From contig CAMWQD010000001.1 of NCBI GenBank assembly GCA_947176325.1, forward strand, positions 1 to 36,548: 36,548 nt of DNA, read 5' to 3'. Shown one piece after another: positions 1-36,548 of this stretch (positions within the stretch are counted from its first letter, which is position 1; each line of letters begins with the position of its first letter). The translations under genes and the position numbers were made by a program. The stretch comes from an uncultured Bacteroidales bacterium. Its GTDB lineage: Bacteria; Bacteroidota; Bacteroidia; Bacteroidales; P3. Below the pieces are notes generated by a model. It was not told the DNA's origin. It saw only the letters and a program-made list of their open reading frames with translations, and made no database searches.

Positions 1-154
1 CTGATCTCGAAAATGGAGGAGTTGCAAGCGCGGTTTCGTTCAATTTGATTTAGGTGATACGGGGTGCTGTAAGCAAGATTGCTTGGCTCTACTCTCAAAT
101 TTTCGTACTTTTAAAACTGTATCGGTATGAACCAACAGGATGTAAACATTCGCA

Positions 155-1405
155 TTACTGGCGGGCGTCCATTTTCAGGAAAACGAAGAGCAGGAGGGTG
201 AAAGACCACAGCGAGGAGCCTCCGTAGCTGAAAAAAGGAAGCGGGATGCCGATAACGGGCAATAGGCCGATAGTCATTCCCACATTCACAAAAAGATGCA
301 GGAAGAAAATGCAGGCCACGCCGTAGCCGTAGACGCGGTAGTAGGGCTGCCGCTGCCGCTCGGCCATCTTAACCAGACGGACGATAAGCCAAAGATAGGC
401 GGCCAAGAAGACCGTGCAGCCCACCCATCCCCATTCTTCGCCTATCGTGCAGAAGATGAAGTCGGTGCTTTGTTCGGGCACAAAATTGAATTTGGTCTGC
501 GTGCCTTGCAGATAGCCTTTCCCTGTAAAACCGCCGCTGCCGATGGCAATCTTGGATTGGTTGACGTTATAGCCCGCCCCCTTTACATCGGGGTCGAGCC
601 CCAGCACCACATTGATACGCTGCTGCTGGTGGGGACTGAGTTTGTGAAAGGCGTAATCCACGCCCACCACATAGCTCGAACAAGCCGCAAAGAACAGAAC
701 ACCGAGAGCGATATTCTTGAATGTCTTTTTGTTGCGGAATATCAAGAAGCCTATCACAAGGGCTATGGCGCCGATAATGACATAGTTGTTGACCAAGAGG
801 GCGGCGATGAAAAGGATAATGGCGATAAGGCCCGCCCAAAGCACTTTCCCGGTCATGCCCTCGCGATAAAGCACCAATACGAAAGAGAGGAACACAAGTG
901 CCGAACCTGCGTCGGGTTGCAGAAGAATCAACATCATGGGCACCAAAAACCAAAGGGCGGCGGTGATTTGGTTCTTCACTTTCTTCATGTTGAGCGCAGG
1001 ATGCGACACGTATTTGGCAAAGGCCAGACAGGTGGCCACCTTGGCGAATTCGGAAGGTTGCAGGGAGATAGGCCCCAGCTTAATCCAAGAACGGGCACCC
1101 GAAATCTTGGTACCCACCACCAAAACGGCCAGCAGCAAGAGAATGGCTATGCCGTAGTAGAGATAGGCAAACTGCGTGAATACCCGCAAGTCCGCCACCA
1201 AGACAAAGAGGGCGAGCAGGAAAGCGAATCCGATGAAAAGAAGCTGTTTGCCATAACGGGCGGCCAACTGGAAGCCTTCGGTGGTTTCGGGGTCGTAGAC
1301 CACCGAATAGATATTGAACCACCCCGCTATCACCAAAAAGAGGTAGATGAGGAGGACGGGCTTATCCAAGTCCTTCCAAATTCGTTGTGTATGATTGTTT
1401 TCCAT
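155..1405 (-). CDS. rodA: SEDS-family peptidoglycan polymerase RodA (rod shape-determining protein)
   Basis: 416-aa ATG-initiated ORF with about 10 hydrophobic spans. It carries FtsW/RodA/SpoVE hallmarks (SLQPSEFAKV, LLQPDAGSAL, PLPFFSYGGSS). It lies 30 bp downstream of the PBP2 gene on the same strand. Confidence 0.9.
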   Translation of the reverse strand: MENNHTQRIWKDLDKPVLLIYLFLVIAGWFNIYSVVYDPETTEGFQLAARYGKQLLFIGFAFLLALFVLVADLRVFTQFAYLYYGIAILLLLAVLVVGTKISGARSWIKLGPISLQPSEFAKVATCLAFAKYVSHPALNMKKVKNQITAALWFLVPMMLILLQPDAGSALVFLSFVLVLYREGMTGKVLWAGLIAIILFIAALLVNNYVIIGAIALVIGFLIFRNKKTFKNIALGVLFFAACSSYVVGVDYAFHKLSPHQQQRINVVLGLDPDVKGAGYNVNQSKIAIGSGGFTGKGYLQGTQTKFNFVPEQSTDFIFCTIGEEWGWVGCTVFLAAYLWLIVRLVKMAERQRQPYYRVYGYGVACIFFLHLFVNVGMTIGLLPVIGIPLPFFSYGGSSLWSFTLLLFVFLKMDARQ

Positions 1406-1435
1406 TGTCTTTTCCTTAATGCGCGGGCGGGCCGA

Positions 1436-3289
1436 TTAATGTGCGGGCGGGCCGATGATTCTACCGTTTTCGTCGTAGGTGAAAATGGTGAAGTCGTGCA
1501 CCTGTTCTTCCAACCACTTGCGCTGCACCTTGCCCGTGAGGTATTTTTCTATCAACAGGCTGGCGGTAGGCGCCGCCCATGTGCCGCCGAAACCGCTGTT
1601 TTCCAAAAACACCGATACGGCGATTTGGGGGTTGTCTTTGGGGGCGAAGCCGATAAACACCGCATGATCCTTACCGTGCGGATTCTGCGAGGTGCCGGTT
1701 TTGCCGCACACCACAATGCTGTCGATATGGGCGCGCCGCGCGGTGCCGCCCGGCAGGTGCACCGCTCCATACATACCCTCCACCACCGGTTCGTAGTGTT
1801 TTTTGTCGATAGGCGGCACGCGCGGCGACAAATCCATTTCGGGAGGACGCTGGTCTTCGCCGATAGCCCGCACCAAATGCGGCGTGATATAGTAGCCCCG
1901 ATTGGCCATAATCGCCGCCAAATTCACCATTTGCAAAGGAATCAAACTCACTTCACCCTGCCCTATGCTCAACGAATAGATAGTGCTGAACGCCCATTGG
2001 TTCTTGCCGTAATAGCGGTCGAAATAGGCCGCGTCGGGAATATAGCCCGCCTTGGCATCGCTCAAGTCTATATCCAGACGGGTGCCGAAACCGAAAGTCT
2101 TGATGTATTTGTTCCATTGCTCCATGCCGAGACGGCTGTCTATAAAGCGGTTCGGATCTTTCCCCTGCATGATGACCCTGCGGAATACCTGATAGAAATA
2201 GGGATTGCAGGAATTTCGCACACCCTCCGCCACCGACAGCGCATCGGCATGATTGTGGCAACCCACAAGGCTTTTGTCGCAAGGAAAACCGGTGCCCGCG
2301 CGGATTACTCCCTCCTGCAAACCAATCAAAGCCTGCGGAAGCTTGAAAATGGAGCCCGGCGGATAGTAGGCCATGAGCGCACGGTTGAACAAAGGTTTCT
2401 GCGGGTCGGTCAGCAGCATGTTGTAGTTGCGGCTGCGCACACGCCCCACCATGAGGTTGGGGTCGTAACCGGGCGCGGACACCAACGCAAGCACCTCTCC
2501 CGTAGCGGGTTCCACGGCCACGATACTGCCCCGCTTGCCCTGCATCAGCCACTCGGCATATTCCTGCAGACCCGCGTCGAGCGTGGTGTAGAGTTTCTCT
2601 CCCGGAATGGGAAGCGAATCCAACGCCCCCTCCTTATAGCTGCCCTTTTCCCGATTCCGCACATCCACCATCACCACCTTCACCCCTTTCTTGCCCCGCA
2701 ATTCCTCTTCGTAGAACTTTTCCAAACCGCTCTTGCCGATGTAATCTCCCGGCTGATAGTGCGGATTGCGTTTGATTTCCTCTTCGCTCACCTCCCCCAC
2801 ATCGCCCAACACATGCGCCGCAATAGGCTTGGGATAGCGACGGAGCGTGCGGCTCTGCACGTCGAATCCGGGAAAGAGATAGAGATATTCCTGCAAACGT
2901 CCGTAAACCTCTTTCGAAATCTGCCGCTCGAACACCGACTGCGCATAGCGCGAGTAGGCGCGGGCCTTGGCATAGCGTTCCCGCACCCCCGCCGAATCGA
3001 GCTCCAGCAAATCGGCCAGCAGATTCCAGTCTGTTTCGTCCACCGACACCTGCCCGGGAATCACCATAAGGTCGTAGACAGGCTCGTTATAGACAATGAT
3101 TTCGCCGTTGCGGTCTAAGATGAGACCCCGTCCGGGATATTGCACTTTGTTGCGGATGGTGTTGTTCTGCGCTTCGCTGGCGTAGTCGTCTATAATCTGC
3201 AATTGAAACAGGCGAATCCAATATATCACCCCCACCGCCAGGAAAATAGCGATTAAGACTGCACTTTTATTCAGGGTATAGCGTTTCAT
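1436..3289 (-). CDS. mrdA: Penicillin-binding protein 2 (elongasome class B transpeptidase)
   Basis: 617 aa with an N-terminal membrane anchor and a PBP dimerisation region. Transpeptidase triad is present: SxxK (GSIFK), SxN-like SIGQG and KTGT (CGKTGTSQ). It is paired with rodA immediately downstream. Confidence 0.9.
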   Translation of the reverse strand: MKRYTLNKSAVLIAIFLAVGVIYWIRLFQLQIIDDYASEAQNNTIRNKVQYPGRGLILDRNGEIIVYNEPVYDLMVIPGQVSVDETDWNLLADLLELDSAGVRERYAKARAYSRYAQSVFERQISKEVYGRLQEYLYLFPGFDVQSRTLRRYPKPIAAHVLGDVGEVSEEEIKRNPHYQPGDYIGKSGLEKFYEEELRGKKGVKVVMVDVRNREKGSYKEGALDSLPIPGEKLYTTLDAGLQEYAEWLMQGKRGSIVAVEPATGEVLALVSAPGYDPNLMVGRVRSRNYNMLLTDPQKPLFNRALMAYYPPGSIFKLPQALIGLQEGVIRAGTGFPCDKSLVGCHNHADALSVAEGVRNSCNPYFYQVFRRVIMQGKDPNRFIDSRLGMEQWNKYIKTFGFGTRLDIDLSDAKAGYIPDAAYFDRYYGKNQWAFSTIYSLSIGQGEVSLIPLQMVNLAAIMANRGYYITPHLVRAIGEDQRPPEMDLSPRVPPIDKKHYEPVVEGMYGAVHLPGGTARRAHIDSIVVCGKTGTSQNPHGKDHAVFIGFAPKDNPQIAVSVFLENSGFGGTWAAPTASLLIEKYLTGKVQRKWLEEQVHDFTIFTYDENGRIIGPPAH

Positions 3290-3290
3290 C

Positions 3291-3818
3291 TCAAAGTCGG
3301 ATTGGGTCTGTATAAATCACATTGCTTCTGTGCAACGCACGGTCGTAGAGGTAGATGCCGTAACAAATCGTATTGTTTTCCAACATACTCGCCGTGATGG
3401 CGAAATCGTCCACTTTCCAGCGGATGAGGCCGCTGAGCGAATGGTTGGCGTTGACAGGTTCCATATAATGCAAGTGATAGTGGTAGGCTATGGGATGCCA
3501 TTCGCCCGTTGTGTCGGGCAGGTAGACGCTTTCGAGAAGGCTATCGGAAAGCACTTTGTATAATTGAAAATGAAGATTGTAGAGAGAGTCGCCGCCCCCT
3601 ATATCGCCGTCTCCGTCTTGAAAATAAAACTCCACTTCGAGGGAGGGTATGCTGTCTCCCGCCGCGGTGGGCGTGTAGGTGAGGATATTTTGACGAAATT
3701 CCAGATAGGGTTCTATGGGAAAGGTCTTCGGCTTGACGCAGGAAACCACGAGCGGGGCAAGCACGCAGAATGCCGCCAGCAAAGGCAATCTCAGAAAAAT
3801 GCGTACTTTTGGCGGCAT
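3291..3818 (-). CDS. Hypothetical lipoprotein with a DGDGDIG acidic motif, tightly coupled to mrdA
   Basis: The signal peptide MPPKVRIFLRLPLLAAFCVLAPLVVSC ends in a lipobox Cys. The stop codon lies 1 nt from the mrdA ATG. The start is placed at the internal ATG 3818 rather than 3866, because a TAAATTTG -7 box (3871-3878, minus) sits only 5 nt from the 3866 ATG. No recognisable family. Confidence 0.6.
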   Translation of the reverse strand: MPPKVRIFLRLPLLAAFCVLAPLVVSCVKPKTFPIEPYLEFRQNILTYTPTAAGDSIPSLEVEFYFQDGDGDIGGGDSLYNLHFQLYKVLSDSLLESVYLPDTTGEWHPIAYHYHLHYMEPVNANHSLSGLIRWKVDDFAITASMLENNTICYGIYLYDRALHRSNVIYTDPIRL

Positions 3819-3870
3819 AGTGTTCGGGGTTTGGGTTATGCGCCGCAGGGTATCCTGAGGCCGCAACCGA

Positions 3871-3878
3871 CAAATTTA
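3871..3878 (-). promoter_or_regulatory. Candidate Bacteroidetes -7 promoter element (TAAATTTG) for the lipoprotein-mrdA-rodA operon
   Basis: Exact match to the TAnnTTTG consensus on the minus strand, 53 nt upstream of the ATG at 3818, within the divergent intergenic region. Confidence 0.4.
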
Positions 3879-3884
3879 CAAAAA

Positions 3885-4916
3885 ATGCACACACAAGAGC
3901 AGTTAATTGCCCTTTCTTCAAAGATTTTCGAGATTCGGAACGAAGACGATTTCCGCAACCTTGCCTTGGCGTTGTTTCATCTTCATTACGAACAGAATTC
4001 TGTTTACCGTGAGTATGTGCAAGCGCTTGATTCTTCGTTTGATGCACATGAGGTGAAAACGCTCCGACAGATTCCCTTTCTGCCTATCGAGGTTTTTAAG
4101 ACGCGCAAGGTGTTTTTGGAGGGTATCGAAAGCGAACACTATTTTCTGAGTTCGGGAACCGGCTCGCAGGGAGCGGTGCGGAGTACGCATCAGATGGGCA
4201 GTCTGGCGCATTACCGCCGATGCTTTACGCGCGGATTTGAGCATTTTTTCGGCGATGTGCGCCGCTATGCGTTTTTCGCGCTCACGCCCGAACCCGCTTC
4301 ACAACCGCATTCCTCGCTGATTTATATGCTGCAAGGACTTATGGAGGAAAGCGGCCATCCCGAGAACGGTTTTTATCTGAACAAGGAAGATGAATTGGCC
4401 GAAAAGTTGCGCGCCTATATGCAGAACGGGGCTTCGCAAGCCGTGAAGCCTGTGCTTTTCGGGCTCAGTTATGCACTTTGGGACTTGGCCGAAAAATATC
4501 CCTTGGATTTGTCGCAGGCCTTGATTTTCGAGACGGGCGGCATGAAAGGCAAACGGCAGGAACTGCCCAAGGAGGAGTTTCACGCCATCTTGAAAAAAGC
4601 CTTCCGGGTGCCTGCCGTGCTTTCGGAATACGGTATGTGCGAACTCACCTCGCAAGCCTATATCACCGATACGGAATATCGTTTTTCCTGCCCTCCGTGG
4701 ATGCGCGTGATGATTCGCAAAACCCTCGACCCGCTGCAATACGAGAACTTCAACCGCATGGGCGGCATCAACATCATAGACCTCGGCAATCTCTATTCCT
4801 GCCCCTTCATCGCCACACAAGACTTAGGCATCCAATATCCCGACCTCTCTTTCGAAGTCAAGGGACGCTTCGCCCACAGCGATATACGGGGTTGTAACCT
4901 GATGATAGGAGAATAA
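3885..4916 (+). CDS. LuxE/PaaK-like acyl-protein synthetase (adenylate-forming enzyme), stand-alone
   Basis: The start is taken at ATG 3885 (MHTQEQLIALSSKIFEIRNEDDF...), because the upstream part of ORF 3564-4916 overlaps the divergent lipoprotein gene. It shows N-terminal LuxE-family architecture and an SSGTGSQG nucleotide-binding loop. About 343 aa. Confidence 0.6.
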   Translation: MHTQEQLIALSSKIFEIRNEDDFRNLALALFHLHYEQNSVYREYVQALDSSFDAHEVKTLRQIPFLPIEVFKTRKVFLEGIESEHYFLSSGTGSQGAVRSTHQMGSLAHYRRCFTRGFEHFFGDVRRYAFFALTPEPASQPHSSLIYMLQGLMEESGHPENGFYLNKEDELAEKLRAYMQNGASQAVKPVLFGLSYALWDLAEKYPLDLSQALIFETGGMKGKRQELPKEEFHAILKKAFRVPAVLSEYGMCELTSQAYITDTEYRFSCPPWMRVMIRKTLDPLQYENFNRMGGINIIDLGNLYSCPFIATQDLGIQYPDLSFEVKGRFAHSDIRGCNLMIGE

Positions 4917-4925
4917 TCGGAAACG

Positions 4926-6869
4926 CTATTCGATGTCCCAAGTTTCCTCTATGCGCCAATCGGCTTCCACTTGGAGCGTCTTGGGAAAATAGTAGCGTTT
5001 TTCGGGCTGGAGGCGGGCGGGATAGTGACCCACATCCCAGCGGGCATCGTTATTGGGATCTTCAAAAAGCACAAAAGTTACGCTACCGGGTTTTACATAG
5101 GGAAATTCCACAGTCTGCGCGCGTTTTCCGTCTATCTCGGCATCGCCGGCGCCACCTTGCAGACTTCTTTGAAACAAAACGGTTTTATAGTTGCTCGTGG
5201 CATTCACCATCTGCAACACATAATTCTTTCCCTCTTCCAAACCTAAAAGGCTCACCGCCACCTGTCCGAAATTGAGCGGATCGGACACCGAAAAACGCAA
5301 AAACGTAGTGTCTATGGGGCGGCCGAAGGGGTCGGAGAAGCAGGTGGGAGGCAGAAAAAGTTGATAGGCCGCGCCCTGTTTCCACGCATAGGAGAGAGAA
5401 ATCCGTTGCGGATGAATACGCTCGACACGCACGTTCCGCATATCGATTTCGGTGGTGTCCTTGCGGTTTTCCTCGTCCGTAAAATATTGGTATAAGCGTG
5501 CTTGCTCCAAGTCTATTTCTTCCAAGGGAAGCGTGAAACCCAGCACCAGGCTATCGGTGTGCAGGAAAGTGGAGGCTTGCGCCGAAACGCGAAAAGCCGT
5601 GGTGTCTTTGGAACGCGCCGCCGACATGGGAAGCGTAAGCTCCACCGTATCGGCATACTCCCCGTTGTGAATCACCAAACGCAAATCGTCAACGGCATAG
5701 TTGTTGAACCACAGTTTGGTCTGCAAAGGGTCGTCCTGCGCAATTTCAAGCATCCGCAAACGCAGAGGCCAGGTGAGGTCGGGCAACTCGGCCGTGTCGG
5801 CGGGGCGTGTACCCGCCCGACGGGAACGACGGTCGCGCTTGCCCTCCACAGACAGCGTATCGGCGGCTTTCTGTGCCTGCGCCACAATCTCTTCATCGGC
5901 GTAGGAGGGCAAAAACTCATAACGGAGCGTGGAAGAATCTGGTTTATAATACCATGTCAGGAGAATTTCGCCCCGCGCATTCCATTTAGACTCTTTCAAG
6001 AAAACATCCTCCTGCCAATCCTGATAGAGAAACAAACGGTGATTGTGTTCTTCCGCCGCACCGAAAGCCGTTCTTTTGGCTCGCTGCAAAGCCGTATCGT
6101 AGGCGGCACGAATCGCGGTGTCGCTCTCTTTCTGACGGGCGGATTTCGAAAAGAGCACCGGCGCTTGAAAAGCCTGCGTCTGCCAGCAATCTTCCGAAAA
6201 AGCCATTTTCTCCTCAACAGGATTAAGTTGATAATCATGGCTTTCTTCGGCTATCGCCAACACGTGGTAACAGCCCTCCTTGATGTGCGAAAACGTAAAG
6301 AAACCTTCTGCATCGGTAACGGAGACATAGGCGGGCGGCGTTGCGGGCGGGTATTCGGAGGGAATTTGCGCATAGAGCAGAACCGAAGCCTCCTTGACAG
6401 GTTTGTTGTCGAAGGCATCGAGCAAAATTCCCGAAAGGAAACCGCTGTCTATGGTCTTTCCCGTAGAAAACACATAGGTGAAATCGCGCAGGGGCGTAGA
6501 CTCGTGCAAATCGCCCACAGCATCCTTGAAATTAATGGAATAGGTTACCCCTTCGGCCAAAGAATCTTCGATAAGCACCGTCACCGTCTTGAGGTTGGAG
6601 CTGTAGGAAATCCTTTCCAAAGGCGGGGAAACGATGATTTTATCGGTTTTCTGCAACACCACGAATTCATCGAAAGTTAGATTGATTTTATCGTGGGTGA
6701 AACCGACGGTGCCTTGCGGGGGCTCGGCCTTCAGAAGCACGGGGGGAGCCAGATCCTTGGGGCCTCCCGTGGGCGCGGAGCTGTAGTTGGCGCACGAAAC
6801 GGCCAGGCCTGCCATCACCACAAGCAACATCGCCCTGCATCCGAAAAACGTCCAAGTCTGTCTTTTCAT
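4926..6869 (-). CDS. Ig-like (SbsA/Big_5-type) domain lipoprotein with a CarboxypepD_reg-like beta-sandwich
   Basis: 647 aa with signal peptide and lipobox (LAVSCANYSS). The N-terminal PPVLLKAEPPQGTVGF...INLTFDEFV segment is typical of Bacteroidetes Ig-like lipoproteins. The GILLDAFDNKPVKEASVLLY...TDAEGFFTF segment resembles a CarboxypepD_reg domain. It lies 28 bp downstream of the U32 gene. Confidence 0.6.
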   Translation of the reverse strand: MKRQTWTFFGCRAMLLVVMAGLAVSCANYSSAPTGGPKDLAPPVLLKAEPPQGTVGFTHDKINLTFDEFVVLQKTDKIIVSPPLERISYSSNLKTVTVLIEDSLAEGVTYSINFKDAVGDLHESTPLRDFTYVFSTGKTIDSGFLSGILLDAFDNKPVKEASVLLYAQIPSEYPPATPPAYVSVTDAEGFFTFSHIKEGCYHVLAIAEESHDYQLNPVEEKMAFSEDCWQTQAFQAPVLFSKSARQKESDTAIRAAYDTALQRAKRTAFGAAEEHNHRLFLYQDWQEDVFLKESKWNARGEILLTWYYKPDSSTLRYEFLPSYADEEIVAQAQKAADTLSVEGKRDRRSRRAGTRPADTAELPDLTWPLRLRMLEIAQDDPLQTKLWFNNYAVDDLRLVIHNGEYADTVELTLPMSAARSKDTTAFRVSAQASTFLHTDSLVLGFTLPLEEIDLEQARLYQYFTDEENRKDTTEIDMRNVRVERIHPQRISLSYAWKQGAAYQLFLPPTCFSDPFGRPIDTTFLRFSVSDPLNFGQVAVSLLGLEEGKNYVLQMVNATSNYKTVLFQRSLQGGAGDAEIDGKRAQTVEFPYVKPGSVTFVLFEDPNNDARWDVGHYPARLQPEKRYYFPKTLQVEADWRIEETWDIE

Positions 6870-6897
6870 TTTTTTAATGTGAAAACACGCCCCGCGT

Positions 6898-8814
6898 TCA
6901 GCACGAGCGGACTTCCATTCGGCAAGCCTCGCAATCGAAACGCAATGCGAATTTATGGTTTGCCGAACGCAAAAACAAATCGCCCTTGAACTTGTCCGAC
7001 ACCTTGTCGCGCTTGAGGCATTGTCCCGTTTGGGCGCGGATGCAGTGTTTGCAGAGCATCAACGGCTCGTTGGGTTGCCGGCGGTGCTTCTCCATCTCCA
7101 GCTCGTAGGCAGGTTCCACCGACACTGCATCCGCGCCCGAATAAAGCCGCCGGGCGTAGCTGTTGGCACAGTTGGCGCGGTAGTCCAAAGACGGGGCGGG
7201 AACGGCAAGGTCTTTAACCACAGCCGAAACGGGCGTGGCCGCAACAACCGAGGCGGAGGGTCTATATCTTTCCTCCCGCAAAACATTCATCTTCTCCACC
7301 AAGTCGCGACGGACGCGGTTGAGCGTGGAAGCGGGCACAAAGAAAAATTCATCACCCTTGTATTCAAAACTTTCCAAGCGATAGGCCGTGCCTCCCAACT
7401 TGCCCGTCTGCGCGGCAAAATTGGCGGGCACCGCTTCGGGATTGCGGGCGGGCTGCACCTCGTCTTCGTTCAAAAACGCCTTCACCTCGTTGCCGTCTTC
7501 ATCCCTCCAATAAAAACATCTTTCCTTGGCATCGAACACGCCGTGCACGGCCAAAGTCCGCGAAAATGCAGCCGTCTGTAGGGTTTTGTCGAAAATCTTG
7601 TCGCGGTTGCGATAGAGAATCGCCCCCTCCGCAGGAAGCGATGCAGGATTTTGCGAAGGCGCCGCCATTTCCAAGCAAGAAAGATTCTTCTTTTTCTCCA
7701 CCCTTTCCACATGGCCGCCCTGCAAATCGCCACGCGCATCCACATAGCAGATTCCGTCGCCCGCCGAAAACTCGGCGTTTCCCTCCACCTGCAAATCCAA
7801 CCGCCAAAATCCCTCCCTGTTGCGTCGGAGTTCGGCCCTGCGCACCTTCCCCACCCTGCATCCCACGGCCTTAGGCGTTTCAAAAACCGCCCAATCCTCA
7901 CGCTTTCCCGACAAATTGAAAGAAGTGTATTCCCTATGAAAAGTTTTCTGCAAATCGGGCTGAAAATCGGTCTGCACCTCTCCCTGCGAGGCCTTGGCAT
8001 ATTGGGGAAAATTGCGCAAAACAGCATCCAAACGCTTGCGATACCAATATGTTACATTCTTCACATAATCCACCTCCTTCAAACGCCCTTCTATCTTGAG
8101 ACACGACACACCCGCACGCACCAAATCTTCCATATACGCATCGGCATTGAGGTCTTTCATGGAAAGCAGATAGCGGTTCCGCAGCAACACCTCCCCGCGC
8201 CCGTTAACCAAATCGTAGGGCAAGCGGCACGCCTGGCTGCACTCGCCCCGATTGCCGCTCCGCCCCGTGGTATAGCAACTCATATAGCACTGCCCGCTAT
8301 AACTTACGCACAACGCCCCATGCACAAAAGCCTCGGTTTCTATCTTCACCGCCTGCGAAATGGCCTCAATCTCGCGCAACGAAAGTTCGCGCGCCAAAAC
8401 CAAACGCTTAAAACCCAACGATTGCAGAAAAAGCGCTTTCTCCACACTGTCTATATGGCATTGGGTGCTGGCGTGAAGCTCGATAGGAGGCAAGCCCGCC
8501 TCCAACAATCCCAAATCCTGAATCAGCAGCGCATCCACGCCCATATTATAGGCCTGCCGCGCCAATTCCAAGGCCGCGGGCATTTCGTCTTCGTAAATTA
8601 AGGTGTTGAGCGTAAGAAACACACGGGCGGCGTAGCGGTGGGCATAACGCACCGTCTTTTCGATGTCCTGCAAGGAATTGGAAGCCCGCACCCGCGCACC
8701 GAAGGCCGGCCCGCCCATATACACGGCATCCGCACCGGCATCTATGGCCGCTTTCGCCACCTCAAAACCGGCGGCGGGAGCAAGAAGTTCCACTTTCTTC
8801 AACGTCTGCACCAT
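6898..8814 (-). CDS. U32-family peptidase-like protein, long form with C-terminal extension (RlhA/YdcP-like)
   Basis: Exact PROSITE-type U32 signature EAFVHGALCVSYSGQCYMS. The N-terminus ELLAPAAG...GADAVYMGGPAFGAR and the roughly 640-aa length match the long YdcP/RlhA architecture. The C-terminus is Cys-rich (CKHCIRAQTGQC...CEAC). The ORF-track start at 8823 is a TTG lying inside a -7 box, so the first ATG at 8814 (MVQTLKK) is used. Confidence 0.8.
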   Translation of the reverse strand: MVQTLKKVELLAPAAGFEVAKAAIDAGADAVYMGGPAFGARVRASNSLQDIEKTVRYAHRYAARVFLTLNTLIYEDEMPAALELARQAYNMGVDALLIQDLGLLEAGLPPIELHASTQCHIDSVEKALFLQSLGFKRLVLARELSLREIEAISQAVKIETEAFVHGALCVSYSGQCYMSCYTTGRSGNRGECSQACRLPYDLVNGRGEVLLRNRYLLSMKDLNADAYMEDLVRAGVSCLKIEGRLKEVDYVKNVTYWYRKRLDAVLRNFPQYAKASQGEVQTDFQPDLQKTFHREYTSFNLSGKREDWAVFETPKAVGCRVGKVRRAELRRNREGFWRLDLQVEGNAEFSAGDGICYVDARGDLQGGHVERVEKKKNLSCLEMAAPSQNPASLPAEGAILYRNRDKIFDKTLQTAAFSRTLAVHGVFDAKERCFYWRDEDGNEVKAFLNEDEVQPARNPEAVPANFAAQTGKLGGTAYRLESFEYKGDEFFFVPASTLNRVRRDLVEKMNVLREERYRPSASVVAATPVSAVVKDLAVPAPSLDYRANCANSYARRLYSGADAVSVEPAYELEMEKHRRQPNEPLMLCKHCIRAQTGQCLKRDKVSDKFKGDLFLRSANHKFALRFDCEACRMEVRSC

Positions 8815-8825
8815 ATTCCGCAAAT

Positions 8826-8859
8826 ATAAAAAAAGAGGCGTAGCCCACGCTACGCCTCT
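8826..8859 (-). terminator. Rho-independent terminator after the gldJ-like gene
   Basis: On the minus strand there is an 11-bp perfect stem, AGAGGCGTAGC-GTGG-GCTACGCCTCT, followed by a T-run (TTTTTTTA). It lies about 23 nt after the stop at 8882. Confidence 0.8.
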
Positions 8860-8881
8860 CTATCCTTTCTCCTTGAGGCCA

Positions 8882-10414
8882 CTATCTCTTGGTAGCCAAC
8901 GAACCTCCGTTCGCCGCACCGATACGGGGCATCGCGCAACGGAAACCGATCCAGTCGGAGCTCTTGTCCTGATCCATGAAACGACGGGTGGCCGCCGAAG
9001 TATAGTAGGCGCGGTCTTTCCACGAACCGCCCTTCACCACACGCGACTTATCGGAAATCAAAGAACTTGTGCCATATTCATACAAAAGCGAAGTGGTGGA
9101 GGAAGACTGCGCCGAAGCACCGTCCTCTTCTTCATCGCCGTCGCCCTTGGCCAACCAGTCTTCCACAATGGCCGATTCATAATCACCGTCCAAGTAGTTG
9201 CGGTTGTCGGACTTATTGAAGTTCTCCCGCGAAGCCAATTCTTCGTCGGTGAACTGACGGTAGCGGATGCGGCCCAAGCTGTCTTTTTCGGCAATCATGC
9301 CGTCTTCGTCGCGTTCCACCGTTTGATAAACGTTACCACGATAGGCGTTCAAACCGTCGGCATCCTCGAAAGTAAGGGGACGATATACGTCCATACACCA
9401 TTCGGCCACGTTGCCCGCCATGTTATACAGACCGAAGTCGTTGGCGAAATAGGAATAAACGGGAGCCGTGTAGTCGGCACCGTCGTTCAACGCACCCGCC
9501 GTACCCATATAGTCACCGTCGCCACGCATAAAGTTGGCCATCATGGTTCCCCTATAAGGAGTTTGGGGAGCACGCACCTGCAGGGGCTTGCCGTTCCACG
9601 GATAAATGCGGCGCTCGGCCACACGTTCCTGATTGCTGTTGCCCAGCAGGGCCAAAGCGGCATATTCCCATTCGGCTTCGGTGGGAAGACGCAGTTTCTC
9701 TATCAAGATACCGTCTTTTCTCTGCACACCGCGACGGGTTTCGGTAGCGTTGGGATCCATATCCTGCAGACCCTTGTTCACGATACCGCTATACTGACCG
9801 GCCAGATAGGCATCGGTGTTGAAGTTGTTGTCGGCGGTCTGACCCATATCCATTTTGAGGATTCTGGCCTGAATCAAAATGTATTCGTTGATACGGTCGG
9901 TACGCCAATCGCAGTAGTCGCGGGCCTGTTCCCACGTAACGCCCACCACGGGATAGTTGTTGTAGCCCGGGTTTTCGAAATAGGCCTCGGTCATAGCGTC
10001 GCGGAAACCGCCCACGCTGTTCCATACCAAAGGATCGGGCTTGGCTTTTTCCACCACTTCGGGATAGTCCTGACCGTAAATACGATTGAGCCAATAGATA
10101 TACTCGGCGTAATCGGCATTCGAGGTCTCCACCTCGTCCATATAGAACGAACTTACGGTGGCGCGACGAGGCTCGTTGTTGTGCTCGTACTTGAGGTCTT
10201 CCTGGTTACGCCCCATAACGAAGTAACCGCCCTGAATGAACACAAAGCGGAGGGGTACCGGTTGCACGTAGTTTTCGGTGCGTTGATAGCCGCCCCACTT
10301 GGGGTCGTTGACGCCCCAACCCGTAGACTGCGACTGTCCGGTCTTGCTGTTGCAAGAAACAAGGGTAGCCAACATGCCGGCTACAAACAGAAATCTGAAA
10401 GCTTGCTTATACAT
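8882..10414 (-). CDS. gldJ: GldJ/GldK(PorK)-family T9SS/gliding lipoprotein (FGE-sulfatase/SUMF1 fold)
   Basis: The signal peptide and lipobox MYKQAFRFLFVAGMLATLVSCNS are followed by STGWGVNDPKWGGYQ and FVFIQGGYFVMG...EPRRATVSSFYMDEVETSNADY. The C-terminus VVKGGSWKDRAYY is characteristic of the FGE-sulfatase domain in GldJ/GldK. ATG 10414 is preferred over TTG 10438, because a TATCTTTG -7 box occupies 10436-10443. Confidence 0.75.
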   Translation of the reverse strand: MYKQAFRFLFVAGMLATLVSCNSKTGQSQSTGWGVNDPKWGGYQRTENYVQPVPLRFVFIQGGYFVMGRNQEDLKYEHNNEPRRATVSSFYMDEVETSNADYAEYIYWLNRIYGQDYPEVVEKAKPDPLVWNSVGGFRDAMTEAYFENPGYNNYPVVGVTWEQARDYCDWRTDRINEYILIQARILKMDMGQTADNNFNTDAYLAGQYSGIVNKGLQDMDPNATETRRGVQRKDGILIEKLRLPTEAEWEYAALALLGNSNQERVAERRIYPWNGKPLQVRAPQTPYRGTMMANFMRGDGDYMGTAGALNDGADYTAPVYSYFANDFGLYNMAGNVAEWCMDVYRPLTFEDADGLNAYRGNVYQTVERDEDGMIAEKDSLGRIRYRQFTDEELASRENFNKSDNRNYLDGDYESAIVEDWLAKGDGDEEEDGASAQSSSTTSLLYEYGTSSLISDKSRVVKGGSWKDRAYYTSAATRRFMDQDKSSDWIGFRCAMPRIGAANGGSLATKR

Positions 10415-10435
10415 CTTTCTACATTTTAAGCGGTG

Positions 10436-10443
10436 CAAAGATA
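10436..10443 (-). promoter_or_regulatory. Candidate -7 promoter element (TATCTTTG) for the gldJ-like gene
   Basis: Exact TAnnTTTG match on the minus strand, 21 nt upstream of ATG 10414. Confidence 0.4.
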
Positions 10444-10489
10444 AGTCTTTTTCAAGACACTTTCAAGAGGTGCGTATATAAAACGCGTT

Positions 10490-11512
10490 TTAGAACCTCG
10501 GACAAGGAATAGGCTCGATGCGACGGGCGCCCATGCTCTGACGCTTGCAGGGAATACGGAAGCCCAACGCAATTTCGTGGCTGCCCCCGCTGCGGGCGGT
10601 GAGTTTCGACACCGTGAGGTCGTAGCTGTAGGAAATGTGAATGCCCTTGAAATCGGCACCCAACATAAATATCACCGCATCGGGATTGCTGAAGCTCTGA
10701 CGGAACCACACCCCGAAAACAACCGGCCACATCTGCGCATAGAGCCCGTAGTTGAGTTCGGTGAACTTACCCTGTTGAATATAAACGATATTGGGCGAGA
10801 GGTAAGGCTCCTTCTCGTCGCGGATTTCGTTATAGGTGGGTTTGAAATAAATCTTGCCGCCCGCCTGTGCGCTATAACGGATGCTCAAGCGGCTCGGCCC
10901 CATGAATCCCACATCGGGACGGATGAGATGCACAGCCGAAACCCCTACATAAAAGTTCTCGCCGTAGAACGTAGCCCCCACGCCCACATCGCCGTAGTGA
11001 CGGCTCAGAGGAGTGTTCGGTATGTTTTCGGCGGTAGGACGGCCTTGCACCAAACCTAAATAGGGGTCGTATTGGTCGGGGAAGGTGAGCGATTCCCAAT
11101 TGACATAGCGGTTGGCGTAGGAACCCTGCACGGCCAAGGTAAGAAACAGTTTATTCGAAAGTTGCGCACGGAACGCATACATAAAGGCCGCCGAAATCTC
11201 GCGGAAGGTTCCGCCGCCTTGAAAATCGGCATTCACATAGGCGCCTATGCCGCCGTGCAACGCTCTGATATATTGGTCGTAGGAAACCGTCGCCAACGAA
11301 AATCCGCCGCCCACGTTGGGCCACTGGTTGCGGTAAGCCGCCGAGATACGCCCGCAGCCCGAGGTGCCGGCAAAGGCGGGATTGAGATAAAGAGGATTGG
11401 AGTAAAGTTGAGAAAGGTGCATATCCTGCGCATGGGCGAAAGCCGAACACGCCGCCAAGCACAAAACGGTGCAAACACGCTTGATTATCCGAAAGGAATG
11501 CATACCTGTCAT
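10490..11512 (-). CDS. PorP/SprF-family type IX secretion system outer-membrane protein
   Basis: 340 aa with a signal peptide ending AFAHAQ, followed by the family hallmark DMHLSQLYSNPLYLNPAFAG. The beta-barrel-like alternating pattern continues to a C-terminal ...CPRF. Confidence 0.8.
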   Translation of the reverse strand: MTGMHSFRIIKRVCTVLCLAACSAFAHAQDMHLSQLYSNPLYLNPAFAGTSGCGRISAAYRNQWPNVGGGFSLATVSYDQYIRALHGGIGAYVNADFQGGGTFREISAAFMYAFRAQLSNKLFLTLAVQGSYANRYVNWESLTFPDQYDPYLGLVQGRPTAENIPNTPLSRHYGDVGVGATFYGENFYVGVSAVHLIRPDVGFMGPSRLSIRYSAQAGGKIYFKPTYNEIRDEKEPYLSPNIVYIQQGKFTELNYGLYAQMWPVVFGVWFRQSFSNPDAVIFMLGADFKGIHISYSYDLTVSKLTARSGGSHEIALGFRIPCKRQSMGARRIEPIPCPRF

Positions 11513-11548
11513 CTTTCTTTATCCGGCCGATTATTCAGCCAAAGGTGG

Positions 11549-11556
11549 CAAAGATA
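11549..11556 (-). promoter_or_regulatory. Candidate -7 promoter element (TATCTTTG) for porP/sprF
   Basis: Exact TAnnTTTG match on the minus strand, 36 nt upstream of ATG 11512. Confidence 0.35.
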
Positions 11557-11577
11557 ATATTTTTTCGTATCTTCGCG

Positions 11578-11585
11578 TACTTTTG
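11578..11585 (+). promoter_or_regulatory. Candidate -7 promoter element (TACTTTTG) for porV-ispF
   Basis: Exact TAnnTTTG match on the plus strand, 86 nt upstream of the porV ATG at 11672. It lies back-to-back with the porP box. Confidence 0.35.
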
Positions 11586-11671
11586 CTCACCAAAAGATTT
11601 TGCCGATGAATGAAAGAAACGGTACTTTTTAACCTTAGGTTGTGCAAACACACCTTTAAAACTATTTTGGA

Positions 11672-12892
11672 ATGCAAAGAAGAAAACTTGTAGCCCTGCC
11701 GGTTCTTTTGTTGTTGGCCGTGCCTGCCCTCCGTGCGCAGATTATAGACCCTCTCGGAAGTGAGGTCGGCAAGAAATTAGGGAACACGCCCAACGCCATT
11801 TCCACAGCCGTACCCTTCCTTTCGTTGGCTCCCGACGCCCGCTCGGGCGGTATGGGAGATATAGGTGTGGCCACCACGCCCGACCTCAACTCCCAGCACT
11901 ACAACGCTGCCAAATATGTCTTTATGGAGAGAGACTACGGCGCCTCCCTCACCTACAGCCCGTGGTTGCTCAATCTGGTGCCCGATATGTCGTTGGTTTA
12001 CCTCTCGGGCATGTATAAGTTCGACGACCGCAACGCCCTCGCCGCCTCCTTGCTCTATTTCTCCATGGGCGACGTAACCTTCACCGACGAACAGGGCGGC
12101 AGCGCGCAGACTTTCCGTCCCAACGAATTTGCCATTGACGTGAGCTATTCGCGCAAAATCATCGATGTGCTCTCGATTGCGGTGACGGGGCGTTTCATCT
12201 ACTCCAACCTCACCTTGGGGCAATACGTGCAGGGGCAAGACACCAAAGCGGGGCTTGCCGGTGCGGCCGACATAGGCTTGTACTACAAACAGGATTTCGA
12301 GGTAAAGAACTTCAAGGGCGGTACTTTGATGGCCGGTCTGAGCATCACCAATATAGGTAATAAGGTTAGCTACAGCTACGGTTCGGAAGACTTAGACCGC
12401 AACTTCCTGCCCGCCGCCCTGCGCTTGGGCGTGGGCTTCGACTGGCATATCAACGACTACAATTCGGTGGGTTTCTACGGCGAAGCCTACAAGCTTTTGG
12501 TTCCCACACCTCCCATTGTGGGCGGAACAAGCGGAGACTCGATTATCGCCGGCCGCACCAACCGCGTAAACGTAATGCAGGGTATCTTCCAATCGTTCGG
12601 CGACGCTCCGGGCGGCTTCAAGGAAGAAATGCAGGAAATTATGTGGAGTCTCGGCGCGGAATATTGGTGGCGTGACATTGTGGCCGTGAGAATGGGCTAT
12701 TTCCACGAAAGCAAATACAAGGGAGACCGTCAATACCTTTCCTTGGGTGTGGGTCTGCAATATAAAATGGTGGGGCTCGACTTCGCCTATCTCATTCCCA
12801 CCTCGCAGACGGCGGGTTCCAACCCTCTCAAAAACACACTTCGCGTAGGTGTCAAATTCTCCTTCGACAAGAAGAAAAAGTCGGGAGAATAA
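11672..12892 (+). CDS. porV: Type IX secretion system outer-membrane shuttle protein PorV (LptO)
   Basis: 406 aa. A signal peptide is followed by the PorV-typical N-terminus AISTAVPFLSLAPDARSGGMGDIGVATTPDLNSQHYNAAKY. The FadL-like beta-barrel repeats end in ...LRVGVKFSF. Confidence 0.8.
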   Translation: MQRRKLVALPVLLLLAVPALRAQIIDPLGSEVGKKLGNTPNAISTAVPFLSLAPDARSGGMGDIGVATTPDLNSQHYNAAKYVFMERDYGASLTYSPWLLNLVPDMSLVYLSGMYKFDDRNALAASLLYFSMGDVTFTDEQGGSAQTFRPNEFAIDVSYSRKIIDVLSIAVTGRFIYSNLTLGQYVQGQDTKAGLAGAADIGLYYKQDFEVKNFKGGTLMAGLSITNIGNKVSYSYGSEDLDRNFLPAALRLGVGFDWHINDYNSVGFYGEAYKLLVPTPPIVGGTSGDSIIAGRTNRVNVMQGIFQSFGDAPGGFKEEMQEIMWSLGAEYWWRDIVAVRMGYFHESKYKGDRQYLSLGVGLQYKMVGLDFAYLIPTSQTAGSNPLKNTLRVGVKFSFDKKKKSGE

Positions 12893-13371
12893 TGAATTTC
12901 CGCATAGGTTACGGCTATGATGCGCACCGTTTTGCTCCGAACCGGAAACTGGTTTTGGGCGGGGTGGAGATTGCGCATACCCAAGGTTTGGCGGGGCATT
13001 CGGATGCCGACGTGTTGATTCATGCCCTTTGCGACGCCTTGTTGGGCGCCGCCGCCTTGGGCGACATAGGCAAGCATTTTCCCGATACCGATTCTACATA
13101 TAAAGATATAGACAGCACGGTGCTTTTGGGCAGGGTGAAGGATTTGTTGCATCAAAAGGGCTATGCCATAGGCAACGTGGATTCGTGCCTCCGCTTGCAG
13201 AAGCCCAAGATTGCCCCCTATATCCCGGCCATGCAGAAGCGTCTGGCCGAAGTCTTGCAGATAGACCCCGACCGTGTTTCGGTAAAGGCCACCACCACCG
13301 AAAAAATGGGCTTCGAAGGACGGGAAGAAGGCGTTTCCGCCACCGCCGTAGCGTTGATTTACGCGGTATAG
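12892..13371 (+). CDS. ispF: 2-C-methyl-D-erythritol 2,4-cyclodiphosphate synthase
   Basis: 159 aa containing IGYGYDAHRF, GHSDADVLIHALCDALLGA and GDIGKHFPDTD motifs. The ATG overlaps the porV stop codon (TAATG). Confidence 0.95.
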   Translation: MNFRIGYGYDAHRFAPNRKLVLGGVEIAHTQGLAGHSDADVLIHALCDALLGAAALGDIGKHFPDTDSTYKDIDSTVLLGRVKDLLHQKGYAIGNVDSCLRLQKPKIAPYIPAMQKRLAEVLQIDPDRVSVKATTTEKMGFEGREEGVSATAVALIYAV

Positions 13372-13389
13372 TCGTACCGACGCGATAGC

Positions 13390-13427
13390 AAAAAGGGGGC
13401 TGCCGAATGGCAGCCCCCTTTTGTTTT
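13390..13427. terminator. Bidirectional rho-independent terminator between convergent ispF and ftsZ
   Basis: A perfect 10-bp GC-rich stem, GGGGCTGCC-GAAT-GGCAGCCCC(C), spans 13395-13418. It is flanked by AAAAA on the left and TTTTGTTTT on the right, so each strand reads hairpin plus T-tract. Confidence 0.85.
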
Positions 13428-13442
13428 GAGGTCAAAAAACGT

Positions 13443-15278
13443 TTAGTCGGCCTTGTCCGTCAGAAAGGGCGGGTTGGACGAAAACAGGCTTCCGTCTCTG
13501 CCGATGCTGGTGGTGCTCACCTCCGATACATCCGAAGGCACCACCGGCGTCAAATCCAAGTTCTGCCGTTGGTAGGCCGGTATGGATTCTATTTCGCGCA
13601 GACCTTGTTGAGTCTTGATTTTCTGCGACATCTGACGCAAGTGCATCATCCTTTCGGCCGTGGCCGCATAGCGTTCCCGAATGGCATTGGTGGGCTGCAC
13701 CTGTTCGGAGGCTTCCATAACCGTTGTCACAGTTTCCTGATGCATCGTTTCGGAGCCCATTTCCTGTTGCGCCTCCGTGTGGATTTCCATCGTGAAGCCT
13801 TCTTCCACCTCCACGGTTTCGGACTGCTCCTGTTCGCTCATCGTTACCTCGGCGGTTTCTTCCACGGCGGCAACTTCTTGCTCGGTGGCAATGGACTCTA
13901 CGTTGGCAAAGATATCAATGTCGTTCATCCACAGTTCGGATTCGGCTTTCACTTCCTCGATAAGAGGGTCTTCCGCCACCGTGGGTTCCGATACTGTCAT
14001 AGCCGGCGCTTCGGCGGGAGCCGCCTTGAGTTCGCTTACCTGCGCGGAGGGAGCTTCCACCTGTGCGGAGGAAACTTCTCCGTCGAAACTCAATATGCCC
14101 ACCACTTCTTTCTTTTCGGGTTCCTTCGCTTCCGTCTGCGGGATTTCAGCCACGGGCGCAGGCGCGGGCGTGGATGCGGACATAATGGGTGCAGGTGCCG
14201 GAGCAACGGCGGGGGCGGTGTAGGTCTTTTCGTTGAGATTGATAATGGTCTTTTCGCGGATACCCATCACCTTCTTTTCTTCAAAGCCCGTTGCAATCAG
14301 GGTGATGTTAAGGTTTTCGCCCGCCGACGCATCCTCGCCCGCGCCCCAAATCATATCGGCTTCGGTCTCGGTGCGCTGCGCAATCGACTTGGTAACCACA
14401 TCTATTTCGTCCATATTCAGCTGCGCATCGGGGCCGTAGCTAAAATAGAGCAACACGTTCTTGGAGCCCTTGATGCTGTTGTCGTTGAGCAGAGGCGAAT
14501 TCATGGCCGCTTCGATGGCTTCCTTGGCGCGGTTCTCGCCCGAAGCCGAGCCGTAGCCCATAATGGCGGCGCCGCTGTTGTGCATCACCGTGTTCACATC
14601 CTTAAAGTCTATCTGCACGTAGGAAGTAACCGTGATGATTTCGGAAATGCCTTTGGCCGCGGTGGTCAGAATGTCGTCGGCCTTGGCGAAGGCTTCCTTC
14701 AGGCTCATCTTGCCGAACTGACGCAGTTGGTCGTTGTTGATGATAAGAATGGAATCGACAATCTTGCGCAATTCGGAAACACCCGCCCGCGCTTGTTCCA
14801 CACGCTTGCGGCCTTCGAAGCTGAAGGGCATGGTGACGATAGCCACCGTGAGGATTTTGGTAACCTCATCGCCCACCAATTCTATTTCCTTGGCAATCGA
14901 AGCCACTACGGGCGTGGCTCCCGTGCCGGTGCCGCCGCCCATTCCCGCAGTGAGGAAGAGCATTTTGGTTCCCGTAAGAGCCTCCTTTATTTCGTCGTGT
15001 TTCTCCACCGCCGCATCGCGCGCCACTTGCGGCACGTTGCCGGCTCCCAAACCTTTTCCCAACTGAATTTTATTGGGAACGGGGCTGGCTTCCAAGGCTT
15101 GCGCATCGGTGTTGCAGATAATGAAATCCACATCCTTGATGCCTTGCTGGAACATGTGGTTCACCGCATTGCTGCCACCGCCGCCAACTCCCATCACTTT
15201 GATATAGGAGGATTGGTTCTTGGGAAGCACAAAATTCAAAAACTCCCCTTCGTGGTTCTGATTCATCAATTCTTCCAT
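13443..15278 (-). CDS. ftsZ: Cell division GTPase FtsZ with a long acidic C-terminal tail
   Basis: Tubulin signature motifs GVGGGGSNAV and GMGGGTGTGATP are present. An IPAYQRQ peptide and a terminal NPPFLTDKAD lie near the C-terminus. The ORF-track start at 15299 is a TTG just 6 nt from a -7 box, so the first ATG at 15278 (MEELMNQ) is used; ATG 15266 is also possible. Confidence 0.9.
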   Translation of the reverse strand: MEELMNQNHEGEFLNFVLPKNQSSYIKVMGVGGGGSNAVNHMFQQGIKDVDFIICNTDAQALEASPVPNKIQLGKGLGAGNVPQVARDAAVEKHDEIKEALTGTKMLFLTAGMGGGTGTGATPVVASIAKEIELVGDEVTKILTVAIVTMPFSFEGRKRVEQARAGVSELRKIVDSILIINNDQLRQFGKMSLKEAFAKADDILTTAAKGISEIITVTSYVQIDFKDVNTVMHNSGAAIMGYGSASGENRAKEAIEAAMNSPLLNDNSIKGSKNVLLYFSYGPDAQLNMDEIDVVTKSIAQRTETEADMIWGAGEDASAGENLNITLIATGFEEKKVMGIREKTIINLNEKTYTAPAVAPAPAPIMSASTPAPAPVAEIPQTEAKEPEKKEVVGILSFDGEVSSAQVEAPSAQVSELKAAPAEAPAMTVSEPTVAEDPLIEEVKAESELWMNDIDIFANVESIATEQEVAAVEETAEVTMSEQEQSETVEVEEGFTMEIHTEAQQEMGSETMHQETVTTVMEASEQVQPTNAIRERYAATAERMMHLRQMSQKIKTQQGLREIESIPAYQRQNLDLTPVVPSDVSEVSTTSIGRDGSLFSSNPPFLTDKAD

Positions 15279-15304
15279 GTCAAACAATATTTCTAGCAAT
15301 CTCC

Positions 15305-15312
15305 AAAATTAA
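15305..15312 (-). promoter_or_regulatory. Candidate internal -7 promoter element (TAATTTTG) for ftsZ
   Basis: Exact TAnnTTTG match on the minus strand in the 82-bp ftsA-ftsZ spacer, 26 nt upstream of ATG 15278. The extended sequence TTAATTTTGG is identical to the box upstream of mraZ. Confidence 0.4.
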
Positions 15313-15381
15313 GGAACGGCCACCGTTCACCATCGGGCCGCAGCACCTATTTATAAACGGTGGTCTGTTCATTTCGCGAAG

Positions 15382-16800
15382 TTATTGCACATCATCGTCA
15401 AAGACCTTCACGATATAGTCTCCCAACTGGCCCATTCCGAAGAAACTGCCGTCACGTCCTCTCCACCAAGGCTTCTTGGGGTTCGGGTTCGATTTCGGCG
15501 CGGCGGGAACATTCTCCTCCGTAGCCGCATCGCTGTTTTCCTCGACAGGGGGAGGGGTGGTCACAAGAACATCATCGGGTGTTTCCTTTCCCCCCTGCGT
15601 ATCCAAGGGCACGTGTATAAGGTTGTTCTCCTCTTCACTGCGCACGCCGTAAATCACCAAACCTACCGCCGTGGCGAAGATAGGGTCGTTCAGGTCTTTG
15701 GGCGAATCGGGCGAAAGGTGTTTGTTGGGGCAGGCCAAGCGGGTGTCGAGCTGCGTGATGTATTCGCAAACGGTGTCTATATGCTTCATCTTGGAACCGC
15801 CGCCGGTGAGCACCACGCCGCCGATGAACTGGTCGGTATCGAGGTTGCAGTTGCCCACTTCGTAGCTTACCTGTCCGAAGATTTCGTCCACACGCCCCTT
15901 GATGATGGTGGCCAACTGCTTGAGCGAAATTTCGCGCACACTCTTGCCGTTTATGGCGGGAATGGTGACGATTTTTTCCTCGCTTTCCTCGCTGGGAAGC
16001 GCCGAACCGAAACGTGTCTTGAGCGCTTCGGCCTGTCTTTGCATAATGGTGCAGGCGCGTTGTATGTCGGAGGTGATGAGATTGCCCGCCAAGGGAATCA
16101 CCGCCGTATGCCGCAGTACGCCGTTGCCGAAGATAGCCACGTCGGTGGTGCCGCCGCCTATATCCACCAATACCACGCCCGCGTCTTTGTCGGTGCTGTC
16201 CAAAACCGCTTCGGCCGACACCAAGGGTTCGAGAATGAAGCCTTTGATTTCGAGCCCCGCCGTTTCCACGCTTTTCTGAATGTTGCGCATGGCCAGGGAG
16301 TCGGCGGTAATGATATTGTAGTTCACTTCCACATTCGCCCCCGTCATGCCTTCGAATTCATCTTCGCGAAATCCCGAAACGCCGTCTACGGTGAAGGTTT
16401 GCGGAACCACGTGAATGATTTTCTTGCCGGGATCCACCCTGCCCTTGCTCGCTTCCTGCTTCAACTTCTCGATTTCGGCACGGGTCACCACTTCTTCGCT
16501 GTTGGAACGTATGAAACTGTTGGACTGAATGAAACTTTCGATGTGCTGTCCGGCAATGCCCACATACACTTCGCAAATGTCCACATTCGCGTTGTCCGAG
16601 GCCTGTTCCACGGCACGTTTCACCGCTTCGGCAGTCTTGGTGATGTTCATCACCGCCCCGCGCACCACGCCCGTAGACTCGGTTTTTCCGTAGCCCAAAA
16701 TCTTGATTTTTCCCGTGGCCTGGTCGCGGCAACCCACAACGGCCACGATTTTGGTAGTACCTATGTCAAGGCCTACCACAACATCGGTTTCTTCTTCCAT
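15382..16800 (-). CDS. ftsA: Cell division protein FtsA (actin-like ATPase)
   Basis: 472 aa with phosphate-1 motif VGLDIGTTKIVAVVG and DIGGGTTDVAIF. It occupies the expected dcw position between ftsQ and ftsZ. The C-terminal tail is Pro/Lys-rich and ends in an amphipathic segment. Confidence 0.9.
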   Translation of the reverse strand: MEEETDVVVGLDIGTTKIVAVVGCRDQATGKIKILGYGKTESTGVVRGAVMNITKTAEAVKRAVEQASDNANVDICEVYVGIAGQHIESFIQSNSFIRSNSEEVVTRAEIEKLKQEASKGRVDPGKKIIHVVPQTFTVDGVSGFREDEFEGMTGANVEVNYNIITADSLAMRNIQKSVETAGLEIKGFILEPLVSAEAVLDSTDKDAGVVLVDIGGGTTDVAIFGNGVLRHTAVIPLAGNLITSDIQRACTIMQRQAEALKTRFGSALPSEESEEKIVTIPAINGKSVREISLKQLATIIKGRVDEIFGQVSYEVGNCNLDTDQFIGGVVLTGGGSKMKHIDTVCEYITQLDTRLACPNKHLSPDSPKDLNDPIFATAVGLVIYGVRSEEENNLIHVPLDTQGGKETPDDVLVTTPPPVEENSDAATEENVPAAPKSNPNPKKPWWRGRDGSFFGMGQLGDYIVKVFDDDVQ

Positions 16801-16830
16801 ATTCTTTCTTTTTTAATTATATCTTTCTTC

Positions 16831-17643
16831 TCAGTTATATCCGGCGCGGCGCGTGGCCACCAGCTGGTTCCTGTATCGCAAATCCAAAACGGAATAGCGT
16901 TGCCAGTCCTGCCCTTTCATGGCGTGTTCGTAAAAGAGCCGCAGGCGGAACATCTTTTGCGCAAGATCGTTTATGTCTTCAATCTTTCCCAACTCCACAA
17001 TCTGCCCGCCCACTTTGGGAACAAGGTCTATTTCCTGATTTCTGTTCACGTATATCTGCTCGAAAAGGGCGTCCCAAAGAGGGTCTTCGGAAAGATAGGC
17101 GTGAATGTCGAACAGTTTTTTGAGCAAGGCACGGCCCGAGGTGTCGGAAAGTTGCGTCACATCGGAGCCGTAGCGGGGCGAAAGGGGAATATGGCCGCTG
17201 GCCACCCGCAGACGTGCCTTGTAGTCGGGGTTGACGGGCATTTCCACGCCGTTTTCGTCTAATTGGAAAGTCTGTTGGCGCGTGTTGATGATTTTGAGCA
17301 CCGGATTGCGCTGCTCCACGGCAATATGCAGAACCTCGTCGGGCGTGGTGTAGACCTGCGCGTCGCGCACATAGGGATTCTGCCGCAACACCGTTTCTAT
17401 ATGGGAGGCGTTTATCTGCATCAAGGGTGTGTTTTGCGGCGTGATGCCGTGCAAGCTCATCCAATTCTTGATGTCGCGTTCCTGCATATAGACGATATTG
17501 CCTCCGCGGTCGATGTCGATGCGCACCGTCGTGCAGGCTTTTTGCGAAAGCGCGTGTTCGGCATGGCGCACAGCAAGCACGAAGGCGGCCACCGAAACGG
17601 CCACCACCAGAAACAAGGCAAGTATCACCAAAACACGTTTCAT
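16831..17643 (-). CDS. ftsQ: Cell division protein FtsQ/DivIB (POTRA domain)
   Basis: 270 aa with a single N-terminal TM (VLVILALFLVVAVSVAAFVLAV), followed by a POTRA-like segment and an FtsQ-type beta domain. Position between murC and ftsA supports the call. Confidence 0.75.
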   Translation of the reverse strand: MKRVLVILALFLVVAVSVAAFVLAVRHAEHALSQKACTTVRIDIDRGGNIVYMQERDIKNWMSLHGITPQNTPLMQINASHIETVLRQNPYVRDAQVYTTPDEVLHIAVEQRNPVLKIINTRQQTFQLDENGVEMPVNPDYKARLRVASGHIPLSPRYGSDVTQLSDTSGRALLKKLFDIHAYLSEDPLWDALFEQIYVNRNQEIDLVPKVGGQIVELGKIEDINDLAQKMFRLRLFYEHAMKGQDWQRYSVLDLRYRNQLVATRRAGYN

Positions 17644-17649
17644 CGTTCC

Positions 17650-19020
17650 TTACGCTTTGTCTTCTTTGTCAAAAAAACGAATCAAGGGTTCCACGCTGCG
17701 GTCGATATTGCCGGCTCCCATAGTCACGAACAACAGACCCGATTTTCCGTCGGCACGTTGCGTGCGCTTCTCCACCCATGCGGGAATGTCCTCGCAGTTG
17801 CAATAGCTCACTTCCTTGCCTTGAATCTTATCTCCGATGAGGCGCGAAGTGACGCCCTCTATCGGTTGTTCGCGGGCGGGATAGATGTCGGCCAGACAAA
17901 GTTCGTCGGCTTCGGACAGGCTCGAGGCGAAGGTATCGCACAGGTCGCGGGTGCGCGTGTAGAGGTGGGGTTGGAAAATCACCACCAGTCTATAGTCGGG
18001 ATAACATTCGCGCAGGGCGCTGATGCTGGCTTCTATCTCGGCGGGGTGATGGGCGTAGTCGTCGTAGTATTGCCATTTGTTGCCTTTGTGACAATATTCC
18101 AGACGGCGTTTCACGCCTTTGAATCCGGGCAGGAGGGCACGTATCTTGGCCGGCCCCACGCCCATTTCGAGCGCGATGCTGATAGCGGCCACGGCGTTTT
18201 CGATATTGTGACGGCCGGGGAGCACCATTCTGAGGTTTTCGATACGGCCGCGCGGCCCCACATAGGTGAAGATATAGGCACCGTTCTCCACGCGTATGTT
18301 CTCGGCATAGGCACGTGCCTTGCCGTCTTTTTCGAGGCCGTAGTAGAAACGGGGCTGAAAGGGCAGATCCAAGGCGGAGTCGGCGATGAAGCGGTCGGAC
18401 TGCCGCATGAAACGCACGTAGGCCGCCCGCATGTTCTCCAAGGTTCCGTATACGTCCATGTGGTCGGGATCCCAGGAGGTAACCACCGAGAAATAGGGGT
18501 AGAGCTGCCAGAACGAATGGTCGTATTCGTCGGCTTCGGTCACCATAATCTGACTCTTGGCATCGTGGTGATAGTTGCCTCCCATATTAATGGAAAGGCC
18601 GCCGAGAATGGCGTTGCAACCTATGCTCGACTGCAGGAGGTAGGCGATGAGCGAGGAGGTGGTGGTTTTTCCGTGCGTGCCGGCCACGGCCACGGTACGG
18701 TAGAGGCGGCACAATACACCTAAAATCTCCGCCCGCTTGTAGCAACGCAATCCGCGTTGACGGATGCTCTCCCACTCGCCGTGGTCGGCGGGAATGGCGG
18801 GCGTATAGATTACCGTCGACACATCCTGCGGAATCAGGGCGGGGTCTTCGGTGTAGTGAATCACAGCACCGGCTTCTTCCAACTTCTTGGTAAGCGGGGT
18901 GCAGACACGGTCGTAGCCGCTCACCTTGCAACCTTGCTGCAAGTAGTGAAAGGCCAAGGCACTCATGCCTATGCCGCCTATTCCCAAGAAATAGGGGTGT
19001 GTGATACGGTCGGCTTTCAT
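17650..19020 (-). CDS. murC: UDP-N-acetylmuramate--L-alanine ligase
   Basis: 456 aa with N-terminal FLGIGGIGMSALA, the Mur ligase P-loop AGTHGKTTTSS, and a C-terminal DDYAHHPAEI motif. Its start overlaps the murG stop by 4 nt. Confidence 0.95.
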   Translation of the reverse strand: MKADRITHPYFLGIGGIGMSALAFHYLQQGCKVSGYDRVCTPLTKKLEEAGAVIHYTEDPALIPQDVSTVIYTPAIPADHGEWESIRQRGLRCYKRAEILGVLCRLYRTVAVAGTHGKTTTSSLIAYLLQSSIGCNAILGGLSINMGGNYHHDAKSQIMVTEADEYDHSFWQLYPYFSVVTSWDPDHMDVYGTLENMRAAYVRFMRQSDRFIADSALDLPFQPRFYYGLEKDGKARAYAENIRVENGAYIFTYVGPRGRIENLRMVLPGRHNIENAVAAISIALEMGVGPAKIRALLPGFKGVKRRLEYCHKGNKWQYYDDYAHHPAEIEASISALRECYPDYRLVVIFQPHLYTRTRDLCDTFASSLSEADELCLADIYPAREQPIEGVTSRLIGDKIQGKEVSYCNCEDIPAWVEKRTQRADGKSGLLFVTMGAGNIDRSVEPLIRFFDKEDKA

Positions 19021-20165
19021 TTCTGTTCCTTTTTGTCCTGTTTGTTGCCGCGTCCCTTTTGTGCCAATTTAAGCACTTGATCCACAATGTTGCGCGCCGC
19101 CGAAGTGGTGCCCAAACGCGAGATATTCTGCGCAAGCAGTTCGCGGCGTCTCGTATTCGAGAACAAATCGATAACCACCTTGCCCAAGTCTTCCACCACG
19201 CGCATATCGGGCAAAAGCACGGCGGCGTTCTTCGAGCTCAGGGCCATGGCGTTTTTGGTCTGATGATCTTCGGCCACATTGGGCGAAGGCACCAAAATAA
19301 GGGGTTTGCCCACCACGCAGAGTTCGGAAATGGAAATGGCGCCCGCCCGCGACACAATCACATCGGCCACCGCATAGGCAAGATCCACGCGACGGATAAA
19401 GTCGAGCATCACGAGGTTTTCCTTACCCTCCGCATAGGGCAGCATCTGTTGATAATAATAGGTACCTGTCTGCCACAAAATCTGATAGCCCTTATCCAAA
19501 AGCGCGTCCACCCATTGTTTCATGGCGGAATTGATGGTGCGCGCACCCAAACTGCCTCCCATTACCAAAAGCGTGGGCATATCGGGTTTGAGTTTGTAGA
19601 AAGCGATGCCTTCCTCTTTCTTGGTGTTGATGTCCGAAATATCCTGACGAATGGGATTGCCCGTCCAAATGATTTTTTCCTTGGGGAAGAACACATCCAT
19701 ATCATCGTAATCCACGCACACCACCTCGGCTTTCTTCGCCAAAATCCTGTTGGTGAGCCCGGGATAGGAATTCTGTTCCTGCAAGAGCGTGGGGATATGC
19801 AGACGTTGCGCCGAATAGAGGGTAGGCGCACTGGCATAACCGCCCACACCCACCACCACATCGGGATCGAAATCCTTAACGATTTTGCGGGTTCTGCGGA
19901 AAGCCTCCAAAAGCTTGAACGGAAGGGAAAAGTTCTTCCACAGATGCTTTCTGTCCAAGCCCACCACATTCAGACCGATAATCTTGTATCCCGCTTCCGG
20001 CACCTTCTTCATCTCCATGCGGTTTTCGGCACCCACAAACAGAATGTCGATTTCGGGGTCGCGGCTCTTGAGTTCGTTGGCAATGGCGATAGCGGGAAAA
20101 ATATGCCCGCCGGTGCCGCCGCCGCTGATGATGACCCTATAGGGTTGTTTTTCATTCGTTTCCAT
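19017..20165 (-). CDS. murG: Undecaprenyldiphospho-muramoylpentapeptide beta-N-acetylglucosaminyltransferase
   Basis: 382 aa with SGGGTGGHIFPAIAIA at the N-terminus and C-terminal SRAGAISISE...PSPNVAEDHQTKNA motifs. Confidence 0.95.
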   Translation of the reverse strand: METNEKQPYRVIISGGGTGGHIFPAIAIANELKSRDPEIDILFVGAENRMEMKKVPEAGYKIIGLNVVGLDRKHLWKNFSLPFKLLEAFRRTRKIVKDFDPDVVVGVGGYASAPTLYSAQRLHIPTLLQEQNSYPGLTNRILAKKAEVVCVDYDDMDVFFPKEKIIWTGNPIRQDISDINTKKEEGIAFYKLKPDMPTLLVMGGSLGARTINSAMKQWVDALLDKGYQILWQTGTYYYQQMLPYAEGKENLVMLDFIRRVDLAYAVADVIVSRAGAISISELCVVGKPLILVPSPNVAEDHQTKNAMALSSKNAAVLLPDMRVVEDLGKVVIDLFSNTRRRELLAQNISRLGTTSAARNIVDQVLKLAQKGRGNKQDKKEQK

Positions 20166-20207
20166 ATCCCTTTGTTTTCTTTATTTTCATATATCCTTTT
20201 GCACGGT

Positions 20208-21389
20208 TCAGGCGTTTCCCAAAGCTTCCGCCTCGCGCTTCTCCCGCTCGTTCACCGCATGTGCCACACTTTGTATCATGCCCAGCGCCATGCCGGTAAA
20301 CAAACTCGAAGTTCCGCCCATGCTCACAAACGGCAAAGGCTGCCCCGTAACGGGGAAAAATCCCACGGCCACCCCCATATTCACCAAAGCCTGCAAGGTG
20401 AGCATAAAGGTGAGCCCCATTACCAAACAACTTCCGAACAAACCTTTGCATCGCTTGGCGATATTCATTCCCCGCCGCAACAACCAAAGGTAGAGCACCA
20501 ATATCACCAATCCTCCCGCCACGCCATATTCTTCTATAATCAAGGCATATACATAGTCGGAATAGGGATGCGGCAGAAAGTTCCGCTGGGTGCTGTTTCC
20601 GGGGCCTTTCCCGAGAACCCTTCCGCTGGCCACGGCAATTTTGGCTTGGTCGGCCTGATAGTTGCTCGAATTGTTTTCCACATTCGCATCCGAACCCGCA
20701 AAATTCTCGATACGGTGCTTCCATGTGGAAAAACGGCCGGGAAGCTTGTTTTCGGGCGGCAGGAAAAGTATGCCCACAAAAAGCACCAGCGCCGCCATTC
20801 CCACGCCCACCGTAGCCCACAGACGCTTCTGCGGAACACCACCCACCACCATGAGGATGAAGCAGGTGAGCGTAAGAAGCATAGCCGTGGAAAGGTTGTC
20901 GAAAAATATCAGCAAGATAACGGGCAATGCAAATATCAACAGCCGCCAATAGGTGCTTTTTTCGGTAATGACGCTTTGCCTTATCGTGAGCTGACGCGAC
21001 AAAAAGGCCACCAACACCACCTTGGCGAACTCGGACGGCTGGAACGAAAAGCCCAAGATACGCACCCAACGGTTGGCGCCGTTGATTTCGCCCAACATGA
21101 GCGCATAGACAAGCAGCACAATGACAATAGGATACGCAAGCACCGAAAGACGGGCGAAGCGGGTGTATTTGATGCGGTGAAAACAGAACATCACCACCCA
21201 GCTCACCAAGAGAAGCCCTCCGTGGCGCAACACATAATAGGCCACATGCCCGCTATGGTAGCGATATGCCAAAAGCCCCGTGGCGCTGTAAATAGCCGCC
21301 ATCGAGACAAGGGAAAGCAAGACCATGACAGTCCAGATGCCGCTGTCGCCTTTAAAATACTTTCCCAAAAATTTGGCAATCTCTCTCAT
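20208..21389 (-). CDS. ftsW: SEDS-family lipid II flippase/peptidoglycan polymerase FtsW
   Basis: 393 aa polytopic membrane protein with FQPSEFAKV and GQPLPFVSMGGTS motifs. It sits in the dcw cluster between murD and murG. Confidence 0.9.
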   Translation of the reverse strand: MREIAKFLGKYFKGDSGIWTVMVLLSLVSMAAIYSATGLLAYRYHSGHVAYYVLRHGGLLLVSWVVMFCFHRIKYTRFARLSVLAYPIVIVLLVYALMLGEINGANRWVRILGFSFQPSEFAKVVLVAFLSRQLTIRQSVITEKSTYWRLLIFALPVILLIFFDNLSTAMLLTLTCFILMVVGGVPQKRLWATVGVGMAALVLFVGILFLPPENKLPGRFSTWKHRIENFAGSDANVENNSSNYQADQAKIAVASGRVLGKGPGNSTQRNFLPHPYSDYVYALIIEEYGVAGGLVILVLYLWLLRRGMNIAKRCKGLFGSCLVMGLTFMLTLQALVNMGVAVGFFPVTGQPLPFVSMGGTSSLFTGMALGMIQSVAHAVNEREKREAEALGNA

Positions 21390-21407
21390 CGCGCTGCACT
21401 AAAAAAA

Positions 21408-21962
21408 TTACAATTCGCAAACGGCACGCTTAAACTGCATGCCCTTGTCCTGATAGCTCTCGAACAAATCGAAGCTGGGGCAAGCCGGCGAAAGCAACAC
21501 CACATCGCCTTCCTCGGCCAGCAGATAGGCCGCCTGCACGGCATGGGGCATGGTGTCGGTCTGAATGATATTCGAAACCACATCGCCGAAAGTTTCCGTG
21601 ATAGCGCTGTTGTCCTTGCCCAGACAAACGATATGCTTCACTTTCTTTCCCACCAGATTCCGCATGGAAGAGAAATCAATATCGTCGGTCTTTCCGCCGG
21701 CAATCCACACCACGGGACGGGTCATGTTTTCCAAGGCGAACCACGTGGAATTTACGTTGCTCGCTTTGGCATCGTCGATATATTCCACTCCCCGCACCTT
21801 GGCCACGAATTCCAAACGGTGATCCACCTGACGGAAATCCTGAAAACTTTCCTGTATCACCTTCTTACGCAAGTCGCGGATATGCGTGGCCACCGATTCG
21901 GCCATGGAGCGGGAAACGGTGCCTTGCTTGGCCAATGTCTCAATACTGAATTTTGCGTTCAT
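21408..21962 (-). CDS. murD: N-terminally truncated MurD (UDP-N-acetylmuramoylalanine--D-glutamate ligase), C-terminal domain only; possible pseudogene
   Basis: The 184-aa ATG-initiated ORF matches only MurD domain 3: VDHRLEFV, DDAKASNVNST (compare NDSKATN), WIAGGKTDD, and VVLLSPACPSFDLFESYQDKGMQF. The Rossmann GxGxxG and Mur ligase GxxGKT P-loop domains are absent. Only 604 bp separate the mraY stop from the ftsW start. Confidence 0.8.
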   Translation of the reverse strand: MNAKFSIETLAKQGTVSRSMAESVATHIRDLRKKVIQESFQDFRQVDHRLEFVAKVRGVEYIDDAKASNVNSTWFALENMTRPVVWIAGGKTDDIDFSSMRNLVGKKVKHIVCLGKDNSAITETFGDVVSNIIQTDTMPHAVQAAYLLAEEGDVVLLSPACPSFDLFESYQDKGMQFKRAVCEL

Positions 21963-21992
21963 ATCGTGTATTCTTTTTCTCGTTTGTTATGA

Positions 21993-23246
21993 TTATCGGA
22001 GTTTCAAGGTTACCAAGGTGATAACGGCCAAAAGGATGCTCACGATAAAGAAGCGCATCACAATCTTGGGCTCCGAAATGCCTTTCTTTTGGTAATGGTG
22101 ATGAAGGGGCGACATCAGGAAGATGCGCTTGCCTTCGCCGAAACGTTTTTTGGTGTATTTGAAATAGGTAGTCTGCATAATCACAGACAGGCTTTCCATT
22201 AAAAAGATGCCGCAGAGCACGGGCAGGAGCAATTCCTTGCGGATGAGCAGCGCATAGACGGCGATGATGCCGCCGAGGGTAAGGCTTCCCGTATCGCCCA
22301 TGAAGATGCGGGCGGGATAGGTGTTATACCAAAGGAATCCGATTGTGGCACCCACGAAGGCGGCGATGAAAATAGTGAGCTCGCCCACATTCGGAATGTA
22401 CATGATGTTGAGATATTCGGAAAAGATGATGTTTCCCGAAATCCACGAAAGCACGGCCAAGGTAGCGCCGATAATGGCCGACGTGCCGGTGGCCAGGCCG
22501 TCGATGCCGTCGGTGAGGTTGCAGCCGTTCGACACCGCCGTCACAACAAGAATCACCACCAATACAAAGAAAATCCATGTGTATTTTCCCCAACCCGTAT
22601 GAATGGCCTCCATAATGGCGGTATAGTCGAGTTCGTTGTTCTTGACGAAAGGAATGGTGGTCTTCATCGACTTTTCGGTGGCGGCCGTAAGCGTTTCTTC
22701 GGCTTCTTCGTATTGTTCGGCATCGAGCACATTGTAGTTCTCCACGCAAACTTCGGCCACGTTTTTCTGCGACACCGTGATGTCGGGATGAAAACACATC
22801 ACCAAACCCACAAAAAGCCCCAGCCCCACTTGTCCTATCACCTTGAACTTGCCTTTAAGCCCTTGTTTGTTGTGTTTGAACACCTTTATATAGTCGTCCA
22901 TAAAGCCCATGGTGCCGAGCCATACGGTGGTGATTATCATAAGCCACACATACACATTGTTGAGCTTGCAGAGCAAAAGCACGGGAATGAGAATAGACAC
23001 GATGATGATAAGCCCGCCCATCGTAGGGGTGCCTTCTTTCTCTTTCTGTCCTTGAAGACCGAGGTCGCGGACCGTTTCGCCTATCTGCTTGCGGTGCAGG
23101 AAAGCCATTACTTTCTTGCCCCACACCATGGAGATGAAGAGCGAAAGCACAATGGCCGCGGCCGCACGGAAAGAGATGTATTGAAATACGCCCGCTCCCG
23201 GCAGATTGAAATTTTCGTGTAGGTAATTGAATAAGTAATACAACAT
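21993..23246 (-). CDS. mraY: Phospho-N-acetylmuramoyl-pentapeptide transferase
   Basis: 417 aa, about 10 TM segments. Motifs [25 protein letters not shown] and SPLHHHY are present. Confidence 0.95.
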
Positions 23247-23257
23247 GGGCTTATGTT

Positions 23258-24709
23258 TTACAAATATTTGGTTAACATTTCCCTATCGTCGAAGTGGTGC
23301 TTCACACCCTTTATTTCCTGATAGGGTTCGTGTCCTTTTCCCGCCACCAAAATCACGTCCTTGTCCTGCGCCAGCATACAGGCGGTTTTGATGGCCTGCT
23401 CGCGGTCGGGCAGCACCAAAACCTGCTCTTTCTGCGCGGGAGAAAGACCGGCGAGCATTTGGTCGAGAATGTCCTGCGGGTCTTCGAAGCGGGGATTGTC
23501 GGAAGTGAAAATCACTTTTCCCGCATAACGACAGGCGATACGCGCCATTTGAGGACGTTTCCCTGCATCGCGGTTTCCGCCGCAACCCACCACGCAGATT
23601 AAATTCTGCTCGGGCAGGATAAGGGAGGAAAGCGTATCGAGCACATTTTCCAAGGCATCGGGGGTGTGGGCATAGTCCACCACGCCCGTTTTGCCGGAAG
23701 AAACGGAGGCAATGGTTTGAAAACGGCCGGGGGCTTCCTCGAGCGAACTCATGGCGGCCAACACTTCGTCGGAAGCAAATCCGAGACTTACGGCGGTGGC
23801 GTAGATGGCCGTGAGGTTATAGGCGTTGAAACGCCCCACCAAACGCATATACACGTCTTTGCGGTCTATTTCCAAATGCAGTCCCTGCAAGGAGTCTTCG
23901 ATAATCTTGCACGAAAAATCGGCGGGCATCCGCAAGGAATAGGTGAGTTTGCGCGCGGGCGTGTTCTGCAACATCACCATACCGTTTTTGTCGTCGGCGT
24001 TGGTGAGGGCGAAAGCCTCGGCGGGAAGGGCGTCGAAAAAGGCCTTCTTGGCTTTGATATAGGCTTCGAAGGTTTTGTGATAGTCTAAGTGGTCGCGCGT
24101 GATATTGCTGAAAATGCCCCCCGTGAATTCCAAGCCGGCGATACGGTTCTGCACAATGGCGTGCGAGCTCACTTCCATAAAGGCATATTGACAGCCCGCA
24201 TCCACCATTTGCCGCAGGAGGGCGTTGATTTGGAGAGGGTCGCCGGTGGTGTGCGTGGAGGGAACCACGCGGTCGCCGATGCGGTTTTCGATGGTGGAGA
24301 GCAAGCCGGCTTCGTAGCCGAGGGCGCGCATCAAACGATAGAGAAGGGTAACGGTGGTGGTTTTTCCGTTGGTGCCGGTAATGCCCACCAGTTTGAGGGA
24401 GCGGGAGGGATGACCGTAGAAGGCGCAGGCCATGAATCCGAGGGCGCGGCTGCTGTCGGCCACTTGGATATAGCACACATCGGGCGAAAGCTGCCGCGGA
24501 AGTTCCTCGCAAACGACAGCAGCCGCGCCCTGTTGCACCGCCGTGTCTATATACGAGTGTCCGTCTACGCTGGTTCCGCGGACGGCAAAGAACACGCCGC
24601 CCTTTTCCGCCTTGCGGGAATCCTGCGTAAGCGCACTTATCTCGGTCTGAAGCGACCCCACGGTCTGCTTCACGCCGCATTCCTTACTCAACAGATCCTC
24701 TATTTTCAT
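23258..24709 (-). CDS. murE: UDP-N-acetylmuramoyl-L-alanyl-D-glutamate--2,6-diaminopimelate ligase
   Basis: 483 aa with P-loop [12 protein letters not shown]. The DNPR motif ([11 protein letters not shown]) indicates meso-DAP specificity. It is in the canonical dcw position. Confidence 0.95.
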
Positions 24710-24750
24710 TTTACGTCTTTTCTTTTATATTAATATAAAATCCCCCTCAC

Positions 24751-26853
24751 CTACCCCAACTCTATCACCACCGTCTGACCCGCCACACAAGGACTTCCGG
24801 CGGCAGGCTCCTGCCTCTTCACCCTACCCTTTCCATATACCCGTGTCTTGAGGCCGCAACGTTCCAGAAGAAACGAAGCGTCGCGCAAGCCCATCCCCCG
24901 TAAATCGGGCACTACATCCTTGGCCATCACCACCTCGTTGAAACCGTCCGAAACCCGCACGGCACCCGTATTCTTGCGGACAAAAGCCGTAGGCTCGAGT
25001 TCGGGCGTTCCCATTCCGATGTGCTTGTGCACCGCCTGTATATCGGCAGCGTAGCCCGCCGCCGGATAAGGACTGAACGAACCGGGCTCGGCAATTTCAC
25101 GCCCGCCCTGCATCAACGTGGCATAGATTTTCTGCGCAATGTCGTTGAACACCGGGCCGGCCACCGAACCGCCGTAGTAACGCCCACCCTGCGGCGAAGT
25201 AATCATCACAATGCACGAATAGCGCGGATTTTCGGCAGGGAAATAGCCCACAATCGAAGCGCGGTAGGTTATCTTCTGCCCCTTGCCGTAGTTCATCTGC
25301 GCCGTACCCGTCTTGGCGGCCACCTTATAGAGAGGGTTCTGCAACACCGTACCCGTGCCGCTTTCCACCACGCCCTGCAAAAGTTTCTGCACGGCAGCCA
25401 AGGTGGATTTCGAACAGATGCTCTCCACCAACACCTGCGGTTCGAAGGCCTTGACCGTTTCGCTCCCCTTGCGGATAGCGCTCACGAACATAGGCTTCAT
25501 CATCTTGCCGTTGTTGGCCACGGCATTGTAGAGATTGAGCATCTGCAAAGGCGTCACCTTCACTTCATAGCCAATCGACATCCACGGCAGGGAAACGCCC
25601 GACCACGTCTTGTCTTTCGTATTCTTGATATAAGGCTCTCCCTCGCCCGGAATTTCCACGCCGAGCGGTTTGTTGAGCCGCATCTTGTAGAGGTAGTCCA
25701 CAAACTTCTGCTGGTTGGCGTGAAAAATCTCGTTGGCCAAATACGAAATACCCACATTCGACGACTTTTCGAAAGCCTCCGAGAACGGAATGTCGCCCCA
25801 TCCGCCCCTATGCGAGTCGCGCATCCAACGGTTATAGAACTTCATTTCGCCCGTAGGCACAATCCGATTCGTTATATTATCCTTGCTCTCTTCCAAAATG
25901 GCTATCGTGGAAGCCAACTTGAAGATGGAGCCCGGCTCCACGGCCTCCCCCACCGCATAGTTCTGACTTTCGGCATACGTGCCGTCGGCCTGCTTGGTGA
26001 GATTGGCTATCGCCACCACCTTTCCCGTCTTCACCTCCATCACCACCGCACAGCCGTGTTCCGCCTCGTTCCCCTCCATGCACCGCTGCAAGGCCGCTTC
26101 GGTAACGTCTTGAATACGAATATCGAGCGTGGTTATCAAATCCTTTCCGTTTTCGGGCTTCACCTCATCGGCACTATACACGGGGCGCCAAATTCCATGC
26201 GCCACCCGCTGCGTGAGCCTATGCCCGCTGATGCCCTGCAAGTCCTTGTTGTAGGCACGTTCCAAACCCACGCCCGTCTTGCTTTCCGCATTATAGTAGC
26301 CGATAGTACGCGCCGCCAAGATGCCGTTGGGACGGCTGCGTCTTTCTTTCTCCTCCACCACGAAACCGCCGCGATACTGCCCTTTCTTGAAAATGGGGAA
26401 GTGACGCATTCTGTCTAATTCGGAATACGTAACCTTGTTTTTAATCAAAAAGTTGCGCTTCTTTTTCCTACGCGCATCCAACAAAGAGTTGTAGAAAGAC
26501 TGCGAAGAAACGGCGGGATACATCTTGTGCAACGAATCGCACAGGGGGCGCAGATATTGGGAGAAGGTGTCGTTGCACACCACGCTCGGATGCAAATCCA
26601 TGCGGACGGTGAAGATGGGCACCGACACCGCCAACAACGCATTGTCCGAAGAATAGATATTGCCCCGCGTGGCCTGTGTCTCCTCGTAGCGGAGCGTTTG
26701 ATGCTGCGCCAGCTTGCGCCAATGTTCGCCGTCCACAAACACCACCTTGGCCGCCGTAGCCACAATGCAGGCGGCAAGCAACAAGAAGAAGAGATAGATC
26801 CACCAGGCTCTCTTCCAGAAGTTCGAATTCTTATTTGGCACCTTGTCGCTCAT
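24751..26853 (-). CDS. ftsI: Division-specific class B penicillin-binding protein (FtsI/PBP3) with a C-terminal PASTA domain
   Basis: 700 aa with an N-terminal TM anchor. Transpeptidase motifs are SxxK (GSIFK), SSN (EKSSNVG) and KTGT (AAKTGTAQ). A C-terminal PASTA-like segment reads VVPDLRGMGLRDASFLLERCGLKTRVYGKGRVKRQEP. Confidence 0.9.
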   Translation of the reverse strand: MSDKVPNKNSNFWKRAWWIYLFFLLLAACIVATAAKVVFVDGEHWRKLAQHQTLRYEETQATRGNIYSSDNALLAVSVPIFTVRMDLHPSVVCNDTFSQYLRPLCDSLHKMYPAVSSQSFYNSLLDARRKKKRNFLIKNKVTYSELDRMRHFPIFKKGQYRGGFVVEEKERRSRPNGILAARTIGYYNAESKTGVGLERAYNKDLQGISGHRLTQRVAHGIWRPVYSADEVKPENGKDLITTLDIRIQDVTEAALQRCMEGNEAEHGCAVVMEVKTGKVVAIANLTKQADGTYAESQNYAVGEAVEPGSIFKLASTIAILEESKDNITNRIVPTGEMKFYNRWMRDSHRGGWGDIPFSEAFEKSSNVGISYLANEIFHANQQKFVDYLYKMRLNKPLGVEIPGEGEPYIKNTKDKTWSGVSLPWMSIGYEVKVTPLQMLNLYNAVANNGKMMKPMFVSAIRKGSETVKAFEPQVLVESICSKSTLAAVQKLLQGVVESGTGTVLQNPLYKVAAKTGTAQMNYGKGQKITYRASIVGYFPAENPRYSCIVMITSPQGGRYYGGSVAGPVFNDIAQKIYATLMQGGREIAEPGSFSPYPAAGYAADIQAVHKHIGMGTPELEPTAFVRKNTGAVRVSDGFNEVVMAKDVVPDLRGMGLRDASFLLERCGLKTRVYGKGRVKRQEPAAGSPCVAGQTVVIELG

Positions 26854-26868
26854 TTGCGGTGTATTTCC

Positions 26869-27375
26869 TTAGTTCTTCGGTCTTTCCGAAACTTTATAAC
26901 GGATGATGTAGGGCGGAACCACCGACTCCTTCACCCCCGTGCTGTCCAACATCCTCGCCACCGACGATTGCCGGCTCAAACGCATCAACTCCGCCTTGCT
27001 CGAAACCTGCCTGTATTGCAGATCCTGCAATTCGTTGCGGATGGAAACCGTTTCGCGCACCACCGATTCGGTATGGTAGTTGCTCGTTATCATCAAAATG
27101 GCAAGGAACAGCGCAAAAAATATCTGTCCCCAATAGCCCCGCACCCTCTCTTCCAAAAACTCCGATCCGTCCAACACGGAAAGGAATCTCGCGCGCCGTC
27201 TTTGCCTACGTTCCCGTCTTTGCTTCTCGTCTTTCCCCTGCTTCTTTTTTTCTTCACGCTCCCGCAACCGCTCCTCCGGCATGGGCGTGTTGCCGAAAAA
27301 CGACAGCACCTCCGGTTCGGGCTGCGGCTCCAAATCCTCCACCTTGGGGGTTGTGCGAATCTTATTCTTGGCCAC
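26869..27375 (-). CDS. FtsL-like cell division protein (Bacteroidetes type) with a highly charged N-terminal extension
   Basis: A single TM (IFFALFLAILMITSNY) is followed by a coiled-coil-like segment (IRNELQDLQYRQVSSKAELMRL). It lies between rsmH and ftsI. The longest ORF starts at a GTG overlapping the rsmH end by 14 nt, and the first ATG is 96 nt further in (27279). Confidence 0.65.
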   Translation of the reverse strand: MAKNKIRTTPKVEDLEPQPEPEVLSFFGNTPMPEERLREREEKKKQGKDEKQRRERRQRRRARFLSVLDGSEFLEERVRGYWGQIFFALFLAILMITSNYHTESVVRETVSIRNELQDLQYRQVSSKAELMRLSRQSSVARMLDSTGVKESVVPPYIIRYKVSERPKN

Positions 27376-28321
27376 GCCCCACCTCCTTTTCCACGGGTTT
27401 TATCCGCGCCACCCGCAGCTTGGCACTGCGCGAGCGGGGATTGCGTTCGATTTCCTCCGGCGAGGGCACCATTACCTTCCTCACCACCGGTTCGATAGGC
27501 GAAAGGTTGTTGCCGTAGAAATCCTTTTCTTCCTTGCCGTCGAGCCGGCCGGTACGCATAAAATTCTTCACCAGGCGGTCTTCGAGCGAGTGGTAGGAAA
27601 TCACCACCAACCGCCCGCCGGGCTTGAGCACCTCCAGACTTTGCGTAAGCAGGGCCTCCAAACTTTCCAACTCCTTGTTCACCTCAATGCGCAAGGCTTG
27701 GAACGCCATAGCCAAAAACTTGTTCTCCTTGCCCTTTTGCGCAAAACGTTCAAAGAACGAAGCCGCCTCGTCGGTATAGACAAAAGGCGCTTCTTCTCGC
27801 CGCGCCACCACTTCGCGCGCCAACCGCCCGCCGAAAGCGATTTCGCCGTAGACACAGAAAATCCGCTTCAACTCTTCTTCCGTATAGGTGTTGAGCACAT
27901 GTGCGGCGGTGAGGTCTCCGCTCCTATCCATACGCATATCCAACGGCCCGTGCAGACGGATGGAAAAACCCCTTTCGGCCACATCGAACTGATGCGACGA
28001 AACGCCCAAGTCGGCCAAAATGCCGTCTACGGGAAGAAGTCTGCGGAAACGAAGATGATTCTTGAGCAGGGAGAAATTCCCGCCAATCAGCACAAACCTA
28101 TCTCCGGCCTGCGAGAAATCGGGATCTTCGGCGGCACGGTGCAAGGCATCGGGGTCGCGGTCGAAGGCCACAAGTTTGCCGTTTTCGCCTAAACAGGAAA
28201 GTATGCGACGGGAATGCCCGCCACCTCCGAATGTAGCGTCTACATATACGCCATTAGAATGAATATCAAGGCTTTGTAGAGCCTCTGAAAGCATAACAGG
28301 TTCATGATAGCCGCTTGTCAT
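27362..28321 (-). CDS. rsmH: 16S rRNA (cytosine1402-N4)-methyltransferase
   Basis: 319 aa with HEPVMLSE and the SAM motif DATFGGGGHS, plus ISYHSLEDRLVK. It follows mraZ by 11 bp. Confidence 0.95.
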   Translation of the reverse strand: MTSGYHEPVMLSEALQSLDIHSNGVYVDATFGGGGHSRRILSCLGENGKLVAFDRDPDALHRAAEDPDFSQAGDRFVLIGGNFSLLKNHLRFRRLLPVDGILADLGVSSHQFDVAERGFSIRLHGPLDMRMDRSGDLTAAHVLNTYTEEELKRIFCVYGEIAFGGRLAREVVARREEAPFVYTDEAASFFERFAQKGKENKFLAMAFQALRIEVNKELESLEALLTQSLEVLKPGGRLVVISYHSLEDRLVKNFMRTGRLDGKEEKDFYGNNLSPIEPVVRKVMVPSPEEIERNPRSRSAKLRVARIKPVEKEVGRGQE

Positions 28322-28332
28322 GACGCACCCTC

Positions 28333-28797
28333 CTAAAACTTTTCCGTTGCGTCAATCTGTCCCAGTCGCTCGGCGGCCATCCGTGCAAAATCAACCTCGG
28401 CTTCGTTCACCTTGTTGTAGGTTTCCACATCCCAAATCTCAATGATGTTGATTTTGGAAATGAGCACGATTTCCTTGTCGATTTTCTTGGCTTTCTTGAG
28501 CTCGGAAGGAATGAGAAGACGGTCGTTGTTGTCCAGCTCCACCGGATTACCCTCCGAAAGTTTACGAATAAGAAGACGATCCTGAGGGTTATAGGGGTTG
28601 AGTTTGGAGACCTTGTTTTCGATTTCTTTCTCGAACTCTCCGCGCGGGTAAAGCTCGAGACAGGCATCAAAGATGCTTTCCCGAATCACAAAGCCCGCCT
28701 CCACAACGCCCGAAAGCGCCTTTTTGAGCGCCACCGGGAATTTGAAACGGCCGGCCGGATCCACTTTGCAAAATTCTTTACCTACTAAAATCGCCAT
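28333..28797 (-). CDS. mraZ: Transcriptional regulator MraZ
   Basis: 154 aa with a duplicated SpoVT/AbrB-like MraZ repeat, each carrying a DxxGR/DxxDR...P motif (VDPAGRFKFP and LDNNDRLLIP). It is the first gene of the dcw cluster. Confidence 0.9.
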   Translation of the reverse strand: MAILVGKEFCKVDPAGRFKFPVALKKALSGVVEAGFVIRESIFDACLELYPRGEFEKEIENKVSKLNPYNPQDRLLIRKLSEGNPVELDNNDRLLIPSELKKAKKIDKEIVLISKINIIEIWDVETYNKVNEAEVDFARMAAERLGQIDATEKF

Positions 28798-28867
28798 AGT
28801 TCTTGTGTTCTGCGCATTGCGAACCTCATCGTTTTTTTTCGCCGCAAGGTTCCCGCTTAGAACAGGC

Positions 28868-28875
28868 CAAAATTA
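28868..28875 (-). promoter_or_regulatory. Candidate dcw (Pmra) -7 promoter element TAATTTTG
   Basis: Exact TAnnTTTG match on the minus strand, 70 nt upstream of the mraZ ATG (28797) and 19 nt downstream of the nearest TGGGA box. Confidence 0.45.
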
Positions 28876-28894
28876 AAGAGAATTATCCGAAAAA

Positions 28895-28939
28895 TCCCAT
28901 TTTGTTAATAATTTTTCCATTCGCTCCCAAAAAATCCCA
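28895..28939 (-). promoter_or_regulatory. Putative MraZ operator: 10-bp-phased TGGGA/TGGAA direct repeats
   Basis: The minus strand reads TGGGA-ttttt-TGGGA-gcgaa-TGGAA-aaatt-attaa-caaaa-TGGGA. The pentamers occupy plus-strand positions 28935-39, 28925-29, 28915-19 and 28895-99, with the 28905 slot degenerate. This is the TGGGN repeat with 5-nt spacers described for E. coli MraZ binding. Confidence 0.55.
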
Positions 28940-29174
28940 TTTTTAAGCCCTATATTGACAACACATCAAGTAAATCAACATATTACAAAGAAATACGAAG
29001 CAGCAAAATCCGCCCCTGTCTGTGAGTTTTCCACAATTTGTTAATAACTTTTTGCTTTCAGCCCCACCTCAGAACCCTCATATCCTCCTTTCCGCCCCCT
29101 CTCGCCGACCATTTCCCCGAAAAGCCGTACTTTTACACCTTTCGGGCAACCCGAACAGGAAAACCCTAAAACGT

Positions 29175-30032
29175 ATGCTGAGTTTCACCATTTCCGAACG
29201 CACCATAGACGTGGAGCGGCTGATTGCCGAGAAAGCCCCCTCCGCCTACAAGAAGATAAAGTGGCTCATTCCGTGGCTCCGCAAGATTCTTCACGAAGAC
29301 GAAGTGAACGCCTTTTTATATAAGGAGCGAAACAAGGTGGGGGTGGATTTCGCCACGGCCATTCTACAGGATTTTGAATGCGAGGTGACGATGCGGGGAC
29401 AAGAGAACCTCGACCCCTCGGGCCGCTACCTTTTCTGCGCCAATCATCCCTTGGGCGGCTTGGACGGCATGGCGTTCCTGAGCCGTGTGGGTCAGCTCCG
29501 CCCCGACGTGGTCTTTCCGGTAAACGATATGCTCTTGGCGCTGCCTCCTTTCGAACCTGTTTTTCTGCCTATCAGCAAGTTGAAGAAAAACACCGAAAAC
29601 CGCCGCCATCTGGACGAAGCCTTCAAGAGCGACCGCACCTTGTTATACTTTCCCGCCGGCCTGTGCTCGCGCAAGCAGAAACACGGCGTGATTGCCGACA
29701 CCGAATGGAAAAAGACCTTCATCACCCAGGCACGCAATACTTTTCGGGATGTGGTTCCCGTGCATATTTCGGGCAGGAACTCCAATTTCTTCTACAACCT
29801 CGCCCGTCTGCGTACCCGCTTGGGTATCAAAGTGAATATCGAACAGATTTTCTTGGTGAACGAGATGTTCAAACTCCGAAATCAGAAGATTTGTTTAACT
29901 TTGGGCAAACCTATTCCTTGCTCGGTGTTCGACAAAAGCCGCAGCGACAAGGAATGGGCGGCTTTGGTTCGCGAACACGTCTACAAACTGCCCCACGACC
30001 CACAGGCGGTGTTCGCACCTTTTAATGTTTAG
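29175..30032 (+). CDS. Lysophospholipid/PlsC-family O-acyltransferase (GlsA/OlsA-like, N-acyl amino acid lipid synthesis)
   Basis: The start is taken at ATG 29175 (MLSFTISERTIDV...), since the ORF-track start at 29022 is a GTG within the promoter region. An acyltransferase catalytic block FCANHPLGGLDG and FPAGLCSR are present. It lies 5 nt upstream of a GNAT/OlsB-like partner gene. Confidence 0.65.
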   Translation: MLSFTISERTIDVERLIAEKAPSAYKKIKWLIPWLRKILHEDEVNAFLYKERNKVGVDFATAILQDFECEVTMRGQENLDPSGRYLFCANHPLGGLDGMAFLSRVGQLRPDVVFPVNDMLLALPPFEPVFLPISKLKKNTENRRHLDEAFKSDRTLLYFPAGLCSRKQKHGVIADTEWKKTFITQARNTFRDVVPVHISGRNSNFFYNLARLRTRLGIKVNIEQIFLVNEMFKLRNQKICLTLGKPIPCSVFDKSRSDKEWAALVREHVYKLPHDPQAVFAPFNV

Positions 30033-30037
30033 ATTAT

Positions 30038-30988
30038 ATGGAACCTATCATACCTCCCGTTGCAAGGGAAAAACTCAAGGACGAACTCACGTCCGACAAG
30101 TTCCTGCGCTACACCAACTACGGCGACCGTATGGTGTTCATCACCACCGCACACGATTCGCCCTCGGTGATGCAGGAGCTGGGCCGTCTGCGAGAGGAGG
30201 CGTTCCGCTCGGAAGGCGGAGGTACGGGAAAAAGCGCCGACATAGACGAATTCGACACCATGCCCAACCCCTACAAACAGTTGGTGGTGTGGGATCCTGT
30301 GGACGAAGAGATTGTGGGCGGCTATCGGTTTATAGAAGGCAACCGCGTTTCGTTCGACGCAACGGGCGCGCCCCTGCTCTCCACTACCGAAATCTTCAAG
30401 ATTTCACCCCGCTTCATCAAGGAATACCTGCCGCAGACCATCGAGTTGGGACGCAGCTTCGTGCAACCCAAATACCAATCTTCGCGCAGCGGCATTTTCT
30501 CTCTCGACAATCTTTGGGACGGCTTGGGCGGCTTGGTGACGCTCAACGAAAGTTGGATGAAGTATTTCTTCGGCAAGGTGACCATGTATACCGCCTTCAA
30601 TCCCGAAGCGCGCGACACTCTATTATATTATGTGTCGAAATACTACAAGGATCACGATAATTTAGTGGTGCCCATCAATCCGATTGTGCCCGTCACGCCC
30701 GAAGATAAATTGGAGGCGCTTTTCAAGGGCATGGAGCTGGAGGAAGCCTATCGCACCGCGGGAAAACGCATCCGTGAATTGGGTGAGAATATCCCGCCCC
30801 TGTTCAATTCGTATCTCAAACTCTCGCCCCTGATGCGCAGTTTCGGCACTTGTGTCAATCCGCATTTCGGAGGCGTGGAGGAAACGGGCATCTTAATCCG
30901 CGTGGACGAGGTGTATGAAACCAAAAAGGAAAGACATATTCCTCTCCGCCTGAGCGATGTGCAGAAGCCGAAGGAAAAACACGACTAA
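30038..30988 (+). CDS. GNAT-family (hemolysin-like / OlsB-GlsB-like) N-acyltransferase
   Basis: 316 aa. The segment LGRLREEAFRSEGGGTGKSADIDEFD...QLVVWDPVDEEIVGGYRF is typical of the Acetyltransf_5 N-acyl amino acid synthases of Bacteroidetes. It is paired with a PlsC-type acyltransferase. Confidence 0.65.
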   Translation: MEPIIPPVAREKLKDELTSDKFLRYTNYGDRMVFITTAHDSPSVMQELGRLREEAFRSEGGGTGKSADIDEFDTMPNPYKQLVVWDPVDEEIVGGYRFIEGNRVSFDATGAPLLSTTEIFKISPRFIKEYLPQTIELGRSFVQPKYQSSRSGIFSLDNLWDGLGGLVTLNESWMKYFFGKVTMYTAFNPEARDTLLYYVSKYYKDHDNLVVPINPIVPVTPEDKLEALFKGMELEEAYRTAGKRIRELGENIPPLFNSYLKLSPLMRSFGTCVNPHFGGVEETGILIRVDEVYETKKERHIPLRLSDVQKPKEKHD

Positions 30989-30999
30989 AACCGCATCCC

Positions 31000-31599
31000 A
31001 TGCAGATCAAGAGTGCCGAATTCATCGCTTGTTGCACCGACTACCGCAAATGTCCCGAAGCGGTGCTTCCCGAATACGCTTTTGTGGGCAGGTCGAATGT
31101 GGGAAAATCGTCGCTCATCAACCGGCTCTGCGGGCAGAGCGCGCTCGCCAAAACCTCCTCCACTCCGGGAAAGACGCAGTGCATCGTGCATTTTGCGGTC
31201 AACAAGGAATGGTATATCGCCGACCTTCCCGGCTACGGCTACGCGCAGGTGGGCAAGCAACAACGCGACCAGTGGAAAACCATGACGCGCGACTATCTGC
31301 TCAAGCGCGAAAACCTTTTCTGTGTGTTCGTGCTGGTGGATTTGCGCATACCGCCGCAAAAGTCGGACTTTGAATTCCTGCGGTTCCTCGGAGAGAACGG
31401 CGTGCCTTTGTGCGTGGTGGGAACCAAGGCCGACAAGCTCAAGAAACTTCAACTCGAAAATTCGGTGCAGACCCTAAAGAACGCTTTGAGCGAAGAATGG
31501 GAGCCTCTGCCGCCGTTTATCGTTTCCTCCTCGCAAACGGGTTTGGGAACGGACGAAATTTTAGATTTTATCGAACAGGCCAACCGCCGACAAGCATAA
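31000..31599 (+). CDS. engB: Ribosome biogenesis GTP-binding protein YihA/YsxC (EngB)
   Basis: 199 aa with G1 GRSNVGKSSLIN, G3 DLPGYGYA and G4 GTKADKL. Confidence 0.9.
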   Translation: MQIKSAEFIACCTDYRKCPEAVLPEYAFVGRSNVGKSSLINRLCGQSALAKTSSTPGKTQCIVHFAVNKEWYIADLPGYGYAQVGKQQRDQWKTMTRDYLLKRENLFCVFVLVDLRIPPQKSDFEFLRFLGENGVPLCVVGTKADKLKKLQLENSVQTLKNALSEEWEPLPPFIVSSSQTGLGTDEILDFIEQANRRQA

Positions 31600-31616
31600 G
31601 GCCTGAACAAAAACAT

Positions 31617-33488
31617 ATGCTGATGAAGAGAGAAAAACTTTTTTCGGAATTCGCACCTGTTTCCACCCAGGAATGGATGGAAGCCATTACCAAAGACCTC
31701 AAGGGCGCAGACTTCAACAAGAAGCTGGTTTGGCGCACCGCCGAAGGCTTTTCGGTGGAACCTTTCTACCGCGCCGACAATCTGGAAGGCTTGGATTTCC
31801 TGAACGAGAAGCCGGGTGAATTTCCTTTCGTTAGGGGAGGAAAGACGGAAAACAACGATTGGGAGGTGCGGCAGGATTTCCGCATCGACGACATAAACCG
31901 TTGCAACGCTTTGGCTCGCGAAGCCGCCGCCAAAGGTGCCGAATCGGTGGGTTTGAACTGCGCGAAGGTGGAGACCTTGGCGCAAATGGAAAGCTTGTTG
32001 CAGGGTATTGATGTATGCCGCACGGGCATTCATTTTCTGCAAAGCAAGAACTACGGAAAGACGCTCGACCTTTTCTTGCAGTATCTCAAGGCGCACGATA
32101 TAAAAGGAGAGAATGTATACGGTTCGATTGATTTCGACCCGCTTGCCTACGCCTTGCTGCACGGCGAATTCTATCAATCCTTTTCCGCGAACATGGACGA
32201 GGCGGCGGAGCTTTTCAAGAAGTTCGCGCAGGCATTGCCCAAATTCCGTCTGTTGAATGTGGGCGCCCGCACGCTTCACGAGGCGGGTTGCTACAATGTG
32301 CGTGAAATAGGCCTTGCCCTTTCGTGGGGATGCGAATATCTGGCCGCCCTCACCGACCGCGGCGTGGACGTAGACACGGTGTGCGCCCGCATGGGGCTGC
32401 ATATCGGAATAGGCTCCGACTACTTCATTCAAATTGCCAAGATGCGCACGGTGCGGCTCCTGTGGGCGCACATGGTTCACGGCTTCGCACCCAAGAATCC
32501 GCAAAGCGAAAAAGCTTTCGTGCACGCCGAATCTTCGTTGTGGAACCAATCGGTCTACGACCCCTACGTGAATATGTTGCGCAGCACCACCGAAACCATG
32601 AGTGCGGCTATCGGGGGCGCGGACTCAATTTGTGTGAACGACTTTTCGGACGCTTTCCGCGCCCCCGACGAATTCTCGGCGCGCATCGCCCGCAATCAGC
32701 AAATCATCCTTAAAGAGGAGTCGTTTTTCAACCGCATCATCGACCCCTCCGCCGGTTCGTATTATATAGAGAACCTCACCGCGAAAATGGCCGAAGAAGC
32801 GTGGAAACTGTTTTTGGAAGCCGAGGAGCAGGGCGGGTTCGCGGCCTGTGTGGAAAAGGGTTTTGTGCAGGAGCGTGTGGAAGCCGATGCCGCCAAACGC
32901 AACGAGGATTTGGCCAAGCGGAAGTTGGTGTTGACGGGTGTGAACCAATTCCCCAATCTCGGCGAGAAAGAGTTGGAAAATCTGCAAAAGGAAATATGCG
33001 CGGCCGGGGCTCCTGCAGGCAAGGCGTTTGCCGCCTTGCGGATGTATCGTGGAGCCGAGGCATTCGAGGCCTTGCGCTTGCAGACCGAAAAATTCGCCGC
33101 AGAACACAACGGAAAACGACCCAAGGTATTTTTGCTGACCTACGGAAACTTGGCCATGCGCAAGGCACGGGCGGGTTTCACCTCCAATTTCTTCGGTTGC
33201 CTCGGCTACGAAATCATCGACAATGCAGGTTTTGAAAACGGGGAACAAGGGGCGCAGGCGGCCTTGCAGAGCGGTGCCGAAATTACGGTGTTGTGCAGCA
33301 GCGATGAGGAATATGCCGATTTGGCCGCACAAGCCTGCCCTGTGCTGAAAGGCAAAACCTGCATTGTCTATGCAGGAGCCGCGGCCGATGAGGAGCCTTT
33401 CCGCGCCCTCGGGGTGGAATGCTTCATCCACGTGCGCAGCAATGTTTTGGAGACCTTGCAAAAATTTCAGAAAACTTTATTAAAATAG
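31617..33488 (+). CDS. mutA: Methylmalonyl-CoA mutase small (beta) subunit
   Basis: The start is taken at ATG 31617 (MLMKREKLFSEFAPVSTQEWMEAITKDLKG...), because the upstream part of the ORF overlaps engB. At 623 aa it has the MCM-like TIM-barrel region but lacks the RQYAGF and DxHxxG B12-ligand motifs of the large subunit, as expected for MutA. Confidence 0.8.
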   Translation: MLMKREKLFSEFAPVSTQEWMEAITKDLKGADFNKKLVWRTAEGFSVEPFYRADNLEGLDFLNEKPGEFPFVRGGKTENNDWEVRQDFRIDDINRCNALAREAAAKGAESVGLNCAKVETLAQMESLLQGIDVCRTGIHFLQSKNYGKTLDLFLQYLKAHDIKGENVYGSIDFDPLAYALLHGEFYQSFSANMDEAAELFKKFAQALPKFRLLNVGARTLHEAGCYNVREIGLALSWGCEYLAALTDRGVDVDTVCARMGLHIGIGSDYFIQIAKMRTVRLLWAHMVHGFAPKNPQSEKAFVHAESSLWNQSVYDPYVNMLRSTTETMSAAIGGADSICVNDFSDAFRAPDEFSARIARNQQIILKEESFFNRIIDPSAGSYYIENLTAKMAEEAWKLFLEAEEQGGFAACVEKGFVQERVEADAAKRNEDLAKRKLVLTGVNQFPNLGEKELENLQKEICAAGAPAGKAFAALRMYRGAEAFEALRLQTEKFAAEHNGKRPKVFLLTYGNLAMRKARAGFTSNFFGCLGYEIIDNAGFENGEQGAQAALQSGAEITVLCSSDEEYADLAAQACPVLKGKTCIVYAGAAADEEPFRALGVECFIHVRSNVLETLQKFQKTLLK

Positions 33489-33517
33489 AAGACAGTTTCA
33501 AAGACCCGCTATAACCT

Positions 33518-34135
33518 ATGACCCTATTTTCCCTGATACTCCTGTCGTTGGCCTTGTCGATAGACTGCTTTACGATATGTATGGTCTTCGGCATGCAACG
33601 CGCCGCCTTCCGGGCCAACCTGCGTGCGGAGGAGAAAGACCCCATGCCGCCCCTGTGGTGGAGCGCCGTCTTGCCGGGTCTTGTCTTCGCCCTCTTCCAT
33701 ATCCTGATGATTTTATTGGGATGGCTGTTGGGCTGGAGCATCAACGGTATCGTGGAGAAATTCGACCATTGGTTCGCTTTCGCCCTGCTCTGCGGCATCG
33801 GTTTCAAAACCATTATCGAAGCCTATAACAGCAAGGAAAAGGAATTGCAGGTGCACGCCATGTTTCATTGGAAATCCCTGCTGCTGTTGGGGCTCGCCGT
33901 GAGCATCGACGCCTTTGCCGTTGGGGTGAGCCTCGAGATGCTGAATGTGGGTTTGGTGAAGCTTTGCGCCAGCGTGGCCATTACGGTTCTCGTATGCAGC
34001 ATAGCCGCGGTGTTCGCCGGATTTTTCCTGCAAAAACAACTCAGGAAACTATCTCTCAAAGCCGTCAACCTCATCGGGGGATTGGTGCTTATCGGTATCG
34101 GGGTACGCATTCTCATCGAGCATTTGCAAGGCTGA
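33518..34135 (+). CDS. mntP: Manganese efflux pump MntP (DUF204 family)
   Basis: 205 aa, about 6 TM segments, with the duplicated motif LSIDCFTI / VSIDAFAVG characteristic of MntP. Confidence 0.8.
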   Translation: MTLFSLILLSLALSIDCFTICMVFGMQRAAFRANLRAEEKDPMPPLWWSAVLPGLVFALFHILMILLGWLLGWSINGIVEKFDHWFAFALLCGIGFKTIIEAYNSKEKELQVHAMFHWKSLLLLGLAVSIDAFAVGVSLEMLNVGLVKLCASVAITVLVCSIAAVFAGFFLQKQLRKLSLKAVNLIGGLVLIGIGVRILIEHLQG

Positions 34136-34152
34136 TTATTATATTGAAGACT

Positions 34153-34623
34153 ATGCCGCAGTTGAGCATCACCAAGATTTTCCGCTACGAAGCCGCCCAT
34201 GCCCTCATGGGCTACGACGGGCTTTGCGCCAACATTCACGGGCATTCCTATCGCTTGGAGGTGACGGTTTGCCGCACGGATTTGGATGCCACGCCCGGCA
34301 CGTCGATAGGCGCCGAGAACGAATCCGACCCCAAATGCGGCATGTTGATGGATTTCTCGGATTTGAAACGGCTCGTGAACGACACGATTGTAAATCCTTT
34401 CGACCACGCGTTGATTTTGAACGCCTCCATGCAGGCCAACCTGTTGGAATCGCTGCGCGCCTCGCATCAGAAAATCATCACCCTCCCCTTTCAACCCACC
34501 AGCGAAAACATGATTCTGTATTTCGCCTCCCGCCTCACTTCCTGTCTTCCCGCACCTTTCCGCCTCAAGAAACTCCGCCTCTACGAAACCGAATCCTCCT
34601 TTACCGATTGGGAGAATGACTGA
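34153..34623 (+). CDS. queD: 6-carboxy-5,6,7,8-tetrahydropterin synthase
   Basis: The start is taken at ATG 34153 (MPQLSITKIFRYEAAHAL...). The QueD-type CxxxHGH motif is present (LCANIHGHSY), along with MLMDFSDLK and a C-terminal ...LYETESSFTDW. About 156 aa. Confidence 0.85.
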   Translation: MPQLSITKIFRYEAAHALMGYDGLCANIHGHSYRLEVTVCRTDLDATPGTSIGAENESDPKCGMLMDFSDLKRLVNDTIVNPFDHALILNASMQANLLESLRASHQKIITLPFQPTSENMILYFASRLTSCLPAPFRLKKLRLYETESSFTDWEND

Positions 34624-35353
34624 ATCGTGGAACCCGTGGCACGGCTGCCACAAGATTAGCGCGGGCTGCAAGCACTGCTATGTGTATCGGGAAGATGCCG
34701 CTTTCGGCACGGAAATTCCCTCCGACCAAGTGCGCAAGACCTCATCGTTCCGCCTGCCGCTCAAGAAAGACCGTCATAAGAATTTCAAATATCCTTCCGG
34801 AACCATGTTCGGGCTGTGCTTCACTTCCGATTTGCTCATTGAGGAAGCCGACCCTTGGCGCGAGGAAATCTGGGAAATCATCCGCCAACGCCGCGACTGC
34901 ACGTTCTTTTTCTTTACCAAACGCATCGACCGCCTGGCCGCCTGCCTGCCCGCCGATTGGGGCGAGGGCTACGAACACGTGGCGGTGGGCTGCACGGTAG
35001 AGAACCAAGACCGCGCCGACTACCGTCTGCCCATATTCCTTTCCCTGCCGATACGCCACCGCCTGTTGATAGTCGCCCCCATGTTGGAACGTATCGACCT
35101 ACGCCCCTACCTCAACCCGCAACACATCGAAGAAGTCTCGGCCAGCGGCGAATCGGGCAAATACGCCCGCACCTTGGATTACAACTGGATACTCGACCTC
35201 CGCGCCCAATGTATCGAAGCGCAGGTGCCGTTCTGTTTTCACCAAACCGGTTCCTATTTTCTCAAAGACGGCAAGACCTATCACATTCCCCGCGAAAAGC
35301 AAATCTCCCAAGCCCGCAAAGCCGGCATAGACACGCGCGAGCCGAGGCTATAG
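34616..35353 (+). CDS. DUF5131 (phage Gp37/Gp68) family protein with an N-terminal three-Cys motif
   Basis: 245 aa. The family-typical N-terminus is WNPWHGCHKISAGCKHCY (C11-x6-C18-x2-C21), followed by FFFFTKR and VAPMLE segments. The ATG overlaps the queD stop by 8 nt (ATGACTGA). Confidence 0.7.
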   Translation: MTESWNPWHGCHKISAGCKHCYVYREDAAFGTEIPSDQVRKTSSFRLPLKKDRHKNFKYPSGTMFGLCFTSDLLIEEADPWREEIWEIIRQRRDCTFFFFTKRIDRLAACLPADWGEGYEHVAVGCTVENQDRADYRLPIFLSLPIRHRLLIVAPMLERIDLRPYLNPQHIEEVSASGESGKYARTLDYNWILDLRAQCIEAQVPFCFHQTGSYFLKDGKTYHIPREKQISQARKAGIDTREPRL

Positions 35354-35404
35354 ACTGTCCCCGTTTTTTTTGTATTTTCGCGCGCTTTTTAAAAACAAAC
35401 TGTT

Positions 35405-36451
35405 ATGTTGTTTCACGTTTATGGAGACTTGGCTATCTACAAATGGATTGCCATGTTCGCAGTCCTTGTAGGACTGATTCTTCTCAATGAATTCGCCCGA
35501 AAGACCAAATTCGGCGGAATCGTAACCTTCTTTGCCGTGCCCGTGCTGTTGACGGCCTATTTCGTGACGATTTACATCGCCGCCGCCTTGGGTGCCGACT
35601 GGGCGCTGCACAACCAGACCTATCTTTACATGAACGGCTGGTTCCACTACGCCAAACTGTATGCGGCGCTGACGGGCTGTATCGGCTTCATGATGATCAA
35701 GTACGGCTGGGGCATCGGCAAACAGAAATGGTTCAAGCCCTTCCCGTTTGTCATCGTGGCCATCAACATCCTTATCGCCGTGGCTTCCGATTTCGAAACG
35801 GCCTACAAGGGTTGGTACAGCTGGTTCCTCTCGCCCGAACAGGTATGGCTCTACGGCGGCTGGCACAACATCATGAACGGTGTGGCCGGTCTGCTCAACA
35901 TCTTCTGTATGACCGCCTGGTGGAGCGTTTATTCCTCCAAGGACAAGACCGATATGTTGTGGCCCGATATGACGTGGGTGTATATTGTGGTTTATGATGT
36001 ATGGAACTTCGCCTACACCTACAACTGTCTGCCCACCCACTCTTGGTTCTGCGGTATCGCGCTTCTGCTGGCTCCCACGATTGCGGCTGTATGCTGGAAC
36101 CGGGGCGGCTGGATTCAGAACCGCGCCAATACGCTTGCCATCTGGTGTATGTTCGCACAGGTATTCCCGCTCTTCCAAGTCACCTTCCCCAACGGCCTCC
36201 AAGTTTACAAGTGGGCTACCCTTCCCACCCTCTATGCCGACGGCACGCTCAACGGCATTGTGGAAGGCGGCAGCGTCAACGCCAATCCTACGGCCATGAC
36301 CGTTGTCAGCGCCCTCGCCTTGGTGTTGAACGCCGTTGCCCTCGGCTACATCATCTGCGTATCGAAGAAACGTCACATCAACCCCTACAAGCAAGACGTA
36401 TTCGTTAACCAGAAATACTACAAAGACGCCGCCGCGCGCATCGACGCCTAA
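35405..36451 (+). CDS. Hypothetical polytopic inner-membrane protein (about 9 TM, Trp-rich)
   Basis: 348-aa ATG-initiated ORF with about 9 hydrophobic spans and many Trp/Tyr residues at the predicted interfaces. It is followed by a strong terminator. I do not recognise a family with confidence. Confidence 0.6.
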   Translation: MLFHVYGDLAIYKWIAMFAVLVGLILLNEFARKTKFGGIVTFFAVPVLLTAYFVTIYIAAALGADWALHNQTYLYMNGWFHYAKLYAALTGCIGFMMIKYGWGIGKQKWFKPFPFVIVAINILIAVASDFETAYKGWYSWFLSPEQVWLYGGWHNIMNGVAGLLNIFCMTAWWSVYSSKDKTDMLWPDMTWVYIVVYDVWNFAYTYNCLPTHSWFCGIALLLAPTIAAVCWNRGGWIQNRANTLAIWCMFAQVFPLFQVTFPNGLQVYKWATLPTLYADGTLNGIVEGGSVNANPTAMTVVSALALVLNAVALGYIICVSKKRHINPYKQDVFVNQKYYKDAAARIDA

Positions 36452-36477
36452 GCGCCTGTCTTTGGTATGATATAGAA

Positions 36478-36509
36478 GCGGGTGGACTTTTCGTCTGCCC
36501 GCTTTTTTT
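36478..36509 (+). terminator. Rho-independent terminator
   Basis: A 10-bp stem GCGGGTGGAC / GTCTGCCCGC (including two G-U pairs) with loop TTTTC is followed by TTTTTTT. It starts 27 nt after the stop at 36451. Confidence 0.8.
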
Positions 36510-36548
36510 ATGGAACAAGAAAACTTTAACTTGTCCTGCACTTGTCCT

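Follow-up and report, generated by a model that had tools for sequence, protein, structure and literature searches.

A stand-alone MurD domain 3 protein occupies the murD slot of the dcw cluster in a group of Bacteroidales

MurD is regarded as an antibiotic target that is essential, present in single copy and invariably located at the same position of the dcw operon. In the dcw cluster of an uncultured Bacteroidales bacterium, the murD slot was found to contain a 184-aa open reading frame (ORF) made up of MurD domain 3 and a short relic of domain 2. Given that domain 1 and the P-loop domain are missing, the encoded protein is predicted to lack autonomous ligase activity and to be incapable of ligation on its own, and comparison with related loci indicates that this short-form state is old and recurrent. 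The best explanation for these observations, and one that we regard as reasonably probable, is that the ORF encodes a non-catalytic stand-alone domain 3 protein and that a complete murD is located elsewhere in the genome; we infer both this role and the second gene.

The stretch of DNA analyzed here (the window) spans 36,548 nt. The ORF (21408..21962 including the stop codon, minus strand) starts with ATG and lies between mraY (21993..23246, minus strand; 417 aa), its upstream neighbour, and ftsW (20208..21389, minus strand; 393 aa), its downstream neighbour, both of which are full length according to Pfam. This is the usual position of murD in the Bacteroidota dcw cluster. The A-rich spacer following mraY (21963..21992, minus strand) comprises 30 nt, is too small for the missing domains and likely functions as the translation initiation region, while the spacer preceding ftsW (21390..21407, minus strand) comprises 18 nt, a tight operon packing. 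Two comparison genes in the window, murE (23258..24709, minus strand) and murC (17650..19020, minus strand), encode three Mur ligase domains each, with the P-loops GTNGKTTT and GTHGKTTT, respectively. The peptidoglycan machinery appears to be otherwise present, with rodA and PBP2 also encoded in the window. Searches of the whole 36.5-kb window, using tblastn with MurDs bearing the central domain and Pfam on the other window ORFs, did not detect any MurD N-terminal or central domain, and returned only weak cross-matches to murC and murE.

The initial annotation of this DNA had described a murD reduced to its C-terminal domain among twelve full-length dcw genes, and this description was accurate in every detail checked. 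The ORF map, Pfam and the domain annotation of an identical context (L001) confirmed normal lengths for the twelve remaining genes, and the ORF map left just one 184-aa ORF, flanked by the 30-nt and 18-nt spacers, in the gap between mraY and ftsW. The motifs HRLEFV, DDAKASN and SPACPSFDLF were all found in the ORF as quoted, both P-loops were present in MurC and MurE, and the reported absence of the Rossmann and P-loop domains from the murD slot was borne out by Pfam, which identified Mur_ligase_C alone in the slot and neither missing domain elsewhere in the window. The alignment also placed the FSIETLAKQG N-terminus at the end of the central domain, and the proposal that about 260 codons had been lost cleanly, rather than by decay and with no remnants in the spacer, was supported. 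The homology of the product to MurD domain 3, on which the annotation rested, was upheld by profile, PDB sequence and structure matches.

Several other features of the window were recorded. The FtsZ gene (13443..15299, minus strand) encodes an unusually long protein of 618 aa; FtsZ lengths were 596-661 aa in loci L009-L013 versus 505-536 aa in L015-L020, which implies a predicted long C-terminal extension or linker in the window clade. A 450-aa ORF next to PBP2 and rodA (3564..4916, plus strand) presented a weak match to LuxE acyl-protein synthetase (27.6 bits, with a cut-off of 24.9). In the region 3291-4916 it overlaps minus-strand ORFs without a Pfam match, located where mreC and mreD would be expected, and the gene calls there are tentative. 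No Pfam match was obtained for two further ORFs of 397 aa (35348..36541, minus strand) and 211 aa (30025..30660, plus strand), the latter of which overlaps a GNAT-domain ORF (30038..30988) and may not be real.

Pfam detected only the Mur_ligase_C domain (PF02875) in the 184-aa ORF, at residues 48-161 (E 4.8e-13; 50.5 bits versus a gathering score of 28.4). Neither the UDP-MurNAc-binding domain (PF21799/PF21377) nor the central ATP-binding domain (PF08245) with its GxxGKT/S P-loop was detected in the ORF. The NCBIfam model for murD (TIGR01087) yielded 155.1 bits, below its curated cut-off of 211.95, and aligned only over profile positions 273-439 of 441. A phmmer search of the PDB with the 184-aa protein returned exclusively MurD matches, spanning chain residues ~291-447. 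In the AlphaFold model, for which 19 family members were used (mean pLDDT 77), residues 48-184 were confidently predicted and residues 1-47 were of low confidence (pLDDT 43-59). The model superimposed on MurD domain 3 (7u35 etc.) with an rmsd of 1.6-1.9 Å over 141-143 aligned columns, and the top 33 Foldseek matches were all MurD (TMq 0.62-0.70). Pfam, PDB search, AlphaFold and alignment hence assign residues 48-184 (21411..21821, minus strand) to the MurD domain 3 fold, and alignments identify residues 1-47 (21822..21962, minus strand) as a relic of the last MurD domain 2 helices and the linker. In this relic segment, the adenine-binding GxHNxYN motif is degenerate in the window protein (GTVSRSMAES).

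The same architecture was observed in related genomes. Eight contigs of NCBI and ENA assemblies, as well as a GTDB species representative (L021), encode the exact 184-aa protein, in each case flanked by mraY and ftsW. Among the matches listed by the protein search there were many relatives of 179-185 aa, down to ~51% identity; some of these short relatives were found on contigs of 288-471 kb, and one was seen on 121 contigs. The neighbourhoods inspected were those of the P0015, P0021, P0115 and P0064 loci and of eight GTDB species representatives, and short orthologues of 180-185 aa were found in the murD slot of all four loci and of L022-L026, L055 and L079. The comparison of synteny with relatives suggested in the initial annotation thus recovered the same order of mraY, short ORF and ftsW in related loci. 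The distance between the mraY stop codon and the short-gene ATG was 5-97 nt in all 12 short loci, and tblastn identified no MurD N-terminal plus central (N+M) homology within ±10 kb of these 12 short-form loci, returning only murC and murE cross-matches.

These observations bear directly on whether the mraY/murD junction could reflect an assembly collapse, a chimeric contig or a minority population variant. The low coverage of related contigs (~4-5x) and the metagenomic origin of all the data would be compatible with such an artefact, but several assemblies produced independently have the identical junction and protein, the architecture recurs in related species (51-78% identity) on contigs of up to 471 kb, and an artefact would not be expected to bear the signature of purifying selection described below. 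We therefore consider this explanation extremely improbable, and the assembly collapse or population variant listed among the options of the initial annotation is refuted by the recurrence of the same junction in independent assemblies and many related species.

According to record titles, the window's group comprises uncultured Bacteroidales of animal guts, such as Candidatus Pullibacteroides excrementavium. The P0064 lineage consists of Bacteroidales of the anaerobic digester type, and in this lineage, which also has a short MurD, murG and murC are fused into a single 866-aa ORF (L019:11769-14369; L020:10194-12794).

Selection on the short gene was assessed with the Nei-Gojobori method on two pairs of loci, the window versus L021 and L023 versus L026. 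The dN/dS of the short gene was 0.03 in the first pair (dS 0.30) and 0.10 in the second (dS 0.80), and the corresponding values were 0.05 and 0.05 for mraY, 0.03 and 0.11 for ftsW, and 0.07 and 0.11 for murE. Short ORFs remained intact, at 179-185 aa, across lineages whose MraY proteins are only 61-80% identical, and 35 alignment columns were invariant among 19 diverse short members. Initiation regions in the Bacteroidia make no use of Shine-Dalgarno sequences and depend instead on upstream adenines and low structure (PMC6847099), and the composition of the 21 nt upstream of 12 short-gene starts (56% A, 13% G) matches this expectation. These results indicate that the short gene is genuine and under strong purifying selection, like mraY, ftsW and murE. 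That it could instead be a decaying, functionless pseudogene remnant, preserved only by its location within an essential operon, might be argued from its faster evolution relative to the C-domain of intact MurD and from the loss of some functional residues. Nonetheless, a remnant of this kind should not maintain an intact ORF of constant length across lineages, a dN/dS of 0.03-0.10 rather than near 1 and 35 invariant columns among 19 members, nor should the ORF have been kept independently in several lineages, and we deem this possibility very unlikely.

The distribution of the short form was analyzed with a neighbour-joining tree of concatenated MraY and MurE sequences from 77 loci (100 bootstraps), a distance method applied to two adjacent genes. 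Short-form loci were monophyletic in none of the 100 bootstraps. The window group and L012 formed one clade in 100/100 bootstraps, L079 paired with the full-length locus L036 in 94/100, L015 paired with full-length Lentimicrobiaceae-like loci in 70/100, and L019 and L055 were placed separately with weak support. Since short loci were never monophyletic and the regaining of 260 codons in place is implausible, the most economical reading of this two-gene neighbour-joining tree is that at least three independent truncations took place in the Bacteroidales, all of them to the same methionine. The alignments likewise indicate that the short gene arose by loss of the first ~262 murD codons, up to a conserved internal methionine.

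All the genuine short ORFs begin at this methionine, which is conserved inside full-length Bacteroidota MurD (...FTMTLEELALQGRHNLYNSMAAG...), and gene callers restart at the same residue when a contig end or a frameshift interrupts a normal murD. Artefactual 182-aa entries can consequently mimic the real short form. A candidate split murD intermediate (P0108, in L017 and L018) was ruled out as an A10-run frameshift in a normal gene (L017:9925-9935); two apparent N+M-only MurDs (P0135 and P0137) turned out to be adjacent frameshifted halves in long-read assemblies (L103:6001-7330; L104:6001-7346); and a 287-aa candidate truncated MurD (P0027; L105:18-881) was discarded as cut by a contig end. 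Hence, all five of the contexts checked for '182-aa' or 'N+M-only' MurDs (L017, L018, L103, L104 and L105) were artefacts, and gene-calling errors probably account for most of the '182-aa MurD' database entries with a preserved G[KR]HN motif, a generalization based on three contexts. The true short clade was accordingly defined by a degenerate adenine motif (GTVSRSMAES-like, as opposed to G[KR]HNxYNSMAA) together with a verified context. A cluster look-up returned no names for the short proteins, and annotation pipelines name such proteins 'hypothetical' or 'MurD', which would lead to MurD being mis-scored in pathway reconstructions of these abundant uncultured bacteria.

To characterize change in domain 3 at the residue level, 29 short proteins were compared with 71 full-length MurDs of the Bacteroidota; residue numbers follow the E. 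coli structures (genomic position minus 1). In E. coli MurD structures, the region of H267, N268 and N271 binds adenine, and T321, K348, S415 and F422 bind D-Glu. Residues H301, R302, E304, D317, S415, F416 and D417 were invariant in both sets, and N322, invariant in the 71 full-length proteins, was kept in 28 of the 29 short ones. In contrast, K319 and T321 were invariant in 71/71 full-length proteins and varied among the short proteins, where K319 is replaced by M or R in some cases and T321 by S, C, Y or I. Similarly, the H267/N268/N271 positions, the GG-x-D-K348-G-N-D-Y loop, E423 and R425 were invariant or nearly so in the full-length set, whereas in the short proteins the adenine-region positions, E423 and R425 were variable and Lys348 was present in only 17 of 29. 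The window protein keeps HRLE, D317, K319, N322, S415-F-D and the aromatic residue at 422, and presents the changes T321S, K348D (GGKTDDIDF), A414P, E423Q and R425K. The A414P change is convergent, being found in the window clade, L055, P0064 and the stand-alone paralogues described below. Members of the short clade have K, Q or R in place of the buried leucine of 'LALQG' (L264), and P0115 shows the same change by convergence, as expected of a relic helix without a domain 2 to pack against.

The extent of change was graded among short proteins, from P0115, in which every motif of domain 3 is preserved, through L079, L055 and P0064 to the window group, where the changes are most extensive. When compared at the same MraY divergence, short proteins were 10-16 identity points more diverged than full-length MurD C-domains, and about as conserved as FtsW. 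Taken as a whole, the alignments indicate that the catalytic residues of domain 3 are no longer under fused-enzyme constraint in the short proteins. The decay of these residues and the faster divergence argue against a split canonical enzyme and in favour of a remodelled non-catalytic domain.

A split MurD, in which the 184-aa protein would act as a D-Glu-binding subunit in trans with a distant protein made of domains 1 and 2, would be in line with the invariance or near-invariance of the active-site-facing residues H301, R302, E304, D317, N322, S415 and D417 in short proteins, and with the intact and constrained murC and murE, which require the MurD step to occur. Yet the K319 and T321 positions and the K348 loop vary in short proteins, the adenine HN..N motif of the relic helix has been lost and its buried Leu replaced by Lys, Gln or Arg. 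The window and the ±10 kb around each of 12 short-form loci yielded no domain 1+2 partner, and every 'N+M-only' ORF checked was a frameshift artefact adjoining its own C-terminal part. A split would, moreover, have required repeated independent fission and relocation. We consider it improbable. For the option of a split or replaced enzyme put forward in the initial annotation, the decay seen in catalytic and D-Glu-binding residues accordingly speaks against the split.

The genomes could also lack a conventional MurD altogether, with the reaction performed by another enzyme, such as a non-homologous ligase or the domains of MurC or MurE with this domain 3 acting in trans, or made dispensable by peptidoglycan peptide salvage. 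The recurrent loss of the ligase, the lack of MurD N-terminal or central domains within ±10 kb of any short-form locus and the host association of several lineages, judging by record titles, could all be accommodated by such a replacement. Nevertheless, intact and constrained murC and murE make a bypass pointless, the MurC, MurE, MraY and FtsW proteins are of ordinary length with no extra domain, and the D-Glu-binding loop of the fragment has decayed. A documented alternative route, which comprises MurD2, a full-length MurD-like L-Glu ligase, and the MurL epimerase, occurs in some Proteobacteria and Actinobacteria, and the review describing it lists no Bacteroidota (PMC8788868). The likelihood of a replacement is in our estimation slim. 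The 184-aa ORF itself was ruled out as a MurD2, as it is not a full-length ligase.

With murC and murE intact and constrained, the MurD reaction must persist, and since the MurD step is known to be essential, a complete murD elsewhere in the genome is the expected source. MurD catalysis would then be provided by this gene, located beyond the window and the ±10 kb inspected around the short-form loci. All genomes with the short form are metagenome-assembled genomes (MAGs), and thousands of MurD matches exist at 55-65% identity; a relocated copy was not singled out among the best 120 listed per search. The 184-aa protein would be neither a ligase nor a ligase subunit. Its role would instead be non-catalytic, and the most plausible one is that of a binding partner or adaptor in the assembly of Mur enzymes, MraY and FtsW encoded in the same operon. 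The fragment, presumably co-transcribed with mraY and ftsW and remodelled on its ligand face, would work by binding, and its likely partners are enzymes of the cell wall and of division that lie near the membrane, or further Mur ligases. Among the options considered in the initial annotation, the one that fits best is a retained regulatory or scaffolding fragment together with a second murD at another location. It is also possible that the fragment acts as a sensor of D-Glu or UDP-MurNAc-peptides, or as a regulator of the relocated MurD, and the invariant H301, R302, E304, D317, N322 (28/29), S415 and D417 could mean that a ligand-binding or modified catalytic role persists.

Stand-alone domain 3 proteins were also identified next to intact murD genes. 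Eleven loci that contain a full-length murD additionally encode, directly downstream of it and before ftsW, one or two proteins of 160-190 aa with Mur_ligase_C as their only domain (L014:871-1431; L031:10568-11086; L034:10576-11145; L039:2673-3164; L040:10570-11142; L043:10568-11113; L053:10545-11027; L054:~7627-8112; L059:10566-11060; L068:~10563-11048; L093:10564-11082 and 11086-11610). These loci belong mostly to Flavobacteriales-like Bacteroidota, and the paralogues are plainly designated MurD where named, most entries being unnamed. Like the window protein, they keep the SPAC(P)S(Y/F)D...RG..FK signature and, mostly, HRLE, and carry A414P; they vary at K319 and T321, as the short proteins do, and also at N322. 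Unlike the window protein, they lie beside a full-length murD, start ~20 residues later, without the LAKQG...SMAES relic, and are much more divergent. In a tree of C-domains, they fell outside the short and full-length groups on long branches. The comparative evidence thus points to a free MurD domain 3 encoded beside ftsW as a repeated theme in the Bacteroidota.

The methionine at which all short genes begin was further examined within full-length murD. About 93-96% of full-length murD genes have this internal methionine (~codon 262 in the full-length genes of L027-L100, e.g. L046:9206-10543; equivalent to window positions 21950-21962). The seven codons that precede it show the lowest observed/expected third-position G in the gene (0.32; bootstrap 0.17-0.47; 68-72 genes), compared with 1.07 for all other in-frame murD methionine codons pooled, and this upstream window ranked first of 2,427 across murD, murE, murC, murG, mraY and ftsW (observed/expected G 0.37). 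The 21 nt upstream of the internal methionine contain 45% A and 8% G, versus 33% A and 23% G in the gene. The region is also the least structured of the murD mRNA, with a mean 50-nt folding energy of -1.7 to -2.8 versus -7.3 ± 2.0 kcal/mol, and fills the top 12 of 424 positions for low folding energy. An A-rich, G-poor and unstructured stretch shares the known features of Bacteroidia initiation regions (PMC6847099).

These signals raise the possibility, which we put forward tentatively and do not favour as the probable state, that murD is a nested two-product gene in the Bacteroidota, in which an internal start would yield a free domain 3 protein of ~20 kDa with a non-ligase role in the cell wall or division. 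The window lineage and at least two others would in that case have retained the nested gene alone once the ligase function had relocated, and some Flavobacteriales-like lineages would have duplicated the nested gene as a separate gene downstream of murD. The internal start, if real, would explain why truncations always end at this methionine and why the fragment has been retained, and would represent a nested gene inside a textbook enzyme. A loss of the internal methionine or of its start-like signature was looked for in paralogue-bearing genomes, and was not found.

The short MurD is a variant of a known enzyme family, and not a new kind of system. The window protein shares with the MurD ligase the homologous residues ~260-437, the domain 3 fold, the position between mraY and ftsW and the HRxE, D317, N322 and S415-x-D417 residues. 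It differs in the absence of domain 1 and nearly all of domain 2, in scoring below the equivalog cut-off and in its faster evolution, and neither the window protein nor the other short proteins conserve the adenine motif, T321 and the K348 loop. MurD has been reported to bind MurE-MurF with a KD of ~0.8 uM, and natural Mur chimeras include MurE-MurF, MurD-FtsW and MurG-MurC fusions (PMC10214165). In MurD-FtsW chimeras, the C-terminal end of MurD is coupled to FtsW, an arrangement that by analogy would fit an adaptor domain 3 encoded 18 nt before ftsW, and both the affinities among Mur proteins and the MurD-FtsW fusions are consistent with an adaptor role for domain 3 (PMC10214165). The chimeras are fusions, whereas the window gene is a reduction.

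Two further systems provide precedents, in principle only, for a Mur ligase domain in a binding or structural role: MurT of the MurT/GatD amidotransferase and the plant MurE-like subunit of the plastid RNA polymerase. The role of the plastid MurE-like subunit is non-catalytic. Unlike the window protein, these two proteins either retain the central domain or interact with different partners, and no sequence-specific relationship of the window protein to MurT or to the MurE-like subunit was found. Foldseek also returned weak matches (E ~1e-4) to two chains of the plastid-encoded RNA polymerase (8qma_O and 8ras_Q), which we presume may be its MurE-like subunit. No description of a truncated, split or domain-3-only MurD, in the Bacteroidales or otherwise, was found in the searchable literature.

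The lineages that keep only the last domain of MurD comprise both gut and environmental Bacteroidales, and MurD activity must be encoded in their genomes at an unusual location or in an unusual form. The recurrent and selected retention of domain 3 points to a role for this domain that is separable from catalysis, such as the coupling of Mur enzymes to MraY and FtsW.
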